The position numbers and the translations under genes are program-made. Shown in pieces: positions 1-64,000 of a stretch of DNA of 64,000 nt. This DNA comes from Candidatus Caldarchaeum sp. Lineage in GTDB: Archaea; Thermoproteota; Nitrososphaeria_A; Caldarchaeales; Caldarchaeaceae. Numbering within the stretch: the first letter of the stretch is position 1; each line of letters begins with the position of its first letter. The notes beneath the pieces were generated by a model that was not told the DNA's origin, ran no database searches, and saw only the letters and a program-made list of their open reading frames with translations. Location of the stretch: assembly GCA_038831915.1 (NCBI GenBank), contig JAWBKB010000004.1, positions 32,001 through 96,000 of the forward strand, given 5' to 3'.

Positions 1-773
1 TGGTTGGGTTGTTGATGGGGTTTCTTCATGCGCTATTTTCGGTTTCGCTCAAGTTAAACCAAGTCGTCGTCGGATTAGCCATCACTATTTTCGGCCTGGG
101 GTTCAGCGGTTTGATGGCGTCCGCGGAAATCAGAAGCAGGATAATCCTCGCGTTAAATCCTGACGCATCGAGAGCTGTGCTGGCCTCCCAAGAAGCGCCC
201 AAGCTACCTCTCATTCCAATCGAAGGCCTGAAAGACATTCCAGTGCTGGGTCCTATGTTCTTCAATCACAACGCCCTCGTGTATATTTCGCTAGTGTTGA
301 GCGTCGTGATGTGGTTTGTGCTTTTCCGGACTCGGTTCGGCCTCAGTTTGAGGTCATGTGGCGAGAACCCCTCAATGGCCGATACTTTGGGGGTCAACGT
401 TTACTTGATGAGGTATGTTGCCATGGCGATTTGCGGAACCCTTGGATGCCTTGCGGGAGCGTATCTTTTTATTGGCTATCAGCCCTTTTGGATCGAAGGA
501 ATGACTAGTGGCCGAGGGTTCATTTCGCTTGCGTTGGTGATTCTGGCGACTTGGAATCCGTTGCGAGCGATTCTCGGCGCCTATTTGTTCGGCGGAGTTG
601 AAGCTCTTCAGTTCAGGCTCCAGGTTTTAGGCGTCGCTGCGCAGCTTCCTTACTTCCTTCTCATGCTCCCGTATGCTGTCACCATCATTGCGTTAACTTT
701 ACTATCCATTGAATCTGTCCGTAAGAGAATAGGCGTGCCAGCGGCACTCGGAATCCCGTATTCTCGTGAATAG
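1..773 (+). CDS. ABC transporter permease (nucleoside/sugar, BPD_transp_2 type), probably 5'-truncated by the window edge
   Basis: Hydrophobic ORF with RTRFGLSLRSCGENP..ADTLGVNV and GRGFISLALVI motifs typical of nucleoside ABC permeases. Confidence 0.85.
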   Translation, partial: VGLLMGFLHALFSVSLKLNQVVVGLAITIFGLGFSGLMASAEIRSRIILALNPDASRAVLASQEAPKLPLIPIEGLKDIPVLGPMFFNHNALVYISLVLSVVMWFVLFRTRFGLSLRSCGENPSMADTLGVNVYLMRYVAMAICGTLGCLAGAYLFIGYQPFWIEGMTSGRGFISLALVILATWNPLRAILGAYLFGGVEALQFRLQVLGVAAQLPYFLLMLPYAVTIIALTLLSIESVRKRIGVPAALGIPYSRE

Positions 774-775
774 CC

Positions 776-2347
776 ATGGACTGGGATGAAAGAATTATTC
801 CGAAAACGATGAGTTCACAGCATCCGGACAACGTTTCAAGCCCTCCGTGGCTCGAAAAGCCGATAATAGCCGGGGACGATGAAATCGAAGAAGTTTACCA
901 GAGTTGGAGCAGGCTCGGATGCATGGAGGCTATGTGGGATGCTGAAGGGAAAGATGTTGACCTGAACGTAGTGAGAAAACTTCTCGCGCGTCATGGGGAA
1001 TTTTTCCGGGAAAAGATAATCGGCCGTCATGTCTTCCTCACCTATCGAATACCTAACCCATCGGTAGAAAAAGGAGACCGCAAAGTTTTTTTCGAAACAC
1101 TTCAAAGCATCCCTAAACACTACGACGTATGCGAAGCGTTTTACGGGACGGACGCGGTTCCGCCGGTCTTCGAAGTAATACTGCCTTTTACACAGTCAGT
1201 TCACCAAATTTTCCAGGTAATCAACACATACCGGAAAGCTGTGGTCCAGCTTGAAGACGTTTTTATCGACTATCCGGACGTCAGGCTCAAAGACGTTATT
1301 GGCCAAATCTATCCCGATAAAATAGAAGTAATACCGCTTTTCGAAGATACGCAGAGCATCTACGACATTGAGACGATTGTAGGCAGGTTCATCGAAATGT
1401 CTTCGCCAAAATACGTCAGAGTTTTCATCGCAAGGTCGGACCCAGCTCTCAACAACGGCTTAATTGCTGCCACTTTGTTGGCCAAGCTAGCACTGGCCAA
1501 GATTCATCGGATTGAGAACCAAACCGGAATACCAATTCATCCAATCATCGGTGTGGGAACCTTTCCTTTCCGTGGAGGACTCAACCCCATTGACCTCGAC
1601 AGATTTCTACGTGAATATGGTGGCTTTTCGACAGTGACGGTTCAATCTGCTTTCCGCTATGATTACCCGGAAAGTGCCGTAATTGAAGCTGTCGACAAGC
1701 TTAACAGATGTTTGCCGGAGCGTAAATCCAGACTTGAAGACGTAGACGACGGCATAGTGAAGCAGATTGTGGAAAAAGCTTCTCAGAGGTATCGGTTGTT
1801 CGCGGAAAGCGCCGCACCCTCAGTTGCCAGGCTTTCGGCTTTGACGCCGAGCCGAAGGATGAGGAAGCTTCACATCGGTGCTTTCGCGTATGGTCGCAGG
1901 CTTGCAAACGTAGAGCTACCTCGTGCCATACCCTACGCATGCACTTATTACAGCCTCGGTTTGCCGCCTGAATTCATAGGGTTGAGCTTTCTGCAGCATT
2001 TATCGGAACGTGAATACGACTTGTTAAGAAGAATGTATGTGAACTTGATTGACGATTTGCGCAAAGTAGCTCCTCTCGTCTGCTTCGACAATATCAACTT
2101 ACTGCTCGGAGATGAGGCAGACGCGAAACCGGAGTTGAAACCACTTGCTTCAGCGCTGCCCTACTACGTTGAAGACCTGGAAACAGCGCGAAATATGCTG
2201 GACATTAAACTAGGGCCTCGCACGTTGTCGGAAAGAAAATATAGCAACATCGTAAACAATTTCCTCATATCCTATATGGAGGGAGATGAAACATCAGCCA
2301 AACAAGAATTACTTAGGGCCGCTCAGATGAGGAGATGTTTGGGTTAG
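776..2347 (+). CDS. ppcA: Archaeal-type phosphoenolpyruvate carboxylase
   Basis: IPKTMSSQHPDN N-terminus, MWDAEGK, RVFIARSDPA, PFRGGL and LPRAI motifs of PEPC_arch. Confidence 0.95.
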   Translation: MDWDERIIPKTMSSQHPDNVSSPPWLEKPIIAGDDEIEEVYQSWSRLGCMEAMWDAEGKDVDLNVVRKLLARHGEFFREKIIGRHVFLTYRIPNPSVEKGDRKVFFETLQSIPKHYDVCEAFYGTDAVPPVFEVILPFTQSVHQIFQVINTYRKAVVQLEDVFIDYPDVRLKDVIGQIYPDKIEVIPLFEDTQSIYDIETIVGRFIEMSSPKYVRVFIARSDPALNNGLIAATLLAKLALAKIHRIENQTGIPIHPIIGVGTFPFRGGLNPIDLDRFLREYGGFSTVTVQSAFRYDYPESAVIEAVDKLNRCLPERKSRLEDVDDGIVKQIVEKASQRYRLFAESAAPSVARLSALTPSRRMRKLHIGAFAYGRRLANVELPRAIPYACTYYSLGLPPEFIGLSFLQHLSEREYDLLRRMYVNLIDDLRKVAPLVCFDNINLLLGDEADAKPELKPLASALPYYVEDLETARNMLDIKLGPRTLSERKYSNIVNNFLISYMEGDETSAKQELLRAAQMRRCLG

Positions 2348-2913
2348 CGGGACGCTAGAGCTACTCTTTCCAGTTCGATCTTTTTCTTTATCGCGAAGCT
2401 TTTAGTGTCTTTCTCAGATGCAAGAATTATTTCCTCGGCGAGTGATTCATCGATTGTTCGCCGTGTCCGGAAGCTGTTTTCACGGGCAGCATGCGCGATG
2501 TTTCTCAGCGCCAAGTCAACGCGACGCTGAGGACTGATGTCGACGGCTTTGAAGTAAACAATGCCTCCGTAGCTCAACCTTGTGACGTCTTCAAGCGGAG
2601 CCGCGTTTTCAACCGCTCTCACGAGGGCCTCGACGGGGTTTTTACCGGTTCGTAGATGAATTATCCAGAGAGCGTTCTTGACAGCTGAAAGAGCTTTAGT
2701 TTTTTTCCCGCCGCTTCTCCCCGGCCTCATCAACATGTTGGCAAGTCTTTCCACGATGTTGACCTGTGATTTAGCAAACCTGCGATGTTCATGTCGGCCG
2801 CTCGAATGAGGGATGACCGTCGGAGTTAAAGAGATGTATTTCTTCAGACCTTCGTCTAGAACTTCGATTCCCTCAACGCTCCAGAGCCCGAACAACTTCA
2901 GTTGGTCGGACAA
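2344..2913 (-). CDS. rps7: 30S ribosomal protein S7 (uS7)
   Basis: KLFGLWS, PHSSGRH..RRFAKSQVNIVERL, AVDISPQRRVDLALR, ELERVALASR. Confidence 0.97.
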   Translation of the reverse strand: MSDQLKLFGLWSVEGIEVLDEGLKKYISLTPTVIPHSSGRHEHRRFAKSQVNIVERLANMLMRPGRSGGKKTKALSAVKNALWIIHLRTGKNPVEALVRAVENAAPLEDVTRLSYGGIVYFKAVDISPQRRVDLALRNIAHAARENSFRTRRTIDESLAEEIILASEKDTKSFAIKKKIELERVALASR

Positions 2914-2952
2914 CCCTTCGATACCATTTTACACGCTTTATTTAATTCTATG

Positions 2953-3387
2953 CTACTGCACGGCGACATGTTCAATGTTGAAATGCCTTTTTGCCAGCAA
3001 CCTCGCTATGTTGATGTTTTTTCCATCTTTTCCGATTGCGACGCCTTTATCGCGAGGGTTCACGGTCACGACGGCGATTTTCTTACCGTCAGGTTTTTCG
3101 GTGACACGGACCGGGTCTATGACTTCAGCTGGATGCAACAAATTTTTAATGAACGAAGCTGCATCCGTGGTATATTCAACGACCTTTATACGTTTTCGGA
3201 AAATTCTGACAAGCTCTTTGATTTTTGCTCCATGGCTTGCAAGCGCCCTGCGTAAATCGCCTTGCCTAACTACGAATGTAAGCAGGTCATCGTCCTCTAC
3301 ACAGTCTACAACCGCCGCGCCAGTTAAAGCTTCAAACATCTGAATATATTTGATTTCTTTCTCGGTGAGTTTTACGCCTTCTCCCAA
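2953..3387 (-). CDS. nusA: Archaeal NusA (KH-domain transcription factor)
   Basis: FEALTGA.VVDC and KGVAIGKDGKNI KH motif; canonical position after rpl30e. Confidence 0.93.
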   Translation of the reverse strand: MGEGVKLTEKEIKYIQMFEALTGAAVVDCVEDDDLLTFVVRQGDLRRALASHGAKIKELVRIFRKRIKVVEYTTDAASFIKNLLHPAEVIDPVRVTEKPDGKKIAVVTVNPRDKGVAIGKDGKNINIARLLAKRHFNIEHVAVQ

Positions 3388-3393
3388 GCGTTT

Positions 3394-3699
3394 TCACTCC
3401 TGCTTTTTTTCAAGGAGGTCAGAGCTGCCCGGGTCGATAATGCCTATGAAAGATGTCGGAAAAGGTTTTCGTAGAGCCAGCCCAAGCTCCGCCGGCGACA
3501 AATCGACGAGCAGAAGAGGCACGTCGTTGGCCTTTGAATAGATTTGCATTTTGGTGAGAAGAACAGGATGGGATTTGGTGGAAGCGACGACGACCGCGGC
3601 TTTTTTGTCGATCACTTTCTTCAAGGTCTGTCTGTAACCGACCACGTATGACCCGGTTCTACTAACCACTTGAAGAGATTGTCGCAAATCCATTTTCAA
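3394..3699 (-). CDS. rpl30e: 50S ribosomal protein L30e
   Basis: TGSYVVGYRQTLK, ELGLALRKPF, IIDPGSSDLL; position in the rpo operon. Confidence 0.93.
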   Translation of the reverse strand: MKMDLRQSLQVVSRTGSYVVGYRQTLKKVIDKKAAVVVASTKSHPVLLTKMQIYSKANDVPLLLVDLSPAELGLALRKPFPTSFIGIIDPGSSDLLEKKQE

Positions 3700-6600
3700 T
3701 CACCTTTTTCATGACTCATCAGCAAGGTTACCATTCCCGTGCCAACTGGTATTTCCCTTCCAATAAGGATTCTTTCGACGTTGCCCTTCAAGTTATCAAC
3801 TTCTCCTCGAGTAGCAGCTTCCAAAAGCGTCTGGACGCTGATTTCATACGCCGCTCTCGCGAGCACGCTGCTCTTCAGCTTCACAACACCGTGGCGTCCT
3901 ATCTGCCTAACGGAGCCGCTCACAGTCATCATGTCTGCCAACAGAAGCAGATGCCTAATGTCGACGTCAAGCCCTTGATCCTCGAGAACTTCGCGCGACT
4001 CTTCCACGATGGCGTTGCGAGCGGCCTCGATGCCAAACACTTCCGCGATCTCGTATATGTCGTTGGTTTTAATCCGCTTCCAGTCAACACCAGGCACCTC
4101 CATAACTTCGCGGAGATTCGACCCCTCTGTCCGGATCACGTATTCGTCTTTTTCCTTGAAAACAGTCGCTTTCTTGATACGCCTAATACCTTTGACCTTT
4201 ACCGTTGAAACCCTTTCTCTTACCTGCGAAATGTCGGCAATAGATTCTTCATCGAGCTTCACAGATATGATTTGTTTTTCCGCGTTGTATTCGGCGTTGA
4301 TTGATTTGACGGCTTTTTCGATGTCTTTTCGCGAAGCGCCGTGTTCTTCTAGGGCTTTGGGGTCGAGCTGAAATTCGACCGTGTTCTTCTTATAGTTGAC
4401 GACGACTCCTGCTATAAGGTCTCCAAGAGTCGTGTACTGAATCTGTTTAGCGAGTTTTCTTGCTTTAGTCAGGTTGGTTGCGTATTCGGGCTCAAGCTGA
4501 ATGTACATGATTGGTGTCGATGGTGTTCGTCTGGCGTCCACTATTTCGATGAGCCGCGGCAACCCTTTCAGAATACTTTGTTCACCGACGCCGGCGAAGT
4601 GAAACGTTCGAAGTGTAAGCTGTGTTCCAGGCTCGCCAATTGATTGGGCGGTAACTACTCCAACTGCGTCACCGGGCTCGGCTAGAGAGCCTACGAATTT
4701 GGTGACGGTTTCCGCGATAATTTTGTCGACGGCTTGAGTTGGTGAAAGCTTCTTTACAAGCTCTTCCCGTAATTCTTCCAGTATTTTTCTCGGCAGTCGG
4801 TCGGCTACCTCAGCGAGCTTGCTCTCTATGTATTGTTGTGAAGAAGTTTTCCCGGAGGGAATTGTGGCGAGGACAGAGTTGATTATGTTGGAGACCGTTA
4901 CTGCTTTGCCGTGGTCTGATTTCGCCGGGTCTACACCATCCTCCCCGTATGCGAACTGGATAATTCTACCTTCGTCCGCTGTCCTTACGGTTCCGTCATA
5001 GTCGATGTAAAGTGCTTCGAGAGCGTTTATCAGCCTCCGCTGCATGTACCCGCTTTGCTGAGTCCGCACGGCTGTATCCACGAGACCGTCTCGCCCACCG
5101 ACTGCATGGAAGAAAAACTCTATCGGGTCGAGGCCCGAAACAAATGAATTGTAGACAAATCCTCTTGCCCGCGGCGAAAGGTCGCCGGGCTTGAAGAATG
5201 TAAGAACCCTGTTTCGGAAGCCTCTGTGCACTCTTTCTCTCCGTACCGATTGCTGGCCGACGACGGCTATCATTTGGTCGAGGTTGAGCATCGTTCCTCT
5301 GGCGCCTGTTTTCGCCATGATGAAAGCCGAGCTTTCTTGTGAAATCTTTGACCGAATCAACTTTCCGGCCGAATCTCTCGCCTCGCTCAAGATCTTCAAA
5401 ACATCTGCTTCAAACGCCTGTTGCTCTGTCATGCCGGGCGGAATCTCTTTTTCACCCGACTCGTATTCTCCGCGGAGTTTGACGAAAGCGTTTTCGCTTT
5501 TCCGGAAAATCTGCTCGATGTCAGACTGAATTTCAGGAGGTACTTCTAGGTCGTCTATCGCGAAGGAGAAGCCTTTCATTTCGATGAATGTGTTGGCCAG
5601 CCTTACGATGTTGTCGAGAAACTGTCTCGCGAAATCCGGTCCATAGTCTCTTGCAAGCCTGTGTAAAATGCTGTTCGCCTTCTCAACTCCGACTGACCCC
5701 TTGTCTATGACGCCGGCAACAAGTTGTCCGTTGCGTACAATCACTTCCGTGTTGTTGAACGAAGATTTTGTGACATGGTTGAAGTCTTTGGGCAGGAGCA
5801 TGCTGAAAACCTGTTTTCCTGTCCACATTGGTTCAGGCGATTTGATTGCGGGTTCAGGAATTTCACCACGGTATTTGATTGAAGCGAGTAGCTTGGCGAG
5901 CTCTGACTTGGTAAGTTTAGTGTCATCCTTTGTCAGTAGATATAGCGATGTTAGGAAGTCTCGGATTACGCCGATGATGGGTGCGCCATATCTCGGGGAA
6001 ATGATGTTGTTTTCTACGACGAGAAGTTCGCGTGCTTCTGTCTGGGCTTCTTCGCTCTGTGGTACGTGGAGGTTCATTTCGTCGCCGTCAAAGTCTGCGT
6101 TGTAGGGAGTGCAGACAGCTGGGTTGAGTCTAAGAGTTTTGTAGGGTAAAACTTTGACGTAATGTGCCATGATGGACATCCGGTGTAGGGACGGTTGACG
6201 GTTGAACAACACGATGTCACCGTCCTGAAGATGTCTTTCAACTATGTAACCAGGTTCGAGAGCCGTGGCGAGTTCTTCTAGGTTCGAGACAAACTTCAGC
6301 CGAACACGTTTACCATCGGGTCTGATGATGTATTTGGCGCCGGGATATTTGTCGGAGCCATTTCTAACGAGCGACCTCATCTTCTCTAGGTTCCACGGAG
6401 TTACTCTCTCGGCTACGGTGAGTTGCATCGCGATTTCAAGCGGAACCCCTACTTCGTTGATTCCGATGTTCGGGTCGGGAGAAATGACGGTTCGCGCCGA
6501 AAAGTCGACACGTTTCCCTGAAAGGTTTAGCCTGAACCTGCCTTCCTTGCCTTTGAGTCTCTGAGCAAGTGTTTTCAGAACTCTTCCAGACCTGTGTTTG

Positions 6601-7460
6601 GCTGGTGATACGCCGACAGCTTCGTTGTTGAAATATGTGGTTACGTGATATTGGAGAAGGTCTGAAAGTTCCTCTATGACTGGGGAAGGAGAGCCGGCTC
6701 GGATGTTTTCACGCAGTCTCTGAGCGACCCTGAGGATGTCGACAAGCTTATGTGTCAGGTCGTCTTCGGAACGGTATCCCGACTCCAAAGTTATCGAGGG
6801 CCTGACATAAACTGGTGGAACGGGAAGTACGGTTAACACCATCCATTCAGGCCTTGACGTGGTGGGGTTGATGTCCAGCAGAATGAGGTCTTTGTCTGGA
6901 ATTCTTTCAAGCCGTGCTCTGACCGTGCTTGGGTTGAGTTTCGTAGTGCTGGCCTCTGAAATTTCGACGAAAGTTGTTGGTTTTTCTAGCTCAAGCTTAA
7001 GCTGTTTCTCACCGCAATGTGGACATGTCTGAGTGTTCATCGCCTTCTGCTTGATGCGGTAAATAAGGTTCTTGTAGGGAAGGTTGGCGGCTCTAAGCTT
7101 CTCTATCTCTTCATGGTTTTTCCGGCATTCGTCTTCGGAGAGTAAGATTCGGCCGCATGACCTACACGTTGATTTGAGAAGTTCGTAGATTGTTTTTGCG
7201 AAGCCTACGTGTATGACTGGAATCGGTAGTTCTATTCGACCGAAATGGCCTGGACATCCCAGATATGTGTTTCCGCATGTTTTGCATCTCTGGCCTGGCT
7301 CGAGGGTGCCGAGTCTCGGGTCCATTACGCTCGTGGGGATGGGCAGCCCGTCTTCGTCGTAGGTGTCAGGGCTGATGATTTCCGCGACGCTCATCTTTCT
7401 TATGAGGTCGGGCGACAGAATGCCGAAACTGATTCCCGAAACGGATGCAGCGGTGCTCAT
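3696..7460 (-). CDS. rpoA: DNA-directed RNA polymerase largest subunit Rpo1 (A' and A'' fused in one ORF)
   Basis: Catalytic NADFDGDEMN, zinc site CKTC..CPGH, and the A''-type AQSIGEPGTQLTLRTFH in one frame; likely start ATG 7460 (MSTAAS) overlapping the rpoB stop. Confidence 0.97.
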   Translation of the reverse strand: MSTAASVSGISFGILSPDLIRKMSVAEIISPDTYDEDGLPIPTSVMDPRLGTLEPGQRCKTCGNTYLGCPGHFGRIELPIPVIHVGFAKTIYELLKSTCRSCGRILLSEDECRKNHEEIEKLRAANLPYKNLIYRIKQKAMNTQTCPHCGEKQLKLELEKPTTFVEISEASTTKLNPSTVRARLERIPDKDLILLDINPTTSRPEWMVLTVLPVPPVYVRPSITLESGYRSEDDLTHKLVDILRVAQRLRENIRAGSPSPVIEELSDLLQYHVTTYFNNEAVGVSPAKHRSGRVLKTLAQRLKGKEGRFRLNLSGKRVDFSARTVISPDPNIGINEVGVPLEIAMQLTVAERVTPWNLEKMRSLVRNGSDKYPGAKYIIRPDGKRVRLKFVSNLEELATALEPGYIVERHLQDGDIVLFNRQPSLHRMSIMAHYVKVLPYKTLRLNPAVCTPYNADFDGDEMNLHVPQSEEAQTEARELLVVENNIISPRYGAPIIGVIRDFLTSLYLLTKDDTKLTKSELAKLLASIKYRGEIPEPAIKSPEPMWTGKQVFSMLLPKDFNHVTKSSFNNTEVIVRNGQLVAGVIDKGSVGVEKANSILHRLARDYGPDFARQFLDNIVRLANTFIEMKGFSFAIDDLEVPPEIQSDIEQIFRKSENAFVKLRGEYESGEKEIPPGMTEQQAFEADVLKILSEARDSAGKLIRSKISQESSAFIMAKTGARGTMLNLDQMIAVVGQQSVRRERVHRGFRNRVLTFFKPGDLSPRARGFVYNSFVSGLDPIEFFFHAVGGRDGLVDTAVRTQQSGYMQRRLINALEALYIDYDGTVRTADEGRIIQFAYGEDGVDPAKSDHGKAVTVSNIINSVLATIPSGKTSSQQYIESKLAEVADRLPRKILEELREELVKKLSPTQAVDKIIAETVTKFVGSLAEPGDAVGVVTAQSIGEPGTQLTLRTFHFAGVGEQSILKGLPRLIEIVDARRTPSTPIMYIQLEPEYATNLTKARKLAKQIQYTTLGDLIAGVVVNYKKNTVEFQLDPKALEEHGASRKDIEKAVKSINAEYNAEKQIISVKLDEESIADISQVRERVSTVKVKGIRRIKKATVFKEKDEYVIRTEGSNLREVMEVPGVDWKRIKTNDIYEIAEVFGIEAARNAIVEESREVLEDQGLDVDIRHLLLLADMMTVSGSVRQIGRHGVVKLKSSVLARAAYEISVQTLLEAATRGEVDNLKGNVERILIGREIPVGTGMVTLLMSHEKGD

Positions 7461-10400
7461 ATCTCCGGCTCCTCCAACAAGATGCGAGGATGAATACACA
7501 TGCTCATCATTTCGTTGAGAAGTAGGTAGAACGCGTAGGACATCGAAACCGCTTTGACGCGGACGTCTCTACCATCAACAGGGCAGACAAACCTTTCCTG
7601 TTTCAAGTCGTAATAGCATGGAAGCCCGCATTTTTCGCAGAAATACGCATTATATTTATCGCTCTGTTCTAGCAGTCGGTCCAGCAAAAGGTATGACGCT
7701 CCGTAGGCGATGAGGCAGTCTCTTTCCATTTCTCCGAACTTTAATCCTCCGCCTCTCGACCTTCCTTCAGTGGGCTGCCGTGTGAGCATCTGAACTTGGC
7801 CACGGGAACGTGCGTGTATTTTGTCGCGGACAAGGTGATGCAGCCTCTGGTAGTAGACGACGCCAATGAATATCTCCGCTTCAAGCCGCTGACCCGTAAC
7901 ACCGTTGTAAAGAATTTCGCGGCCGTTGCTCTTGAACCCGAGGGCCTCAAGCTCCTTTCTTATCTCATCCAGTGTTTTACCGAGGAAAGGAGTGCCGTCC
8001 ACCATTTCAGCCTCTATGCTTCCAAGTTTTCCAGCAAGACTTTCGATAAGCTGTCCGATGGTCATTCGTGACGGAAACGCATGCGGGTCTATGAGGAGGT
8101 CGGGGACGATGCCGTCCTTGGAGTAAGGCATGTCTTCTTGAGGCAGAAGCATCCCGACAACTCCTTTCTGGCCGTGTCGCGAAGAGAATTTATCACCGAT
8201 TTCTGTGAAACATGTGGCCCTAACTTTAGCCTTCACGAGCAGGTTTCCGTCCGCGTTGGTCGTGATGAAGATGTTTTCGACGTTGCCTGTTTCCGAAGGC
8301 TGAACAGCTTCAGAAGAATCCCTCCAAACCATTTCACGAGTCGGAACCCTTTGATATTCTTCTAGGAAACGTGGAGGACTAATCATTCCGACGATTACAG
8401 TGCCGCCGGACACGTCTGATTCGATGGTTGCGAACCCGTCTTTGTCGAGTACTTTGTAGAACTGTTCGCCTCGGAATCCTCGGACAGATGGGTCTGGAAT
8501 AGTAAATTTATCTCTTTGACCGCCCGGTGTTTGACGGGCTTCCACTTCATAAATACGCCAGCTAAGAGAAAGGCCTAAACCTCTTTCGACTGAAGACCTA
8601 TTCAAAACCACGGCATCTTCCATGTTGTATCCCTGCCCAGTCAAAATAGCGACAACCATGTTCTGCCCTGAAGGTCTGGTGTCAAGCCCTATCAAATCGC
8701 ATGTTCGAGTTGTTACGATGGGTTTCTGCGGGTAAACCAGTAAATGGCTTCTCGAATCGGTTCGGAGAGCGTAGTTAGATGCGAAGACTCCGAGAGCCTG
8801 CTTGGCCATAGCGCCTTCATACACGTTTCGCGGAGACTGGTTGTGTTCGGCGTAGGGGATGATAGAAGCGGCGACTCCAAGCATTGCGAAAGGCGAAATG
8901 TCGAGATGGGTGTGTTCATTGGTGACCTTGTCTGGGGATATTGCGACCAACGCGTTCTCTTCCTCCTCAGCGTCCAAGTACTCTATGATTCCCAGGCTGA
9001 CCAAATCTCTGAACTTCGAAGTTTTTCTACGTATGAGTTCAACATGCTGTTTATGGAGGAGAGGCTGGCCGTTTTGAACAACGACTAGCGGCCGCCTAAC
9101 CCTTCCTTCATCAGTGTTTATAACGACTTCCTGAACATGCGGATAACTGTATAACGCGACGTTGATGTTATGGCTGATGAGGCCTTCTCTGCGTAGCTTG
9201 CGGATTTCATTAACAAGCATTTGTGCATTGTTATGATATCCTTCGAGAACACCGTCGACGAAAACTTTGACGTTCGGAGGTGTCCTGCGTTTCGCTATGA
9301 TGTCTGCGAGTGGAATGACGTTGAGCTGGAAGAGTTTGTCCAACAGGTCTTTCTTGTTCGCTTGGAACGAGACTTCAGCTGATAGGGCAAGGTTTTTGAC
9401 GAGTCCCGCGTTGCTGCCTTCAGGTGTTTCGCATGGACAGAGCCTGCCCCAATGCGTGCCGTGGAGGTCTCTCGCCTCGAAGTGTGGCTGGCCCCGGCTA
9501 AGTGGTGATTGAACTCTTCTGAGATGGCTAAGAGTCGCCAGGTAGTTGGTTCTGTTTAACAACTGTGTTACGCCGACTCTTCCACCGGGCCAGTTCCCGG
9601 TGGCAAGCGCATGCCGGACAAATTCAGAAACAATTCCATGTCTTACATACGTGGAAATTGATATGGGCTGACGTGTCGGAATGATTCTTTCAAGCTGATA
9701 TCTAAGGTCGCGTAAAAGTTTGACAAAGGCCATTCGATACAGCTCGGTGAGTAATCCGCTTTCAAGCTTTAGACGTTTGTTGGCGTAATGATCTCTGTCG
9801 TCGGGTTCTCTCAACCCAAGGCTTGCTTCGAGAACTCTCCCGATCATTTCACATAGATGGATGGCTTTCTTGATACGCGCAGACTTAGTCGTCCCGAGAT
9901 GGAGCAGAAACATCGTGTCGACAATCTGCTCCGCCTTCTCCAAACGATATTCCTCAGCGTAGCCGAAAGCGATCCGGCTTCCGATGTAGTCGAGAGCTTG
10001 CTCAACGGTTTCAACTCCTTCAGCTTCTCTAAAGCTGGGCTCCAGAAGTTCCTGGACTTCTTTGAGCGGTGAAACTAGGTTGGCGATATCCTGGTCTTTT
10101 GTCAATCCCAGGGCCCTCAACATGATGACTGCCGGTACGCCTTTGTAGATTCTTGAAAAATAGACTTTCACGGGGCTGTCCTTACGGTAACTCACTTCCA
10201 CTCTAACCTGTCTTCCATGAGCTGCTGAAAGAACCACTGCCGAATACTGTGGCTTCGAATCACCCTCTTTTTTTGTGACGATGATTCTGTTTGGGGCAAG
10301 GTCTTCGATGGCGACTATTACTCTTTCGGAGCCGTTGATGATAAAGTATCCTCCGGGGTCTCGGGGGTCTTCGCCATGGGCGAGAAGCTCGTCGTGCGAC

Positions 10401-10810
10401 ATTTTCGAAAGTGGGCAAATGTCTGACTTTACCATTACGGGCACAGTTCCAATCCAGACGTTTTCAGGAGGGGCGAGAGGCTTCCCGTCTAAGTAGATGC
10501 TCATCTTAACATACAGCGGAGCTTCGTAGGTAAGGTTCCGCAGCCTCGCCTCCCATGGATACAACGGCTGAGGGTTGGGCGCGTCAATTTCACGCTTGGT
10601 CGGAATGTCGACGGAAACCGTTCCGAACTTGACAACCACAGTTCCGTGTTTGGTCTTTATCTCGTATTCACCGATGGAATTTATCAGCTGCTGCAGCCCT
10701 TCTTTTATGAAATAGTTATAGGATTTGATGTGATGCTGGACGAGCCCTTCGTCCTCGAGGTTAGATTTGAAAACATCCCACAAATCATGTTGGTTGAGCT
10801 GTGGATTCAT
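7457..10810 (-). CDS. rpoB: DNA-directed RNA polymerase subunit Rpo2 (unsplit B)
   Basis: GDKFSSRHGQKG, RQPTEGRSRGGGLKFGEMERD, C-terminal zinc ribbon; likely start MNPQLN at 10810. Confidence 0.97.
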   Translation of the reverse strand: MNPQLNQHDLWDVFKSNLEDEGLVQHHIKSYNYFIKEGLQQLINSIGEYEIKTKHGTVVVKFGTVSVDIPTKREIDAPNPQPLYPWEARLRNLTYEAPLYVKMSIYLDGKPLAPPENVWIGTVPVMVKSDICPLSKMSHDELLAHGEDPRDPGGYFIINGSERVIVAIEDLAPNRIIVTKKEGDSKPQYSAVVLSAAHGRQVRVEVSYRKDSPVKVYFSRIYKGVPAVIMLRALGLTKDQDIANLVSPLKEVQELLEPSFREAEGVETVEQALDYIGSRIAFGYAEEYRLEKAEQIVDTMFLLHLGTTKSARIKKAIHLCEMIGRVLEASLGLREPDDRDHYANKRLKLESGLLTELYRMAFVKLLRDLRYQLERIIPTRQPISISTYVRHGIVSEFVRHALATGNWPGGRVGVTQLLNRTNYLATLSHLRRVQSPLSRGQPHFEARDLHGTHWGRLCPCETPEGSNAGLVKNLALSAEVSFQANKKDLLDKLFQLNVIPLADIIAKRRTPPNVKVFVDGVLEGYHNNAQMLVNEIRKLRREGLISHNINVALYSYPHVQEVVINTDEGRVRRPLVVVQNGQPLLHKQHVELIRRKTSKFRDLVSLGIIEYLDAEEEENALVAISPDKVTNEHTHLDISPFAMLGVAASIIPYAEHNQSPRNVYEGAMAKQALGVFASNYALRTDSRSHLLVYPQKPIVTTRTCDLIGLDTRPSGQNMVVAILTGQGYNMEDAVVLNRSSVERGLGLSLSWRIYEVEARQTPGGQRDKFTIPDPSVRGFRGEQFYKVLDKDGFATIESDVSGGTVIVGMISPPRFLEEYQRVPTREMVWRDSSEAVQPSETGNVENIFITTNADGNLLVKAKVRATCFTEIGDKFSSRHGQKGVVGMLLPQEDMPYSKDGIVPDLLIDPHAFPSRMTIGQLIESLAGKLGSIEAEMVDGTPFLGKTLDEIRKELEALGFKSNGREILYNGVTGQRLEAEIFIGVVYYQRLHHLVRDKIHARSRGQVQMLTRQPTEGRSRGGGLKFGEMERDCLIAYGASYLLLDRLLEQSDKYNAYFCEKCGLPCYYDLKQERFVCPVDGRDVRVKAVSMSYAFYLLLNEMMSMCIHPRILLEEPEI

Positions 10811-10811
10811 G

Positions 10812-11078
10812 CTATGATTCACCCCATACAACTCTGTAATAAACCGCTTCGCCGGCTGTCTGAGACCTTCGAGTTATTTTGATGATGTCGCCGACTTTTG
10901 CCTTCAGCCTTTTCACCATCGGGTCTGACGGAAGAATGTACGGAAGCTTGTCACGGCTGACGCCGAGACGGGCTAATAGCTCATCGGCCTCACGCGGGGA
11001 CAAAACTTCATGCTTCGGAACCAACACATGCAGTGATATGTCTATTTCATGTTGTTTCTCGGCTTTTTCCTTTACCAT
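10812..11078 (-). CDS. rpoH: RNA polymerase subunit Rpo5 (H)
   Basis: HVLVPKHEVLS, LPYILPSDP, GDIIKITRRSQTAGEAVYYRVV. Confidence 0.97.
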   Translation of the reverse strand: MVKEKAEKQHEIDISLHVLVPKHEVLSPREADELLARLGVSRDKLPYILPSDPMVKRLKAKVGDIIKITRRSQTAGEAVYYRVVWGES

Positions 11079-11194
11079 GGCCTACACCAAAACAATTACG
11101 CTGTTTTCATACGTCTGAACACTCACTATTAAGTCTTGATTCAAATTTGAAACTTTCGCAACGCATAATTAATGGTTTACGTCTAGATAGGTGG

Positions 11195-11626
11195 ATGGTT
11201 GAACGCAGTTCTCGTCGAATACGTATCCTACTGGCGAAACCCGGGCTGGATGGACACGACCGGGGGTTGCTGATTTTGGCGCGGGCTTTCCGCGACGCAG
11301 GATTTGAGGTGGTTTACGGAGGCATTTTACGCAGTCCCGAAGAAGTGGTAGAAATAGCTGTCCAGGAAGATGTAGACGTGGTCGCTTTAAGCCTACACAA
11401 CGCAGACCATATACCTAATTTCATCAAAGTTGCACGGCTTCTGAAGGAGAAAGGAGCCCACGACATTTTAGTGGTTGGCGGCGGCATAATCCCACCTGAG
11501 CACAAACCCATTCTCGAAAAAGAAGGAATAACCGGAAATTTCGGCCCTGGCACACCTCTTCAAACCATCGTCGATCACATCTATGAAAGAGTAAAACGTG
11601 AAAAATGGGGAATCATTAAAACTTAG
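11195..11626 (+). CDS. Cobalamin-binding small subunit of an acyl-CoA mutase (IcmB/Mcm C-terminal type)
   Basis: [11 protein letters not shown] (DxHxxG B12 motif), SL and GGGIIP motifs; likely start ATG 11195. Confidence 0.92.
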
Positions 11627-13404
11627 ATGATCAAGGGTTCACGCCAAGTACCGAAAACTTCTCTGCCCACGTTCATTATCTCTTCGAGAGTCGCGTAGTT
11701 TTTCACAGCATCGATAATGTACGGCATGACGTTTGTCGCAGGGTTTTCGAAAGCTTTTCGAAGATTTTCCAGTGATTGTTGGACTTCTGAGTTGTCCCTG
11801 CTGTTTTTGACCTCGTTCAGCCGTTGAATTTGTTTTCTCGCAACGGATTCGTCAACTACGAGGTAGCTGATTTGCTTTTCCTCGGCGACAACGTATTTGT
11901 TAACTCCCACGACCACTTCTTCGCCCTTCTCGTAGGCTATCTGAGTCCTGTAAGCTGATTCATGTATTTCACGTTGGGGATATCCGGCTTTGATAGCCGC
12001 GAGCATTCCGCCAAGCTCGTCTATTTTCTCGAAATATTTCACAGCTTCCTCCACCATTTGCTGCGTAAGCCATTCGACGTAGTATGAGCCGGCGAGGGGG
12101 TCGATGGTGTCGGCCACACCCGTTTCTTCCGCGATGATTTGCTGTGTTCGCAACGCTATCATCACGGCTTCTTCTGTGGGAAGGGCCCATGCTTCGTCGT
12201 AGCTGTTCGTGTGCAGCGACTGTGTTCCTCCGAGAACAGCGGCCAACGCTTCGATGGTTGTCCTGACTATGTTGTTCAATGGCTGTTGCCATGTCAGAGA
12301 TGCTCCTGAAGTTTGTGTATGAAACCTCAAAGTTAACGACCTTGGATTCCGAGCTCCGTAATATTCTCTCAGAACCATGGCCCAAATTTTCCTTGCTGCC
12401 CGGAATTTTGCTATCTCTTCGAAGAAGTTCATGGTTGAGTTGAAGAAGAATGAAAAACGTGGAACGAATTCGTCGACTTTCATGCCGGCTACGATTCCTA
12501 GGTCTACGTATGTGAAGCCATCCATCAAAGTGAAGGCGAGTTCCTGCAACGCGGTGGCTCCTGCCTCACGTATGTGATAGCCGCTGATGCTGATGAAATG
12601 CCAGTTCGGCATATGTTGGGTGCAGTACTGCATCATGTCGCGAATGATTCGTAGATGTGCTTCCGGCGTGAACGCCCATTCCTTCTGCGCTATATACTCC
12701 TTTAAAATGTCTGTCTGCGTCGTGCCTCTCAGCTGTCGCTGGCTAACTCCCTGCTTTTCCGCTACGGCGATAAGCATGGCGAGCAGAACCGCGGCCGGCG
12801 CGTTAATCGTCATCGAAACACTTGCCGAGTTTAGCGGAATCCCGCTGAAAATTATTTCCATGTCTTTCAACGTGGCCACTGAGACTCCGCATTTTCCTAC
12901 TTCCCCTTCACTCCGCGGGTTGTCTGGGTCGTAACCATAGAGTGTCGGCATGTCGAAAGCGACGCTTAACCCTGTTTCACCGTGTTCAAGAAGAAATTTG
13001 AAACGTTTGTTTGTTTCCTCCGGTGTTCCAAACCCGGCGAACTGTCTCATAGTCCAAAGCTTTCCACGATACATGGTCGTGTAAACTCCACGCGTATACG
13101 GATACATGCCGGGATAACCCAGATCGAATTCATAGTCGAGCCAAGAAACGTCGAGCGGGGTGTATATCGGCTTGACTTCAAAACCGGAGGACGTTTTGAA
13201 GACCTTTTTCCGTTCATTCGAAACGGAAACCGCTTGGCTGTATTGTTTCGCCCAATCTGCAAACGATCGTTTAATTGTCTCCAAAGCTTCAACGTTGAAT
13301 AGAGATGTTTTACGGTGTTTTGTTTGGAATTCATGTATTTTTCGCCGCCAGTACGGTAGCCTTTTATTGCTGGCTTCAGAGAGATTATGGGAAATGTCGT
13401 CCAC
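11623..13404 (-). CDS. B12-dependent acyl-CoA mutase large (substrate-binding) subunit with isobutyryl-CoA mutase-like signature
   Basis: [62 protein letters not shown]. Confidence 0.92.
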
Positions 13405-13437
13405 GTATTGTATATACCGTTGCTCGGTTATAAGAAT

Positions 13438-14364
13438 TCAGTTTTTACGGAAAACGGTTCGGATGATTTTTAGGCTGGCACGGTATGGATTCTGCTCCTG
13501 TTCAGCTATTTTCGCGATAATCTGCTGGTTTTCTGGTTTTTGAAGCGCCGTTCGAACCTGTTCCTGGACGATGGTCTTGATTTCAGCGATCAACTGTGAT
13601 TTGCGACGTTTTTCGACTTCACCCGAAGCCCGAAGTTGCTGCCATGTATGAAGTATTGCATCGGCGAGCTCTTTCGCTCCTTCACCTGTCAATGCATTCG
13701 TTCTCAACACGGCGACGTGGTCTTTTCTTCGGTGCAGAAATGTTTCAAGCATTTTGGCTGTTAGCGATGACCTTGGGTCGTCTGATTTGTTGACAACGTA
13801 CAAGTCTCCTACTTCGAGCAGGCCTGCTTTGACTGCTTGAATGCTGTCGCCCATGTCTGATGTAACAACGACGACAACCAGGTCGACCGTTTCGTGAACC
13901 GCGACGTCGGTTTGTCCGGCTCCGGCTGTTTCGAGAATTATGATGTCGTAGCCGGCGGCGTCGAAGATGCGTAGAACTGGTTTCACAGGGAGCGCGATGC
14001 CTCCGCCTGCGCCGCGTGTCGCCATGCTGCGGATGAAAATTTGTTTGTCGGCCGGTAGATGCGTCATTCGCACTCTGTCGCCGAGGACGGAGCCTCCTGT
14101 GAATAGGCTGGAGGGGTCGACGGCGAGAACGGCTACGCTGAGCCCCGATTTTTTGAAATGTTCTAGTGTTTTTCCGATGAGAGTGCTTTTGCCTGAGCCG
14201 GGAGGGCCGATAAACCCAATCACGGGAACACCTCTTACCTTCGAAGAAATTTTAGTTACAAAATCCCATGCGTTGGGTGACAGAGATTCTACCAGGCTAA
14301 TCGACTTGGCCACAGCTTTGACGTCTCCAGCCAAAACCAGTTGAACAAGCTCGTCGACGTCCAA
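13438..14364 (-). CDS. meaB: MeaB/ArgK-family G-protein chaperone of the B12 mutase
   Basis: GPPGSGKST, AVDPSS.FTGGSVLGDRVRM, FIRSMATRG, ETAGAGQ, VNKSD; TTG start at 14364 follows an AGGAG RBS-like sequence (the longer predicted ORF overlaps the tRNA fragment). Confidence 0.92.
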   Translation of the reverse strand: MDVDELVQLVLAGDVKAVAKSISLVESLSPNAWDFVTKISSKVRGVPVIGFIGPPGSGKSTLIGKTLEHFKKSGLSVAVLAVDPSSLFTGGSVLGDRVRMTHLPADKQIFIRSMATRGAGGGIALPVKPVLRIFDAAGYDIIILETAGAGQTDVAVHETVDLVVVVVTSDMGDSIQAVKAGLLEVGDLYVVNKSDDPRSSLTAKMLETFLHRRKDHVAVLRTNALTGEGAKELADAILHTWQQLRASGEVEKRRKSQLIAEIKTIVQEQVRTALQKPENQQIIAKIAEQEQNPYRASLKIIRTVFRKN

Positions 14365-14412
14365 CCCACTCCTTTTACCCTGCAACAGATAATAACTTTC
14401 ACCGCACCAAAC

Positions 14413-14424
14413 AAAATTTAAATT
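14413..14424 (+). promoter_or_regulatory. BRE/TATA-like promoter upstream of the tRNA 5' half
   Basis: AAAATTTAAATT ends about 24 nt before GGGCCCA at 14448, the usual archaeal TATA-to-start spacing. Confidence 0.55.
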
Positions 14425-14447
14425 GAAACCAGCCGACACCGATACAC

Positions 14448-14482
14448 GGGCCCATAGCTCAGCCAGGTTAGAGCGGCCGGCT
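14448..14482 (+). tRNA. Isolated 5' half of a tRNA gene (Lys-like; anticodon and 3' half missing)
   Basis: GGGCCCA-TA-GCTC-AGCCAGGTTA-GAGC-G-GCCGG-CT reads as acceptor 5' strand, D arm and anticodon-stem 5' strand up to U33, then breaks into AT-rich unrelated sequence; no matching T arm or 3' acceptor strand seen in the window. Confidence 0.8.
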
Positions 14483-14894
14483 ACGATATTATATTCTTTG
14501 ATGTGATGTTGTTCTTCTTTTTTCTCGGCTTTTTTCTTAATACTCTGTTGCGGTAGGGACATCTATCCCTGTTCTCGAACGTTTGATGGCATACACTGCA
14601 GAATGACTGTCCTCTGCTGTATTGTGGATGGATGCCTGAGGGTATGGAAGGAGATTCTTCATAGTCTTTATAGTTGAATCGTGGTGTTCCATCCTCAACC
14701 CACACATCTATCCTAATCTGTCTCCCGTCGTTAGCCTCGTAATGAGGCAGGTTTTTAAACATGCTGGGTATTCTAAGCCTAAAACCAGCCGATACATCGT
14801 ATCTTCCTTTAAAATCCTCCCCCTTACACAACCACCATGATACCATGTCTTCAGCATTTCGTGAAAGATGGTAATTTGCTCCAGTAAGCTGCAC
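14481..14894 (-). CDS. Hypothetical protein (ORFan, C-terminal CxxC..C and basic tail)
   Basis: 137-aa open frame in the CpG-poor island; FCSVCHQTFENRDRCPY; its stop codon overlaps the tRNA-half breakpoint. Confidence 0.45.
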   Translation of the reverse strand: MQLTGANYHLSRNAEDMVSWWLCKGEDFKGRYDVSAGFRLRIPSMFKNLPHYEANDGRQIRIDVWVEDGTPRFNYKDYEESPSIPSGIHPQYSRGQSFCSVCHQTFENRDRCPYRNRVLRKKPRKKKNNITSKNIIS

Positions 14895-14912
14895 AAGGGT
14901 TACGGATACGTC

Positions 14913-15640
14913 TTAGACATGATTGAAACCCCAGTGGTCTAGGTCTGTTGTGCTGAAGGTTCTGAACTCCCTGACCATGACGTAGTCTAGGTCTGTTAAG
15001 AAGGTCATGGACCCTATCCTGCTTCCGTCATCGCCTTTGAAGACTGCTTTTATTCTAAGCTCGGCCTTAAGCCTTCCGACCGGAGAGTCCTGAGGAGGAT
15101 TGACACTCAGGTTGAAGTATGTGTCGAGGGGCTTGGGTAGACCCTGCCCCGTGCAGATTGCCAGAACCCTATAGGCCACTCATACCCCGACACCATAAGC
15201 TTTATGCTTGTTATGTTGAAGACACCCTGCTCGAAGTTCTTCAGCCTGACCAAACCCCATCCAGCTCCTCCAGCATGTATGTCTCCCTGCCAGCTGAGAA
15301 GGTCTGAGACAACCCTCCAAAACCCACCAGCCTCCCTCAAAAGACATACTGTGAAAACCTCTCCTATTGAGAACCTTCTCTCACCATGGGTAAACCTATA
15401 ACCGCTTCCAGTAATATAATAGGTGTAGTGCCATGCGTAGCCCTGTATCTCATCATAACCCGTCATGTTTATGACTGACGAGGCCCTGTGGCCTGGGTTA
15501 TCTAAGTTGACAGAGGCTCCTACTATGGGCTGCTGGTTAGAGCAGTCCAAAACCCTTACATAAAACTTACCGTATGGTGTTCCAGAAGGGGAAGTGGTGC
15601 CCGCACTGCAGCAACATAGTTGAGAGGCTGTACCAAGCCT
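14913..15640 (-). pseudogene. Frameshifted remnant of a beta-rich (probably surface/secreted) protein gene
   Basis: Overlapping frames 15107..15550 and 14913..15179 read as consecutive pieces (VRVLDCSNQQPIVGASV..; ..YFNLSVNPPQDSPVGRLKAEL), resembling carboxypeptidase-regulatory/Ig-like folds; the upstream part is also broken. Confidence 0.45.
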
Positions 15641-16186
15641 ATAGTGACAGGGTTGTGTTCATAATAGTGGCCGGGGGTATACAGGTTGTGTGAAGGCTAG
15701 TTGAAGCGGCTCAGGAGGCTGAGAAACATGATAGTGTCAATCATATAGTTTTAGACAACTGTTGTAATATCATGCCTATTTTTAGATAGCTGTCGAAGCA
15801 AAAATTGTCATGAAAACTCTACGGTGTTTCCTACGCTTCAACAGCCATTACTATGGGTTCTGCTGCTTTGGGCAAATTGGTGTTCGACGGCTGTCGTTCG
15901 TCTGAAACAACACCTGATTCACGTAAATTTCGGCTTTCTACACAGTGTTTTCTCCATGTGTTATGGTAGTACGTTTCGGAGAATTTTTGACATTTTGAAA
16001 CCCTGCCTAAATCCCTGAAGTTTCGCCTACCCACAGAGGTGGAGTGTAAAAATAATGACGCTTTACGTCAAACGTCTAAGCATAATCAGTACAACCTTAG
16101 CAAAACCTGTCACTGCTCTCCAGTGTTTCGCCTCCACAGTACATTTATCTGCTTAAATCCATGTGAGTTGAACAAACATGTAATGA

Positions 16187-16361
16187 GCGGGACGATGGTC
16201 CCGTGATGGAAGACCTGAGGCCATCCCCTCCGGACGGGGAAGGGATGTGAAGGCTTAGGGTCGTCCCGCGAACACACATGGGAAAACTCCGCCAAAAACA
16301 AACCCTCACCCACACCCGCCGTAAAAGGCGGCCACCCCATTCAGAGATATCGTGGGATGGC
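16187..16361. other. Cluster of GC-rich hairpins (possible ncRNA or transposon-end remnant)
   Basis: GCGGGACGA(16187)..TCGTCCCGC(16269) stem enclosing CATCCC..GGGATG; CCGCC-GTAAAA-GGCGG (16316-16331); GCCACCCCAT..GTGGGATGGC. Confidence 0.5.
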
Positions 16362-16584
16362 GGGGGAAAGTTTGGCTGGAACCAGTCCTTGGGACGGTTC
16401 GCTCGGACCGACAGGCGTGCAGTAGGGAGACAGACGATTAAGATAACATCCAGAAGATGATAGACGACGTCCTCCACATCCATTCCCAAACACCCCTCAA
16501 CATTTTCCCCGATGGGAGGGCCTTCCGCTGGAGAACGGTTCTTCAATACTCTGGCTGGAGGCTATGAAGAAATGACTACCCCGA

Positions 16585-16600
16585 AAAGAGGCTTATAAAC
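16585..16600 (+). promoter_or_regulatory. Putative BRE-TATA promoter for the IS110-like gene
   Basis: AAAGAGGCTTATAAAC about 15-20 nt before the homology start at about 16615, compatible with a leaderless transcript. Confidence 0.45.
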
Positions 16601-16614
16601 CTCTCGGGAGAGAA

Positions 16615-17394
16615 GTAAGAAGGTTCTTCGTTGATGTTCACACGTCTGCAAACGGTCGTAGAGGGAAGGCGCATCTTGTCTTCGACGGACATCAGTGTGT
16701 TAAGACGTCTCGTCTTGTGGATGTTCCCGCAGGTGAAGGTGATGAGGTCTACGTTGACGTCATACCTTCAACCATGTATGACGATGTTTCTACGCTTCTA
16801 AGCCGTGGAGTCAGGGTTTTCAGGCTGAGGAGAACAGACATCATAGCCGCTTACAGAGACAGGTTCTCACTACCGAAGAACGACGAAAACGACGCTAAAA
16901 TACTATCGATGGTTGAAGGCGAATGCTTCGTGGACGTTTCAGCAAAATACGTGGAACTGATGAAACTCTTAGAAGAATACAACAAACAACTCAACCTCCT
17001 AAAACTGTTGAAACAGTTCAAAACATCCGCAGAAGCTATAAAACCCATACGTAGAAACAAAAACAGGCTGGCACGACAGATAATAAGCATGGCAACGAAC
17101 ACAATAAGCATATACAGGCCTTTATGCGAGACTCTCGGTTTATCAGACGACTGTCTCTATGGAAAGGTTGCTCTAGCAGACCTCCTACTACACGTAGACT
17201 TCACGACTGGTCTGAGAAAAATCATCTGCTACACCGGACTCTACAAACCAAACAACCGCAAATACAACCATCGACTGAAACAGGCTGCCCACTCCCTTGC
17301 ATTAAGCCACTACAGGAAAAACAAGGTCAAAGCCAGACACATACGAAAACTCCTAAAAACAATCAAACAAACAATAGCTGGAGGCCCGGCCTGA
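16615..17394 (+). CDS. IS110-family (DEDD RuvC + truncated Tnp_20/Nop-like domain) recombinase/nuclease, about 260 aa
   Basis: Frame is open from 16576; reads (V)RRFFVDVH..EVYVD..LPKNDENDAKILS (IS110 GID / E / KTDxxDA pattern), a coiled-coil linker, then ICYTGL..YNHRLK (AYAGL..GNxxLR-like). First canonical start is GTG 16717, downstream of the first catalytic Asp; codon 16615 is GTA. Confidence 0.75.
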   Translation, partial: VRRFFVDVHTSANGRRGKAHLVFDGHQCVKTSRLVDVPAGEGDEVYVDVIPSTMYDDVSTLLSRGVRVFRLRRTDIIAAYRDRFSLPKNDENDAKILSMVEGECFVDVSAKYVELMKLLEEYNKQLNLLKLLKQFKTSAEAIKPIRRNKNRLARQIISMATNTISIYRPLCETLGLSDDCLYGKVALADLLLHVDFTTGLRKIICYTGLYKPNNRKYNHRLKQAAHSLALSHYRKNKVKARHIRKLLKTIKQTIAGGPA

Positions 17395-17516
17395 CAACGG
17401 GGAAAAACCAGATGAAGGCCGGGCAATAGAGCGCCAAACGCCATATAGGCGATACGCCAGGCAATTCACGGTTTTCATCCAGCTTCCCAGACGTTGCCAG
17501 ATGAAGGGCCTCCAGC
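17377..17516 (+). ncRNA. Candidate guide/bridge(seek)-type structured RNA downstream of the IS110-like gene
   Basis: Perfect 11-bp IR 17377-87/17506-16, perfect 9-bp IR 17384-92/17416-24, direct repeat CCAGATGAAGG at 17408 and 17497, internal CGCC-ATATA-GGCG hairpin, GGCAA/TTGCC stem. Confidence 0.5.
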
Positions 17517-17650
17517 CAAACTCTCCCCTCATTTTTCCCTTTCGGACATATTCTTATATAAGCGCCGTTGGCTTATTTAGCTAGGGGCTCTATTCCTGGA
17601 GTTGTTTGAACGTATTTAAATAACGGCGTTATAAATCGTGCGATAGAACC

Positions 17651-18424
17651 ATGGAACTCAAAATAGTAGACCTCTACGCCAGCGTAGAAGGACGACAGAT
17701 TCTCAAAGGCGTAAACCTCACCGTCAGAGAGGGTGAAATACACAGCCTCATGGGGCCGAACGGCTCGGGGAAAAGCACTTTGGCGTCCATCATAATGGGT
17801 CATCCAAAATACACAGTCGACAGCGGAGACATCCTACTCGACGGCGAAAGCATCGTAGACCTATCCCCTGACGAAAGAGCACGCCGAGGCCTCTTCCTCG
17901 CATTCCAATATCCCGTCGAAATTTCTGGAGTCACCCTCGCTAACTTCCTCCGCAGAGCTTACATCAACATGAAATACAGCAGAGAAGCCGACAAATCAAA
18001 AATCAGTGTCCCCGAATTTCAAAAGCTCCTAAGAGAAAAAATAGAGATGCTGAAGCTCGACCCGTCCATCGCACGACGCTATCTCAACGAAGGTTTTTCG
18101 GGAGGTGAGAAGAAACGCTGCGAAATCCTCCAGATGGCCATTCTTTCACCACGTATCGCCATTTTGGACGAAACTGATTCAGGACTCGACATCGATGGTG
18201 TCAAAATCGTCGCCGAAGGAGTTAGAACAATTTCGCAGAAAACAGGAATGGGAGCACTCGTAATCACACATTACCAGCGAATACTCAATTATCTTAAGCC
18301 AGACATCGTTCACGTTATGTATGGGGGACGCATCGTCGAAACAGGAGCTCAAGATCTCGCTCATTTGCTCGAAGAAAAAGGGTATAGTGTTATTGAGCAG
18401 AAGTACGGCCCGCCTAACGGCTGA
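17651..18424 (+). CDS. sufC: Fe-S cluster assembly ATPase SufC
   Basis: MGPNGSGKSTLA, GLFLAFQYPVEI, RYLNEGFSGGEKKRCEILQM, LDETDSGLDID. Confidence 0.96.
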   Translation: MELKIVDLYASVEGRQILKGVNLTVREGEIHSLMGPNGSGKSTLASIIMGHPKYTVDSGDILLDGESIVDLSPDERARRGLFLAFQYPVEISGVTLANFLRRAYINMKYSREADKSKISVPEFQKLLREKIEMLKLDPSIARRYLNEGFSGGEKKRCEILQMAILSPRIAILDETDSGLDIDGVKIVAEGVRTISQKTGMGALVITHYQRILNYLKPDIVHVMYGGRIVETGAQDLAHLLEEKGYSVIEQKYGPPNG

Positions 18425-19145
18425 TCGGCGTCGTTGGAATTCTCGCCCTAACGGCTTTGTACACTGGTATTGCGACAGCTGAACCCACGACGACCTGGCC
18501 GATGTTTAATGGAATTTCGGCGACTGGCACGATGTCAGGCAACACTCCGAGCCACACCGCTAGCATCTCATAGAGGAAGTAACCTGTCACCATTACGAGT
18601 CCCGCTGCAAGAAGCGATATGACGAGCCATGCTTCAACCTCTTTTCGGCGGAAAACGTAGTACGCTGGGACGGCGGAGCCGAGCAGCGCCAGAACCACCC
18701 ATGTCACGGGGCTGACGAGAACCGTGAATGTTTCTCCACCCAGTGGAGTTATTTCAACCAACCCGCTCATGAGGAAAATGCCGACGGAAATCAGAATTCC
18801 GAAGTAAACCCCCACCATGATGGCTGATAATAGCAATGCATTTGGGAAGTTGATTCGCCGCAGCCTTTGATATAGTATGGCGGCGACTGCTCCTTCAGCG
18901 GCTTTGATGACCAAAGTTCCAGGCGCAAAGACTGCGTAGCCGAGCACAATGTCAGCAATCGCTGAGCCTACTCCTCCAGCGAAAGCACCTACGAATGGCC
19001 CGCCGATGAGAGCCGCAAGATATACCATGGTTTCGCCGAGGTTGAAATAGCCACGGGTGAGCGGGAAGTAAACGCTCAAAACCATTGTTGCTGCCGCGAC
19101 CAACGCGGTGAAAACCACGGCCAATGCAATGGTGGAGCCTTTCAT
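18414..19145 (-). CDS. ECF transporter S component
   Basis: TRGYFNLGETMVY..GGVGSAIAD..APGTLVIK pattern; multi-TM. Confidence 0.85.
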   Translation of the reverse strand: MKGSTIALAVVFTALVAAATMVLSVYFPLTRGYFNLGETMVYLAALIGGPFVGAFAGGVGSAIADIVLGYAVFAPGTLVIKAAEGAVAAILYQRLRRINFPNALLLSAIMVGVYFGILISVGIFLMSGLVEITPLGGETFTVLVSPVTWVVLALLGSAVPAYYVFRRKEVEAWLVISLLAAGLVMVTGYFLYEMLAVWLGVLPDIVPVAEIPLNIGQVVVGSAVAIPVYKAVRARIPTTPISR

Positions 19146-19177
19146 AAGACGTCGGTGTGATTTTGGAATAATAAATT

Positions 19178-19744
19178 TTATGGCTTTTCAACCAATGAAA
19201 GCTGGAATGTTTTTTCGGAGGCTTCTGCTTTTCGCATTTTATCAACCATGTCACGGAGGTCGAGTTCGCGGTATCTGTCTGGAGCCGCTGACAAAGCCCT
19301 CAGCGCTCTTTTAATGATTGAATGGAATCCATTCCTGTCATTTTTCTGCAGATGTACATACGCCGCTGCCGTCAGAATAATACCGTGCAAAATTGTTTTT
19401 TCCTCACCTTTGGCCTCTTTCCACAGCGGTTCAAGTGCTTCATGAGCCTCCCAAAACCGCTCAGCGTTGAAGAGCTCCAGCGCCTTCACGAACTCCGCAT
19501 CCCTGTCGATTACAGTTTTTTCGACAAGCTCGACGACTTCGATTATCTCAAAGCCGTGGAGAATTGGATTTTCACCGCTCTGTACATCGATTTCAACATG
19601 GTTCGAAGCAACACGAACGTCGACGACTTTCAAACCCTGCGACCGTACGACTTCAATCAGCCGCCTCGAATCTTCAGGCCCATAGCCATCATTTCTAACG
19701 ATGATGATGAAACGCTTCATCTCGACGTAGTTTCCATTACCCAT
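19178..19744 (-). CDS. DUF309-domain protein
   Basis: LFNAERFWEAHEALEPLW..GII..AAAYVH motif. Confidence 0.85.
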   Translation of the reverse strand: MGNGNYVEMKRFIIIVRNDGYGPEDSRRLIEVVRSQGLKVVDVRVASNHVEIDVQSGENPILHGFEIIEVVELVEKTVIDRDAEFVKALELFNAERFWEAHEALEPLWKEAKGEEKTILHGIILTAAAYVHLQKNDRNGFHSIIKRALRALSAAPDRYRELDLRDMVDKMRKAEASEKTFQLSLVEKP

Positions 19745-20058
19745 TCGAGATAATCCTTGTTCACGTCGGAAAGCAGCAGCTCTAAAATCGCCGGGACCCT
19801 GTATGGATGCTCGGCCTTAACGACCTTTTTCAGTTCGTCAGCTTTCTCACGACTTGTCTTCATCACGAGAATAATTTCGTCCTCTACATGCAGTCTACCC
19901 TCCCAGAAGAGGAAGGATTTCCCATGCAAGGCGTTTATGCTCGCAGCCAACTTTCTCTCCATGAGGCTTTTGCACCAGGCTGCGTAATCGCGGTCCGCCG
20001 GGAAAGGCACATAAAGCATGCAGATCAATTTCACATCCAAAACCTCCAACCGTCTCAC
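19717..20058 (-). CDS. cutA: Divalent cation tolerance protein CutA
   Basis: KLAASIN..S..FWEG, E..LVMKT, HPYRVPAI, YLEW. Confidence 0.88.
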   Translation of the reverse strand: MRRLEVLDVKLICMLYVPFPADRDYAAWCKSLMERKLAASINALHGKSFLFWEGRLHVEDEIILVMKTSREKADELKKVVKAEHPYRVPAILELLLSDVNKDYLEWVMETTSR

Positions 20059-20109
20059 ATCTCACGGTGACATTAAAATTCTTGTAGAAAGCCTTTCTCT
20101 GGGAAAATT

Positions 20110-22023
20110 ATGTTACCATACGCGCCTTGGCTGGCGTGGATAACACCCCTCATCGGCAGCCTCTTCGTTCCTCTGGCCTTTCGCGGAGGAAAGAGGGTGG
20201 GAGAAATTTATTCTGTCCTCGTCGCGTTTGTCGCCGCTGCTTTCAGCCTCTCCATGATTCCAGACGTCTATGGGAAAGCGCGTGGAGAGGTTATAGAGGT
20301 GCCTTGGATACCTTTGGGCGGGGACCGTTACATCGAAGCGAGCCTGCTGGTCGACCCGCTGAGCGTCTTGATGGCCTCTATCGCGACGGGAATAGGCGCC
20401 CTAATCGTGCTTTACAGCGTTGGATACATGGCTCATGAAGACGGGCTGCCTCGTTACTACTTCTTTATGCTGTTTTTCATCGGAGGCATGACCCTTCTCG
20501 TCCTGTCTGAAAACCTGTTGATGCTATACATCGGATGGGAAATCGTCGGACTGTGCAGCTACGCCCTCATCGGTTTTTACAACAAAAAACCCGAAGCAAA
20601 CCACGCCGGCATCAAGGCTTTCGTGACGACAAGAATCGGAGACGCGTCAATGCTCGTTGGAATTGTGATTCTGTTTGTTGTTTTCGGCACATTCAGTTTC
20701 ACAGAGCTTGAAAAAGCCATGCTTAAAGGCATTCAGGAGGGAACTGTTTCAGCGGCGTTTCTATTCATACCGTTTCTACTGCTGTTTGGAGGAGCGGTTG
20801 GAAAGTCCGCGCAATTCCCGCTTCATGTTTGGCTTCCCGACGCCATGGAAGGCCCGACACCTGTTTCCGCGCTTATCCACGCTGCAACCATGGTCAAAGC
20901 AGGCGTATACCTCGTTGCCCGGATTATCTACACAGTCATCCCGTTCGAAGCCTTTCCACCGGCTCTTTTTGCAGACTGGTACCTCACCATCGCGCTAATC
21001 GCTGGCTTCACCGCATTCTTTGCAGCCACCATGGGCCTTGTATCGCCTGACATCAAACGGGTTATAGCCTATTCGACCATCAGCCAGCTTGGGCTTATGC
21101 TCGCCGCATTGGGAATGGCTTCTGAAATAGGCTGGTTCGGCGGTGTCTTTCACGTCTTAAGCCACAGCATCTTCAAAGCACTGCTATTCCTCGCAGCCGG
21201 GGCGGTCATCCACGCAGTTCACACAAACAACCTCGACGAAATGGGAGGCCTTCGCAACAAAATGCCTATCACATTCTGGACATCCACGGTGGGAGTTCTC
21301 TCCCTCGCAGGAGTGCCATTACTCAGCGGTTTCTGGAGCAAAGACATCATCATCGAATCATCCCTGAAATCAGCAAACTACGTCGTCTACCTTTTCATCG
21401 TAGGTGCATCAGTTTTGACCGTGGCATACAGCCTACGGTGGCTTTACAAAGTTTTCCTTGCACCGTCCAACCACGTCCATCATAACCATGTTCACGAAGC
21501 GCCGAAAGTAATGACTGTTCCGCTAATCATCCTCGCAGCACTTTCCGTAATCGTCGGCGTAACAGGACTCTGGTTCGAAGAAGAATTCCATCACTATCTC
21601 GGGCTGCATGGAAAATTCTCCGTAAGCCCCGCGACCTATGCAACCACTGCAGCCATTCTCGCAGTGGGCGGGGGGCTAGGATACATCTTCTACATCGGCG
21701 CTGTGCGAAACCCCGCGGACATAAGGCAAACACCACTCGGAGCATCACTACACAAACTTTTCATCAATAGATACTACATCGACGCATTTTACTACAGAGC
21801 CTTCGTCGAGGGGCTTGACAGACTTGCCTCAGCAATCCATAAATTCATAGAGCTGAAAGTAATTGATGGGTTCAACTACTTCATTTCACGCGTCACCGTA
21901 AGCTTCGTACAGGTTTTCCGAAATATTCAGACGGGAGAAAGCAACATTAACATTAGCGGCCTCATCATAGGTCTCGCAATCTTCCTTCTACTCATCCTAA
22001 GATTTCTGTACGGGCTTGGTTGA
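20110..22023 (+). CDS. nuoL: NADH:quinone oxidoreductase subunit L / MrpA-like antiporter subunit
   Basis: GWEIVGLCSY.LIGF, GKSAQFPLHVWLPDAMEGPTPVSALIHAATMVKAG, FWSKD, long C-terminal extension. Confidence 0.92.
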   Translation: MLPYAPWLAWITPLIGSLFVPLAFRGGKRVGEIYSVLVAFVAAAFSLSMIPDVYGKARGEVIEVPWIPLGGDRYIEASLLVDPLSVLMASIATGIGALIVLYSVGYMAHEDGLPRYYFFMLFFIGGMTLLVLSENLLMLYIGWEIVGLCSYALIGFYNKKPEANHAGIKAFVTTRIGDASMLVGIVILFVVFGTFSFTELEKAMLKGIQEGTVSAAFLFIPFLLLFGGAVGKSAQFPLHVWLPDAMEGPTPVSALIHAATMVKAGVYLVARIIYTVIPFEAFPPALFADWYLTIALIAGFTAFFAATMGLVSPDIKRVIAYSTISQLGLMLAALGMASEIGWFGGVFHVLSHSIFKALLFLAAGAVIHAVHTNNLDEMGGLRNKMPITFWTSTVGVLSLAGVPLLSGFWSKDIIIESSLKSANYVVYLFIVGASVLTVAYSLRWLYKVFLAPSNHVHHNHVHEAPKVMTVPLIILAALSVIVGVTGLWFEEEFHHYLGLHGKFSVSPATYATTAAILAVGGGLGYIFYIGAVRNPADIRQTPLGASLHKLFINRYYIDAFYYRAFVEGLDRLASAIHKFIELKVIDGFNYFISRVTVSFVQVFRNIQTGESNINISGLIIGLAIFLLLILRFLYGLG

Positions 22024-23398
22024 CAGACTGCAACTTGAAAACACATTTTCTTCCATGCGTCGCACAACATTCGACTTCAACACACATCATTCCTCTGCCA
22101 ATGAAAACGGTTGAACTAGCCGCGATTAAATTGGCTAAACAACCACAAACCGGCTCAGCAGCTTTTATTCCAACGCATAGCTTACACGAGCTGAACTCCA
22201 CAACATAAGTGTCGAAACTTTCTTTTCTGATTCGGGGCTTCATCTCCGTAACTTCTATCAAAAACTTTTCCATGGTTTTCTCAAAGTTGCGCTTTCCATT
22301 TTCAACGCTCATAGCAGCTGCCAAGAGCCTCGCGTACAATTCCGTCAGGAAAAGCGTTAATGATTCGCTTTCCCATGCTTTGGGGAAGTTGACGGAGACA
22401 TAGCTCGAAATAGTGTCCAGCATATCCTTTGTTTCCACACACGCTAAAGTCCGCAGTTTCTGCAGAACTTTTCTCCTGTAATCACCCTGTCCTATTAACC
22501 GCTCTTCGTCATCATCATGTCTGAACATTTTAACAAACCCTCTGTCGACAAAGGCAGCAATCTTTAAAGCAAGATCATCGAGTTTGTCAGGATAAACACG
22601 TTTCAGCATGCCCATCGTCAACCCATTAATCTCTTTCAACAGGAGCAAGTCATTCAGCGGTAAAAGCGGAGAAGAAGCTCCGGTGTAGACGACTTTTAAC
22701 CGATCGTCTGCCAAAAGCTTATGCGCTAAATTTTTTACAGCTGCCTCAACACCTACTACAGGTTCCACGACGATCAGTTCGTCGTTTTTTATCAAATACG
22801 GAATTGGTCTAAGGTGAAAACCCTCTCGGGCTATTCGCATCGGAACGAAAAAGTTTTGAAATTTGCTGGCGCTTTTCTCGGTCGTAAGCTCGATTGCGCC
22901 GTCCACAATCGCGATGAGTTTTTTTTCAAAATCGCTAAATGTCTTTTTGGGTAAGAGGAAAAATTCGAGATGGCCTGTCTGTTTTATTTCGGCTCTCCAA
23001 AAATCGATGAGCCTGAGAACCTGCTCCGCGCCATGTTTAACCAGAAGCTCGGGTAAATAGACATGGACGAAAATTCGGGGAGTGGAAGCTCTCCTAACCT
23101 TGTTAACAGCTATCGAAAGTTCTTGAAGGTTGTCGACCTCGACGATGGATCTGTTAAAACGGCCTACGTAGCTTTGCCTAGGTGAAACAAACTCTGTCAA
23201 CGGCTGGTTTTTGTAAAGTTTCCGAATAAACTCAGCCGCTTCGCTAAAAGTTTCGTCCAAAACAAGAATAGACATCCCCCATGAAATATCAACGATGTTA
23301 TCAAACTGCCTATTTCCCGTTAAAGCAGGTGTAACATCATGTCCTGCGACCTTCAAAATATCGTTCCCGACTACGACCACCACCTTTTGATTTGTCAC
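21992..23398 (-). CDS. Degenerate KaiC/RecA-like ATPase domain fused to a C-terminal V4R (Cys-rich small-molecule-binding) domain
   Basis: TGNRQFDNIV..GMSILV (KaiC start without an intact Walker A), IVDGAIEL; C-terminal SCKLC..PVCG..CVEVECCATHGRKCVFKL is V4R-like. Confidence 0.7.
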   Translation of the reverse strand: MTNQKVVVVVGNDILKVAGHDVTPALTGNRQFDNIVDISWGMSILVLDETFSEAAEFIRKLYKNQPLTEFVSPRQSYVGRFNRSIVEVDNLQELSIAVNKVRRASTPRIFVHVYLPELLVKHGAEQVLRLIDFWRAEIKQTGHLEFFLLPKKTFSDFEKKLIAIVDGAIELTTEKSASKFQNFFVPMRIAREGFHLRPIPYLIKNDELIVVEPVVGVEAAVKNLAHKLLADDRLKVVYTGASSPLLPLNDLLLLKEINGLTMGMLKRVYPDKLDDLALKIAAFVDRGFVKMFRHDDDEERLIGQGDYRRKVLQKLRTLACVETKDMLDTISSYVSVNFPKAWESESLTLFLTELYARLLAAAMSVENGKRNFEKTMEKFLIEVTEMKPRIRKESFDTYVVEFSSCKLCVGIKAAEPVCGCLANLIAASSTVFIGRGMMCVEVECCATHGRKCVFKLQSVNQARTEILG

Positions 23399-23437
23399 AA
23401 TCCTATATTAGCCTTAACAGGCATCAGACCAACTATT

Positions 23438-23506
23438 TGCACGAATACATCGCGAAACACGTGCATTGGCCAATAGGTGTACGATGTAGACAGGACACCT
23501 TTGGCC
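23438..23506 (-). promoter_or_regulatory. Two tandem hairpins in the putative 5' leader of the KaiC-V4R gene
   Basis: TGCACG(23438)..CGTGCA(23465) and GGCCAA-T-AGGTGT(23468)..ACACCT-TTGGCC(23506); TATA-like TTTATAA at about 23521 and 23540 upstream on the minus strand. Confidence 0.4.
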
Positions 23507-23605
23507 GATTTCTCTCTATATTTATAATGTGTCGCAATCTTTATAAGTTATTGTGTAAAATCAAAACGAAAAACTTTTTTCCAACCCAATCCGCTATAAA
23601 TCGAA

Positions 23606-23755
23606 ATGATCGGAATAATGAACCAAATCAGGTTTGTCCTATCAATCGGCCCATCCAGAGAATCGTTGATAGCTCTTGCCGCCTTGGCGGCCGTTCTCGC
23701 CATACAGCTTATCGCAGCAGCATCAGCGGGTAGGCTTATCGACGCGTCAGATTAA
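23606..23755 (+). CDS. Small hydrophobic, signal-peptide-like protein (49 aa, or 45 aa from ATG 23618); not in the supplied ORF track
   Basis: MIGIMNQIRFVLSIGPSRESLIALAALAAVLAIQLIAAASAGRLIDASD*; fills the intergenic gap, CTATAAA at 23594-23600 upstream, stop lies 8 nt from the stop of the convergent regulator. Confidence 0.55.
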   Translation: MIGIMNQIRFVLSIGPSRESLIALAALAAVLAIQLIAAASAGRLIDASD

Positions 23756-23763
23756 ACGCAGTA

Positions 23764-24771
23764 TCATACCCGTATTGTTTTCAACATTTTTTCTGCTTCA
23801 GCTATGAATTCAGCGACACCAGTCCAGCCAATTTCGAGCTGAAGTTCCACTGGTACCGCATATCGTCTTACTTCATATGGATTGATGATATGCATTTCTG
23901 CTTTTTCAGCGGGTTCAAGCCAAGGTGGCATGTGAAGACGAACTAATGCCCTTTTTCTGCTTATCGATACAGAGTGGAGAAAGTCTTCGTAAAACTCGTT
24001 TGTACTGTTAGGCAAGCTGACAAGCATGTATTTGACGTCTTCGTGATGTGTTTGCCTCACAGGCACGTATCCGGTCACGAGTCTTCCCGCCTCGACATGT
24101 TTCTCACGATGATAACTAATGAGTTGCGGCGAAACGTTGCAGTTCTTCGAGATTTCTTTCATCTTTATCCTAGGGTTTAGCTCTAGTTCTTCGAGTATTG
24201 CCAAATCCAATTTATCGAAAAAGGTTCTCGCGTTGGTTTCACTGTACGGTATGGTTGGAACAATCAGTTGCATTTTTCGGTCCCAGCGAGTTTGGTCAAA
24301 ACTATACATCGATATCCATTCGGGTTTGTAGTAACCGTCGACGATTTCCTCGACAAGGCAATTTTCGAAGACACCCGCGTCCTGCAAAAATTCAAACAGC
24401 CGAACATAGTTGTCTTTGTCGTCCTCAGGCGGAACCGTTTGGAAGAAGAACTCACCGCTGTTTTGAAGCGACGCTCTGTAAACAGTGTAGACGCGGTCTA
24501 GCCAATTAACAACCGTGTTTCGTATTGATTCGTTTATTTGCCTACTGAACCTGACAAACACCATGTGCGGCGAAAGCCCAATCGCTCGATAGTCAACGAC
24601 TGGTAGAAACCTGAAACCAGCTTCGTGAAACTTCTTCAGATAGTATCGACATGTTTCGACCGGGATGTCCAAGTCGAAGGCAATTCTGTTGACGCGAGTC
24701 GGGCCGTATTTAATCGCTGCTGCGATCACTGACGTGAAGGCCCATCGTGTGTCCGGTGATGATAGTTTCAT
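23764..24771 (-). CDS. Lrp/AsnC-like winged-helix transcriptional regulator with two HTH modules
   Basis: N-terminal HTH (RIAFDLDIPVETCRYYLKK..VDYRAIGL) and a second module FDKLDLAILEELELNPR..EIS..VSPQLISYH. Confidence 0.75.
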   Translation of the reverse strand: MKLSSPDTRWAFTSVIAAAIKYGPTRVNRIAFDLDIPVETCRYYLKKFHEAGFRFLPVVDYRAIGLSPHMVFVRFSRQINESIRNTVVNWLDRVYTVYRASLQNSGEFFFQTVPPEDDKDNYVRLFEFLQDAGVFENCLVEEIVDGYYKPEWISMYSFDQTRWDRKMQLIVPTIPYSETNARTFFDKLDLAILEELELNPRIKMKEISKNCNVSPQLISYHREKHVEAGRLVTGYVPVRQTHHEDVKYMLVSLPNSTNEFYEDFLHSVSISRKRALVRLHMPPWLEPAEKAEMHIINPYEVRRYAVPVELQLEIGWTGVAEFIAEAEKMLKTIRV

Positions 24772-24885
24772 CGGTTATAGAAACATTTATTAGTATTTAT
24801 GCGTTTTAAAATCGCTTTTGGTTTTTTGTTTAGCCAACACGCGGCTCTACAAGCATTAAATTGTAGTTTTTAAAATTGTTGGCGG

Positions 24886-26373
24886 ATGTTGCCTGGAACG
24901 GAGCTCAAAATTCCACTGCTTTCTCTCGCTGTCATCCTTCCCATCGTTTTGACTCCTTTCACGTTTCTGGTTGGCCGCGTTGCCTCGTGGAGAGCCGCGG
25001 CACTTTTCACCGCCGCCACCCTGTTTCTTCCTCTGGCCATGACTCTCATTTTGACACCGGCGGTTTTGGCGGGACAGTATTTTCACGAGGAATATGAATG
25101 GGTTCCGGCTTTCGGGCTGAAGGTCGGCTTCGTCCTAGATAGTCTAAGCTACCCATTCATGCTTCTCATAACTCTGGTAGGCTTCCTCGCCGCAATCTAT
25201 TCCACCAAATACATGGAAAAGGAGCACGGGTTGACAGCTTACTATACGTTGCTTCAATTGTTCGTCGCTGGGATGATTGGCGTCGTCCTCGTCACAAACC
25301 TCTTTCTGTTCTACATTTTCTGGGAGCTGATGTTAATACCTTCCTACGGTTTAATCGCTTATTGGGGAACCGGCAACCCTCGCTTAATAGGGTTCAAATA
25401 TTTCATATTCACACATGCCGGAGCTCTGTCCTTGTTGATCGGCATCGCTTGGCTCGCCGCTGTCTTCGGCGACCTAAACATTTTCACACTTTCAAACCTC
25501 GCCCTGAGCGCGGCCGAATCACTGAGGCCCGTTCTCACGATCATCGGGTTGTTGATTTTCATAGGAGCGGCGGTCAAGATGGCTGTTTTTCCGTTTCACA
25601 CATGGTTGCCAGATGCTCACGCTGAAGCTCCAACACCAATAAGCGTCTTGCTAAGCGGTGTGATGATTAAAACAGGTGTTTACGCGGTGGCGAGGCTTGT
25701 GCTCGGCATACTGCCTTTCACCATGGTCGACCTCCGTCTCCCCATTGCCGTGCTTGCTCTCATCAGCATGGTGTGGGGAGGAGTGATGGCCTTGGTTCAA
25801 ACAGACATCAAACGACTTCTGGCCTACAGCAGCATCAGCCAAATCGGCTACATAGTTTTCGGCCTTGCCACGGCAAACGTCGCGGGAATTCAAGGCGGAC
25901 TATTCCACGTTCTAAACCATGGGTTTGCAAAAAGCCTACTTTTCATGGGCGCCGGCGTCTTAATCCACGAAGTAAACGAACGAGATATCCGAAAGCTAGG
26001 CGGCCTCGCCTCCAAAATGCCTTTGACAGCCATTGCGATGCTTCTCGGCGGCTTATCCATCGCGGGCACTCCACCGCTCGGCGGGTTCATGAGTGAATGG
26101 ATGATTTTCGTCGGCGGCGTAGACGCGGGATGGACACTTTTCGTCGCTGTCGCTATCTTCGCCACCGCGATCACCGCGGGTTACTATCTTCGAATGATTC
26201 GAGCGGTCTTCTTCGGTGAAGGGACGCTTAAAGCATCCGACCCGGGTTTAGCCATGCTGGGCCCGATGTCACCGCTCATAGTGCTCGTTATTATCCTCGG
26301 TTTTCTCGCATCTCCTTTGATAGCCGTTGTCTCTCAAACCGCTTCATCGCTTGCCCTTTTCGTCCCTGCTTGA
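24886..26373 (+). CDS. nuoM: NADH:quinone oxidoreductase subunit M / MrpD-like subunit
   Basis: FYIFWELMLIPSY, VKMAVFPFHTWLPDAHAEAPTPISVLLSGVMIKTG, DIKRLLAYSS. Confidence 0.88.
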   Translation: MLPGTELKIPLLSLAVILPIVLTPFTFLVGRVASWRAAALFTAATLFLPLAMTLILTPAVLAGQYFHEEYEWVPAFGLKVGFVLDSLSYPFMLLITLVGFLAAIYSTKYMEKEHGLTAYYTLLQLFVAGMIGVVLVTNLFLFYIFWELMLIPSYGLIAYWGTGNPRLIGFKYFIFTHAGALSLLIGIAWLAAVFGDLNIFTLSNLALSAAESLRPVLTIIGLLIFIGAAVKMAVFPFHTWLPDAHAEAPTPISVLLSGVMIKTGVYAVARLVLGILPFTMVDLRLPIAVLALISMVWGGVMALVQTDIKRLLAYSSISQIGYIVFGLATANVAGIQGGLFHVLNHGFAKSLLFMGAGVLIHEVNERDIRKLGGLASKMPLTAIAMLLGGLSIAGTPPLGGFMSEWMIFVGGVDAGWTLFVAVAIFATAITAGYYLRMIRAVFFGEGTLKASDPGLAMLGPMSPLIVLVIILGFLASPLIAVVSQTASSLALFVPA

Positions 26374-27114
26374 CATTTGATCGACTAAGGCCGAAATTCG
26401 GCCAGTTAACTCGCTTATCAAAGCGTCACGGTTTTCTGGATTCGCTACGACGAGTTCAATCTCCGCGTCAACCGAGGATTGTCCAAATTTTTTGACAGTA
26501 AACATAGGTGGAAACCGATGGTCGAAGTTGGCCCGGTATTTGTAGACCTGCTTCAAAATAGCTGCTTCAGCTTCTGGCAGGCTTATGGTCGCTGGAATTG
26601 AAACAGGGATAGTTAACCTTCTCGACGCGACCGATGTTTTGTTAACAAGTACTTGTTTTAGAAACAGAGAGTTGGGCACCGCGATTAGAGAGCCTTCGGA
26701 GCCGAGGAGAAGAGTTGTTACTTGGTTGATTTCGATTACTTTCCCCGCATACTTACCGATTTGAATTTCATCCCCTTTTTTAAACGGCAAGTACACGCCT
26801 ACGAGCACCTTCGAGAACAGGTTGGGTAGCAAATCACGCAAGCCGACGACGACAAAAATCCCACCTAAGGCGATTAAAAGCAAAAGTACGTCCAGTACCA
26901 GTCCAAGCTGGTTTACCGCGACCAGTAATCCAACAAGCCAGACGAACAACGTGGCTAGACGCGCAGCCTGGTCAACCGTCAGCACAGGCACCGCTCTTAA
27001 CGCGGTTCTCACCACTGCGTTCACCAATCTCGCCAAAACAAACGTGACTAAGATGACGGCTGTGAAAACAAGAACACGTGAAAAAACCATCGATAAATCC
27101 ATCCAGCCAAGCAT
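26344..27114 (-). CDS. mscS: Small-conductance mechanosensitive channel (MscS family)
   Basis: Three N-terminal TMs, PFKKGDEIQIG..GKVIEIN..T, IAVPNS. Confidence 0.85.
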   Translation of the reverse strand: MLGWMDLSMVFSRVLVFTAVILVTFVLARLVNAVVRTALRAVPVLTVDQAARLATLFVWLVGLLVAVNQLGLVLDVLLLLIALGGIFVVVGLRDLLPNLFSKVLVGVYLPFKKGDEIQIGKYAGKVIEINQVTTLLLGSEGSLIAVPNSLFLKQVLVNKTSVASRRLTIPVSIPATISLPEAEAAILKQVYKYRANFDHRFPPMFTVKKFGQSSVDAEIELVVANPENRDALISELTGRISALVDQMSSRDEKGKR

Positions 27115-27125
27115 CGGTGATACGT

Positions 27126-28475
27126 CTATCCCTCGATCACCTCTCTTAGAACTCTACTTTCCTCGGTCATTCCTCTTTCGATGCTACACATCATCGCAGA
27201 TTCTAAGCTTCTGTCACCAATTTCTTGTCGAAGTTTTTCGTCTTTGGCAAGCTTTGTTATGGCCTCGGCGAGTTCATCGACGCTTCGAATAACAAAGCCA
27301 TTTGTGCCATTTTTAACCAGCTCCGCGATGCCTGCATTAGCGCTGACCAACGGCGGTTTCCCGTAAAGCCAGCTTTCCACTACAACCAGCCCAAACCCTT
27401 CCGCTTTCGACGGTAACACCGTCAGCGCGCATCTTTCATAAGCCGCGCCTAAAGCGGTTGAATTTACGTGACCTGTGAAAACAACCCTTCCATCCAAACC
27501 GTGAAGAGCGACCAACTCAACCAGCTTTTCCTTCCATCTCTCGGCCTTCGACAACTTCAGACCTTGACTTGAGCTAGAGAAACTACCGTTGCCTACAATC
27601 AACAACTTGATATTTGGAATATGCTTAACGCATTTTGCTACGGCCTGAATGGCGATATCGTGTCCTTTTAGAGGGTCCAGCCGCGCCACCATCGCAACTA
27701 CAAAGTCGTCTTCACGTATTCCATACTTGTCGCAGAATGCTTGAACTTCGCCTTTCGAAGGTTGAACATAGTCTTCAAAATCGATATAAGGATAGACTCG
27801 GTATATTTTCTTAGTGTATCCTAACTTTCGGAGAGAGTTTTCGTAGGAGCTGGAGCTCACCACTACGGCGTCGTAGGCTTCAAAATATTTCAACAAATAG
27901 TCCCTCCATTCGGCCGGGATCGCGAAATGGTTGAAAGGGATATGCCACCTGAAGATTTTCGGCTTTACCGTCGACAGCATTTTGCCTGTGGGCAGCTGCT
28001 GGAAATCATGAACATAGAATACGTCGAAATCTTTTTCCTTGTCAGCCTTTTTCAGCAGTTCGCTGCACAACCTATTGTATAAGTTGTAGTCCGCGTAATC
28101 CTCTTGCCAGACGAGTTCAATTATGTTTTTCTTACCTGAATCGAACATTCCATGAAACAGGTTCCAAAAAGCTTCCTTGACAGCGCCGTATCCTTTTAGA
28201 AAAGGTTCATGGATTTTGACGTAGTTAAGTTCAATGTTTCCAATAGTGATTTTTTCGGGTCCATGCGGGTTTAAGGAAACCCAGACAGCAGATTCGAGCA
28301 GGTTTGTTCTGATTAATCGCTTGAGTAATGGATACAGCATGCGTGTAACTCCGCCCGGGGAGAAGACATAGTCAACGTCCTCCTTTAACTCAGACAAGTT
28401 GACGAAAACTCTATTTAGAAGGTTTGGATTCTTTATCCTAACCAACGGCGTCTGTGAACAGACCCCGATATGCAT
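27126..28475 (-). CDS. GT4 glycosyltransferase (TreT/trehalose synthase-like)
   Basis: SPGGVTRM, YVHDFQQL, FRWHIP, VARLDPLKG, PSKAEGFGLVVVESWLYGKP. Confidence 0.85.
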   Translation of the reverse strand: MHIGVCSQTPLVRIKNPNLLNRVFVNLSELKEDVDYVFSPGGVTRMLYPLLKRLIRTNLLESAVWVSLNPHGPEKITIGNIELNYVKIHEPFLKGYGAVKEAFWNLFHGMFDSGKKNIIELVWQEDYADYNLYNRLCSELLKKADKEKDFDVFYVHDFQQLPTGKMLSTVKPKIFRWHIPFNHFAIPAEWRDYLLKYFEAYDAVVVSSSSYENSLRKLGYTKKIYRVYPYIDFEDYVQPSKGEVQAFCDKYGIREDDFVVAMVARLDPLKGHDIAIQAVAKCVKHIPNIKLLIVGNGSFSSSSQGLKLSKAERWKEKLVELVALHGLDGRVVFTGHVNSTALGAAYERCALTVLPSKAEGFGLVVVESWLYGKPPLVSANAGIAELVKNGTNGFVIRSVDELAEAITKLAKDEKLRQEIGDRSLESAMMCSIERGMTEESRVLREVIEG

Positions 28476-28503
28476 AACGAATTTGAAGGTGTGATGTATA
28501 TAA

Positions 28504-29193
28504 CTATGTTTGTTTCGACTCTTCCCTTCTTATTAGTTGAGAGGTTTCAATTTTTTCGAATAGTTCAGGAAAGTTTTCGCGAAAATATAGGCGGACAATG
28601 TAAACTGTTAATGCCATTGCTAATGCGCCTGCGAGGAATAATATCCATCTTGGATAGAAAAGTGATTCAGTCAGGAAGAGCGAAACTGCTATCCAGAGAG
28701 CTGGCACGAAAAGGAGAAAAATCGCGACAATTGCTTTTGTGACGAGCATTTTATCAGCAAGCAGCCTCGCCAACGCCGAGCTGAACCCATCTTCAAGCTC
28801 GAGCTGCGACTGTGTATCAAAGCCAAGCCCGTATAAGACTTTTCCGATAACTTCGAACAACTCAGGATTCGAGGCGGCGTACAAATCCGGCCTCAACACG
28901 GCTTTTCTGGTCCCGGTTTTGTCGATTAAATCGATAGTGTTTCCTTCTGTTTTGATAATCAAGCCTCTTCTTTTAGCAATTTTTTCGACTTTAGCGAGGT
29001 TTTCAGCAGTGATCTGGAAGACCGGGTTTTTGAACGCCATGCCCAAGAGCGGAGGAGAATAAGGAATGTATTTGTTTACGACGAATGAGCCGTCCCTGAA
29101 TTCAGGCATTTTCTCCTGAATGACGGCATCGGGAACGTTTTTGCTTATTTGTTCCTTGACGTGTTTGAAAGCTTTGACGAAAGCTTCGGACAT
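28504..29193 (-). CDS. Hypothetical membrane protein (two C-terminal TMs)
   Basis: Open frame continuing the opp operon direction; likely start MSEAFVK at 29193. Confidence 0.7.
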   Translation of the reverse strand: MSEAFVKAFKHVKEQISKNVPDAVIQEKMPEFRDGSFVVNKYIPYSPPLLGMAFKNPVFQITAENLAKVEKIAKRRGLIIKTEGNTIDLIDKTGTRKAVLRPDLYAASNPELFEVIGKVLYGLGFDTQSQLELEDGFSSALARLLADKMLVTKAIVAIFLLFVPALWIAVSLFLTESLFYPRWILFLAGALAMALTVYIVRLYFRENFPELFEKIETSQLIRREESKQT

Positions 29194-29219
29194 CACTATT
29201 CCGCCGGGCTTTCGCCTAT

Positions 29220-30218
29220 TTATGCCTGTTTTGAAGGCGGGGCCTCCACTTCGTGTAGGAAACACGCGGAGAACCTGTTTTCGCCTGTTTGGAACATCGG
29301 CGGCACCGCGGTCTCGCATTTTCCCTTCATGTAGAATGGACATCGTGGATAGAATCGACAACCAGAGGGGGGGTTGATAAGGCTGGGCGGCTCACCAGCC
29401 ACGACTTTCCTCAAAACAAGCCTGTTCCGGGGGTCTGGGTCAGGAATAGCTTCGATCAGGAATTGAGTGTAAGGATGCTTCGGGTTTCTTAGAACCTCTT
29501 TAGTCGGACCTGTTTCCACAAACTTGCCCGCGTACATCACTACTATGCGGTCTGAGAAATATTTCGCGGTAGCGATGTCGTGAGTGATGTAAACCATGGT
29601 TAGGCCTAGTTTTCTTTGAATTTCCCGGAGCAGTAACAGAATTTCAACCCGTATAGAGGCATCGAGCATTGTCACTGGCTCGTCGGCTACGATGAATTCG
29701 GGTTTCGAAATGATGGCTCTAGCGATTGCAACTCTCTGTCTCTGGCCTCCGCTTAACTGGTGCGGATACTTGTATGCGAAATCGGACGTTGGTATCAGTT
29801 TGACGTCTTCCAGGGCTTTCATCACCATTTCTTCACGTTCTTTCGGCGTGCCTATTCCGTGAACCACCAACGGCTCCTCCACTATTCGGTAAATGGTAAA
29901 CATCGCGTTGAGGCTTGAATACGGGTCCTGGAAGATTGCCCCTACTCTTCGTCGGATTTTTCTTAACTCACTTCCGTCGACGTTGTTTATATCGATTCCG
30001 TCGAAGAAAATTTTTCCAGAATACGGTTTTACGGCTCCGAGCAATGCCTTACCGAAGGTGGTTTTTCCGCATCCACTTTCTCCTACCAACGCTACTGTTT
30101 CACCTTTGTTTATTGAGAGCGATGCGTCATCAACGGCCTTTACCATCCCAATTGTTTTGAACAGCTTTCTAATTGGGAAGTAGACTTTTAGGTTTTCTAC
30201 TTTGATGAATTCCGTCAT
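29220..30218 (-). CDS. oppF: Oligopeptide/dipeptide ABC transporter ATP-binding protein (OppF/DppF)
   Basis: GESGCGKTT, YPHQLSGGQRQR, ADEP, HPYT, PPSGCRFYPRC. Confidence 0.93.
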   Translation of the reverse strand: MTEFIKVENLKVYFPIRKLFKTIGMVKAVDDASLSINKGETVALVGESGCGKTTFGKALLGAVKPYSGKIFFDGIDINNVDGSELRKIRRRVGAIFQDPYSSLNAMFTIYRIVEEPLVVHGIGTPKEREEMVMKALEDVKLIPTSDFAYKYPHQLSGGQRQRVAIARAIISKPEFIVADEPVTMLDASIRVEILLLLREIQRKLGLTMVYITHDIATAKYFSDRIVVMYAGKFVETGPTKEVLRNPKHPYTQFLIEAIPDPDPRNRLVLRKVVAGEPPSLINPPSGCRFYPRCPFYMKGKCETAVPPMFQTGENRFSACFLHEVEAPPSKQA

Positions 30219-31178
30219 TTATTTCTCACCAAGCAGCCAACACGACGCAACATAGTCTTCCGCGATTTCGATTGTCGGCGGCTCTTCAACGTTGCATTTG
30301 TCCTGTATTGCGTAGGGGCATCTCGGATGGAAACGGCAACCTAGTGGAGGATTTATCAGGTCCGGCGGCGCTCCTGGAATGAAGCGCGGCTCTTTCTCGG
30401 TCCGAAGCGTCGGAACGCTTTCGATGAGTAGTTGTGTGTATGGATGTTTGGGTGTGGTGAAAATCTTGTCGGCCGGGCCGTTTTCCACGATTCTGCCCGC
30501 GTACATGATCGCGACCTTGTCGGCCAGCTCGCTCGCCAAAGCCAAGTCGTGTGTGATGAAAATGTACGAAGTTCCAATGTCGTTTTTCATTTTTTTCAAC
30601 AGGTTCATGATGTTGGCCTGAGTGATGATGTCCAAAGCTGAAGTTGGTTCGTCTAGTATGACTATTTTGGGATTAGTTACTAACGCCATGGCTATCGCGA
30701 CTCTTTGCCGCATTCCGCCGCTGAGTTCATGAGGATACCTTGAGGCCATGTCTGGGTTGATGCCGAGATACGAAAGAGTTTCCACTGCTTTCTTTTTCGC
30801 TTCCTCTTTCGATACGCCGAATTCATAGATTAAAGGCTCCGCTACCTGTCGGAAAATGGGAATGACGGGGTTTAAAGTGTTCATCGCCCCTTGAAACACT
30901 ATCGAAATTCCGTTCAGACGAACTTTTTTCCTAAATTCTTCTTCGTTGAGCTTCATCACTTCCATTCCGTTGAAGAAAATCTGTCCTTGGAATTTTGCTG
31001 TGTTTTTCGGCGGCAGGCGGATGAGACATAAGGCAAGGGAGGATTTGCCTGAACCGCTTTCCCCGACGATCGCGAGAGTTTCGCGTTCGCCGAGTTCGAA
31101 GCTTACGTCATCAACAGCCTTGACTATTCCCCGCTCTGATTCGTAGTAAAGGAATAGATGGTCAGCTTTGAGGACCAA
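30219..31178 (-). CDS. oppD: Oligopeptide/dipeptide ABC transporter ATP-binding protein (OppD/DppD)
   Basis: GESGSGKS, YPHELSGGMRQR, DEPTSALD, PPLGCRFHPRC. Confidence 0.93.
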   Translation of the reverse strand: MVLKADHLFLYYESERGIVKAVDDVSFELGERETLAIVGESGSGKSSLALCLIRLPPKNTAKFQGQIFFNGMEVMKLNEEEFRKKVRLNGISIVFQGAMNTLNPVIPIFRQVAEPLIYEFGVSKEEAKKKAVETLSYLGINPDMASRYPHELSGGMRQRVAIAMALVTNPKIVILDEPTSALDIITQANIMNLLKKMKNDIGTSYIFITHDLALASELADKVAIMYAGRIVENGPADKIFTTPKHPYTQLLIESVPTLRTEKEPRFIPGAPPDLINPPLGCRFHPRCPYAIQDKCNVEEPPTIEIAEDYVASCWLLGEK

Positions 31179-31221
31179 CTTATTCCCAAAAAAAAGTTAA
31201 GGATGATTTAAAAAACTTGTT

Positions 31222-33972
31222 TTAGCTCGGTTTTGGCCTGCGGACCACGGACAAGACGGAGATAACCAGTGCGATTATCGAAACAACGAGGACCAGCTGT
31301 GCAGTCAATAGTATGGTACCAGCGGTTCGCGTCAGTTCTCCAACGCTTTCGTTGATAGTCGTTGCCGAAGCCGATATGGTGTTCACTGCTGTCTCGACTC
31401 TTGACACACGGTCGCTTACTGCCGTAACACGTTCGCCGACAGTGTTTACAGCGCCTTGGACACCTGTCAACGCCGCCGCCAAGTCTCTGCTAATCGCTCC
31501 AAGCCTCTCAAGTACCTCTCGAGAGACGACTTCGATGCTTTCGACAAGCGGCTCGATGTTTAGAACGTCGACGAATTCTTTGACTGCGGCTACAGACGCT
31601 ACTTCATCGCTATAAGCTGCTATGGTGAATTCATAGAGTCCACCGGGTCTTAATGTTTTGGTGAAGTCGGGCGACAGCCTGATGATGAATCTAGTGGGTG
31701 TCACTCGGTCAGCTGTTCCTACCGCTAGAATTTCGCCGGTCACAGGGTCTTTCACCAAGTAGATGGCGTAAAGTGGTGCGGGGCCACTTACATCGATGAG
31801 TAGCAGTGATTCGCCTCCGGGTGTGATGGTGCTTTTGCCGACGCCGGCGATTTCAACTGTTGGGGGCAGTCCGAAGAAGTGGTCTCCTGGTCTGTACGGA
31901 TATGTTGGGTCTCTGAAAGCTTCGAGCTTGAGGTACTGGGCTGCGCTGTCGAAAGCGGTCAGCATGTACGGGCCGTTGCTAACCCAGATGATACCATATC
32001 TTGAATGCCATGCCAGAGCCGCGTCGAATCTTGCTACTGCGTTTTCACGTGTTTCAAAGACCCGTCCACCGACCGTGAACACGCCTTCTGGGAAGAACCC
32101 GGCTGCTTTGAATTCTGATATCTTGCTGGCGACAGCCGCGGCGTGGTCTCTCAACACGATGCTCAGCCAAGGAACGCCTCTCGCCGTTGCGGCTGAGTCG
32201 CTGTAAGCATATGTTCGGTCAGTGTAAACTAGCGCGTCCATGGCTGCTTGAATTTCCCATGGTACAATCATGCATGGAGCTGATGTGAGCCAGACATTGG
32301 CTTGGCTGGCGATGTAGTTGGGGCTAAAATGCCAATAGTCGATGTAGACTTCGACACGGTTGTCGGGAAGGATTCTGATTCCTCTCAGTATTTCGAAGAA
32401 TGGCCGGTTAGCTGAAGCGGCGGCGCTTTCAAGCGCGGATTTCGCAGGGTCAGCTGTCAAGTCCCACATGCTCGACAACATGTACAGCAAGTCCGCCATA
32501 GATATCCAGATTCCATGATGCCACTTTGAGGCGAAGAACTTAGAGTAGTCGAAGGTTACTCTGCTGGTCGCTTTCACACCTGAGCCGACTGCCACCCATC
32601 TGTCGTTCGCCGCATCCCAGACGACCGCGTCGGATGGCACGTCAAGTTTTCCATCTGGCCCAGCAGTGGTCACGTCAAAGGAGGCTCTGACAGGTATTGG
32701 AAGACCGTTGAACGGATGAGGATAGATCGCAGGGTCGCATGTGCTCCCAGCCGGGTCAACAGAATACACATCTCTGAATCCACCGATTGGGTTCCATGCC
32801 GTTCTTTCCGTCCAAACCCAGAGATGCCCAACTTTTAGAGTTGCTTTGTCAGGCACGTAAGCGTTACGAATGACGTGCCAAGCTCTCAGACCCGCGCCGA
32901 CGTCGTTTGTGATGCCGACGACCTTGTCCGATGTGATGTAGGCGTCAAGCCGTGTAACACCCCAGATTCTAATGGATTCTAAGATGCCCAATTCAGCAAG
33001 CTGTCGATACAACCGGTCTCTTTCTTCTTTGCTTTTGAATTCACCCTTGTATATTTTCTGGCCTATTTCGTCTGCTAACTTGTTTTCGTACTGCCAGAAG
33101 CCTTCTTCAGCCCATCCCGGCATGAAAGTGTACCAAGGTGCGTTAAACTGGTTTATCGAGCCCACGTCGTACTTGGCGACAGCGGTTTTACCCCATCCTT
33201 CGGTGTATAGATGCCACTGGAAGTCCTTGGGGTCTGTGCCGTAGATGATCTGTATGGCAGGGCCGAACGTCAGATAAATTCTTTCAACCGTGAACCCAAG
33301 TTTTTCAAGCTCAACCGCAAAAGAGTCGCCCATCTGCCTTCGCTCGTCTTCGATTCGGATGATGAACTTCAGTGTAACTGGTTTGCCTTGGAAAACCCAT
33401 TTTCCAGCGACTTTCTCAGCACCGAGTTTTCTCATCTCTTCGTCGACTATCGCCGCCGCGAGGGCCGGGTCATACTTGAATTCGTACTTTGCCAGAATGT
33501 CGAAGATTGTTGTGTAGTCTGGGTCGACTGAGCTCAAGAATGAATACATAGGCAGAGCAAGGCCTCCGAAGACATCGCGCACTAAGAATTCACGGTTGAA
33601 AACGTAGTTCAGAGCGAAACGAATTCTTTCATTTGATAATGGGTTGAGCTCGCCCGCGGGGGCTGGAGCCGGGTTTAGAACAATATTGTTGAGGCCCGAT
33701 GCAGCGGTGTAGAGACGTACTTCCCTGACTCCAACCAAAGCCCTCGCTTGAGCAGCTCTCAGCCCGAACTGGTAAATGTCGATGTCTCCTCTTCTGACCG
33801 CTTCAGGCGCTAGGTCGAGAGGCACCCGTGTGTATTCAACCACATCAGCCGCGGGACCAGGTCGGGTGTGTGGTGCTGTGTACTGTGCCGCTGCAAGTGG
33901 CAATGTCGACAACGCCAACAACGCTACGACAACACCGACGAATAATGTGTAAAATTTTGTTGCGTTTTTCAT
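31222..33972 (-). CDS. Family-5 peptide ABC substrate-binding protein with C-terminal coiled-coil stalk and membrane anchor
   Basis: Signal peptide, LNPLSNERIRFALNY, SNGPYML, C-terminal heptads followed by a TM and RRPKPS; likely start MKNATK at 33972. Confidence 0.88.
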   Translation of the reverse strand: MKNATKFYTLFVGVVVALLALSTLPLAAAQYTAPHTRPGPAADVVEYTRVPLDLAPEAVRRGDIDIYQFGLRAAQARALVGVREVRLYTAASGLNNIVLNPAPAPAGELNPLSNERIRFALNYVFNREFLVRDVFGGLALPMYSFLSSVDPDYTTIFDILAKYEFKYDPALAAAIVDEEMRKLGAEKVAGKWVFQGKPVTLKFIIRIEDERRQMGDSFAVELEKLGFTVERIYLTFGPAIQIIYGTDPKDFQWHLYTEGWGKTAVAKYDVGSINQFNAPWYTFMPGWAEEGFWQYENKLADEIGQKIYKGEFKSKEERDRLYRQLAELGILESIRIWGVTRLDAYITSDKVVGITNDVGAGLRAWHVIRNAYVPDKATLKVGHLWVWTERTAWNPIGGFRDVYSVDPAGSTCDPAIYPHPFNGLPIPVRASFDVTTAGPDGKLDVPSDAVVWDAANDRWVAVGSGVKATSRVTFDYSKFFASKWHHGIWISMADLLYMLSSMWDLTADPAKSALESAAASANRPFFEILRGIRILPDNRVEVYIDYWHFSPNYIASQANVWLTSAPCMIVPWEIQAAMDALVYTDRTYAYSDSAATARGVPWLSIVLRDHAAAVASKISEFKAAGFFPEGVFTVGGRVFETRENAVARFDAALAWHSRYGIIWVSNGPYMLTAFDSAAQYLKLEAFRDPTYPYRPGDHFFGLPPTVEIAGVGKSTITPGGESLLLIDVSGPAPLYAIYLVKDPVTGEILAVGTADRVTPTRFIIRLSPDFTKTLRPGGLYEFTIAAYSDEVASVAAVKEFVDVLNIEPLVESIEVVSREVLERLGAISRDLAAALTGVQGAVNTVGERVTAVSDRVSRVETAVNTISASATTINESVGELTRTAGTILLTAQLVLVVSIIALVISVLSVVRRPKPS

Positions 33973-34129
33973 ACGCGTATATAGTCTCTCATCCTCTTTA
34001 TATTCTTTCCCCAAAACGACGCCGGAAAGTAGTTATGTGTTCTTAAACAAAGGGTAATTGTCTTGATGGTTTACCGTCGAAAATACGCTAAAGATTTTTA
34101 GTAGCACTGTAGTTTATATTGCGAAGGTC

Positions 34130-35176
34130 ATGGGTTTAGGCAGGACGTTAGCCATTAAAGCCATAACGCTTGTAATCGTCCTTCTAGGAGTTCTTCTACT
34201 GACTTCCGCAATTCTCGGAGCGACAGGAGTTTCTAATAAGATTTTAATGGCGATTGTAAACGAAGAAGTCCGCGGTTTTCGACAATCGATTTCCAGGACG
34301 ATTACTGACCCTGAAGCGTTGAACCGAGCGGTAAGAGAATATGAACAGCAGCTTATAAGAAGCTACGGACTCGACCAGCCATGGTATCTACGGCTTGGAG
34401 ACATGGTCTTTCGCATCGTGTTGCTTGATTTAGGGAACGCGAAAAATCTGCAAAGCTTCGCAGGAAGCAAAAGAGTCGCCGACATCATATCAGAAAGAAT
34501 CCCTATCACAGTGCTCCTGGTAACAACAGCTATCGCTATAAACTCATTCATAGGGGTTGTTGTAGGACCGAGGCTTGCTATGAGAATCGGGTCTAAATTC
34601 GACCAAGTCGTTTCTTATTTCTCGGCTATTAGCTATGCATTGCCAACATGGTGGACTGGAATACTTTTCATCCTAGTGTTTGCTTTCTACCTGCGAGTCT
34701 TTCCGTTCGGCGGGATGTATAGTTCTCCGCCGCCTGCGGACGAACTTGGGAGATTTCTCGACTTGTTGTGGCATGCGGCTTTACCGGTCACAGTGCTGGT
34801 GCTGGCCAACGTAGGGGTGAGCATCTACGTTACACGAACCCTTGTTCTAAACGTCTCCCAAGAAGACTTTGTAATGGCCGCCAAGGCCAGAGGATTGCCT
34901 GAAAAAATTGTCCGCCGAAGATACGTGATGAGAGTAGCTGCTCCACCCATCTTAACAAACATTATCCTAGCGTTGGCGGGGTCGATAGGCGGGGCCATTC
35001 TCACTGAAGCTGTGTTTAGCTGGCCTGGGCTGGGAACACTTTTCTACCAAGCAATCACGACTTCAGACGAAGCGTTAATCCTCGGCCTCACATACATATT
35101 TACTTTGATTTATGTGGTGGCGAGATTTTTGCTCGAAGCCATGTACGTCGTGCTCGACCCAAGGGTGAGAATTTAG
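34130..35176 (+). CDS. oppB: Peptide ABC transporter permease (OppB/DppB)
   Basis: GLDQP, ERIPITVLL, EDFVMAAKARGL, TEAVFSWPGLG, LDPRV. Confidence 0.93.
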   Translation: MGLGRTLAIKAITLVIVLLGVLLLTSAILGATGVSNKILMAIVNEEVRGFRQSISRTITDPEALNRAVREYEQQLIRSYGLDQPWYLRLGDMVFRIVLLDLGNAKNLQSFAGSKRVADIISERIPITVLLVTTAIAINSFIGVVVGPRLAMRIGSKFDQVVSYFSAISYALPTWWTGILFILVFAFYLRVFPFGGMYSSPPPADELGRFLDLLWHAALPVTVLVLANVGVSIYVTRTLVLNVSQEDFVMAAKARGLPEKIVRRRYVMRVAAPPILTNIILALAGSIGGAILTEAVFSWPGLGTLFYQAITTSDEALILGLTYIFTLIYVVARFLLEAMYVVLDPRVRI

Positions 35177-36607
35177 TTGGCGATAACTCCGCGGGATTCG
35201 TTCAAAATTTTTTGGTCCTATGGCAGGTCCAAAGCAGGGGTTTTTCTCTTGGTTTTCTTCATCGCGGTCTCTCTATACGTAGTGGCGACCTATTCGCCCG
35301 AATATTCTCGATTGATCTGGAATAACCCTGCAGCCTGGGAAGAATATCCCAAAAGCGTTCCACCAGTTTGGACAAACTTCTTCTCACCTATCACTCGACT
35401 TGAAAACACTATCTTGACGACGGGGTCACCCCGTGTGACAACCATGGGTTCAGACAGGATATACACATGGACCATACGGTACAACTATGTCGCTGATGAA
35501 TTCCCGACTTTTCTGTTATTCCGAGTTGAAGAGCTCCGTTACTGGAGATCTCCGCCCATCATAACGCTCTCCGTTGAAAGACCAGACGGCTCCAAAATCG
35601 ACCTTTTCACATTCATTCCGCCGCCGCCACGGCCCGGCGAAAATCCTCCAATAATAAGGTTTGACGCATCGCCATACAGGGTTAAGCTTGACGCAGAAAC
35701 CCAGACGACGAGAGCCGTTTCAAGCTTCCTATTCGAAAAATATCAGTTAGTGATTTCGCCATCGGACATTGCGTCAACGGGTGTCCAACCATATGTCTTC
35801 GGTCAGCCTCGGGCAGACAAAAACTTCACCGTGCTCAAAGGTGTGTACGAATTTCAGATAAACGCGCGTGTATTCGATGAAAGAGATGCCATCTCCCGGA
35901 GTGCTGTTGTATTGGGAGGGGCGGTCTATGGGTTAATGGGCACGGATACGATTGGCCGAGACCTCGCTGTGGGGCTTCTTCTAGGTTTTCCAACATCGCT
36001 TTTCGTAGGAGTTATCACATCGGTGTTTGTGACGGCGATAGGAGCTGTTCTGGGAACAGTTGGTGGTTACCTGGGTGGTAGAGTCGACGAACTCATACAA
36101 AGAGCAGCGGACATCGTGAACAACATCCCCCTACTTCCGCTAACAATTTTCCTCATTTTCGTCATCGGCCCATCGATCACTAACATCGTTCTCGTGCTTG
36201 TGGTGTTCGGCTGGCCCGGCCTGACGATAATAGTGAGGTCGGTCGTCCTGCAAGTCCGTGAATCTCAATTCGTCGAAGTCGCAAAAGTACTTGGCAGCTC
36301 TACTTCACGACTCGTTTTCCTCCACATAATGCCTCAAGTTCTTCCTTTCATCGTTGCACAGATGATTTTCTTCGTTCCCAACTTCATCCTTCTCGAGGCA
36401 GCGCTGAGCTTCCTCGGACTCGGCGACCCGTCTCTGCCAACATGGGGGCAGCTCCTCGAGCTAGGGTTTAGAAACAACGCCGTCTACCTTGGATACTGGT
36501 GGTGGATACTGCCGCCCGGGCTCCTCATCGTCATAGTCGCCGTCGTCTTCGTCTTAATAGCGCTCGGCATGGAACCAGTGGTCAACCCGCGTCTAAGAAG
36601 AAGATAA
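35177..36607 (+). CDS. oppC: Peptide ABC transporter permease (OppC/DppC) with a large extracellular insertion
   Basis: LMGTDTIGRD, FVEVAKVLG, EAALSFLGLGDP..WG, NPRLR. Confidence 0.92.
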   Translation: MAITPRDSFKIFWSYGRSKAGVFLLVFFIAVSLYVVATYSPEYSRLIWNNPAAWEEYPKSVPPVWTNFFSPITRLENTILTTGSPRVTTMGSDRIYTWTIRYNYVADEFPTFLLFRVEELRYWRSPPIITLSVERPDGSKIDLFTFIPPPPRPGENPPIIRFDASPYRVKLDAETQTTRAVSSFLFEKYQLVISPSDIASTGVQPYVFGQPRADKNFTVLKGVYEFQINARVFDERDAISRSAVVLGGAVYGLMGTDTIGRDLAVGLLLGFPTSLFVGVITSVFVTAIGAVLGTVGGYLGGRVDELIQRAADIVNNIPLLPLTIFLIFVIGPSITNIVLVLVVFGWPGLTIIVRSVVLQVRESQFVEVAKVLGSSTSRLVFLHIMPQVLPFIVAQMIFFVPNFILLEAALSFLGLGDPSLPTWGQLLELGFRNNAVYLGYWWWILPPGLLIVIVAVVFVLIALGMEPVVNPRLRRR

Positions 36608-36661
36608 AGCCTAAAAACACTCATTAAAAATAAATAACGCTGACACGATATGATGTTTTGG

Positions 36662-36738
36662 GCCCAGGTGGTATAGCCAGGTTAGCATCGCCGGCTGTCG
36701 CCCGGCGGACCCGGGTTCAAATCCCGGCCTGGGCGCCA
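36662..36738 (+). tRNA. tRNA-Asp(GTC), intronless, CCA encoded
   Basis: GCCCAGG/CCTGGGC acceptor, GCCGG-CT-GTC-GC-CCGGC anticodon arm, CCGGG-TTCAAAT-CCCGG T arm, GCCA end. Confidence 0.97.
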
Positions 36739-36744
36739 GTCTTC

Positions 36745-38004
36745 CTACAACCTATATCCTCGCAGTGATTTTTCGAAAGTCATTTCTTCGAAGTTGATTC
36801 CGAGTTGTTTCGCGTAGCGGTATGATTCTAAGATTTCCTCCCTTGTTGGGTAGCGGGCCATTTCGGCATAGCGTTTGTCAAACCTTGGGTCGGCTGGGTT
36901 GCAGTAGCAATCGGGATGATATTGATCCATTATGTTAACAGGCGTTTCCGGCATATTCTTCGCTATCCATTCGAGAACAGGTTTCGTGCAGCACTCCACA
37001 TGGCTAGGCATGATGAGATGCCTAATCACGATGTCTTCTTCATGGTCATATATGATTTTATGGTTCTGAGAAACGGTTTCAAAATACCATGGAGTCCGTG
37101 ACAGATGGATAGCGCATCGGTTGTTGCCGAACTTAAAATCTGGAAGCCAAATGTCCACGAGGTCGAGAATAATCTCCATGGTGTCACCGCTCATGTACAT
37201 GTTTGAGTTCCAAAGTATCGGTGTGTTGAACTCGCCTTCATAGTATGCGTTGCGGACGTCAAGCGGGTAGGGATAGTAACCGTCGGCCTTAACTTCCAGC
37301 GCTTCGGCGTAAACCTCTTTAAAGAATTTGAGCATGCTAATTGCTTCTACGATGGTGTGAAGATGAATAGTCGGCTCACCGCCCACGAGGTTGATGTTAT
37401 GGCATCCTTCCATGCGCAGCTGCCACATCACCCATGAGAGTGTCTGCGGGGTGAAAACCATTCCGTTATTTTTGTCGTGGCTGATGTCGGCGTTCTGACA
37501 GAAAACGCATCGCATGTTGCATGACGTGAAGAATATGGTTCCGGAGCCTTTGGTACCTCTTATGGGAAGTTCTTCGCCGCTGTGGTGGAAGTAGCTTGAT
37601 ACACGTGATTCGGATTCTAGCTGACAGGTGCCATGCTTGGTTCCAGCAGTTCGATCAACTCTGCAGTTCCACTTGCAGAAATTGCAATGGGTCAGCATCT
37701 TTTTCACCAAAGCTACTTTCACATCCAGATAGTTGGGCCTTGCTGGGGTAAGTTCTTTCAAAGAAATTGTTCCATCCCTTATTTCACGCCGAATCTTGTT
37801 GAACTTCTCAGCGGCTCTGCGATGAATTTGCCAAAGAGATGCCTCATCGAGCAGCGACGGATTTTCATCAACTTCCACTCTTCTGCAGAGGAGGTATTTC
37901 GCCGGCATTTTGTTTATGGCGACTTCATAATACCAGCTCAGCTTGCCCCGGATTTCGGGGGTCTGCCACACTTCGAGAGTGGCGAAGCTAGCCATTCCCC
38001 GCAT
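36745..38004 (-). CDS. Radical SAM protein (PflX-like, pyruvate formate-lyase activating enzyme-related)
   Basis: SGTIFFTSCNMRCVFCQN (CxxxCxxC), NINLVGGEPT, DFKFGN, IRHLIMP, MDQYHP. Confidence 0.88.
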   Translation of the reverse strand: MRGMASFATLEVWQTPEIRGKLSWYYEVAINKMPAKYLLCRRVEVDENPSLLDEASLWQIHRRAAEKFNKIRREIRDGTISLKELTPARPNYLDVKVALVKKMLTHCNFCKWNCRVDRTAGTKHGTCQLESESRVSSYFHHSGEELPIRGTKGSGTIFFTSCNMRCVFCQNADISHDKNNGMVFTPQTLSWVMWQLRMEGCHNINLVGGEPTIHLHTIVEAISMLKFFKEVYAEALEVKADGYYPYPLDVRNAYYEGEFNTPILWNSNMYMSGDTMEIILDLVDIWLPDFKFGNNRCAIHLSRTPWYFETVSQNHKIIYDHEEDIVIRHLIMPSHVECCTKPVLEWIAKNMPETPVNIMDQYHPDCYCNPADPRFDKRYAEMARYPTREEILESYRYAKQLGINFEEMTFEKSLRGYRL

Positions 38005-38067
38005 ACACGTCTGCGTGACGGGTTGAAAAACTTATGCTTTTATCAAAGTTGTCGACGGCTAATTGCC

Positions 38068-39087
38068 GTGTACAGCGTCAGCGTTATCAAAGGCGATGGA
38101 ATCGGGCCGCACATCGTCGAAGAAACTCTGGGCCTGCTCAGATGGCTCGGCGACGCCTTCAATTTCAGCATGGCGTTTCGAGACGCACCAGCCGGCGACA
38201 AAGTCTTAAGTGAAACAGGTATCGCCCTACCCGCAGACTCGTTCAAAACCATCGTCTCGAGCGATGCCTGTCTTAAGGGCCCTGTGGGCCAAACAGCTAG
38301 AGACGTCATAGTTTATCTTCGGCAGAAGCTCGACCTCTACGCAAACATCAGACCTTTCAAAAATCTGCCAGGTATAAAATCCAAATGGAGCGGTGTCGAC
38401 TTCGTAATCGTCCGCGAAAACACGGAAGATTTGTACAGGTCTGTTGAAGACGTCGGCGTCGACCACGCCGTCGCTTTACTCGTGATTACTCGGAAGGCGT
38501 CTGAAAGAATCGCACGAACAGCTTTTGATATTGCTTCGCGTAGGAGGAAAAAAGTGACGATCGTGCACAAGTCGAACGTGGTCCGCTCGTACACGCTTTT
38601 TAGAGATGTCTGCTTTGAAGTGGGGAAAAGTTTTCCACAGGTAAGCGTTGATGAAATGTATGTGGACAACGCTGCGTATCAAATGGTTATAAACCCTCAA
38701 AATTTTGATGTGATTTTGACTCCGAACATGTTTGGCGATATTTTGAGCGACCTCGCTGCCGGGATAGTCGGAACCATCGGCGTGGCAGGGTCTGCGAATG
38801 TTGGTGATAACTTCGGCTTGTTTGAGCCTGTTCACGGCTCCGCTCCAACACTGAATCCGGAGTTGGCGAACCCAACAGCCCAACTATTCGCGGCCAAAAT
38901 GATGCTCGAATGGCTGGGCGAGAAAAAAGCCGACAGAAATTTAATCGAAGCAGCCAAAATACTCGAGAACAGTATTGTTGAAGTTCTCCGGGAAGGTAAA
39001 GTTTTGACCATGGATTTAGGAGGAAATGCGACGTGTAGACAATTCGTCGAAACACTCAAAGCGAAAATTCGGGCATCGATTGGGTGA
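38068..39087 (+). CDS. leuB: Isocitrate/3-isopropylmalate dehydrogenase family protein
   Basis: GDGIGP, DLYANIRP, VRENTEDLY, HKSNV, NMFGDILSD, FEPVHGSAP; GTG start at 38068. Exact substrate is uncertain. Confidence 0.8.
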   Translation: MYSVSVIKGDGIGPHIVEETLGLLRWLGDAFNFSMAFRDAPAGDKVLSETGIALPADSFKTIVSSDACLKGPVGQTARDVIVYLRQKLDLYANIRPFKNLPGIKSKWSGVDFVIVRENTEDLYRSVEDVGVDHAVALLVITRKASERIARTAFDIASRRRKKVTIVHKSNVVRSYTLFRDVCFEVGKSFPQVSVDEMYVDNAAYQMVINPQNFDVILTPNMFGDILSDLAAGIVGTIGVAGSANVGDNFGLFEPVHGSAPTLNPELANPTAQLFAAKMMLEWLGEKKADRNLIEAAKILENSIVEVLREGKVLTMDLGGNATCRQFVETLKAKIRASIG

Positions 39088-40070
39088 ATAATTTTTTGAC
39101 CAGAGGGGTTTTCCTGTCGCCGGCGAGCTCAGCGAACCTTGGTCCTGGTTATGATGTTTTCGCTCTAGCACTTGCCAAGCCAAACTTAAGACTTTCGATA
39201 GAAATTTCTGATGGAACGGGAACTTCCATAGAGGTGGAAGGACGTTATAGAGACGAGATTCCACGCGACCCGAATATCAACGCCGCTGCCAAGGCAGCGA
39301 AAATAGTTCTCCAGACCTACAGAATCGAGAAGGAAGTTCATCTCAAACTCGATGCATCGATTCCTCCCCGCAAGGGCCTAGGGGCCAGCGGCGCCGAAGC
39401 TGCAGCAGCAGTTTATGGCTTGAACGAGCTTTTGAACCTGAGGTTAACTAGGGATGAAATGGTGTTTTTAGCGGCCAAAGCCGAGCCGGGTGAGCATCTA
39501 GATAACGTTTCAGCATCCATTCATGGTGGATTCGTGATCTGCCTGCGCGACGTACTCGGGTATCGAACAGCGACTTTACCGCCGCCCCCTGGACTCGGTC
39601 TGATAATCATAGTGCCCAACGTCTTCAAAGAATCAACCGCGGCCGCGCGGAAAGCAGTGCCAGAAACAGTCTCCATTACTGAGCAGGTGGAAATAGCGGC
39701 AAAAACGGCCGCCACTGCGGCAGCAATCGCTACAGGCGATGTAGGTCTCTTTCTGCGGGCTGTTTTGTTGGACCCGGTCGTTGAACGGCGAAGAGCCGAA
39801 ACCGGTGTTTACGGGAAAGTGAACTGGGATGCTCTTTTCGAAGAAAAGAAGCTACTGTACCAGAGATATGGAGTCTCTGAGGTTATCAGCGGCGCGGGGC
39901 CTTCGCGGCTACTTCTATTTGATAAGCGACTCGACAAAGCAGAAATGGGCAAAAGAAAGGTTGATGAAGCTGTGGCCACAGTAGTCGCCAATATTGAAAA
40001 AACCGGGGTGAAAGTATTAGAAATAATTGAAACCGAGCCCGATGTTTTTGGATGTCGCAAAATAGACTAA
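39084..40070 (+). CDS. thrB: Homoserine kinase (GHMP family)
   Basis: PASSANLGPGYDV, IPPRKGLGASGA, HLDNV, ISGAGPS. Confidence 0.9.
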   Translation: MNNFLTRGVFLSPASSANLGPGYDVFALALAKPNLRLSIEISDGTGTSIEVEGRYRDEIPRDPNINAAAKAAKIVLQTYRIEKEVHLKLDASIPPRKGLGASGAEAAAAVYGLNELLNLRLTRDEMVFLAAKAEPGEHLDNVSASIHGGFVICLRDVLGYRTATLPPPPGLGLIIIVPNVFKESTAAARKAVPETVSITEQVEIAAKTAATAAAIATGDVGLFLRAVLLDPVVERRRAETGVYGKVNWDALFEEKKLLYQRYGVSEVISGAGPSRLLLFDKRLDKAEMGKRKVDEAVATVVANIEKTGVKVLEIIETEPDVFGCRKID

Positions 40071-40086
40071 ATAATGCAGTTGGCCG

Positions 40087-40980
40087 GTGGAATTCGTGGG
40101 CTCTGATTATAGAAAATTCGTCGACAACGAATACAAGGACTACATGGTTTATACCTTGCTTGCACGGATCGAAAAAAATGGTGACAGGAAGGAACTTTTG
40201 GAAAAGCTCGCTCAAATCGAGAAAACGCATTTCGATTTCTGGGGTAGCCGTTCACCAGACTATCGGCCGAGCGTTTCGAGAGTTTATTTGTTTCTGGTGG
40301 CGGTTCTTCGCATGCTTTTCGGAGTGGTCTTCGTCGTTAAGATGCTGGAAAACCACGAACGCCAGACCCTTCAAAACTATGTCGCGATAGCTGAAAAACT
40401 CGAAGAAGATGAACCCGAGAGATTAAAAATTGAGAAAATTATCAAGGAGGAATCGCAAATCGAGACTTCTCTTGTCTCTAGCATCGACGAAGCCATAGTT
40501 AAGTATGTAGGTTTCTTAATGCTTGGGTTGGCTGATGCGATAATAGAGGTGACAGGTGTTCAGGCCGGTTTCCTTGGTGTAACTAATTCAGCTCCCGTCG
40601 CAGGTTTAGCCGGGTTGCTAGTTGGCGTCGCCGCATCTATCTCCATGGGTGCGGCAGCGTATTTGCAGGCGAGGCAAAGCTCTTCGGAAAACGCATCCAT
40701 ACCGGGCATTTTGACAGGGGCAGTCTACTTTGTAACAGTTTGTTTTATCGCTTCGCCGTTCTTCATCATTCCAAACCTAATCATAGCTTTCATCGCATCG
40801 ATAACTGTGTCAGCTCTGCTCGTGGCATTTTTTTCCTTCTTCATTTCTGTGGTTCAGGAAAGAAGCTTTCGAAAAGAATTCCTAATTAACATTTTGATCT
40901 TAGCTTCGGTTATCCTCATCACTTATTCGGTCGGACGGGTCCTCGGCGAATACTTTAGCATACCTCAGCTGATAACCTAG
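40087..40980 (+). CDS. Rubrerythrin/ferritin-like N-domain + VIT1/CCC1 transporter
   Basis: E..D..Y..LA, EKTH, EE..E, LGLADAIIE, AASISMG..YL. Confidence 0.85.
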   Translation: MEFVGSDYRKFVDNEYKDYMVYTLLARIEKNGDRKELLEKLAQIEKTHFDFWGSRSPDYRPSVSRVYLFLVAVLRMLFGVVFVVKMLENHERQTLQNYVAIAEKLEEDEPERLKIEKIIKEESQIETSLVSSIDEAIVKYVGFLMLGLADAIIEVTGVQAGFLGVTNSAPVAGLAGLLVGVAASISMGAAAYLQARQSSSENASIPGILTGAVYFVTVCFIASPFFIIPNLIIAFIASITVSALLVAFFSFFISVVQERSFRKEFLINILILASVILITYSVGRVLGEYFSIPQLIT

Positions 40981-42140
40981 AACTCGTCTATTAGCTGGAA
41001 GATTTTGACAAGATGGTTGACAGTGGGAATTACGACATCGGCCTCGTTTTCAAGCATGTAGTCAAGCTTTCGAAAATCGTTGTCAGTAACTCCCGCAAAC
41101 AAAAGCTCTTCCATTTGCTGTTTGGCTCTTACATACATGAGATGGTCTTCGGCTGAATTTCCCACGTAGAGCACCGGCCCCTGCTTTTCCAAATTTTTGA
41201 CGGCTTCTATTAACGACCACGGATTAGGTTTTTCGTATATGTTTGCGTGGCCCGGGTCTCTGATAATGTGGTCTCCGATGAATATGCACGAAGGTTTATG
41301 GAAGTACCTTTCGAGACCGCCGAGAGTTTTCCAAGTTTCCCATGAGCCTCTGCCCGTGCAGATACCCAAAGCGAACCTTTTCTCGGCCAAGAAATTCATA
41401 GTGGCTTCAGAAACTAGGACTTTTTCGTTTTTTAGACGTCCTTCAAAGTCGAAGAAAGGACCGCTGTTCCTAACACGTGTTATTTCGGAAGAACCGTAGA
41501 ACGATTCGTCAAACACTGTGACCAACAATCCCTTCCCGTATGGCTGCTCAGGCTGCAAGACCTTTTTCACGGCGGCGGTCAAAATCGGGTCTAGTGAAAG
41601 CTCTTCTTCAACTGAGCCAAGCGGCGCCGCAGTTCCCTCCAATTTAGAGATTTTGGCTTTCAACTCGTTCAACCATCTCTCCAAAACAGGCGCGGCAACG
41701 TATCCCTTTAGCTGCCGATATGCCAGAATCTCGTCGAACGATTTCCCGGCCAAAACTTCGAGCCTCTTCATCACTTCGGGGTCGAGCTCTGAATCAATTT
41801 TGGCGAGGGTCCATTCGACTAGGAGCTGAATGGTATGAGCGTCGTTGTTGAAGCTTCCGACTGCGCGGATGTCGTAAAGCGTCTTGGTAAGAGGTTCATT
41901 AGATTCAAGCCGGTAACCCGTTAGAATTTCTGTCAAAAGGGTCGTTGATTCCTTGATTACTTTGTCATATGATGTTTTTTCGTCGATTAAAACTCCGTCG
42001 CAGTCAAGGATGACAGCCACTACGTTGGAAAGTTTTTCGAAACACGAGTATTTGACGTAGCTGGTGCCGCCGCCCGCTCGGTATTCAAGGTAGAGTCTGG
42101 CTTTCTGTGACACAGAAAGGCTCATTTCTTTGATTAGCAA
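40977..42140 (-). CDS. HAD-superfamily hydrolase
   Basis: ILDCDGVLID, CTGR, EKPNP, YVGNSAED. Confidence 0.82.
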   Translation of the reverse strand: MLIKEMSLSVSQKARLYLEYRAGGGTSYVKYSCFEKLSNVVAVILDCDGVLIDEKTSYDKVIKESTTLLTEILTGYRLESNEPLTKTLYDIRAVGSFNNDAHTIQLLVEWTLAKIDSELDPEVMKRLEVLAGKSFDEILAYRQLKGYVAAPVLERWLNELKAKISKLEGTAAPLGSVEEELSLDPILTAAVKKVLQPEQPYGKGLLVTVFDESFYGSSEITRVRNSGPFFDFEGRLKNEKVLVSEATMNFLAEKRFALGICTGRGSWETWKTLGGLERYFHKPSCIFIGDHIIRDPGHANIYEKPNPWSLIEAVKNLEKQGPVLYVGNSAEDHLMYVRAKQQMEELLFAGVTDNDFRKLDYMLENEADVVIPTVNHLVKIFQLIDEF

Positions 42141-42184
42141 CTGCTCTTAAAAGACTTTTTACCGTGGCCTGTCAGTTTGTGAAC

Positions 42185-42550
42185 ATGGCGAAACCTTCCA
42201 AAGTGTCATTGGAAAAAATGCCCTGGGAAAAAGTTCGGGATGATTTTCAACGGAGAATTGTCAGCGGTGAAAAGCTGATGGTTGCCCAGCTCTCGATTGC
42301 TAAAGGCGCTAAGGTTGCGTTTCACCGCCATTTCCACGAGCAATTCACAATCGTCTTGCAAGGCATGATTAAGTTTGTCTTCGAAGACGGAGTGGAATTT
42401 GTGGCGGGTAAAAACGAAGTTGTCGTGATTCCGTCTAACGCTGGGCACGAGGCCGAGGCGCTCGAAGATTGTGTGACCTTTGACATATTCGCTCCCCCGA
42501 GAGAGGACTGGCTCACGGGGAACGACGATTATTTGCGGCAGAAAAGTTAA
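42185..42550 (+). CDS. Cupin domain protein
   Basis: HRHFHEQ..V..G, IPSNAGH, DIFAPPREDW. Confidence 0.88.
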   Translation: MAKPSKVSLEKMPWEKVRDDFQRRIVSGEKLMVAQLSIAKGAKVAFHRHFHEQFTIVLQGMIKFVFEDGVEFVAGKNEVVVIPSNAGHEAEALEDCVTFDIFAPPREDWLTGNDDYLRQKS

Positions 42551-42891
42551 CCGTCTCGGCGGAAAATCCATTCAGTCATAAAGCGGTCGTGCCAGTCGAC
42601 AGACTCTTCGATCACGGTGTAGATGTCGGTCAAAAGAGCTATTTTCACAGCCACTAAGTGGTAACACATCGGTTTCTCATGGCTCATTACTCTGAAGAAA
42701 AAGTCTTCACAGGAACAATAACCGCTTTCCGGCAACACGAGGTAGTCTCGTTTTTTGCCTACAACCACCCATCTGATTCTGTCACCTGGTTTGAACACGT
42801 ATTTTTTCACTCTGCCCTGTTTGACGGCTTCATATCCTTCTGCGAATAAATCTGGAAATTCTTTTTCAATTTTGGGGAGTTCAGAATTCAT
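42547..42891 (-). CDS. SWIM zinc-finger protein
   Basis: YCSCEDF..CYH SWIM motif. Confidence 0.85.
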   Translation of the reverse strand: MNSELPKIEKEFPDLFAEGYEAVKQGRVKKYVFKPGDRIRWVVVGKKRDYLVLPESGYCSCEDFFFRVMSHEKPMCYHLVAVKIALLTDIYTVIEESVDWHDRFMTEWIFRRDG

Positions 42892-43673
42892 GGCAATGCA
42901 TCTCTCAACTCTTTCAATGTGCCGAGATAAGTGCCGTCGATTCCAAATATTTCCGCCTCAGAAAGGTTAAACGCTTTGGTTCTCAGGAGCGGCCCTCGAA
43001 CAATTGCTGATTCGCTGAGCTCCGTCACCGAGCGTCCTTGCAATATTTTGTTGAAACTTGGCATGATGAGCAAGGTAATTTCTCCTTCGAGATTTGCGGC
43101 CTCTCTTCCGTAAAGAGCTTCAGCGGCTTTGCGCCTATTTCCTTTGAGCTTCAACCAGACTCCTAACCTCGCCGCCGTAACTCCCGTGCCTATTTTCAAC
43201 ACCGGATGAAGATGACCCATAACCACGACATCCATCGACAAAATGCTTTTATCGGGTTTCACATGTCCATGCGTGAACGCAATCCTTTCCTCTTCAACTA
43301 TGAATCCTTTCGCAGGTTTTACTTCCGCTATTCCTTGAAGCACCTTGCCTATCTTCCCATCATGATTTCCGGGCACGACGACTATTTCGTCGACAACTGT
43401 TTTTAGAGGTTTTAGGAGTTTTGGTATGATTTCGAATTCGAGGAGAGAGGGCCCGGGCACGGCGTGTTTCAAATCTCCTACTACCACGAGTTTTTTCGCC
43501 TGCGTCCTCGAAATCAAGTCCAAAAGTTCATCGATGATTTTGGGGCTTTGAAGCGGTACTTTAATGCCTTTTGACCTAAGCTCTTCTTCGAAACCGAGGT
43601 GAAGGTCTGCGACCGCCACTGTCTTGATAGGTTTTTCGAGCAACAGAGCTCCGTAGCCTTCGACGAACTTCAA
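42888..43673 (-). CDS. Calcineurin-like metallophosphoesterase (MPE/ICC-like)
   Basis: ADLHLG, GDLKH, PGNHDG, THGH, GHLHP, MPSFN; likely TTG start at 43673. Confidence 0.88.
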   Translation of the reverse strand: MKFVEGYGALLLEKPIKTVAVADLHLGFEEELRSKGIKVPLQSPKIIDELLDLISRTQAKKLVVVGDLKHAVPGPSLLEFEIIPKLLKPLKTVVDEIVVVPGNHDGKIGKVLQGIAEVKPAKGFIVEEERIAFTHGHVKPDKSILSMDVVVMGHLHPVLKIGTGVTAARLGVWLKLKGNRRKAAEALYGREAANLEGEITLLIMPSFNKILQGRSVTELSESAIVRGPLLRTKAFNLSEAEIFGIDGTYLGTLKELRDALP

Positions 43674-43680
43674 ACCATTC

Positions 43681-44778
43681 TCATTTTTTCGTAAGCTCAG
43701 CGAGTTTTTCCGGCAAGTAGTCAGACACGATGTATTCGAGACCATATCGGCTGAGCGCTTCGAGCTCTGCTTTTTTCTGGAGCTTCCGGAAATTGGCGAT
43801 TTCGCGTTTCCAGGGGTCTGAAACGTAGCGTGGGTCTCTTTCCAGCTCGGCTATGCGGCGGATGTCTTCTTCGTTGAATTTCATCGCAGGCAGTTTGTAA
43901 CGTGTGATGTCGCTGGCCCACATCCCCGCCCAGACAGCGTCTGGCACGTTGAGCTCTCGAACATGCGCGGACAAGGCGGAGCCGAAAACAATCACGCTGG
44001 CGATGTGCATCCCCCATGGGTCTGCGTCTGTGAAAACATACACCGGCAGGTCGAGCTCAATATTCAGTCTCCGGATAAATTTCCGCGTGGCCCTCGGCGC
44101 CTGCCCAGCTGTGTGAACCACGATGGCTTTGTATTTCGAAGGCACGTCTTCTTCGAGAAACCTTTGGTAAACAGCTCCTTTCTCAACCACAAACACCTGT
44201 TTCGCAGAAGTTTTCACGAATTTAGCGGTTGTCATCGCGGGCCCTATCATCGCACCGTCGGGTATAGTCGTAAGGTCCAGTCTTCTACCTTGATATCCCG
44301 GCACGTCGTATTCGATGACGAGAGGCCCGAAAACACTCGACCTTTCCTCCGGATAGATGTTAAAATCTTCCCTAACAATCTGTAGGATTGTTTCGAGTTC
44401 CGTAACAGCTTCGTCGCTTTCCTGCTGGTCTTCAAAGTCGACTTCATAGCCTAATGCATTGTAGAAAGCATCTCTCAGAGTACTTGTTTTCCTCGTTTGA
44501 ATAAGCTGGGAAGCAAACATCGCCATCCAGCAAAGCTGAGCTAGAGGCCTTAGATGTTTGATGTTTCGGGCTGTTCGGATGATTTTCTTATCGCCGAGAA
44601 CATACTGCCTCAATTCCGGGTTGTATTCGATGTTCGATGTTGTACGCGCTGGAATGCTGACTTCTGGGAAGGTTTTTTTCTCTAAAGCTTCAACGACTGA
44701 TTGGGCAAATCGTCTAATCCTTTCTAGGATTTCAGACTTGTACTCTTTCTGTGAAGTAGGTTGTCTGGTTTTTTTCAC
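43681..44778 (-). CDS. top6A: DNA topoisomerase VI subunit A (Spo11 family)
   Basis: STLRDAFY (catalytic Tyr region), FEDQQESD, VEKGAVY, GQAPRATR, DADPWG TOPRIM, KAELEAL. Confidence 0.93.
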   Translation of the reverse strand: MKKTRQPTSQKEYKSEILERIRRFAQSVVEALEKKTFPEVSIPARTTSNIEYNPELRQYVLGDKKIIRTARNIKHLRPLAQLCWMAMFASQLIQTRKTSTLRDAFYNALGYEVDFEDQQESDEAVTELETILQIVREDFNIYPEERSSVFGPLVIEYDVPGYQGRRLDLTTIPDGAMIGPAMTTAKFVKTSAKQVFVVEKGAVYQRFLEEDVPSKYKAIVVHTAGQAPRATRKFIRRLNIELDLPVYVFTDADPWGMHIASVIVFGSALSAHVRELNVPDAVWAGMWASDITRYKLPAMKFNEEDIRRIAELERDPRYVSDPWKREIANFRKLQKKAELEALSRYGLEYIVSDYLPEKLAELTKK

Positions 44779-44811
44779 TATGTTTTGTATGTTGTTTGGG
44801 TGTTCTTAAGT

Positions 44812-46272
44812 CTAAGCCGTGAAGTTGAACGAAATGTTGATTGCTGCTTCGAGGAACGGTGAGGGGTAAATTCCCATGACTATGGCGGCTGCCGCGAGCA
44901 CGATGAGAGGCAGTCTCATGGAGTTTGTAACTGGTTTGACTACGTTGAGTTCTTTGGAGGGTTCCTTGAGGAAGATGGTTTGAACCAGCCTTAAGTAATA
45001 GGCCACGCTTAGCAATATGTTGACGACCATGATGGCGCCGAGAACCGGGTATATTCCTCCAGCCGCCAGAGCCGCTGTGACAATTGTGAATTCGCTCCAG
45101 AAAACGTTGAGTCCGGGTATCCCTGCGAGTGAGAAGGCTCCTATGCTGAAACACGTTGCGGCGAGTGGTAATTTCTTACCTATTCCAGAAAGGGCATTGA
45201 TGTTGCGGGTTTCAGTTGCATGGATAAACGCTCCTGCACCGAGGAAGAGTAGGGCCTTCATCAGGGCATGGTTGAGAACATGGAACAACCCGCCTGCAAC
45301 TCCCGTGACAGTTGCGATGCTGAGCCCGAAAACGATGTAACCGATGTGCGCTATGGAGCTGAAAGCCAAGAGCCGTTTGATGTCTTCTTGCAGCAGGGCG
45401 AGGATATTTCCTATGCTCATGGTAAGGATTGCGAAGAAAGCGAGACCGAGCTGCCAGTCGAATAGCGCCGGCGGGAAAATTCCCAAGAGGATTCGAATCA
45501 AGGCATAGACCCCGGTTTTGATGACTACCCCTGAAAGCAGGGCGCTGATGGGGCTAGGAGCGGCTGGATGTGCATCTGGAAGCCATGAATGGAAAGGAGC
45601 CATGGCGGCGTTGACGCCAAACCCGGTCACCAGAAAAGCGATAGCTAGATAAGCCCAAGGCTCGCCAGCCACAGCAGCAGTTCCGATCACAGGTCCGAGC
45701 TTTGAGAGCTCAAGCGTTCCAGCCAAACCGTAAACAAGAGACATGCCGAATAGAATCGCTGCGGCCCCAGCTGCGCTCATAATCAAATATTTAAGCGAAG
45801 CTTCGACGGCTTCCCATGATTTATAACGGAAAGCAACTAAAAGGTAGGACGATACTGACATCAATTCCCAGAAGACGAAGAAGGTGAACAGGTCGCCGGA
45901 AAAAACGACGCCGACCATGCCAGTTATCAGCGCGAACACAAGCGGATAGAATTCAGGTTTTCTCTCTTCCAAATAACCGATTGAAAAAATAGCAGATAAC
46001 AACCCAACGAAAACGAAAACAACAGTGAGAAATATAGCGAGTTTATCGACCAGTATCTGCGAGCCATAGGGCCCATATGAAATGACGTATGTTGCCCCTG
46101 AAAAAACCGTTAAAGCTTGCTGAATGGTCACGACTGAGGCTACGGCGAAAGCGGCGACAGCGAAGCCGTCTATGATTCCCGGTCGGCGGGTTTTTCTGCT
46201 GATGAGTGAGAAAAGCGGTGAAACGATTGTTAAAATTATGAGTGTATTTAGCGTCGGCGTAAAGTCAATCAT
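44812..46272 (-). CDS. NADH:quinone oxidoreductase subunit N / MrpD-like antiporter subunit
   Basis: DLFTFFVFWELMS..SY.LV, EASLKY, PFHSWLPDAH..APSPISALLSG, DIKRLLAFSS. Confidence 0.85.
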   Translation of the reverse strand: MIDFTPTLNTLIILTIVSPLFSLISRKTRRPGIIDGFAVAAFAVASVVTIQQALTVFSGATYVISYGPYGSQILVDKLAIFLTVVFVFVGLLSAIFSIGYLEERKPEFYPLVFALITGMVGVVFSGDLFTFFVFWELMSVSSYLLVAFRYKSWEAVEASLKYLIMSAAGAAAILFGMSLVYGLAGTLELSKLGPVIGTAAVAGEPWAYLAIAFLVTGFGVNAAMAPFHSWLPDAHPAAPSPISALLSGVVIKTGVYALIRILLGIFPPALFDWQLGLAFFAILTMSIGNILALLQEDIKRLLAFSSIAHIGYIVFGLSIATVTGVAGGLFHVLNHALMKALLFLGAGAFIHATETRNINALSGIGKKLPLAATCFSIGAFSLAGIPGLNVFWSEFTIVTAALAAGGIYPVLGAIMVVNILLSVAYYLRLVQTIFLKEPSKELNVVKPVTNSMRLPLIVLAAAAIVMGIYPSPFLEAAINISFNFTA

Positions 46273-46314
46273 TTAGCCTCGAAAAGTTGGTTTAAATGCA
46301 GTTTTTATAGATAA

Positions 46315-49300
46315 TTAGGAGCAGCCGGTGGTCGAGCCGCAGTTGACACAGACGTAGCAGGTTCCGCTTCTAGCCATGATGCTTCCGCATTCGGGGCATG
46401 GCGGGGCGTCGGGGGCAGGTGCTGCAGAAATGTGGTGATAGCGGACATCTTCCAGGCTTTTCGGCTTTGAGTCTGGGTTCGATGACAATCCAAGTTCCGC
46501 CAAATCTTTTTCGGGGAGGAATTTGATTGCGAGCCATTTGAAAACGTAGTCAACTACCGATGTCGCGAACCTTATCTGCGGGTTGTCGGTGAACCCGGAC
46601 GGCTCGAATCTTGTATGGATGAATTTGTCAACCAAAACCTTTAGCGGCACACCGTACTGCAACGCGATTGAGGTCACGATCGAGAAGGAATCCATCAATC
46701 CAGCGAGTGTACTTCCCTCTTTCGCCATCTTGATAAAGATTTCACCCGGCGAACCGTCTTCGTAAAGTCCGACGGTTATGTAGCCCTCTTGTTCACCGAC
46801 CCTGAATTTGTGTGTTATGGCTGTCCTTTCCGTTGGAAGTTTTCTCCGAACCGGTTTCGCAGTCTGTTCCTCCTTCTTTTTACCCGCGGTTGACAGCGGC
46901 TGTGAATGTTTGCTACCATCCCGGTAAATCGCAATACATTTGAGTCCAAGTTTCCAAGCATCCATGTAAACTGAAGCCACATCGTCTACTGTCGCTTCGT
47001 TAGGCATGTTCACCGTTTTGCTTATAGCCCCGCTGAGAAACGGCTGAACAGCGGCCATCATCAATAAGTGAGCTTTGTAGTGGACAAATCGCTTACCTTT
47101 TTTTCCAGACGGGACCGCACAGTCGAAAACTGCGATGTGTTCAGGCTTTAGATGAGGAGCACCTTCGACTGTGAACGAGCCGCAGATTATCTCTTCGGAA
47201 ATCTCTATTTCTGTATCGCTGAACCCTAGGTGTTTGAGCAATGAAAACCAAGGGTCTTTGTAAACGTTTTCGGGAATGTTTAACCTTTTCATAGTCTCAG
47301 GTCCGAGCACGTATGGGTTAATAACGTCGCTCAGTTTCGAGGCTGATATCAGCAGTTGCTCGATTTTGTTGAGCTCATCTTCCTTCAACCCCCGCGCCTT
47401 AAGTGAATAATAGTTGACGGGCTGGGTTCCGTAAAGGGTGTTGGTTCCGATAACATACTGTACTATGTCGCGTATCTCCTTCTCGCTGTAACCGAGTTTT
47501 CGCAAAGCAGGTTCGAGAGAACGGTTGACCAGTTTGAAATAGCCACCACCGACTAATTTCTTCATTTTAACTAATGAGAAGTCGGGCTCGATTCCAAGGG
47601 TGTCGCAGTCCATCAAAAGTCCTATCGTTCCGGTAGGGGCTATCAAAGTGGCTTGCGCGTTGCGGACGCCGTACTTTTCGCAAAATGAAACAGCTCTATC
47701 CCATGAGCTTCTCGCCGCGTCAAGCAAATATTTCGGAGCAAGCTCCAGCGGAGGAAGATAGGGCTTGATTTCAAGGCCTTCATATTCTTCTGGCTTAGCC
47801 CCATAGATAGCTTTGCGATGATTGTTCAACACACGTAAGACATGGCGTTTGTTTTTCTCGTATTCAGCAAAAGGGCCTGCGAAACTCGCGATTTCGGCGG
47901 ATGTGGCGTAGACTTCTCCAGTCATTAAAGCCGTTATGGCCGCGGCGACCGCCCGACCAACGTCACTATCGTAGGGATAGCCCATTCTCATCAAAAGCCC
48001 TCCGAGATTCGCGTAACCGAGGCCAAGGCTCCGCGTGCGGTAACTCATTTCAGCGATTTCGGGGCTTGGATATTGAGCCATTCCAACCGTAATTTCGAGG
48101 ACGATTGTCCAGAGCCTGACAGCATGTCTGAAGGCTTCGACATCGAAGACCCCTTTCTCTTCGTCGTAGAATTTGACAAGGTTTAGGGAAGCGAGGTTGC
48201 AGGCGGTGTTGTCCAAGAAATTAAATTCTGAACATGGGTTTGTCGCGTTGATTCGGCCAGTTTCCGGACATGTGTTCCATTCGTTGATAGTTGTGTCGAA
48301 CTGAAGACCTGGGTCTGCACACGCCCATGCAGCTTTGGCAATCTTCTCCCAAAGATAACGGGCTTTCACTCTCTTCGCGACCCTTCCATCAGTACGCCAA
48401 GTCAAGGCCCAATCTCTGTCTTCGAGAACTGCCTTCATGAATTCATTAGTGACACGGACAGAGTTGTTAGAGTTTTGGCCGGAAACCGTTTGATAAGCCT
48501 CTCCTTCAAAATCAGCAGGATATCCAGCAGACACCAATGCAGCGACCTTCTGCTCCTCCTTCACCTTCCAATCGATGAAATCCTCGATTTCCGGATGGTC
48601 GATGTTTAGAACAACCATTTTCGCAGCTCTTCTGGTGGTTCCACCTGATTTTATCGACCCCGCCACTGTGTCGCCTACTTTTAGAAAAGACATTACGCCG
48701 CTTGAAACGCCTCCGCCTGATAGAGGCTCTCCTTTGGCTCTCAGAGTCGAATAGTTGCAGCCTTCTCCACTGCCGTATTTGTATATTCTCGCCTGTTTGA
48801 CCCACGTGTCCATAATTCCGCCTGGGTTGACCAAATCATCTTTAATCGAAAGAATGAAGCACGCATGTGCCTGCGGCCGTGTGTAGGCGTCCTTTGAGGG
48901 GACCACTGCTTTAAGCTCTTCGTCGTAGTAGTAGTGGCCTTGAGCCGGCCCAGTTATTCCGTATGCCCAGTTGAGGCCTGTGTTAAACCACTGCGGAGAA
49001 TTGGGCGCGGCTATTTGCGCGATCAACATGTATTCGATTTCGTCTTGAAACGCCTGAGCGTCTTCGGCTGAGGCGAAGTAGCCGAATTTTTCACCCCAGT
49101 ATCTCCAGCAACCCGCCAGACGCCTCACCACCTGTTTCAGAGACCTTTCAGAACCTTTGACCTGTTTTCCTTCGTGGTCAACAACTGGATTGCCGTTTTC
49201 GTCGTAAAGTGGAACACCGGTTTTGCGGAAATACTTCTGCGCGAGAATATCCGTCGCGACCTGGGACCAGAAGCTGGGAACTTCAACGTCCTTCATCTCG

Positions 49301-49437
49301 AAAATGATGTTACCGCTTAGGTCTTTGATCTGAGACGTTCTTCGTTCCCATTTGAAGTAAGAAAACACATCTCTTCCATCTGTGTAAAATCGCTTTATCC
49401 GCAAACCGGCTGCCTTAGCTTGTTCCACTACAGTCAT
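46315..49437 (-). CDS. nrdJ: Class II (adenosylcobalamin-dependent) ribonucleotide reductase with C-terminal TSCPD and zinc-ribbon domain
   Basis: PNSPQWFN, ACFILS, ATNPCSE, CNLAS, IAPTGT, AISKTVN, YRDGSK, CPEC..CVNCGSTTGCS. Confidence 0.95.
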   Translation of the reverse strand: MTVVEQAKAAGLRIKRFYTDGRDVFSYFKWERRTSQIKDLSGNIIFEMKDVEVPSFWSQVATDILAQKYFRKTGVPLYDENGNPVVDHEGKQVKGSERSLKQVVRRLAGCWRYWGEKFGYFASAEDAQAFQDEIEYMLIAQIAAPNSPQWFNTGLNWAYGITGPAQGHYYYDEELKAVVPSKDAYTRPQAHACFILSIKDDLVNPGGIMDTWVKQARIYKYGSGEGCNYSTLRAKGEPLSGGGVSSGVMSFLKVGDTVAGSIKSGGTTRRAAKMVVLNIDHPEIEDFIDWKVKEEQKVAALVSAGYPADFEGEAYQTVSGQNSNNSVRVTNEFMKAVLEDRDWALTWRTDGRVAKRVKARYLWEKIAKAAWACADPGLQFDTTINEWNTCPETGRINATNPCSEFNFLDNTACNLASLNLVKFYDEEKGVFDVEAFRHAVRLWTIVLEITVGMAQYPSPEIAEMSYRTRSLGLGYANLGGLLMRMGYPYDSDVGRAVAAAITALMTGEVYATSAEIASFAGPFAEYEKNKRHVLRVLNNHRKAIYGAKPEEYEGLEIKPYLPPLELAPKYLLDAARSSWDRAVSFCEKYGVRNAQATLIAPTGTIGLLMDCDTLGIEPDFSLVKMKKLVGGGYFKLVNRSLEPALRKLGYSEKEIRDIVQYVIGTNTLYGTQPVNYYSLKARGLKEDELNKIEQLLISASKLSDVINPYVLGPETMKRLNIPENVYKDPWFSLLKHLGFSDTEIEISEEIICGSFTVEGAPHLKPEHIAVFDCAVPSGKKGKRFVHYKAHLLMMAAVQPFLSGAISKTVNMPNEATVDDVASVYMDAWKLGLKCIAIYRDGSKHSQPLSTAGKKKEEQTAKPVRRKLPTERTAITHKFRVGEQEGYITVGLYEDGSPGEIFIKMAKEGSTLAGLMDSFSIVTSIALQYGVPLKVLVDKFIHTRFEPSGFTDNPQIRFATSVVDYVFKWLAIKFLPEKDLAELGLSSNPDSKPKSLEDVRYHHISAAPAPDAPPCPECGSIMARSGTCYVCVNCGSTTGCS

Positions 49438-49537
49438 GCCGGCTACACTGTGAACCCTGGAATATAATATTGTCTTTCCTCCCTTTTTTCGACAGTTGTT
49501 TAATTGGAGAAGCTAACAATTCGAAAGGATTATTTGC

Positions 49538-50629
49538 TCATCTTGTGATTTCTTGTTGTTTGACGAATTCGTACAGCTCTTTGGCCCTTGGCGATGCTTC
49601 GAACCATTCTCTCACCGGCCACAGCAGTTTGTTCAAATATTCAGCTACTGCGTTTTTCAAATCGAGAGGATGAATCCGGCCGTCGACATAGTCTTTCTCT
49701 AAAGAAGAGTAGTCGTGATAGACAATTTCTCCACCGAACTTCGGAGGTCTTTCAACCCGAATCGACTCCGATAGAGGAAAGATGATGTATCGGCAGTATT
49801 CGAGAACAGGGTTGCCTGCTGCTTGTTTCGGAGGGCAATACGCGTTATGTATTTTCCTCTTGATAGTTTTAAAGTCGTCGTGGACATAGATGCTTGACTC
49901 GGGAATGCTTTTGCTCATCTTTGAGCTGATCTGCACATCGAGCGATTCTTCCTCTTCAAAGCCTGTCGGCCCGGTTGGACCTGACAACCCCATCAACATG
50001 TGATGATGCACTGCCACAGGTTTCCAAAAACCCAGCTTGGGCCCTAACTCTCTCGCTAGAATGTTGGCCCGACGCTGGTCAAGTCCGAGCTGGCATATCT
50101 TAGCTTCGAGCTTGAAAATGTCAGCGACCTGCATCCCCGGGTACAACAGTTGAGCGGCCTCCTGTAATTCTCCTTCCTTCCTCCCCATGATCGGCAAGCA
50201 CCTCATAACTCGTCGAAGAGTGGAGTTTCGCAAAACTTCGATGACAAGGCGCCAGTAATCTTTGTCATCAGCCAAATCACTCGCCCAAACAATTTCGACT
50301 TTGCTAATGTCGATTCCCGAAGCTTTCCAAACTTCGATGAAATATTCGCCGACTCGGCGGATTTTTTCCAAGTCTCCGCCCATTTTCCTGTTGATTGCTG
50401 CGTGCCAGTCAGCAAGCAGAAGCTTGAACCTACATCCGGCGGCAAGCATGTCGCGGAGCTTGATGGCTCGCAGGAGGGCGAAAGGAATGTGGGCTAGACC
50501 GCTGGGTTCGAAGCCGTCATATGCGACTGGATGACTCTCGGTTTCGAGGATGATTCTCAGTTCTTCGGGTGTCAAAACCTCTTCTGTGGGCTGCCGCATA
50601 ATCAATTCCATCCGTGTTTCCACGTCCAT
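49538..50629 (-). CDS. tyrS: Tyrosyl-tRNA synthetase
   Basis: [38 protein letters not shown]. Confidence 0.96.
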
Positions 50630-50708
50630 CTACGCCTCAGCCGCTAAACGCCTCCCTTTGCCTAGTTATATGAATATGCTCTTTAACCGCCAAATCCCTC
50701 AAAAAACA

Positions 50709-52757
50709 ATGCATAAACCCAACCGACTTATCAACGAACGCAGCCCCTACCTGCTTCAGCATGCCTACAACCCGGTAGATTGGTACCCATGGGGAGAGGA
50801 AGCCATAAACAAAGCCAAAACCGAAAACAAGCCCATTTTCCTCAGCATCGGCTATTCTTCTTGCCACTGGTGCCACGTCATGGAGAAAGAGTCTTTTGAG
50901 GATGAGAAAATCGCCGAAATCCTGAACAACCATTTTGTGCCGGTCAAAGTCGATAGGGAAGAAAGACCTGACATCGATGAAATTTACATGAAAGCGGTGC
51001 TGATGATGACGGGTCATGGTGGATGGCCGCTTTCAGTGTTTCTGACACCGGATTTGAAGCCGTTTTTCGGCGGAACGTATTTTCCACCAAGGCGGAGAGG
51101 CGGCTTGAGAGGATTCGATGAAATCCTGCGAGCAATCGCTGACCTCTGGAGCCGAAACCCGGAGGAGGTGAAAAAAGCCGCTGAACAAAACACGGAACTC
51201 CTCAAAACTTTCTATTCCCTAGGAAAGTCCGGCGAAGTTCCGAGCTACAACCTAGTGGTGCAGACCTTCGACATCATAGCATCTTCGTATGACAGCCTTT
51301 ACGGAGGATTCGGCACAGCACCAAAGTTTCCCATGCCTGTTCTAATCGAATTCCTGCAAACGTTCAGCGTACTTGACAGCAACTTAGCTGCTCTGAAAAT
51401 GGCTTCTACGACGTTGGAAAAGATGGTACGTGGTGGGATTTACGACCAGTTGGCCGGAGGGTTCTTCCGTTATTCTACTGACCGCGTCTGGCTGATTCCG
51501 CATTTCGAAAAGATGCTTTATGACAACGCTTTGCTAACCAAAACGTATCTTCAAAATTATCAGCTTACTGGAAATCGATTTTTCCGAGACATCGCGATCG
51601 AAACCTTGAACTGGATGCTTTCCGATTTATATCGCGAAGGAGGTGGATTCTATTCGGCTGTCGACGCCGACAGCCCAGAAGGCGAAGGTGCGTACTATGT
51701 TTGGCGGCTGAAAGAGGTTCATGATGTTTTGGATGAAGAATCTGCGAAGCTTGCATGCCGTGTTTTCGGCATAACCGACGCTGGAAACTTTGAACATGGA
51801 AGAAACATCTTAACGTTCAAAACAGAGCTCGAAACTATCGCGGCGCAAACCGGGTTAACCGCCGAAGAAGCGGGTGAAAAAATTAGGGAAATCAAGCGTC
51901 GAATGCTTGAAGCCCGTCGCAAACGGCCTGCGCCTGCTGTCGACGATAAAATCATCGCTTCGTGGAATGGGTTGGCTATTTCCGCGTTTTCCCTTGGCTA
52001 CAGGGTGCTGGGTGATAGGAAGTATTTAGAGGCGGCGAAGGCCACCGCAGACTTTATTCTGTCGAATATGTATGACGGTGAGAGGCTTTACAGGATTTAC
52101 CGAGGGGCAGCTGCTGTTAACGGATTTCTCGACGATTACGCGTTTATTGCGAACGGTTTACTCGACCTTTTCCAGACTGATTTTGACCCGAAATACCTCT
52201 GGGCCACAACCAACCTCGTAGACAGAATGACCTCTCTGTTTTGGGACATGAAAGATGGTGGGTTTTTCTATTCAGAGTCTGAGACAGCTAACATTTCACG
52301 GATCAAGGAAGCGTACGATGGTGTTATTCCGTCGGGGAATTCGATGGCCGCATTAACGCTTCTGAAATATGTTGACATAACAGGGCGAACAGAATATTTT
52401 GATTATGTTGAGGGTTTGTTCAGAGCGTTCGCCGCGAAGATGGAGACTTCTCCATCTGAGTATGCGTTTTTGATGACTGTTCTCGCCGGCTATCTAAAGA
52501 CGAGGACTCAAGTTGTTTTAGCTTGCGGCCAACGAAGCGAGGCGTCGGAATTTCTCAAAATCCTTAACGAAAGATATTCGCCGTTCTGTAGCATTATAGT
52601 GGTCGATGACACCAATAGGTCTGAATTGATTGAATTGTCCCGCTTAGTTGCAGACAAGCCTGTCCGAGAAGGTAAACCAACTGCTTACGTCTGTGAGAAC
52701 TTTTCGTGTAGAATGCCGGTGACTTCTGTCGATGAATTCATGAAGCTGATTCGGTGA
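50709..52757 (+). CDS. YyaL/SSP411 thioredoxin-domain + six-hairpin glycosidase-like protein
   Basis: [48 protein letters not shown]; start MHKPN at 50709. Confidence 0.93.
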
Positions 52758-52763
52758 TAGTTT

Positions 52764-53930
52764 TTGCAAAAGTCTTACATCGTGCTGCTGTTCACTTGGA
52801 TTTCATGGTTTTGGAGCCACGGCACGCGTGTAGGCATATCGGCTGTGACACCTTTTCTTCGTCAACGATATTCGATGTCAACAGCTGAAGCAGCTGCGGT
52901 TCCCGGCATTTTCAACCTCGGTTTCTATATATTCGCCGTTTTGTCGGGCAGAGTTCCAGGAAAAATTGGCTTCAAAAAAACCGCGGCCATAGCTGCGGTA
53001 GGAGCTTCGGCCATGATGATTTTGGCGAGTCTTTTCGACAGCAAATTCATCCTTTATGGTCTTGTTTTTGCCGCTGGAATTTTTCTTTCGCTTCATCTGC
53101 CTTCAGCTATTCCATGGCTTGGAACGCTGTTTAAAGGCGGTCGTCAAGGATTTTACATCGGAATTCATGAATCGGCAGCGCCGGCCGGCCAAACCTTTGG
53201 CCCCATCGTCCTCGCTTTGTTGTTCTCCCTGCTGGGAACACAGTTTTCATTTTTAATTTGGGCGTTCATACCGTTTTTGGCCGGAGTCGGTATTCTCGCT
53301 GCCTTCTACGGAGACAAAAAATCCGAAACAACGAGGCCGGCTCTTTCTGGAGGTGTCTGGCATGGGCCTAGTTTCTACGCCCTGTCGCTAGTCACCGTCG
53401 CCAACTTAGTCGGAAACCTCGGAGTCGTGGCCATCGTCCCATTACATCTCGTCGACACCTTCGGGCTTGACAAAGCCTTCGTCGCCACGATAGTCGGCGT
53501 AAGCAGATTTCTCGGAGTCTTCGGCCAGCCACTCGGCGGGTACCTGCATGATAAACACGGGTTTTTCCGAATGGCTACAATCCTCACCATCGTTAATTTC
53601 CTGTCAAACATCTACCTCGCAATCGGCCCCTTCAACATCGTTTACTTAGCGGCGATGACCGTGCAGGCATTCGCCACCGCCATGTATTTTCCGTTAATCT
53701 ATAGCTACCTGGTAAAACTTCATGGACCGGATGCTTCCCGTTATCTGGGCAAAATGTTTTTCATCGCCGGCATCGCAGGCCCCACAACAGCCCCAATACT
53801 TGCCGGATTCCTGGCCCAAAACATCAACTACACGGCGGCGCTTCTCTACCCGACCGCTCTCGCGTTTATCGGAGTTGTTCAGGTCCTGAGTTTAAGCAGA
53901 AAACAAGCGAAAAGCTCTGCTTATATATAG
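52764..53930 (+). CDS. MFS transporter
   Basis: About 12 hydrophobic segments, GGYLHDKHG motif-A-like loop. Confidence 0.85.
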   Translation: MQKSYIVLLFTWISWFWSHGTRVGISAVTPFLRQRYSMSTAEAAAVPGIFNLGFYIFAVLSGRVPGKIGFKKTAAIAAVGASAMMILASLFDSKFILYGLVFAAGIFLSLHLPSAIPWLGTLFKGGRQGFYIGIHESAAPAGQTFGPIVLALLFSLLGTQFSFLIWAFIPFLAGVGILAAFYGDKKSETTRPALSGGVWHGPSFYALSLVTVANLVGNLGVVAIVPLHLVDTFGLDKAFVATIVGVSRFLGVFGQPLGGYLHDKHGFFRMATILTIVNFLSNIYLAIGPFNIVYLAAMTVQAFATAMYFPLIYSYLVKLHGPDASRYLGKMFFIAGIAGPTTAPILAGFLAQNINYTAALLYPTALAFIGVVQVLSLSRKQAKSSAYI

Positions 53931-53952
53931 ACCCGCAGACAAGTATACCGTC

Positions 53953-55089
53953 ATGGTTGTTCTCAGGTTTCCCGACGTGGGCGAGGGTATCGCCGAAGGC
54001 GAAGTTATCAAGTTTCTCGTCAACGAAGGTGACGTCGTCGAAAAATACCAACCCATCGTCGAAGTGATGACGGTGAAAGTTACGGTTGAAATTCCGTCCC
54101 CGGTGAAAGGAGTTGTTAAGAAAATTCTCGCCGCGCCGGGCCAAATTCTAAAGGTCGGTGACCCCTATATCGAAATTGAAACAGAGGAACCATACGCCGA
54201 GCAGCCAGTGGAGAAACCACCAGCCCCTATGCAGGAAATATTCGCAGAAAGGCCGAAAGAGATCTCGAAAGTTCTAGCCACACCCGCTGTGAAAAAACTC
54301 GCGAAGGAACTTGGAGTCGACCTCTCAACCTTGGTTGGAACCGGGCCCGGCGGAAGAATAACCGAAGAAGACGTGAGGAAAGCAGCAGCTTCCGTCGAGG
54401 AGAGAATACCCATCAAAGGCCTTCGGAGAATGATCGCTGAAAAACTCGTTCAAGCTAAGAACAAAGCAGCTCTCGTGACGGTTTTTGAAAACGTCGACGC
54501 CGGTGAGTTGGTAAACCTGCGGGATGAAATGAGAAAAGTTCAGGATGAGAAAGGGGTTAAGATGACTTATCTTCCATTAATCTTGAAAGCGGTGGTTGCT
54601 GCTGTCAAGGATGTTCCTCAGCTTAATGGATGGATAGATGAAGAAAGAAATGAAATTGTATTGTCACGAAACGTAAACATCGGAATCGCTGTTGACACAC
54701 CTGACGGCTTGCTGGTTCCCATCATCAAAAATGTTGAAACCAAAGATGTATGGACCCTGGCACGTGAAATCGACGAGCTTGCTGAAAAAGCTCGGCAGGG
54801 ACGGCTTACGTTAGACGATGTTCGCGGCGGGACCATCAGCATTTCAAACTACGGCTCGTTGGGGTCGTTATCTGGAACACCGATCATCAACTTTCCCGAA
54901 ATCGCAATAATCGGAGTTGGGAGAGTTGAGAAAAGGCCTGTCGTCAAAAACGACTCGATAGTCATAGGCCATGTGATGGAAATCGCTGTTACGATGGACC
55001 ACCGCGCAGTCGACGGAGGCTCCATGGCGAAGTTCGTCAACGCTTTGCGAACTTATCTTGAAAACATTCGCACAGTCGTGCAAGGTTGA
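53953..55089 (+). CDS. 2-oxoacid dehydrogenase E2 (dihydrolipoamide acyltransferase)
   Basis: Lipoyl domain (PDVGEGIAEG..MTVKV), E3-binding ATPAVKKLA..GTGPGGRIT, catalytic DHRAVDG. Confidence 0.93.
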   Translation: MVVLRFPDVGEGIAEGEVIKFLVNEGDVVEKYQPIVEVMTVKVTVEIPSPVKGVVKKILAAPGQILKVGDPYIEIETEEPYAEQPVEKPPAPMQEIFAERPKEISKVLATPAVKKLAKELGVDLSTLVGTGPGGRITEEDVRKAAASVEERIPIKGLRRMIAEKLVQAKNKAALVTVFENVDAGELVNLRDEMRKVQDEKGVKMTYLPLILKAVVAAVKDVPQLNGWIDEERNEIVLSRNVNIGIAVDTPDGLLVPIIKNVETKDVWTLAREIDELAEKARQGRLTLDDVRGGTISISNYGSLGSLSGTPIINFPEIAIIGVGRVEKRPVVKNDSIVIGHVMEIAVTMDHRAVDGGSMAKFVNALRTYLENIRTVVQG

Positions 55090-55709
55090 CCGATTTATCA
55101 AGTCTCGGATTCGAGCCGAACGTCTGGTATGAAACAATAGTCACCACGTACAACGATGACCACCGCCCTAACGCCGCCGCCATGGGATGCATTACCTTCA
55201 ACCAGCAACATCTTGTTCTGAGGCCTTTCAAAAACACCGCGACATATTCAAACATCATGAGGCGGAGAAGGGCAGCTGTAAACATCACCCATGACCCTGA
55301 GCTGTTCTACCGCGCAGTGTTCAAGAAAGAAATGTTGTTCACGGCCGGCGAATTCGCGGATGTGCCGGTTTTGAAGGAATGCGACGCCGCTATCGAAGTC
55401 ATCATCGATGATGTGAAATCTTTCGACGAACAACGGGCTGAAATAGTAATGTCCCCAACACATATCCACAAGTACGCGACTGGAATCCACCCCTATTCAC
55501 GGGTAGAAAGCGCCTTGATAGAATCACTCATCCATTACACACGCGTCGCCGTTTTTCTCCACACCGAACGACATGGAGAAGCCCTAAACTTAATTGAAAA
55601 AATCCGCGAAAACATCCAACTCGTCCGACGACTATCGAAAAAACCGATGCATCTACAGATCTGCGAAGAAATCATCAATTCTGTTAAGCAAAGCGTGAAG
55701 AATCCGTGA
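55086..55709 (+). CDS. DUF447 family FMN-binding split-barrel protein
   Basis: ETIVTT..PNAAAMG, T..N, AAVNIT.D, ALIESLIHYTR. Confidence 0.8.
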   Translation: MTDLSSLGFEPNVWYETIVTTYNDDHRPNAAAMGCITFNQQHLVLRPFKNTATYSNIMRRRRAAVNITHDPELFYRAVFKKEMLFTAGEFADVPVLKECDAAIEVIIDDVKSFDEQRAEIVMSPTHIHKYATGIHPYSRVESALIESLIHYTRVAVFLHTERHGEALNLIEKIRENIQLVRRLSKKPMHLQICEEIINSVKQSVKNP

Positions 55710-56638
55710 AAATCCGCGTAACAGCTTACTCGCGCCTTCATCTGGGGCTGTACGAGTTGGGCGCCCATTTCGGAAGACGGTTCGGCGGCTTGGGAGTGTA
55801 TGTTGAGGAGCCTCGAATTATCGTCGAAGCCCAGCCGCATGAGTACTTGGTGGTTTCCGGCGACCGAAAACAAGACACTCTGGAAACGGTTCAAATTATC
55901 AGAAAAAGTTTCGGGAGGAAAGCACGTTTGCTTATTAAAGTGTCGGCTCAAACCCCCTTACACAGAGGGTTCGGCTCCGTCACGCAGCACAAACTCGCAG
56001 TGGCTATGGCTGTTCTCAACACATGGAACATCGACCATGACATTTACCAGCTTGCGAAAATTCTGGGCCGAGGCACCATTTCAAACATCGGAACCATCCT
56101 ATTCCATCAAGGCGGGTTCGTCGTAGAATTTCCGAAAAAAGATACGACGCAAAGACCCTCATTTATCCGGATAAGCTTTCCCGAAACATGGAGTTTCGTC
56201 GTAGCCTATCCCCTGCATGAATCAGGGCCCGACGACACGACCGAATCAATTCTATTCCGCCAATTGAAACCCATGGAGCAGTATGAATGCATGCAACTCA
56301 GCCACATAGTATTCTCTATACTCGTGCCGTCGTTGCTGGAACATAATTTCGACGAATTCGCAGAAGCACTCTCTAATTTCCAAAAACTCGTCGGCAGGTA
56401 TTTTTCACATGTTCAGGGAGGAGTTTTTCGGTCGGCGAAAGCCGTTGAAGCGTTGGAAAAGTCTGGGGCGGTTGGTGTCGGGCAAAGTTCATGGGGGCCG
56501 GCGGTTTACGGGCTTTGCCAAACAATGGATAAAGCTGTAGAAGTAGCGCGTGCAGTTCGTCAGCTCCTCGGCCCTGATTGGGTTGTGTTCTCTGCCAAAG
56601 CCGTCAACCACGGCGCGGAAATTTCAGTCACTCCGTAA
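55706..56638 (+). CDS. Beta-ribofuranosylaminobenzene 5'-phosphate (RFAP) synthase, GHMP family
   Basis: SRLHLGL..RRFGGLG, H.G.GS.TQ, GRG..S.IG, GGFVV, GQSSWGP. Confidence 0.88.
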   Translation: MKIRVTAYSRLHLGLYELGAHFGRRFGGLGVYVEEPRIIVEAQPHEYLVVSGDRKQDTLETVQIIRKSFGRKARLLIKVSAQTPLHRGFGSVTQHKLAVAMAVLNTWNIDHDIYQLAKILGRGTISNIGTILFHQGGFVVEFPKKDTTQRPSFIRISFPETWSFVVAYPLHESGPDDTTESILFRQLKPMEQYECMQLSHIVFSILVPSLLEHNFDEFAEALSNFQKLVGRYFSHVQGGVFRSAKAVEALEKSGAVGVGQSSWGPAVYGLCQTMDKAVEVARAVRQLLGPDWVVFSAKAVNHGAEISVTP

Positions 56639-57730
56639 ATTTTTGACTATTTCCTCGGCTTTGAATCCAACGAGCTTCACGTGGTCTAAAACCGTACCAG
56701 AAGATTTTCTAATTTCGAGAACATCGACGAGCTCACTGTAGCGGCCGCCGCCGAAACCATCAGCGACGAGCGCAGCCCCCATCGCCACGTCCTTAGCACG
56801 TCTCGCAAAAACGTTAACCGGCCTTCTAGCCCGTAATTCCAGCTTGCGGTAGACCGCCGACTTAACTTCACGTCGAATAGTTTCGACACGGGACAAACGA
56901 CCCGTCAAAACAACTTCCATCGGCTTACGGTCCATGACTGATGTAAGGGCTGCGACAGCTTTTAACACTCCTTCCACAAAGCTTTTCGCATATTCGCTGT
57001 ATTTATTGTGCCATCCCGAAACGAATTCGTCTAACGGTGTTTCCTTTCCCGTGGGCATCCAAGCGATGCCTCCCTCGAACAACCTTTTCTTGCTAAACTC
57101 GCCGAGAAGATATGCGAGTTCTCCGTCCATCATTCCAAGTGAAAGATAGCCGGGGCCGGGGAATATTGTGCCGCCGATTCCGTCGATGATTTTTCCATTT
57201 TCAACCGCTATCGCCGCGTTGTAGCCCAGACCCATTTCAACACAGATTAGACAAGTATCTTCGAAACTGATGTTACGTGTTTTTGCTTGGTCCCACACCG
57301 CGTAAGCTGTTACGCAGGTTTTGTCGGCCGTTCCCATGTCAATTTTGTTAAACTTCCTATGAATTGGAACGGTGGGAAGCTGCACCACACCAGGAACGGT
57401 ATAAGCCTTGACTCCGGCGTTTTTCATCGACTTCAACAAACGTCTGACAGCAGAAAGAACGGGCGCTCCGTAATCGCTCACCTTCTCCAAAGTCGTTAAC
57501 GAAACATCGTTTTCAGTGAGTTCTGATACTGGCATGAATCTTAGCCCGTATCCCGATGGCCCTGCCACGACATCCGGCTCCAGCTCAAGAATCATTTTCA
57601 TAATTTTTTCCGTATAGGTTGCGACCGTTTTCGACGGAACCGATTCGTCCAACAAAACTTTGTTAACGTCGTCTTCGATGCAGCAAAAGTCGAAGTTGCC
57701 TGTTCCAGGGTCTATTCCAAGGGCCTTCAC
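56624..57730 (-). CDS. DUF1464 family protein (ASKHA/butyrate kinase-like fold)
   Basis: GIDPGT..D, GPSGYG, PGVVQLPTVP.HRK.NKIDMGTADK, IDGIGG, DGELAY. Confidence 0.85.
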   Translation of the reverse strand: MKALGIDPGTGNFDFCCIEDDVNKVLLDESVPSKTVATYTEKIMKMILELEPDVVAGPSGYGLRFMPVSELTENDVSLTTLEKVSDYGAPVLSAVRRLLKSMKNAGVKAYTVPGVVQLPTVPIHRKFNKIDMGTADKTCVTAYAVWDQAKTRNISFEDTCLICVEMGLGYNAAIAVENGKIIDGIGGTIFPGPGYLSLGMMDGELAYLLGEFSKKRLFEGGIAWMPTGKETPLDEFVSGWHNKYSEYAKSFVEGVLKAVAALTSVMDRKPMEVVLTGRLSRVETIRREVKSAVYRKLELRARRPVNVFARRAKDVAMGAALVADGFGGGRYSELVDVLEIRKSSGTVLDHVKLVGFKAEEIVKNLRSD

Positions 57731-57757
57731 AAACCAAGAAAAAAGAGGGTGGAATTT

Positions 57758-58951
57758 TTAGCGTTTCTGCTGCGGTATTATCGTTGTTTTGAACGCTAAG
57801 AAGCGTTCTCGAATTCCGGTGTCGATGCTTGCACCGTAAAGGATAAGGGTTGTACTGAAGAGAAGCGGTAGTAGGTATGCGAATGTCGGGTTAATGGAGT
57901 AGAGGCTGAACGACGGGAGTATCTGCGGCAAGGCAGCGAGCCAGAAGTCGTAGTGAAGAGCCAGCGCTGGCATTCCGAGGAAAATCGTCGACAAAAGCAC
58001 GACGATGGAATAGATGCTTCCGCTTCCCGCTCTCCATTCCGTGCTGAAGATGCATGACCCTGCCAACGATATTCCGATGCCGAAGATGATTCCCCCTACG
58101 GCTATCTGCAGTTGGCTGATGTTCGGCACAACTCCCGCGAAGTTATAGGGTACGCCGAGCTGCTGAAGGATGTATACACCGGTGGAGAATGTCAGTAGAA
58201 GCAACCCGATTGCTTGAACCATTACTCCGCTTGCGAGCTGACGGTTCACCAAGTCACGGTAGCATGTTCCAAAGCATATTGCCGAAAAGGTTCCGAGAAT
58301 TCCAAACGCGATCCCAGCGACCCAGAACAAAGCGACAAGTGGCGGAACGTTGGGTACCAAAGCTACCGAAGCAATCAGCAACGCGGCTCCTGCTATTTTC
58401 TGAATTTTTGTCGGCGGCAAATAGCTGAACTTCAAAGCTTTCGCCCTAAACATGAAAAACCGCTGAGTTAATTTGAGGCCAACGGCGACTCCTGCTATAA
58501 GTGCAGCCGTGAAAGTTACCGCGTTGATGCCGGCCGCTGTCCATCCCGAAAGAAAATGTCCGATATTGCATCCGAGCGCGAGACGTGCACCGTATCCAAG
58601 CAGGAAACCTCCGACTATGGCCTGAACTAACATCCATTTGTTAGGTAGATGACGTAGTAGAAACCGGCCTGTGAGAAGCGCTGGAATAGAGCCGCCTACT
58701 AGTATTGCGACTACGATGGTCTGTGTCGGGTCTTGGAAAACTGGAAGCAGTTTAAACTGTTGGTAGTAGCTGAGGGATGTGACAGGTAGGCCGAGAAGGT
58801 TGTAGAGGTGTCCGCCGATTTTAGATTCGCCACCAGTGATTCCCCAAAGAGTTGCTCTGCCGGTCAACGCGTACACTCCGTAGGATAGAGCTACTGAAAC
58901 GAGGCCGATAAGAACAGCCGAGATGTACACCCTCTTTGACAAGCTGACCAC
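57758..58951 (-). CDS. YeeE/YedE sulfur-compound (thiosulfate) transporter
   Basis: GGFLLGYGARLALGCNIG, CFGTCYRD, GGIIFGIG..LAGSC. Confidence 0.85.
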   Translation of the reverse strand: MVSLSKRVYISAVLIGLVSVALSYGVYALTGRATLWGITGGESKIGGHLYNLLGLPVTSLSYYQQFKLLPVFQDPTQTIVVAILVGGSIPALLTGRFLLRHLPNKWMLVQAIVGGFLLGYGARLALGCNIGHFLSGWTAAGINAVTFTAALIAGVAVGLKLTQRFFMFRAKALKFSYLPPTKIQKIAGAALLIASVALVPNVPPLVALFWVAGIAFGILGTFSAICFGTCYRDLVNRQLASGVMVQAIGLLLLTFSTGVYILQQLGVPYNFAGVVPNISQLQIAVGGIIFGIGISLAGSCIFSTEWRAGSGSIYSIVVLLSTIFLGMPALALHYDFWLAALPQILPSFSLYSINPTFAYLLPLLFSTTLILYGASIDTGIRERFLAFKTTIIPQQKR

Positions 58952-59063
58952 CTGCTGTAGCTTTTGGTAAGAATAGGTCTAATATAAGGTTGTGATTAGT
59001 TCAGACTAATAATTCACTAATAAACAGGTCAAAGCTAAATACTGCCAATTCACCGAACTGCCC

Positions 59064-59336
59064 ATGAGCGAAGAAATCAAGCAAATGATGACAAAAGTTG
59101 GCGACAAAACCTACGTTCTCGATGTTCGCGGCTATTCATGCCCGTATCCGCAACTTTTCCTCGCTCAAGCTCTGAAAGCGGTTGAGAAAGACGATATCAT
59201 AGAAATCTTGACTGACAACCCACCGTCGACCGAAACCCTTCCCAAATCCATTAAGAACAACAAACAAGAGTATGTGAAAACTGAAAACATTCAACCGGGT
59301 GTCTGGAAAATCGTTGCAAGAAAAATCAACGCATGA
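59064..59336 (+). CDS. TusA/YeeD-family sulfur carrier
   Basis: LDVRGYSCPYP, ILTDNPPS. Confidence 0.9.
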   Translation: MSEEIKQMMTKVGDKTYVLDVRGYSCPYPQLFLAQALKAVEKDDIIEILTDNPPSTETLPKSIKNNKQEYVKTENIQPGVWKIVARKINA

Positions 59337-60389
59337 CTACAGCGATAAGGACGATTTTATGAAGGAAATATCTTTGATTCCTTCTTCGATGTATTTCGCG
59401 ATAGTGGCCAAGTTTCTCACTTCGTTTTCTTTGAGAACAAGATAGCTGACGACCAAAGCCTGTCTGAACGGTGTTTTGTAGAAGCTTTCGTACGCCCATC
59501 GAAGCTTCATTTTTTTCGCATTTTCTTCAAGCATTGATAACATGGCTGAAAGGTTCTGTTCACTCCTGACCTTCGCGAACAATTCGTTTTCAGGAAGCTT
59601 CTCCAACCCTTTCTTCACGTCTTCAATTTCTGCTAGGCTCGTTAGGAATTCCGGGTCAAGTGTAACAGTTTCAGCTGGCAGCAGGTTTCTCACCTGAGAG
59701 GATGTCAACTTCCAAAAACGAGCCCGCAAAGCAGTGGCCAAGGCCTTTACATCAAGTTCATAAATCATGAAAGGCGTCAAAAACTTCCTTTCACTTCTGC
59801 CAACCTTCTTAAAAGCCTTGTAAAGACCTTCGAGATAGGCTTTGTCGATTATCGCGTCGGAGGCGGAAAAATCTTTCCGCTCGCTCCAAACTTTTACGGC
59901 GGTTCTGATAGTTTCGGCGAGCTCGGTTTCCAGATATTCAGTGAGAAATTCGGAAGGGTCTTTCGCGTTTAACGCTTTCAGTGTTATATCCCGAATGCCC
60001 AGCAATTCTTCAGGATAGAGATCAACGTTTTTGATGATTTCGTCAGGACTTTTGCCTAAAGCTTTCGATTTCAAAACCGTTTTCACATTGAAGTAAACGT
60101 ATCGCATGAAAAGTTGTTCGAGGAATTTTGGCTTCACAGATGTTTGGATGAGTCGGTAATGATGGTCAACGAGGCTTTTCCAAAGTGCTTTCTCGATTTC
60201 AGCTGCCGTAAAAGGTTTTAACAGCTGTGCAAGAAAAGGCCCATAGAGACTTGGTCGTAAGATGTCGACGAGGTCACTGAGGTTTTTTGCGTATGCAAGT
60301 TCTTCCAAAGCGGTGGCCGACAGTAGATAAGACTTGAGACCGTATGTTTTGGTTACCGCGTAGACGGGGTCTCCTCGAAGGGTCACCAT
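59337..60389 (-). CDS. atpC: A/V-type ATP synthase subunit C
   Basis: Y......LKS.LL, NVKTVLKSK, D.IIDKAY, YLVLKENEVRNL. Confidence 0.85.
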   Translation of the reverse strand: MVTLRGDPVYAVTKTYGLKSYLLSATALEELAYAKNLSDLVDILRPSLYGPFLAQLLKPFTAAEIEKALWKSLVDHHYRLIQTSVKPKFLEQLFMRYVYFNVKTVLKSKALGKSPDEIIKNVDLYPEELLGIRDITLKALNAKDPSEFLTEYLETELAETIRTAVKVWSERKDFSASDAIIDKAYLEGLYKAFKKVGRSERKFLTPFMIYELDVKALATALRARFWKLTSSQVRNLLPAETVTLDPEFLTSLAEIEDVKKGLEKLPENELFAKVRSEQNLSAMLSMLEENAKKMKLRWAYESFYKTPFRQALVVSYLVLKENEVRNLATIAKYIEEGIKDISFIKSSLSL

Positions 60390-60409
60390 TTCATCCAGCC
60401 TCCAGTGGG

Positions 60410-60736
60410 TCAGCGAAGGCCGAGAAGAGCTTTTCTCACAAATTCCTCGGCCTGAACACGGATTTCGGCAGCTCTTTTGCGGACCTTATTCACTTCAAAA
60501 ACACCTTCAGCAAGCCGTTTCTTCATCTGCTCCTCAGCCTTCGCAACCTCCTCCGCGTATGTCCTATTCTCCCATGCCCTCGCTTCCTCCAGGATTAGCT
60601 GCCGCTTCCTCTCAGCCTCGCGGGCGGCGAATTCGACTATTGATTTCTTAATCATGGCGGCCGTTTCATTTATTTCGTCAACTTTCAGCTCTGCTTCACG
60701 TAGCTTTTCGAAAACTTTTTCGATTTCCTCGGCCAC
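60410..60736 (-). CDS. A/V-type ATP synthase subunit H/G (peripheral stalk)
   Basis: Charged helical 108 aa (LREAE..A..A..I..A) directly upstream of subunit C. Confidence 0.65.
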   Translation of the reverse strand: MAEEIEKVFEKLREAELKVDEINETAAMIKKSIVEFAAREAERKRQLILEEARAWENRTYAEEVAKAEEQMKKRLAEGVFEVNKVRKRAAEIRVQAEEFVRKALLGLR

Positions 60737-60796
60737 ATTTCAGCGAATTACACCTATGTAATAACTTTATTTGCTGGAGACAGGTGATTAAACTCG

Positions 60797-61081
60797 ATGC
60801 AGAATTTATCCGAAAAAGTTCGTCAATCACTCGCCAGACTGAAAGATCCTGTTTCAAACGCGCCTATCCTTTTTCTCGAGGCAGATATCGAAGTGAAGGA
60901 AGTGGCGCAGGGAGAAATTCTTGTACTTTTCTACGCAAAAGACCCCTATTCTCCAAACGTTATGACTTACGCGGACGCCGTGAAAAAGATTGCATCAAAA
61001 GTCGAAGGTGTTAAGAGAGTAGTGGTCGATGTCCGAAATCACGTGATGTCAGACTTGTTCAACATCAGAGTTAACGATTAG
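60797..61081 (+). CDS. DUF59/SufT (MIP18)-like Fe-S assembly protein
   Basis: V..L..LKDPVS..I, PYSP, VEGVKRV.V pattern. Confidence 0.6.
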   Translation: MQNLSEKVRQSLARLKDPVSNAPILFLEADIEVKEVAQGEILVLFYAKDPYSPNVMTYADAVKKIASKVEGVKRVVVDVRNHVMSDLFNIRVND

Positions 61082-61131
61082 CGGTAACTTTTTTATCCTT
61101 TTAACTGAGCGAAATCAGCGGTATCGTTGGA

Positions 61132-62319
61132 ATGAGTAGCAGTTTTTTTGGCGAAAGAACCATTTTGATGATTCCAGGCCCGACCGAGCTTCATCCCGCT
61201 GTTCAGAAGGTTCTCAACACGCCGATCATGGCGCACTACGGCTCTGAATGGGCGCCTATCTACAACGAAACACTGAAACTCGCGGCCGCGATTTTCAAAA
61301 CCAAGCAGGAAGTTTTCATGATGCCCACCCCGGGAACCGTAGCGCTCGAGACTGGGATAAACAGCTTGGTTGAACCGGGTGAAAAAGTTGTTGCTGTTGT
61401 AAACGGTTTTTTCAGCGAAAGGATGGCGGACATAGCTTGTCATTTAGGTGCTGAAACGGTGAAGGTTGAAGCCGAGCCGGGAAGCTTAGTGGACCCAGCC
61501 GTCTTGGATAGTGTTTTGAGCAAAAACCATGGAGTCAAAGCGGTTCTCGCGGTCCAAAACGAAACATCGACAGGGGTTCTAAACCCAATTCCCGAATACG
61601 CGAAAATAGCTCGTGAACACGATGTTTTGTTTATCGTTGACGCCATTTCCTCCTATGGCGGTGTCGAAATGCGATTTGATGAATGGGGAATCGATTTCTG
61701 CGTTGGATATGCCAACAAATGTTTGGGCAGCATTCCGGGCACCGTGCCAGTCGCCGTCAGCGATAGGGCCTGGGAAGTTTTTCGGAGAAGAAGGCAGCCG
61801 CCGCGTTCTTTCTTCACGAACCTCGGTGTTTGGCGCCATTACATCGACGAATGGGGGCCGGTTGGCCACCCGTATCCAACCACCATCAGTCCTCACGCGG
61901 TTCTCTGCTTTAAAGCGGCCGCGGAAGCAGCCCTTGAAGAGGGGTTGGAAAACCGATACAATAGACATTTGAAAATGGGAGCGGCTTTCAGGAAAGCCAT
62001 CAGAGCCATGGGTTTAGAGATCCTGCCCAACGAAAAAGATGCTTCGCCTGTGGTGACCGCAGTCAGTTTGCCGTCCACACTTTGGAAAGACGGTGGAAAA
62101 GTCAACCAAATCATGCTACAGAAACACCGCATAATGATTGGCGGCGGACTGGTTAAACTTCACGGCCGAATAATACGAATAGGCCACATGTGCGTCACTG
62201 CGAGCACACGATACATCGTCCCTACTTTGGCAGCACTAAGAGATACTTTCAACATCCTGGGGCTGACGCTCAACGACGGAATCGAAACCTTCATGAAAAA
62301 CGTTTCTGAAACGCATTAA
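61132..62319 (+). CDS. Class V PLP aminotransferase (alanine-glyoxylate/serine-pyruvate type)
   Basis: LMIPGP, NETSTG, VDAISSYGG, ANKCL, IRIGHM. Confidence 0.92.
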   Translation: MSSSFFGERTILMIPGPTELHPAVQKVLNTPIMAHYGSEWAPIYNETLKLAAAIFKTKQEVFMMPTPGTVALETGINSLVEPGEKVVAVVNGFFSERMADIACHLGAETVKVEAEPGSLVDPAVLDSVLSKNHGVKAVLAVQNETSTGVLNPIPEYAKIAREHDVLFIVDAISSYGGVEMRFDEWGIDFCVGYANKCLGSIPGTVPVAVSDRAWEVFRRRRQPPRSFFTNLGVWRHYIDEWGPVGHPYPTTISPHAVLCFKAAAEAALEEGLENRYNRHLKMGAAFRKAIRAMGLEILPNEKDASPVVTAVSLPSTLWKDGGKVNQIMLQKHRIMIGGGLVKLHGRIIRIGHMCVTASTRYIVPTLAALRDTFNILGLTLNDGIETFMKNVSETH

Positions 62320-62351
62320 GCTTTTTATCATGCAGAACTGAGCTAAAAGCC

Positions 62352-62999
62352 GTGCCGATACTCACTGAAAGGGATAAACGGGCTGTTCGCAGCAGGCTTC
62401 AAGGAAACCTCGAAAACCCCGTGAGGATGAAAGTCTTTACACAGGAATTCGAATGCCAATACTGCAGCGACCTACGTACCCTAGTCGAGGAATTATCGGA
62501 GCTCGGCGATGGTAAACTCGAACACGAAATCTACGACTTCGAGAAAAACGCAGACCTTGCGGCGCGATGGAAGGTCGACAAGATTCCGGCGCTGTTAATA
62601 CATGGTTTAAAGGAGTACAAGGTACGATACTTCGGGCTACCAGCCGGATATGAATTCGCGGCGTTACTTGACGACTTGATAGACGTGAGCAGGGGAGTTT
62701 CGAGGCTTTCCCCATCGGTTAAACAGAAAGTCAAAGAAATCGACAGACCGGTTCACATACAGGTCTTTGTAACACCGACATGCCCCTACTGCCCGAGAGC
62801 AGTCCGCACAGCACATCAAATGGCTATCGAAAACGAATTGATAACCGCGGACATGATTGAAGCCATCGAATTTCCTCATCTCGCTAACAAATACAACGTG
62901 ATGGCCGTGCCAAAAATTGTAATCAACGACAAAATTTCATTTGAAGGCGCTTTGCCCGACGCCCATTTCGTCGAACATGTTTTGATGGCTCTCGAGTAG
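62352..62999 (+). CDS. Protein disulfide oxidoreductase (archaeal PDO, two thioredoxin folds)
   Basis: CQYC and TPTCPYCP, GLPAGYEF, VMAVPK. Confidence 0.93.
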   Translation: MPILTERDKRAVRSRLQGNLENPVRMKVFTQEFECQYCSDLRTLVEELSELGDGKLEHEIYDFEKNADLAARWKVDKIPALLIHGLKEYKVRYFGLPAGYEFAALLDDLIDVSRGVSRLSPSVKQKVKEIDRPVHIQVFVTPTCPYCPRAVRTAHQMAIENELITADMIEAIEFPHLANKYNVMAVPKIVINDKISFEGALPDAHFVEHVLMALE

Positions 63000-63019
63000 A
63001 AAAATGAGGTGAAAAAGTT

Positions 63020-63925
63020 TTGAAAGCTGTTTGGATGGACGGCGAACTTGTGCCATGGGAACAGGCCAAAGTCCACGTTTCAGTAAACGCTCTTCACTAC
63101 GGCACCGCCGTTTTCGAAGGAATCCGAGGATATTTCCATGAAAACGAAATATACGTTTTCAGGCTTCGTGAGCACATCAAAAGACTTGTGGAATCGGCGA
63201 AAATAGTGATGCTCAAAAACCCCTACTCAGTAGACCAGCTCGTCGGAGCAGTGGTGCACACCATATTTCACAACGGCTACAGGTCCAACGTTTACATCAG
63301 ACCTATTATCTACGCTGGCGAAAACATAATGTCGCTCAACGCGCTCAACCTCCCTGTAAGAGCGGCGATACTCGTCTTTCCTCTGGACAAATTCTTCTCC
63401 AAACAAGGGTTGAGAGTTTGCGTCTCCTCTTGGCGCAGATTACCGGATTCATCTATGCCGCCACGGGCTAAAGCATCAGCAAACTACCTAAACTCAATTC
63501 TCGCATCGACAGAAGCACACATGATGGGTTATGATGAAGCCATTTTACTAGACCAATCTGGATACGTGAGCGAAGGAGCTGGCGAAAACATCTTTATCGT
63601 AAAAAACGAGGTACTATCCACTCCGCCCATAAGCTCGTCGATACTAGAGGGAATCACGCGTGATTCGGTGATAAAGCTGGCTTCCGACATGGGCTTCCGA
63701 GTGTTGGAAAGACCGATAACTCGCACCGAGCTCTACACCGCCGATGAGCTCTTCTTCACGGGAACGGCTGCTGAAGTTACACCCATCATCGAAGTAGATG
63801 GGCGAACAATTGGAAACGGTGCAGTGGGACCAGTAACGAAGCAACTCATGGAAAAATATCAGAGGGTTGTGCGTGGGCTTGAGCCAGCGTATCGTTCATG
63901 GCTGACATCGGTGTATGGTCGCTGA
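63020..63925 (+). CDS. ilvE: Branched-chain amino acid aminotransferase
   Basis: LHYGTAVFEGIR, AKASANY, EGAGENIF, ILEGITR, FFTGTAAEV. Confidence 0.96.
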   Translation: MKAVWMDGELVPWEQAKVHVSVNALHYGTAVFEGIRGYFHENEIYVFRLREHIKRLVESAKIVMLKNPYSVDQLVGAVVHTIFHNGYRSNVYIRPIIYAGENIMSLNALNLPVRAAILVFPLDKFFSKQGLRVCVSSWRRLPDSSMPPRAKASANYLNSILASTEAHMMGYDEAILLDQSGYVSEGAGENIFIVKNEVLSTPPISSSILEGITRDSVIKLASDMGFRVLERPITRTELYTADELFFTGTAAEVTPIIEVDGRTIGNGAVGPVTKQLMEKYQRVVRGLEPAYRSWLTSVYGR

Positions 63926-64000
63926 TCGGTGAATGGATTTGCGTTGTTTCCTTTGCGGTGAAAGCGTTCCATATGCTTTGCTTCGTCTCGACATGCCAAG

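Follow-up and report, generated by a model that had tools for sequence, protein, structure and literature searches.

The window, a 64,000-nucleotide stretch of DNA from a hot spring archaeon, contains one copy of a small mobile element that this archaeon carries many times over. The main open reading frame (ORF) of this copy spans positions 16576 to 17394 of the plus strand, comprises 272 codons from stop to stop, and encodes a serine-less protein with a RuvC domain, a coiled coil, and a Nop-like domain. The DEDD-type RuvC motifs that the original prediction had read in this frame are present (FFVDVH, VYVDV, and KNDENDA), as is the C-terminal ICYTGLYKPNNRKYNHRLK. The acidic residues of the protein are D20, D61, D103, and D106 in P0001 numbering, as placed by alignments, the structural model, fold matches, and the profile match to IS621. 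The protein has no match in Pfam.

From the TGA at 16573 to 16575 up to the conserved FFVDVH, the main frame contains no ATG, GTG, or TTG. A leader frame, MTTPKRGL*, is found at 16572 to 16598 on the plus strand (ATG ACT ACC CCG AAA AGA GGC TTA TAA). Its ATG (16572 to 16574) lies in the −1 frame and opens eight codons, which are followed by a TAA (16596 to 16598) within the loop of a conserved 5′ hairpin. This hairpin (16580 to 16608, plus strand), whose pairing was read off from the sequence, consists of CCCGA, an AAA bulge, GAGG, the loop CTTATAAA, CCTC, and TCGGG, and it is nearly identical in both protein subfamilies despite an amino acid identity of about 34% between them. The main frame is +1 relative to the leader, with TTA_TAA_A as the proposed frameshift site. 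Thirteen of the 17 hairpin-bearing copies, the window copy included, share this arrangement, and they come from several genomes, whereas a copy of the G010 type can have a plain ATG; among hairpin-bearing copies the spacing from ATG to hairpin is 16, 19, 22, or 28 nt, with a constant phase. Judged from these sequences, most copies (the same 13 of 17) may be translated via a conserved +1 frameshift. If confirmed, a conserved leader with its stop codon in a hairpin would represent rare programmed +1 frameshifting in archaea. The GTA at 16615 that had been proposed as start codon is thus replaced by a conserved ATG leader, and the inactivation deduced from it is unproven; the 272-codon frame is open and the leader arrangement recurs.

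Other accounts of the 5′ region were rejected. A leaderless or GTA start, with the hairpin-loop TTATAAA serving as TATA box, has no in-frame start at the expected distance, where the candidates are solely an out-of-frame TTG and ATG (16631 and 16634). A bulge-helix-loop mini-intron in the hairpin fails on a reading of the sequence and the known cleavage rules, because a symmetric cut removes 12 nt and does not restore the frame. Fusion of the gene to the upstream frame orfA by TGA read-through is contradicted by their relative frame, which varies among copies: the two frames overlap as ATGA in the window type, copies of the L019 type read TAG-ATG at the junction, and L024 and L029 have a double TGA there. 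In the window, orfA is a remnant (16546 to 16575, plus strand) that retains the last codons, ILWLEAMKK*, and its TGA stop overlaps the leader ATG. L014 (67 to 384), L024, and L029 have a complete orfA of about 105 amino acids ahead of the gene, and a C-terminal LW(L/T)E and the ATGA overlap recur in copies with a complete orfA. No Pfam family was found for orfA (105 amino acids), for the divergent 113-amino-acid ORF of the copies in the complete genome G010, or for two neighboring ORFs of the window.

The inverted repeat noted originally (16363 to 16380 and 17511 to 17528) is real, with 18 nt and 94% complementarity, but its arms are not the terminal repeats of an element flanking the gene. 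The right arm supplies the 3′ strand of helix P1 in the RNA described below, where its partner is formed by the last codons of the gene (17377 to 17385), and the left arm is missing in some copies (L014, L015, and L021). The left arm belongs to an upstream block (16146 to 16542, plus strand) that is common to some copies only, showing 76 to 84% DNA identity to the region 5′ of the gene in L023, L035, L036, and L037. This block is non-coding, as indels between the window and L036 interrupt every frame.

Protein fold and family

The AF2 model of the window protein (pLDDT 93.8, pTM 0.89) is composed of a RuvC domain, a coiled coil, and a Nop-like domain. Among solved structures the top match is TIGR-TasR (9mty_A), with a Foldseek E value of 3.4e-7, a VIA Z score of 14.3, and an rmsd of 4.8 over 236 aligned residues. 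The C-terminal half of TasH follows with a Z score of 12.6 and an rmsd of 3.0, and the IS110 recombinases ISCro4 and IS621 align over about 245 residues with Z scores of 12.4 and 12.0, respectively. Nop5 matches with a Z score of 6.5 in the C-terminal half alone. Identity within these structural alignments is 12 to 17%. The predicted RuvC/Nop-like fold is thereby upheld in the model, with the TasR-like succession of RuvC, coiled coil, and Nop domain and no serine domain. The catalytic serine hairpin domain of IS110 (PF02371) is not present, and the RuvC-like domain is not of the inactivated type seen in the Nop5 and box C/D scaffold, as D20, D61, and D106 are in place.

At the sequence level, the family profile A2 searched against PDB sequences finds IS621 (E value of 0.0039), aligning KSDENDA to NKTDTVDA together with a GL motif, and no TasR or TasH chain at an E value of ≤10. 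The IS621 segment RRYESGSSVR is unmatched in this profile alignment, in agreement with the reported absence of the IS110 SG loop. Among 38 full-length members scanned, PF01548 is seen in five, below threshold (E values of 0.01 to 0.04), and PF02371 in none; hhalign comparison of the profile with single IS110 fragments of the same class gave no significant match.

The closest homologues are not ordinary IS110 transposases but a separate family of archaeal proteins of about 260 to 330 amino acids, comprising 191 representative clusters at an E value of ≤1e-3, and the serine loop is lacking throughout, with an SG loop in none of 52 aligned sequences. The deletion is therefore conserved and not a decay unique to the window copy. 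In the family alignment K101 is invariant and D61 and D106 are conserved at ≥90%. The suggested conservation of all four acidic residues holds in part: D20, D61, and D106 are retained family-wide and D103 in the subfamily of the window, whereas D103 is replaced by alanine or serine in subfamily 2, which counts against the interpretation given below.

The family was found in 32 of the 76 genomes of the class, in a patchy distribution of 1 to at least 33 copies per genome, with several hundred copies in the class as a whole. The genome of the window itself yielded seven matches at the protein level and 11 at the DNA level, several of them at contig ends. Canonical PF01548 occurs in only 5 of the 76 genomes and not in that of the window. 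Many copies adjoin promoters or tRNA genes.

The 3′ RNA and the flanks of each copy

A structured RNA (17376 to 17545, plus strand), the beginning of which overlaps the final codons of the gene, comprises helices P1, P2, and P3, an apical loop that holds a pair of variable segments, and a T-rich tail. In P1, positions 17377 to 17385 pair with 17508 to 17516. The consensus was obtained with RNAalifold from 23 copies of three subfamilies; 96.4% of the cells are paired, versus 31 to 57% after sliding the partners. Compensatory changes are found at 11 of 27 pairs, and the covariation score was reached by none of 500 shuffles. The frequent G-U pairs on the plus strand argue for an RNA of that strand. 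Raw RNA reads were limited to four, from a related copy, on 17358 to 17541. Rfam retrieved nothing relevant in the window region, including the upstream block, or in five related loci. The box C/D-like guides invoked originally have a counterpart in the subfamily of the window, where CUGA (at the stop codon) faces AGAUGA in a loop, but this K-turn-like element is not general in the family. Neither the T-rich tail nor DNA at the right end was retained as a pairing partner of an A-rich inner loop, because covariation is absent (alignment A3) and because L032 disagrees with the copies of G010. No second variable or end-matching (donor) loop was found in the RNA, and no tandem guide array was detected anywhere in the window (TRF, minimum score of 30). 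Each copy has a single guide unit, which directly continues the 3′ end of the gene.

The tip of the RNA carries two hypervariable 9-nt segments, A and B. In the complete genome G010, all five copies (L072 to L076) match one segment in sense orientation at the left of the unit and the other as its reverse complement at the right, with nine exact 9-mers and one 9-mer with one mismatch. L080 and L021 show the same two-flank, opposite-strand matching, as does L022 apart from one mismatch. In subfamily 1, an exact reverse complement of B was found in L021, L022, L023, C13/L016, and L079, at an offset that is similar in kind to that of the window copy, mostly +209 to +225 and +345 in L079; L019, L024, and L027 have it with one mismatch. 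As a control, exact 9-mers elsewhere in the own locus were found for 14 of 18 cognate segments and for 3 of 144 non-cognate pairs. The pattern is only partial in the more distant genome G018, where one segment matches over ≥10 nt in three of five copies; of these three, one is oriented unexpectedly and another has both halves beyond the element, which counts against the interpretation given below. These dual segments, which match the flanks of each copy and resemble the two spacers of about 9 nt by which TasR-type systems address opposite strands of one target, lend direct support to the original guess of a compact RNA-guided nuclease or recombinase.

In the window copy, segment A lies at 17428 to 17436 (AGAGCGCCA), homologous in position to segment A elsewhere, and segment B at 17454 to 17461 (ACGCCAGG), both on the plus strand. 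A probable right half-site at 17595 to 17602 of the same strand (CCTGGAGT) agrees at seven of eight positions with segment B read as its reverse complement (CCTGGCGT). The inserted unit likely has its right edge here, and it is from here on that the window is homologous to the sequence upstream of sufC in relatives. For segment A, no matching half-site was found within 11000 to 22000. The lack of a left half-site and the mismatch at the right one count against the interpretation below. The frame of the window copy is open, and its left side looks rearranged, given the truncated orfA and the absent A half-site.

Empty sites were indeed found: two loci are filled in G010 and empty in the sister genomes G012 and G009. 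The empty sites hold A and the reverse complement of B joined, overlapping by 2 to 3 nt, and the filled sites carry a 3- to 5-bp duplication. The presumed recognition site is thus the uninterrupted target, with filled and empty alleles among relatives, as for homing elements. In the filled state the half-sites stand 1.5 to 2.5 kb apart. The five G010 copies share a unit of 1.3 to 1.6 kb, and the ends of the inserted unit vary by 2 to 85 nt on the left and 30 to 785 nt on the right. Insertion occurs in either orientation, the truncated unit of L074 is still correctly addressed, and a central core, ATTTA, is common to all five targets. Additional DNA next to the repeat unit occurs once, or nearly so, in G010, and its assignment as a second repeat or as flank carried over from another copy was abandoned.

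Proposed mechanism and alternatives

The locus is best read as one instance of a selfish element, widespread among Caldarchaeales, that is RNA-guided and site-addressed and that most likely acts as a homing nuclease, a reading to which we assign a probability of about 0.6. The constant core of the element consists of the gene of the approximately 270-amino-acid protein and the RNA that begins in its last codons, with the two 9-nt guides of the apical internal loop reading the halves of the site on opposite strands. The protein would bind this RNA, probably as a dimer, and recognize the uninterrupted site with one guide per DNA strand, by analogy with the target-binding loop of IS110 and the tandem spacers of TIGR systems. 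The RuvC domain may then cut both strands with a short stagger, and the element would enter or re-enter the site by host repair, through homing by recombination if a filled copy is present and through end-joining capture at new sites. Entry by these routes would produce the variable ends, both orientations, and the 3- to 5-bp duplication. Together, the serine-less protein, its own RNA, and the match of two 9-nt stretches of that RNA to the flanks of each copy point to a compact natural RNA-guided DNA-targeting system.

A nuclease fits a single guide pair and a missing serine better than does a two-loop recombinase. The strongest competitor, which we consider unlikely, is nonetheless a true RNA-guided transposase or recombinase, where the protein finds the target via the RNA and itself joins the element DNA, by RuvC-type transesterification or with another nucleophile replacing the IS110 serine, such as the nearly conserved tyrosine in YNHR. 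The 20 to 33 copies per genome and the patchy distribution are insertion-sequence-like, and more than 30 copies per genome would be easier for a true transposase, which counts against a homing nuclease. Moreover, the right-end block is conserved, the repeat boundaries are sharp, the ATTTA core of the five G010 targets recalls the IS110 core, and by sequence IS110 is a closer match to the family than TasR is. Against this stand the missing serine loop, the missing donor-binding loop, and a Tyr230 that varies across the family (F, S, H, or R also occur), as well as unit ends that vary on both sides, the correctly addressed but truncated L074, and insertion in either orientation.

Less probable still is that the guides serve the resident copy and that something else moves the element. 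The complex would then bind its own flanks or the restored empty site, in excision control, silencing of neighboring genes, or a block to re-insertion. The loss of one acidic residue in subfamily 2 and the position of many copies beside promoters or tRNA genes would suit such a role, and catalytically dead TasR and TasA act as RNA-guided repressors according to the accessible text of bioRxiv 10.64898/2026.09.09.750476. However, in the filled state the half-sites are 1.5 to 2.5 kb apart, so that the joint site described by the guides is gone, and D20, D61, and D106 are kept family-wide. A decayed ordinary IS110/IS1111 copy, with loop and start lost by damage, is highly improbable: the window copy has no canonical start before FFVDVH and its left side looks rearranged, with a truncated orfA and no A half-site, but the loop is missing in all 191 representatives and 52 aligned sequences, 272 codons are open, the leader arrangement is found in 13 of 17 copies from several genomes, and canonical PF01548 is limited to 5 of 76 genomes of the class, that of the window not among them.

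Within the homing nuclease reading, it is difficult to accommodate that each copy has guides for its own site: copies such as L072 and L073 are 96% identical overall, yet most positions of both segments differ, which counts against that reading. Built-in rewriting of the guides would account for nearly identical copies whose guides are wholly different and in each case fit the flanks perfectly. It is a tentative proposal, less likely than not, that the approximately 270-amino-acid RNA-guided enzyme with its single cis-encoded dual-guide RNA is a previously undescribed third branch of the IS110/TIGR-Tas/Nop superfamily, which would drive a mobile element into the site specified by the RNA and in which the element would rewrite its guides for each new site.

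Relationship to known systems

In its structural model (Z score of 12), the protein shares with IS110/IS1111 (IS621 and ISCro4) a RuvC-like DEDD domain, a coiled coil, and a helical RNA-binding domain; a K-x-D-x-x-D-A motif is also common to them. The element further resembles the bridge RNA or seekRNA systems in having an element-encoded structured RNA whose internal-loop strands would pair with both target strands flanking the insertion point, and in the IS1111 group this RNA lies 3′ of the gene, the same placement as here. In contrast to IS110/IS1111, the new family has neither the serine hairpin nor PF02371, and it shows one guide loop, with no donor loop found. Furthermore, whereas all copies of an IS110/IS1111 element have one target, those of the new element each have their own guides and a unique site, with unit ends that vary and both orientations occurring.

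TasR (9mty; Faure et al. 2025, PMC12045711) is the best structural match and, in the accessible parts of that report, shares the architecture free of a serine domain and a pair of 9-nt spacers, one for each strand of the DNA. The hairpin that separates the two segments also has a counterpart in some stem-loop tigRNAs, as described in the available text of bioRxiv 10.64898/2026.09.09.750476. TIGR-Tas arrays usually hold 5 to 15 guide units in tandem, and their spacers abut on 18 bp; the new element has no array but one guide unit that directly continues the 3′ end of the gene, and its guides overlap by 2 to 3 nt on a target of 15 to 16 bp. In the accessible parts of the literature, including PMC12045711 and PMC11213020, no serine-less, mobile, self-addressed relative is described; supplementary tables may include the family (e.g., TIGR-Tas table S1, Nop-domain families). 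Unlike TIGR-Tas, the new element is multicopy and mobile, with guides aimed at its own insertion site, and by sequence its family profile retrieves IS621 and not TasR.

TnpB and IscB of IS200/IS605 elements are compact RuvC nucleases of mobile elements, with a guide RNA (omega RNA) that overlaps the 3′ end of the gene. The cutting of the unoccupied site proposed here, by which repair would bring the element back or spread it, would be a further likeness to them. The fold context is unrelated, with a Nop-like RNA-binding domain and a probable coiled-coil dimer, and dual guides address both strands through internal copies of both flanks, in contrast to the read-out of one flank by TnpB and IscB. 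No TnpA partner, as in IS200/IS605, was seen. By concept, the element also resembles homing endonuclease genes, in that insertion splits the recognition site, each variant has one site, and filled and empty sites are polymorphic, and group II introns, in that the guide of each copy matches its own flanks as in EBS-IBS pairing. It differs from both in its recognition by a short RNA and a RuvC protein and in having no intron, splicing, or reverse transcriptase.

If the proposed reading is true, the element is a natural, abundant, and mobile form linking bridge recombinases and TIGR-Tas nucleases, and it bears on how these systems are related, a question raised by the TIGR-Tas and IS110/Nop5 papers. 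It would represent a case of homing in archaea that is guided by RNA and needs a protein of about 270 amino acids and an 18-nt address, and a very compact DNA-targeting module that is apparently freely re-addressable. The copy-specific guides, dozens per genome, form a natural guide-target table for deriving targeting rules.

The serine-less protein and its start region

The frame open at 16576-17394 (+) spans 272 codons from stop to stop, and the window protein retrieved nothing meaningful from Pfam, NCBIfam or a PDB sequence search. A profile search at E ≤ 1e-3 returned 191 representative clusters, of which 125 remain at ≤ 1e-10 and 40 at ≤ 1e-30, and the 16 relatives found in a large protein collection are all "hypothetical proteins" of Candidatus Caldarchaeum or Nitrososphaerota MAGs. 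A Pfam domain scan of 38 full-length members, chosen among the 150 matches listed, gave PF01548 below threshold in 5 and PF02371 in none. K101 is invariant in a 52-sequence alignment, and D61 and D106 are conserved there at 90% or more. None of the 52 contains the SG loop, so the simple decay of a single copy feared in the original prediction does not account for the missing serine. Of the 76 genomes of the class, 32 contain the family, at copy numbers from 1 to at least 33, and even inside the genus its distribution is patchy (8 of 12 genomes); canonical PF01548 is found in only 5 of the 76. The window's genome presents 7 protein-level and 11 DNA-level matches to the element, several at contig ends, and no canonical IS110 domains.

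An AlphaFold2 model built from the 52-sequence alignment reached a pLDDT of 93.8 and a pTM of 0.89. The comparison of this fold with IS621, TasR and Nop5 that had been proposed earlier, ranked by Foldseek and VIA-align, placed TIGR-TasR (9mty) first, with a Foldseek E value of 3.4e-7 and a Z score of 14.3 over 236 residues, followed by the C-terminal half of TasH (12.6), the recombinases of ISCro4 (12.4) and IS621 (12.0), phage RuvC (7.2) and Nop5 (6.5). At the sequence level, the profile hits IS621 (E = 0.0039) and ISCro4 (E = 0.019) and no Tas protein. Its alignment to IS621 sets KSDENDA opposite NKTDTVDA and the GL motif opposite AGLTP, and leaves the serine stretch of IS621 without a partner. 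The ESM Atlas, taken as a lead only, lists archaeal hypothetical clusters and then IS110-domain clusters.

In the main frame, no ATG, GTG or TTG precedes the GTG at 16717, which lies on the 3' side of the conserved FFVDVH. DNA conservation of the 5' block at 16545-16653 holds even across subfamilies whose proteins are about 34% identical. Within it, an ATG at 16572 (+), in the −1 frame and overlapping the TGA that ends the remnant of an upstream gene, opens a leader of eight further codons whose terminal TAA lies in the loop of a hairpin at 16580-16608 (+). Among 17 distinct hairpin-bearing copies with a recognizable FYxDxH, this arrangement is found in 13, and its phase is constant in all of them because the distances from ATG to hairpin are 16, 19, 22 or 28 nt. 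Two of the 17 have an in-frame ATG (L028 and L036), one lacks an ATG (L026), and one is in another phase (L027). An in-frame-ATG start, MENCPRKEAYKPLG, is seen in some database homologues, and the copies of the complete genome G010 carry a plain ATG immediately 5' of RFYADIH. For most copies, we infer from these sequences a programmed +1 shift at TTA_TAA_A.

An RNA structure at the 3' end of the gene

RNAalifold analysis of 23 aligned copies from three subfamilies revealed three helices. In helix P1, the last codons of the gene (GCUGGAGGC, 17377-17385) pair with GCCUCCAGC (17508-17516). Pairing holds in 96.4% of cells, compared with 31-57% once partners are slid, compensatory changes occur in 11 of 27 pairs, and the observed covariation score was reached by 0 of 500 shuffles; these controls are somewhat flattering because the alignment they use is also the source of the structure. 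G-U pairs are frequent on this strand, which suggests a + strand RNA. The sole raw RNA reads retrieved, four from a related copy, map to 17358-17541 with their first mate in minus orientation, and related copies occur in metatranscriptome contigs, together a weak sign of expression. Only in the window's subfamily does the CUGA of the stop codon (17392-17397) face AGAUGA (17498-17505) across an internal loop, a placement that in the alignment resembles boxes D and C of a K-turn.

The 18-nt inverted repeat of the original prediction (16363-16380 and 17511-17528) exists, with 17 of 18 positions matching. Its right arm, taken for an element end, is really the 3' strand of P1; its left arm is present but lies inside a non-coding block (16146-16542) that travels with some copies only.

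Two variable RNA segments match the DNA flanking the element

The apical loop of the RNA contains two hypervariable segments, A and B, with a hairpin between them and fixed motifs on either side (GGCAAT-N9-AACG...GCGAT-N8/9-CAATGC in the window type, ATGAC-N9-GACGT...ATGAC-N9-GACGT in the G010 type). The correspondence of these segments with flanking DNA is the key result. The five copies of G010 share a unit of 1.3-1.6 kb. Each has the sense sequence of one segment on the left side of the inserted unit and the reverse complement of the other segment on the right side; nine of these 9-mers are exact and the tenth has one mismatch. Both element orientations are represented, the left segment being A in L072 and L075 and B in L073, L074 and L076; L074 is 5' truncated and still correctly addressed. 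Elsewhere, both halves were located in L080 and L021, and with one mismatch in L022. A single half was located exactly in L023, L079, L028, L020, L016 and L081/L085, and with one mismatch in L019, L024, L027 and L017. As a control, an exact 9-mer was found elsewhere in the own locus for 14 of 18 cognate segments; for non-cognate segment-locus pairs the figure was 3 of 144. In G018, a more distant genome, a match of at least 10 nt for one segment is limited to three of five copies; one of these matches has an unexpected orientation, and another of these copies has both halves beyond the element.

Two loci filled in G010 are empty in its sister genomes G012 and G009, where A runs directly into the reverse complement of B, the two overlapping by 2 nt. 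At the filled sites, 4 bp are duplicated (TATG in L075, TTAA in L073), the junctions of the remaining copies are compatible with 3-5 bp, and the five targets have the centre ATTTA in common. The inserted unit has no fixed ends; it carries additional DNA, 2-85 nt at its left and 30-785 nt at its right, that has no or almost no other copy in the genome. In L073 (G010:C1, ~689.9-690.2 kb), the 1.6-kb repeat unit has TTGTG at both sides and is nested in a larger inserted segment bearing the TTAA duplication, which may reflect a two-step history.

The architecture, the single guide pair and the missing serine fit a dimeric RNA-guided nuclease that would cut the uninterrupted site, after which the element would spread by repair; the staggered duplication, variable ends, two orientations and one site per variant fit the same reading. 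TasR, as described in PMC12045711, uses two 9-nt spacers on opposite strands and leaves staggered ends. A true recombinase with other chemistry is a possible alternative. A copy could come by the guides for its site through off-target capture at core-sharing sites, with selection then acting on the outer positions of the guides, or through a dedicated rewriting step.

The window copy, element modules and neighbours

The window copy has AGAGCGCCA (17428-17436) as segment A and ACGCCAGG (17454-17461) as segment B. The sequence CCTGGAGT at 17595-17602 agrees with the reverse complement of B at 7 of 8 positions and lies at the point where homology with the sufC upstream region of relatives sets in. 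The element is in none of 13 orthologous sufC loci examined (11 from the window's genus), a comparison that yields no clean empty site because this region is too variable. No A half-site was found within 11000-22000, and only the last codons remain of orfA, an upstream gene of about 105 aa; the left side has therefore probably been rearranged.

In place of the co-oriented 105-aa orfA of other copies, the left part of the unit in L072-L076 carries, upstream of the gene, a divergently oriented 113-aa ORF that belongs to no known family, so the 5' module is interchangeable. The right-end motif (GCCTCCAGCCAAAC.CTCCCC, then a T-rich tail) also closes a different cassette in G000, at C1:~6981 (−), C4:~105969 (−), outside the window, and C15:~294 (+). 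Its ORF, labelled by eye, is putatively LAGLIDADG homing endonuclease-like (LRGFFDSEGC...), and two of these cassettes adjoin the 3' end of a tRNA gene. A tRNA gene in either orientation lies ~65-175 nt past the motif in 7 of 29 loci scanned (L015, L017, L023, L028, L029, L033 and L034).

A 23-nt stretch at 16390-16412 (minus strand) occurs once in every locus compared, and in metatranscriptome contigs of other organisms (runs X17/X20) it recurs four times within 354 nt, adjacent copies being spaced by 9-17 nt, an array-like pattern beside the upstream block of the element. A second repeat family, unrelated to the element, occupies 14448-15380, between it and a MeaB-like gene; its ORFs match no Pfam family, and counterparts with 68-91% identity occur in at least 8 other contigs. 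Read by eye, a short frame at 15584-15690 with a WCPHC motif like that of thioredoxin runs for ~36 codons, and its counterpart in L036 has a stop; it resembles the remnant of a gene.
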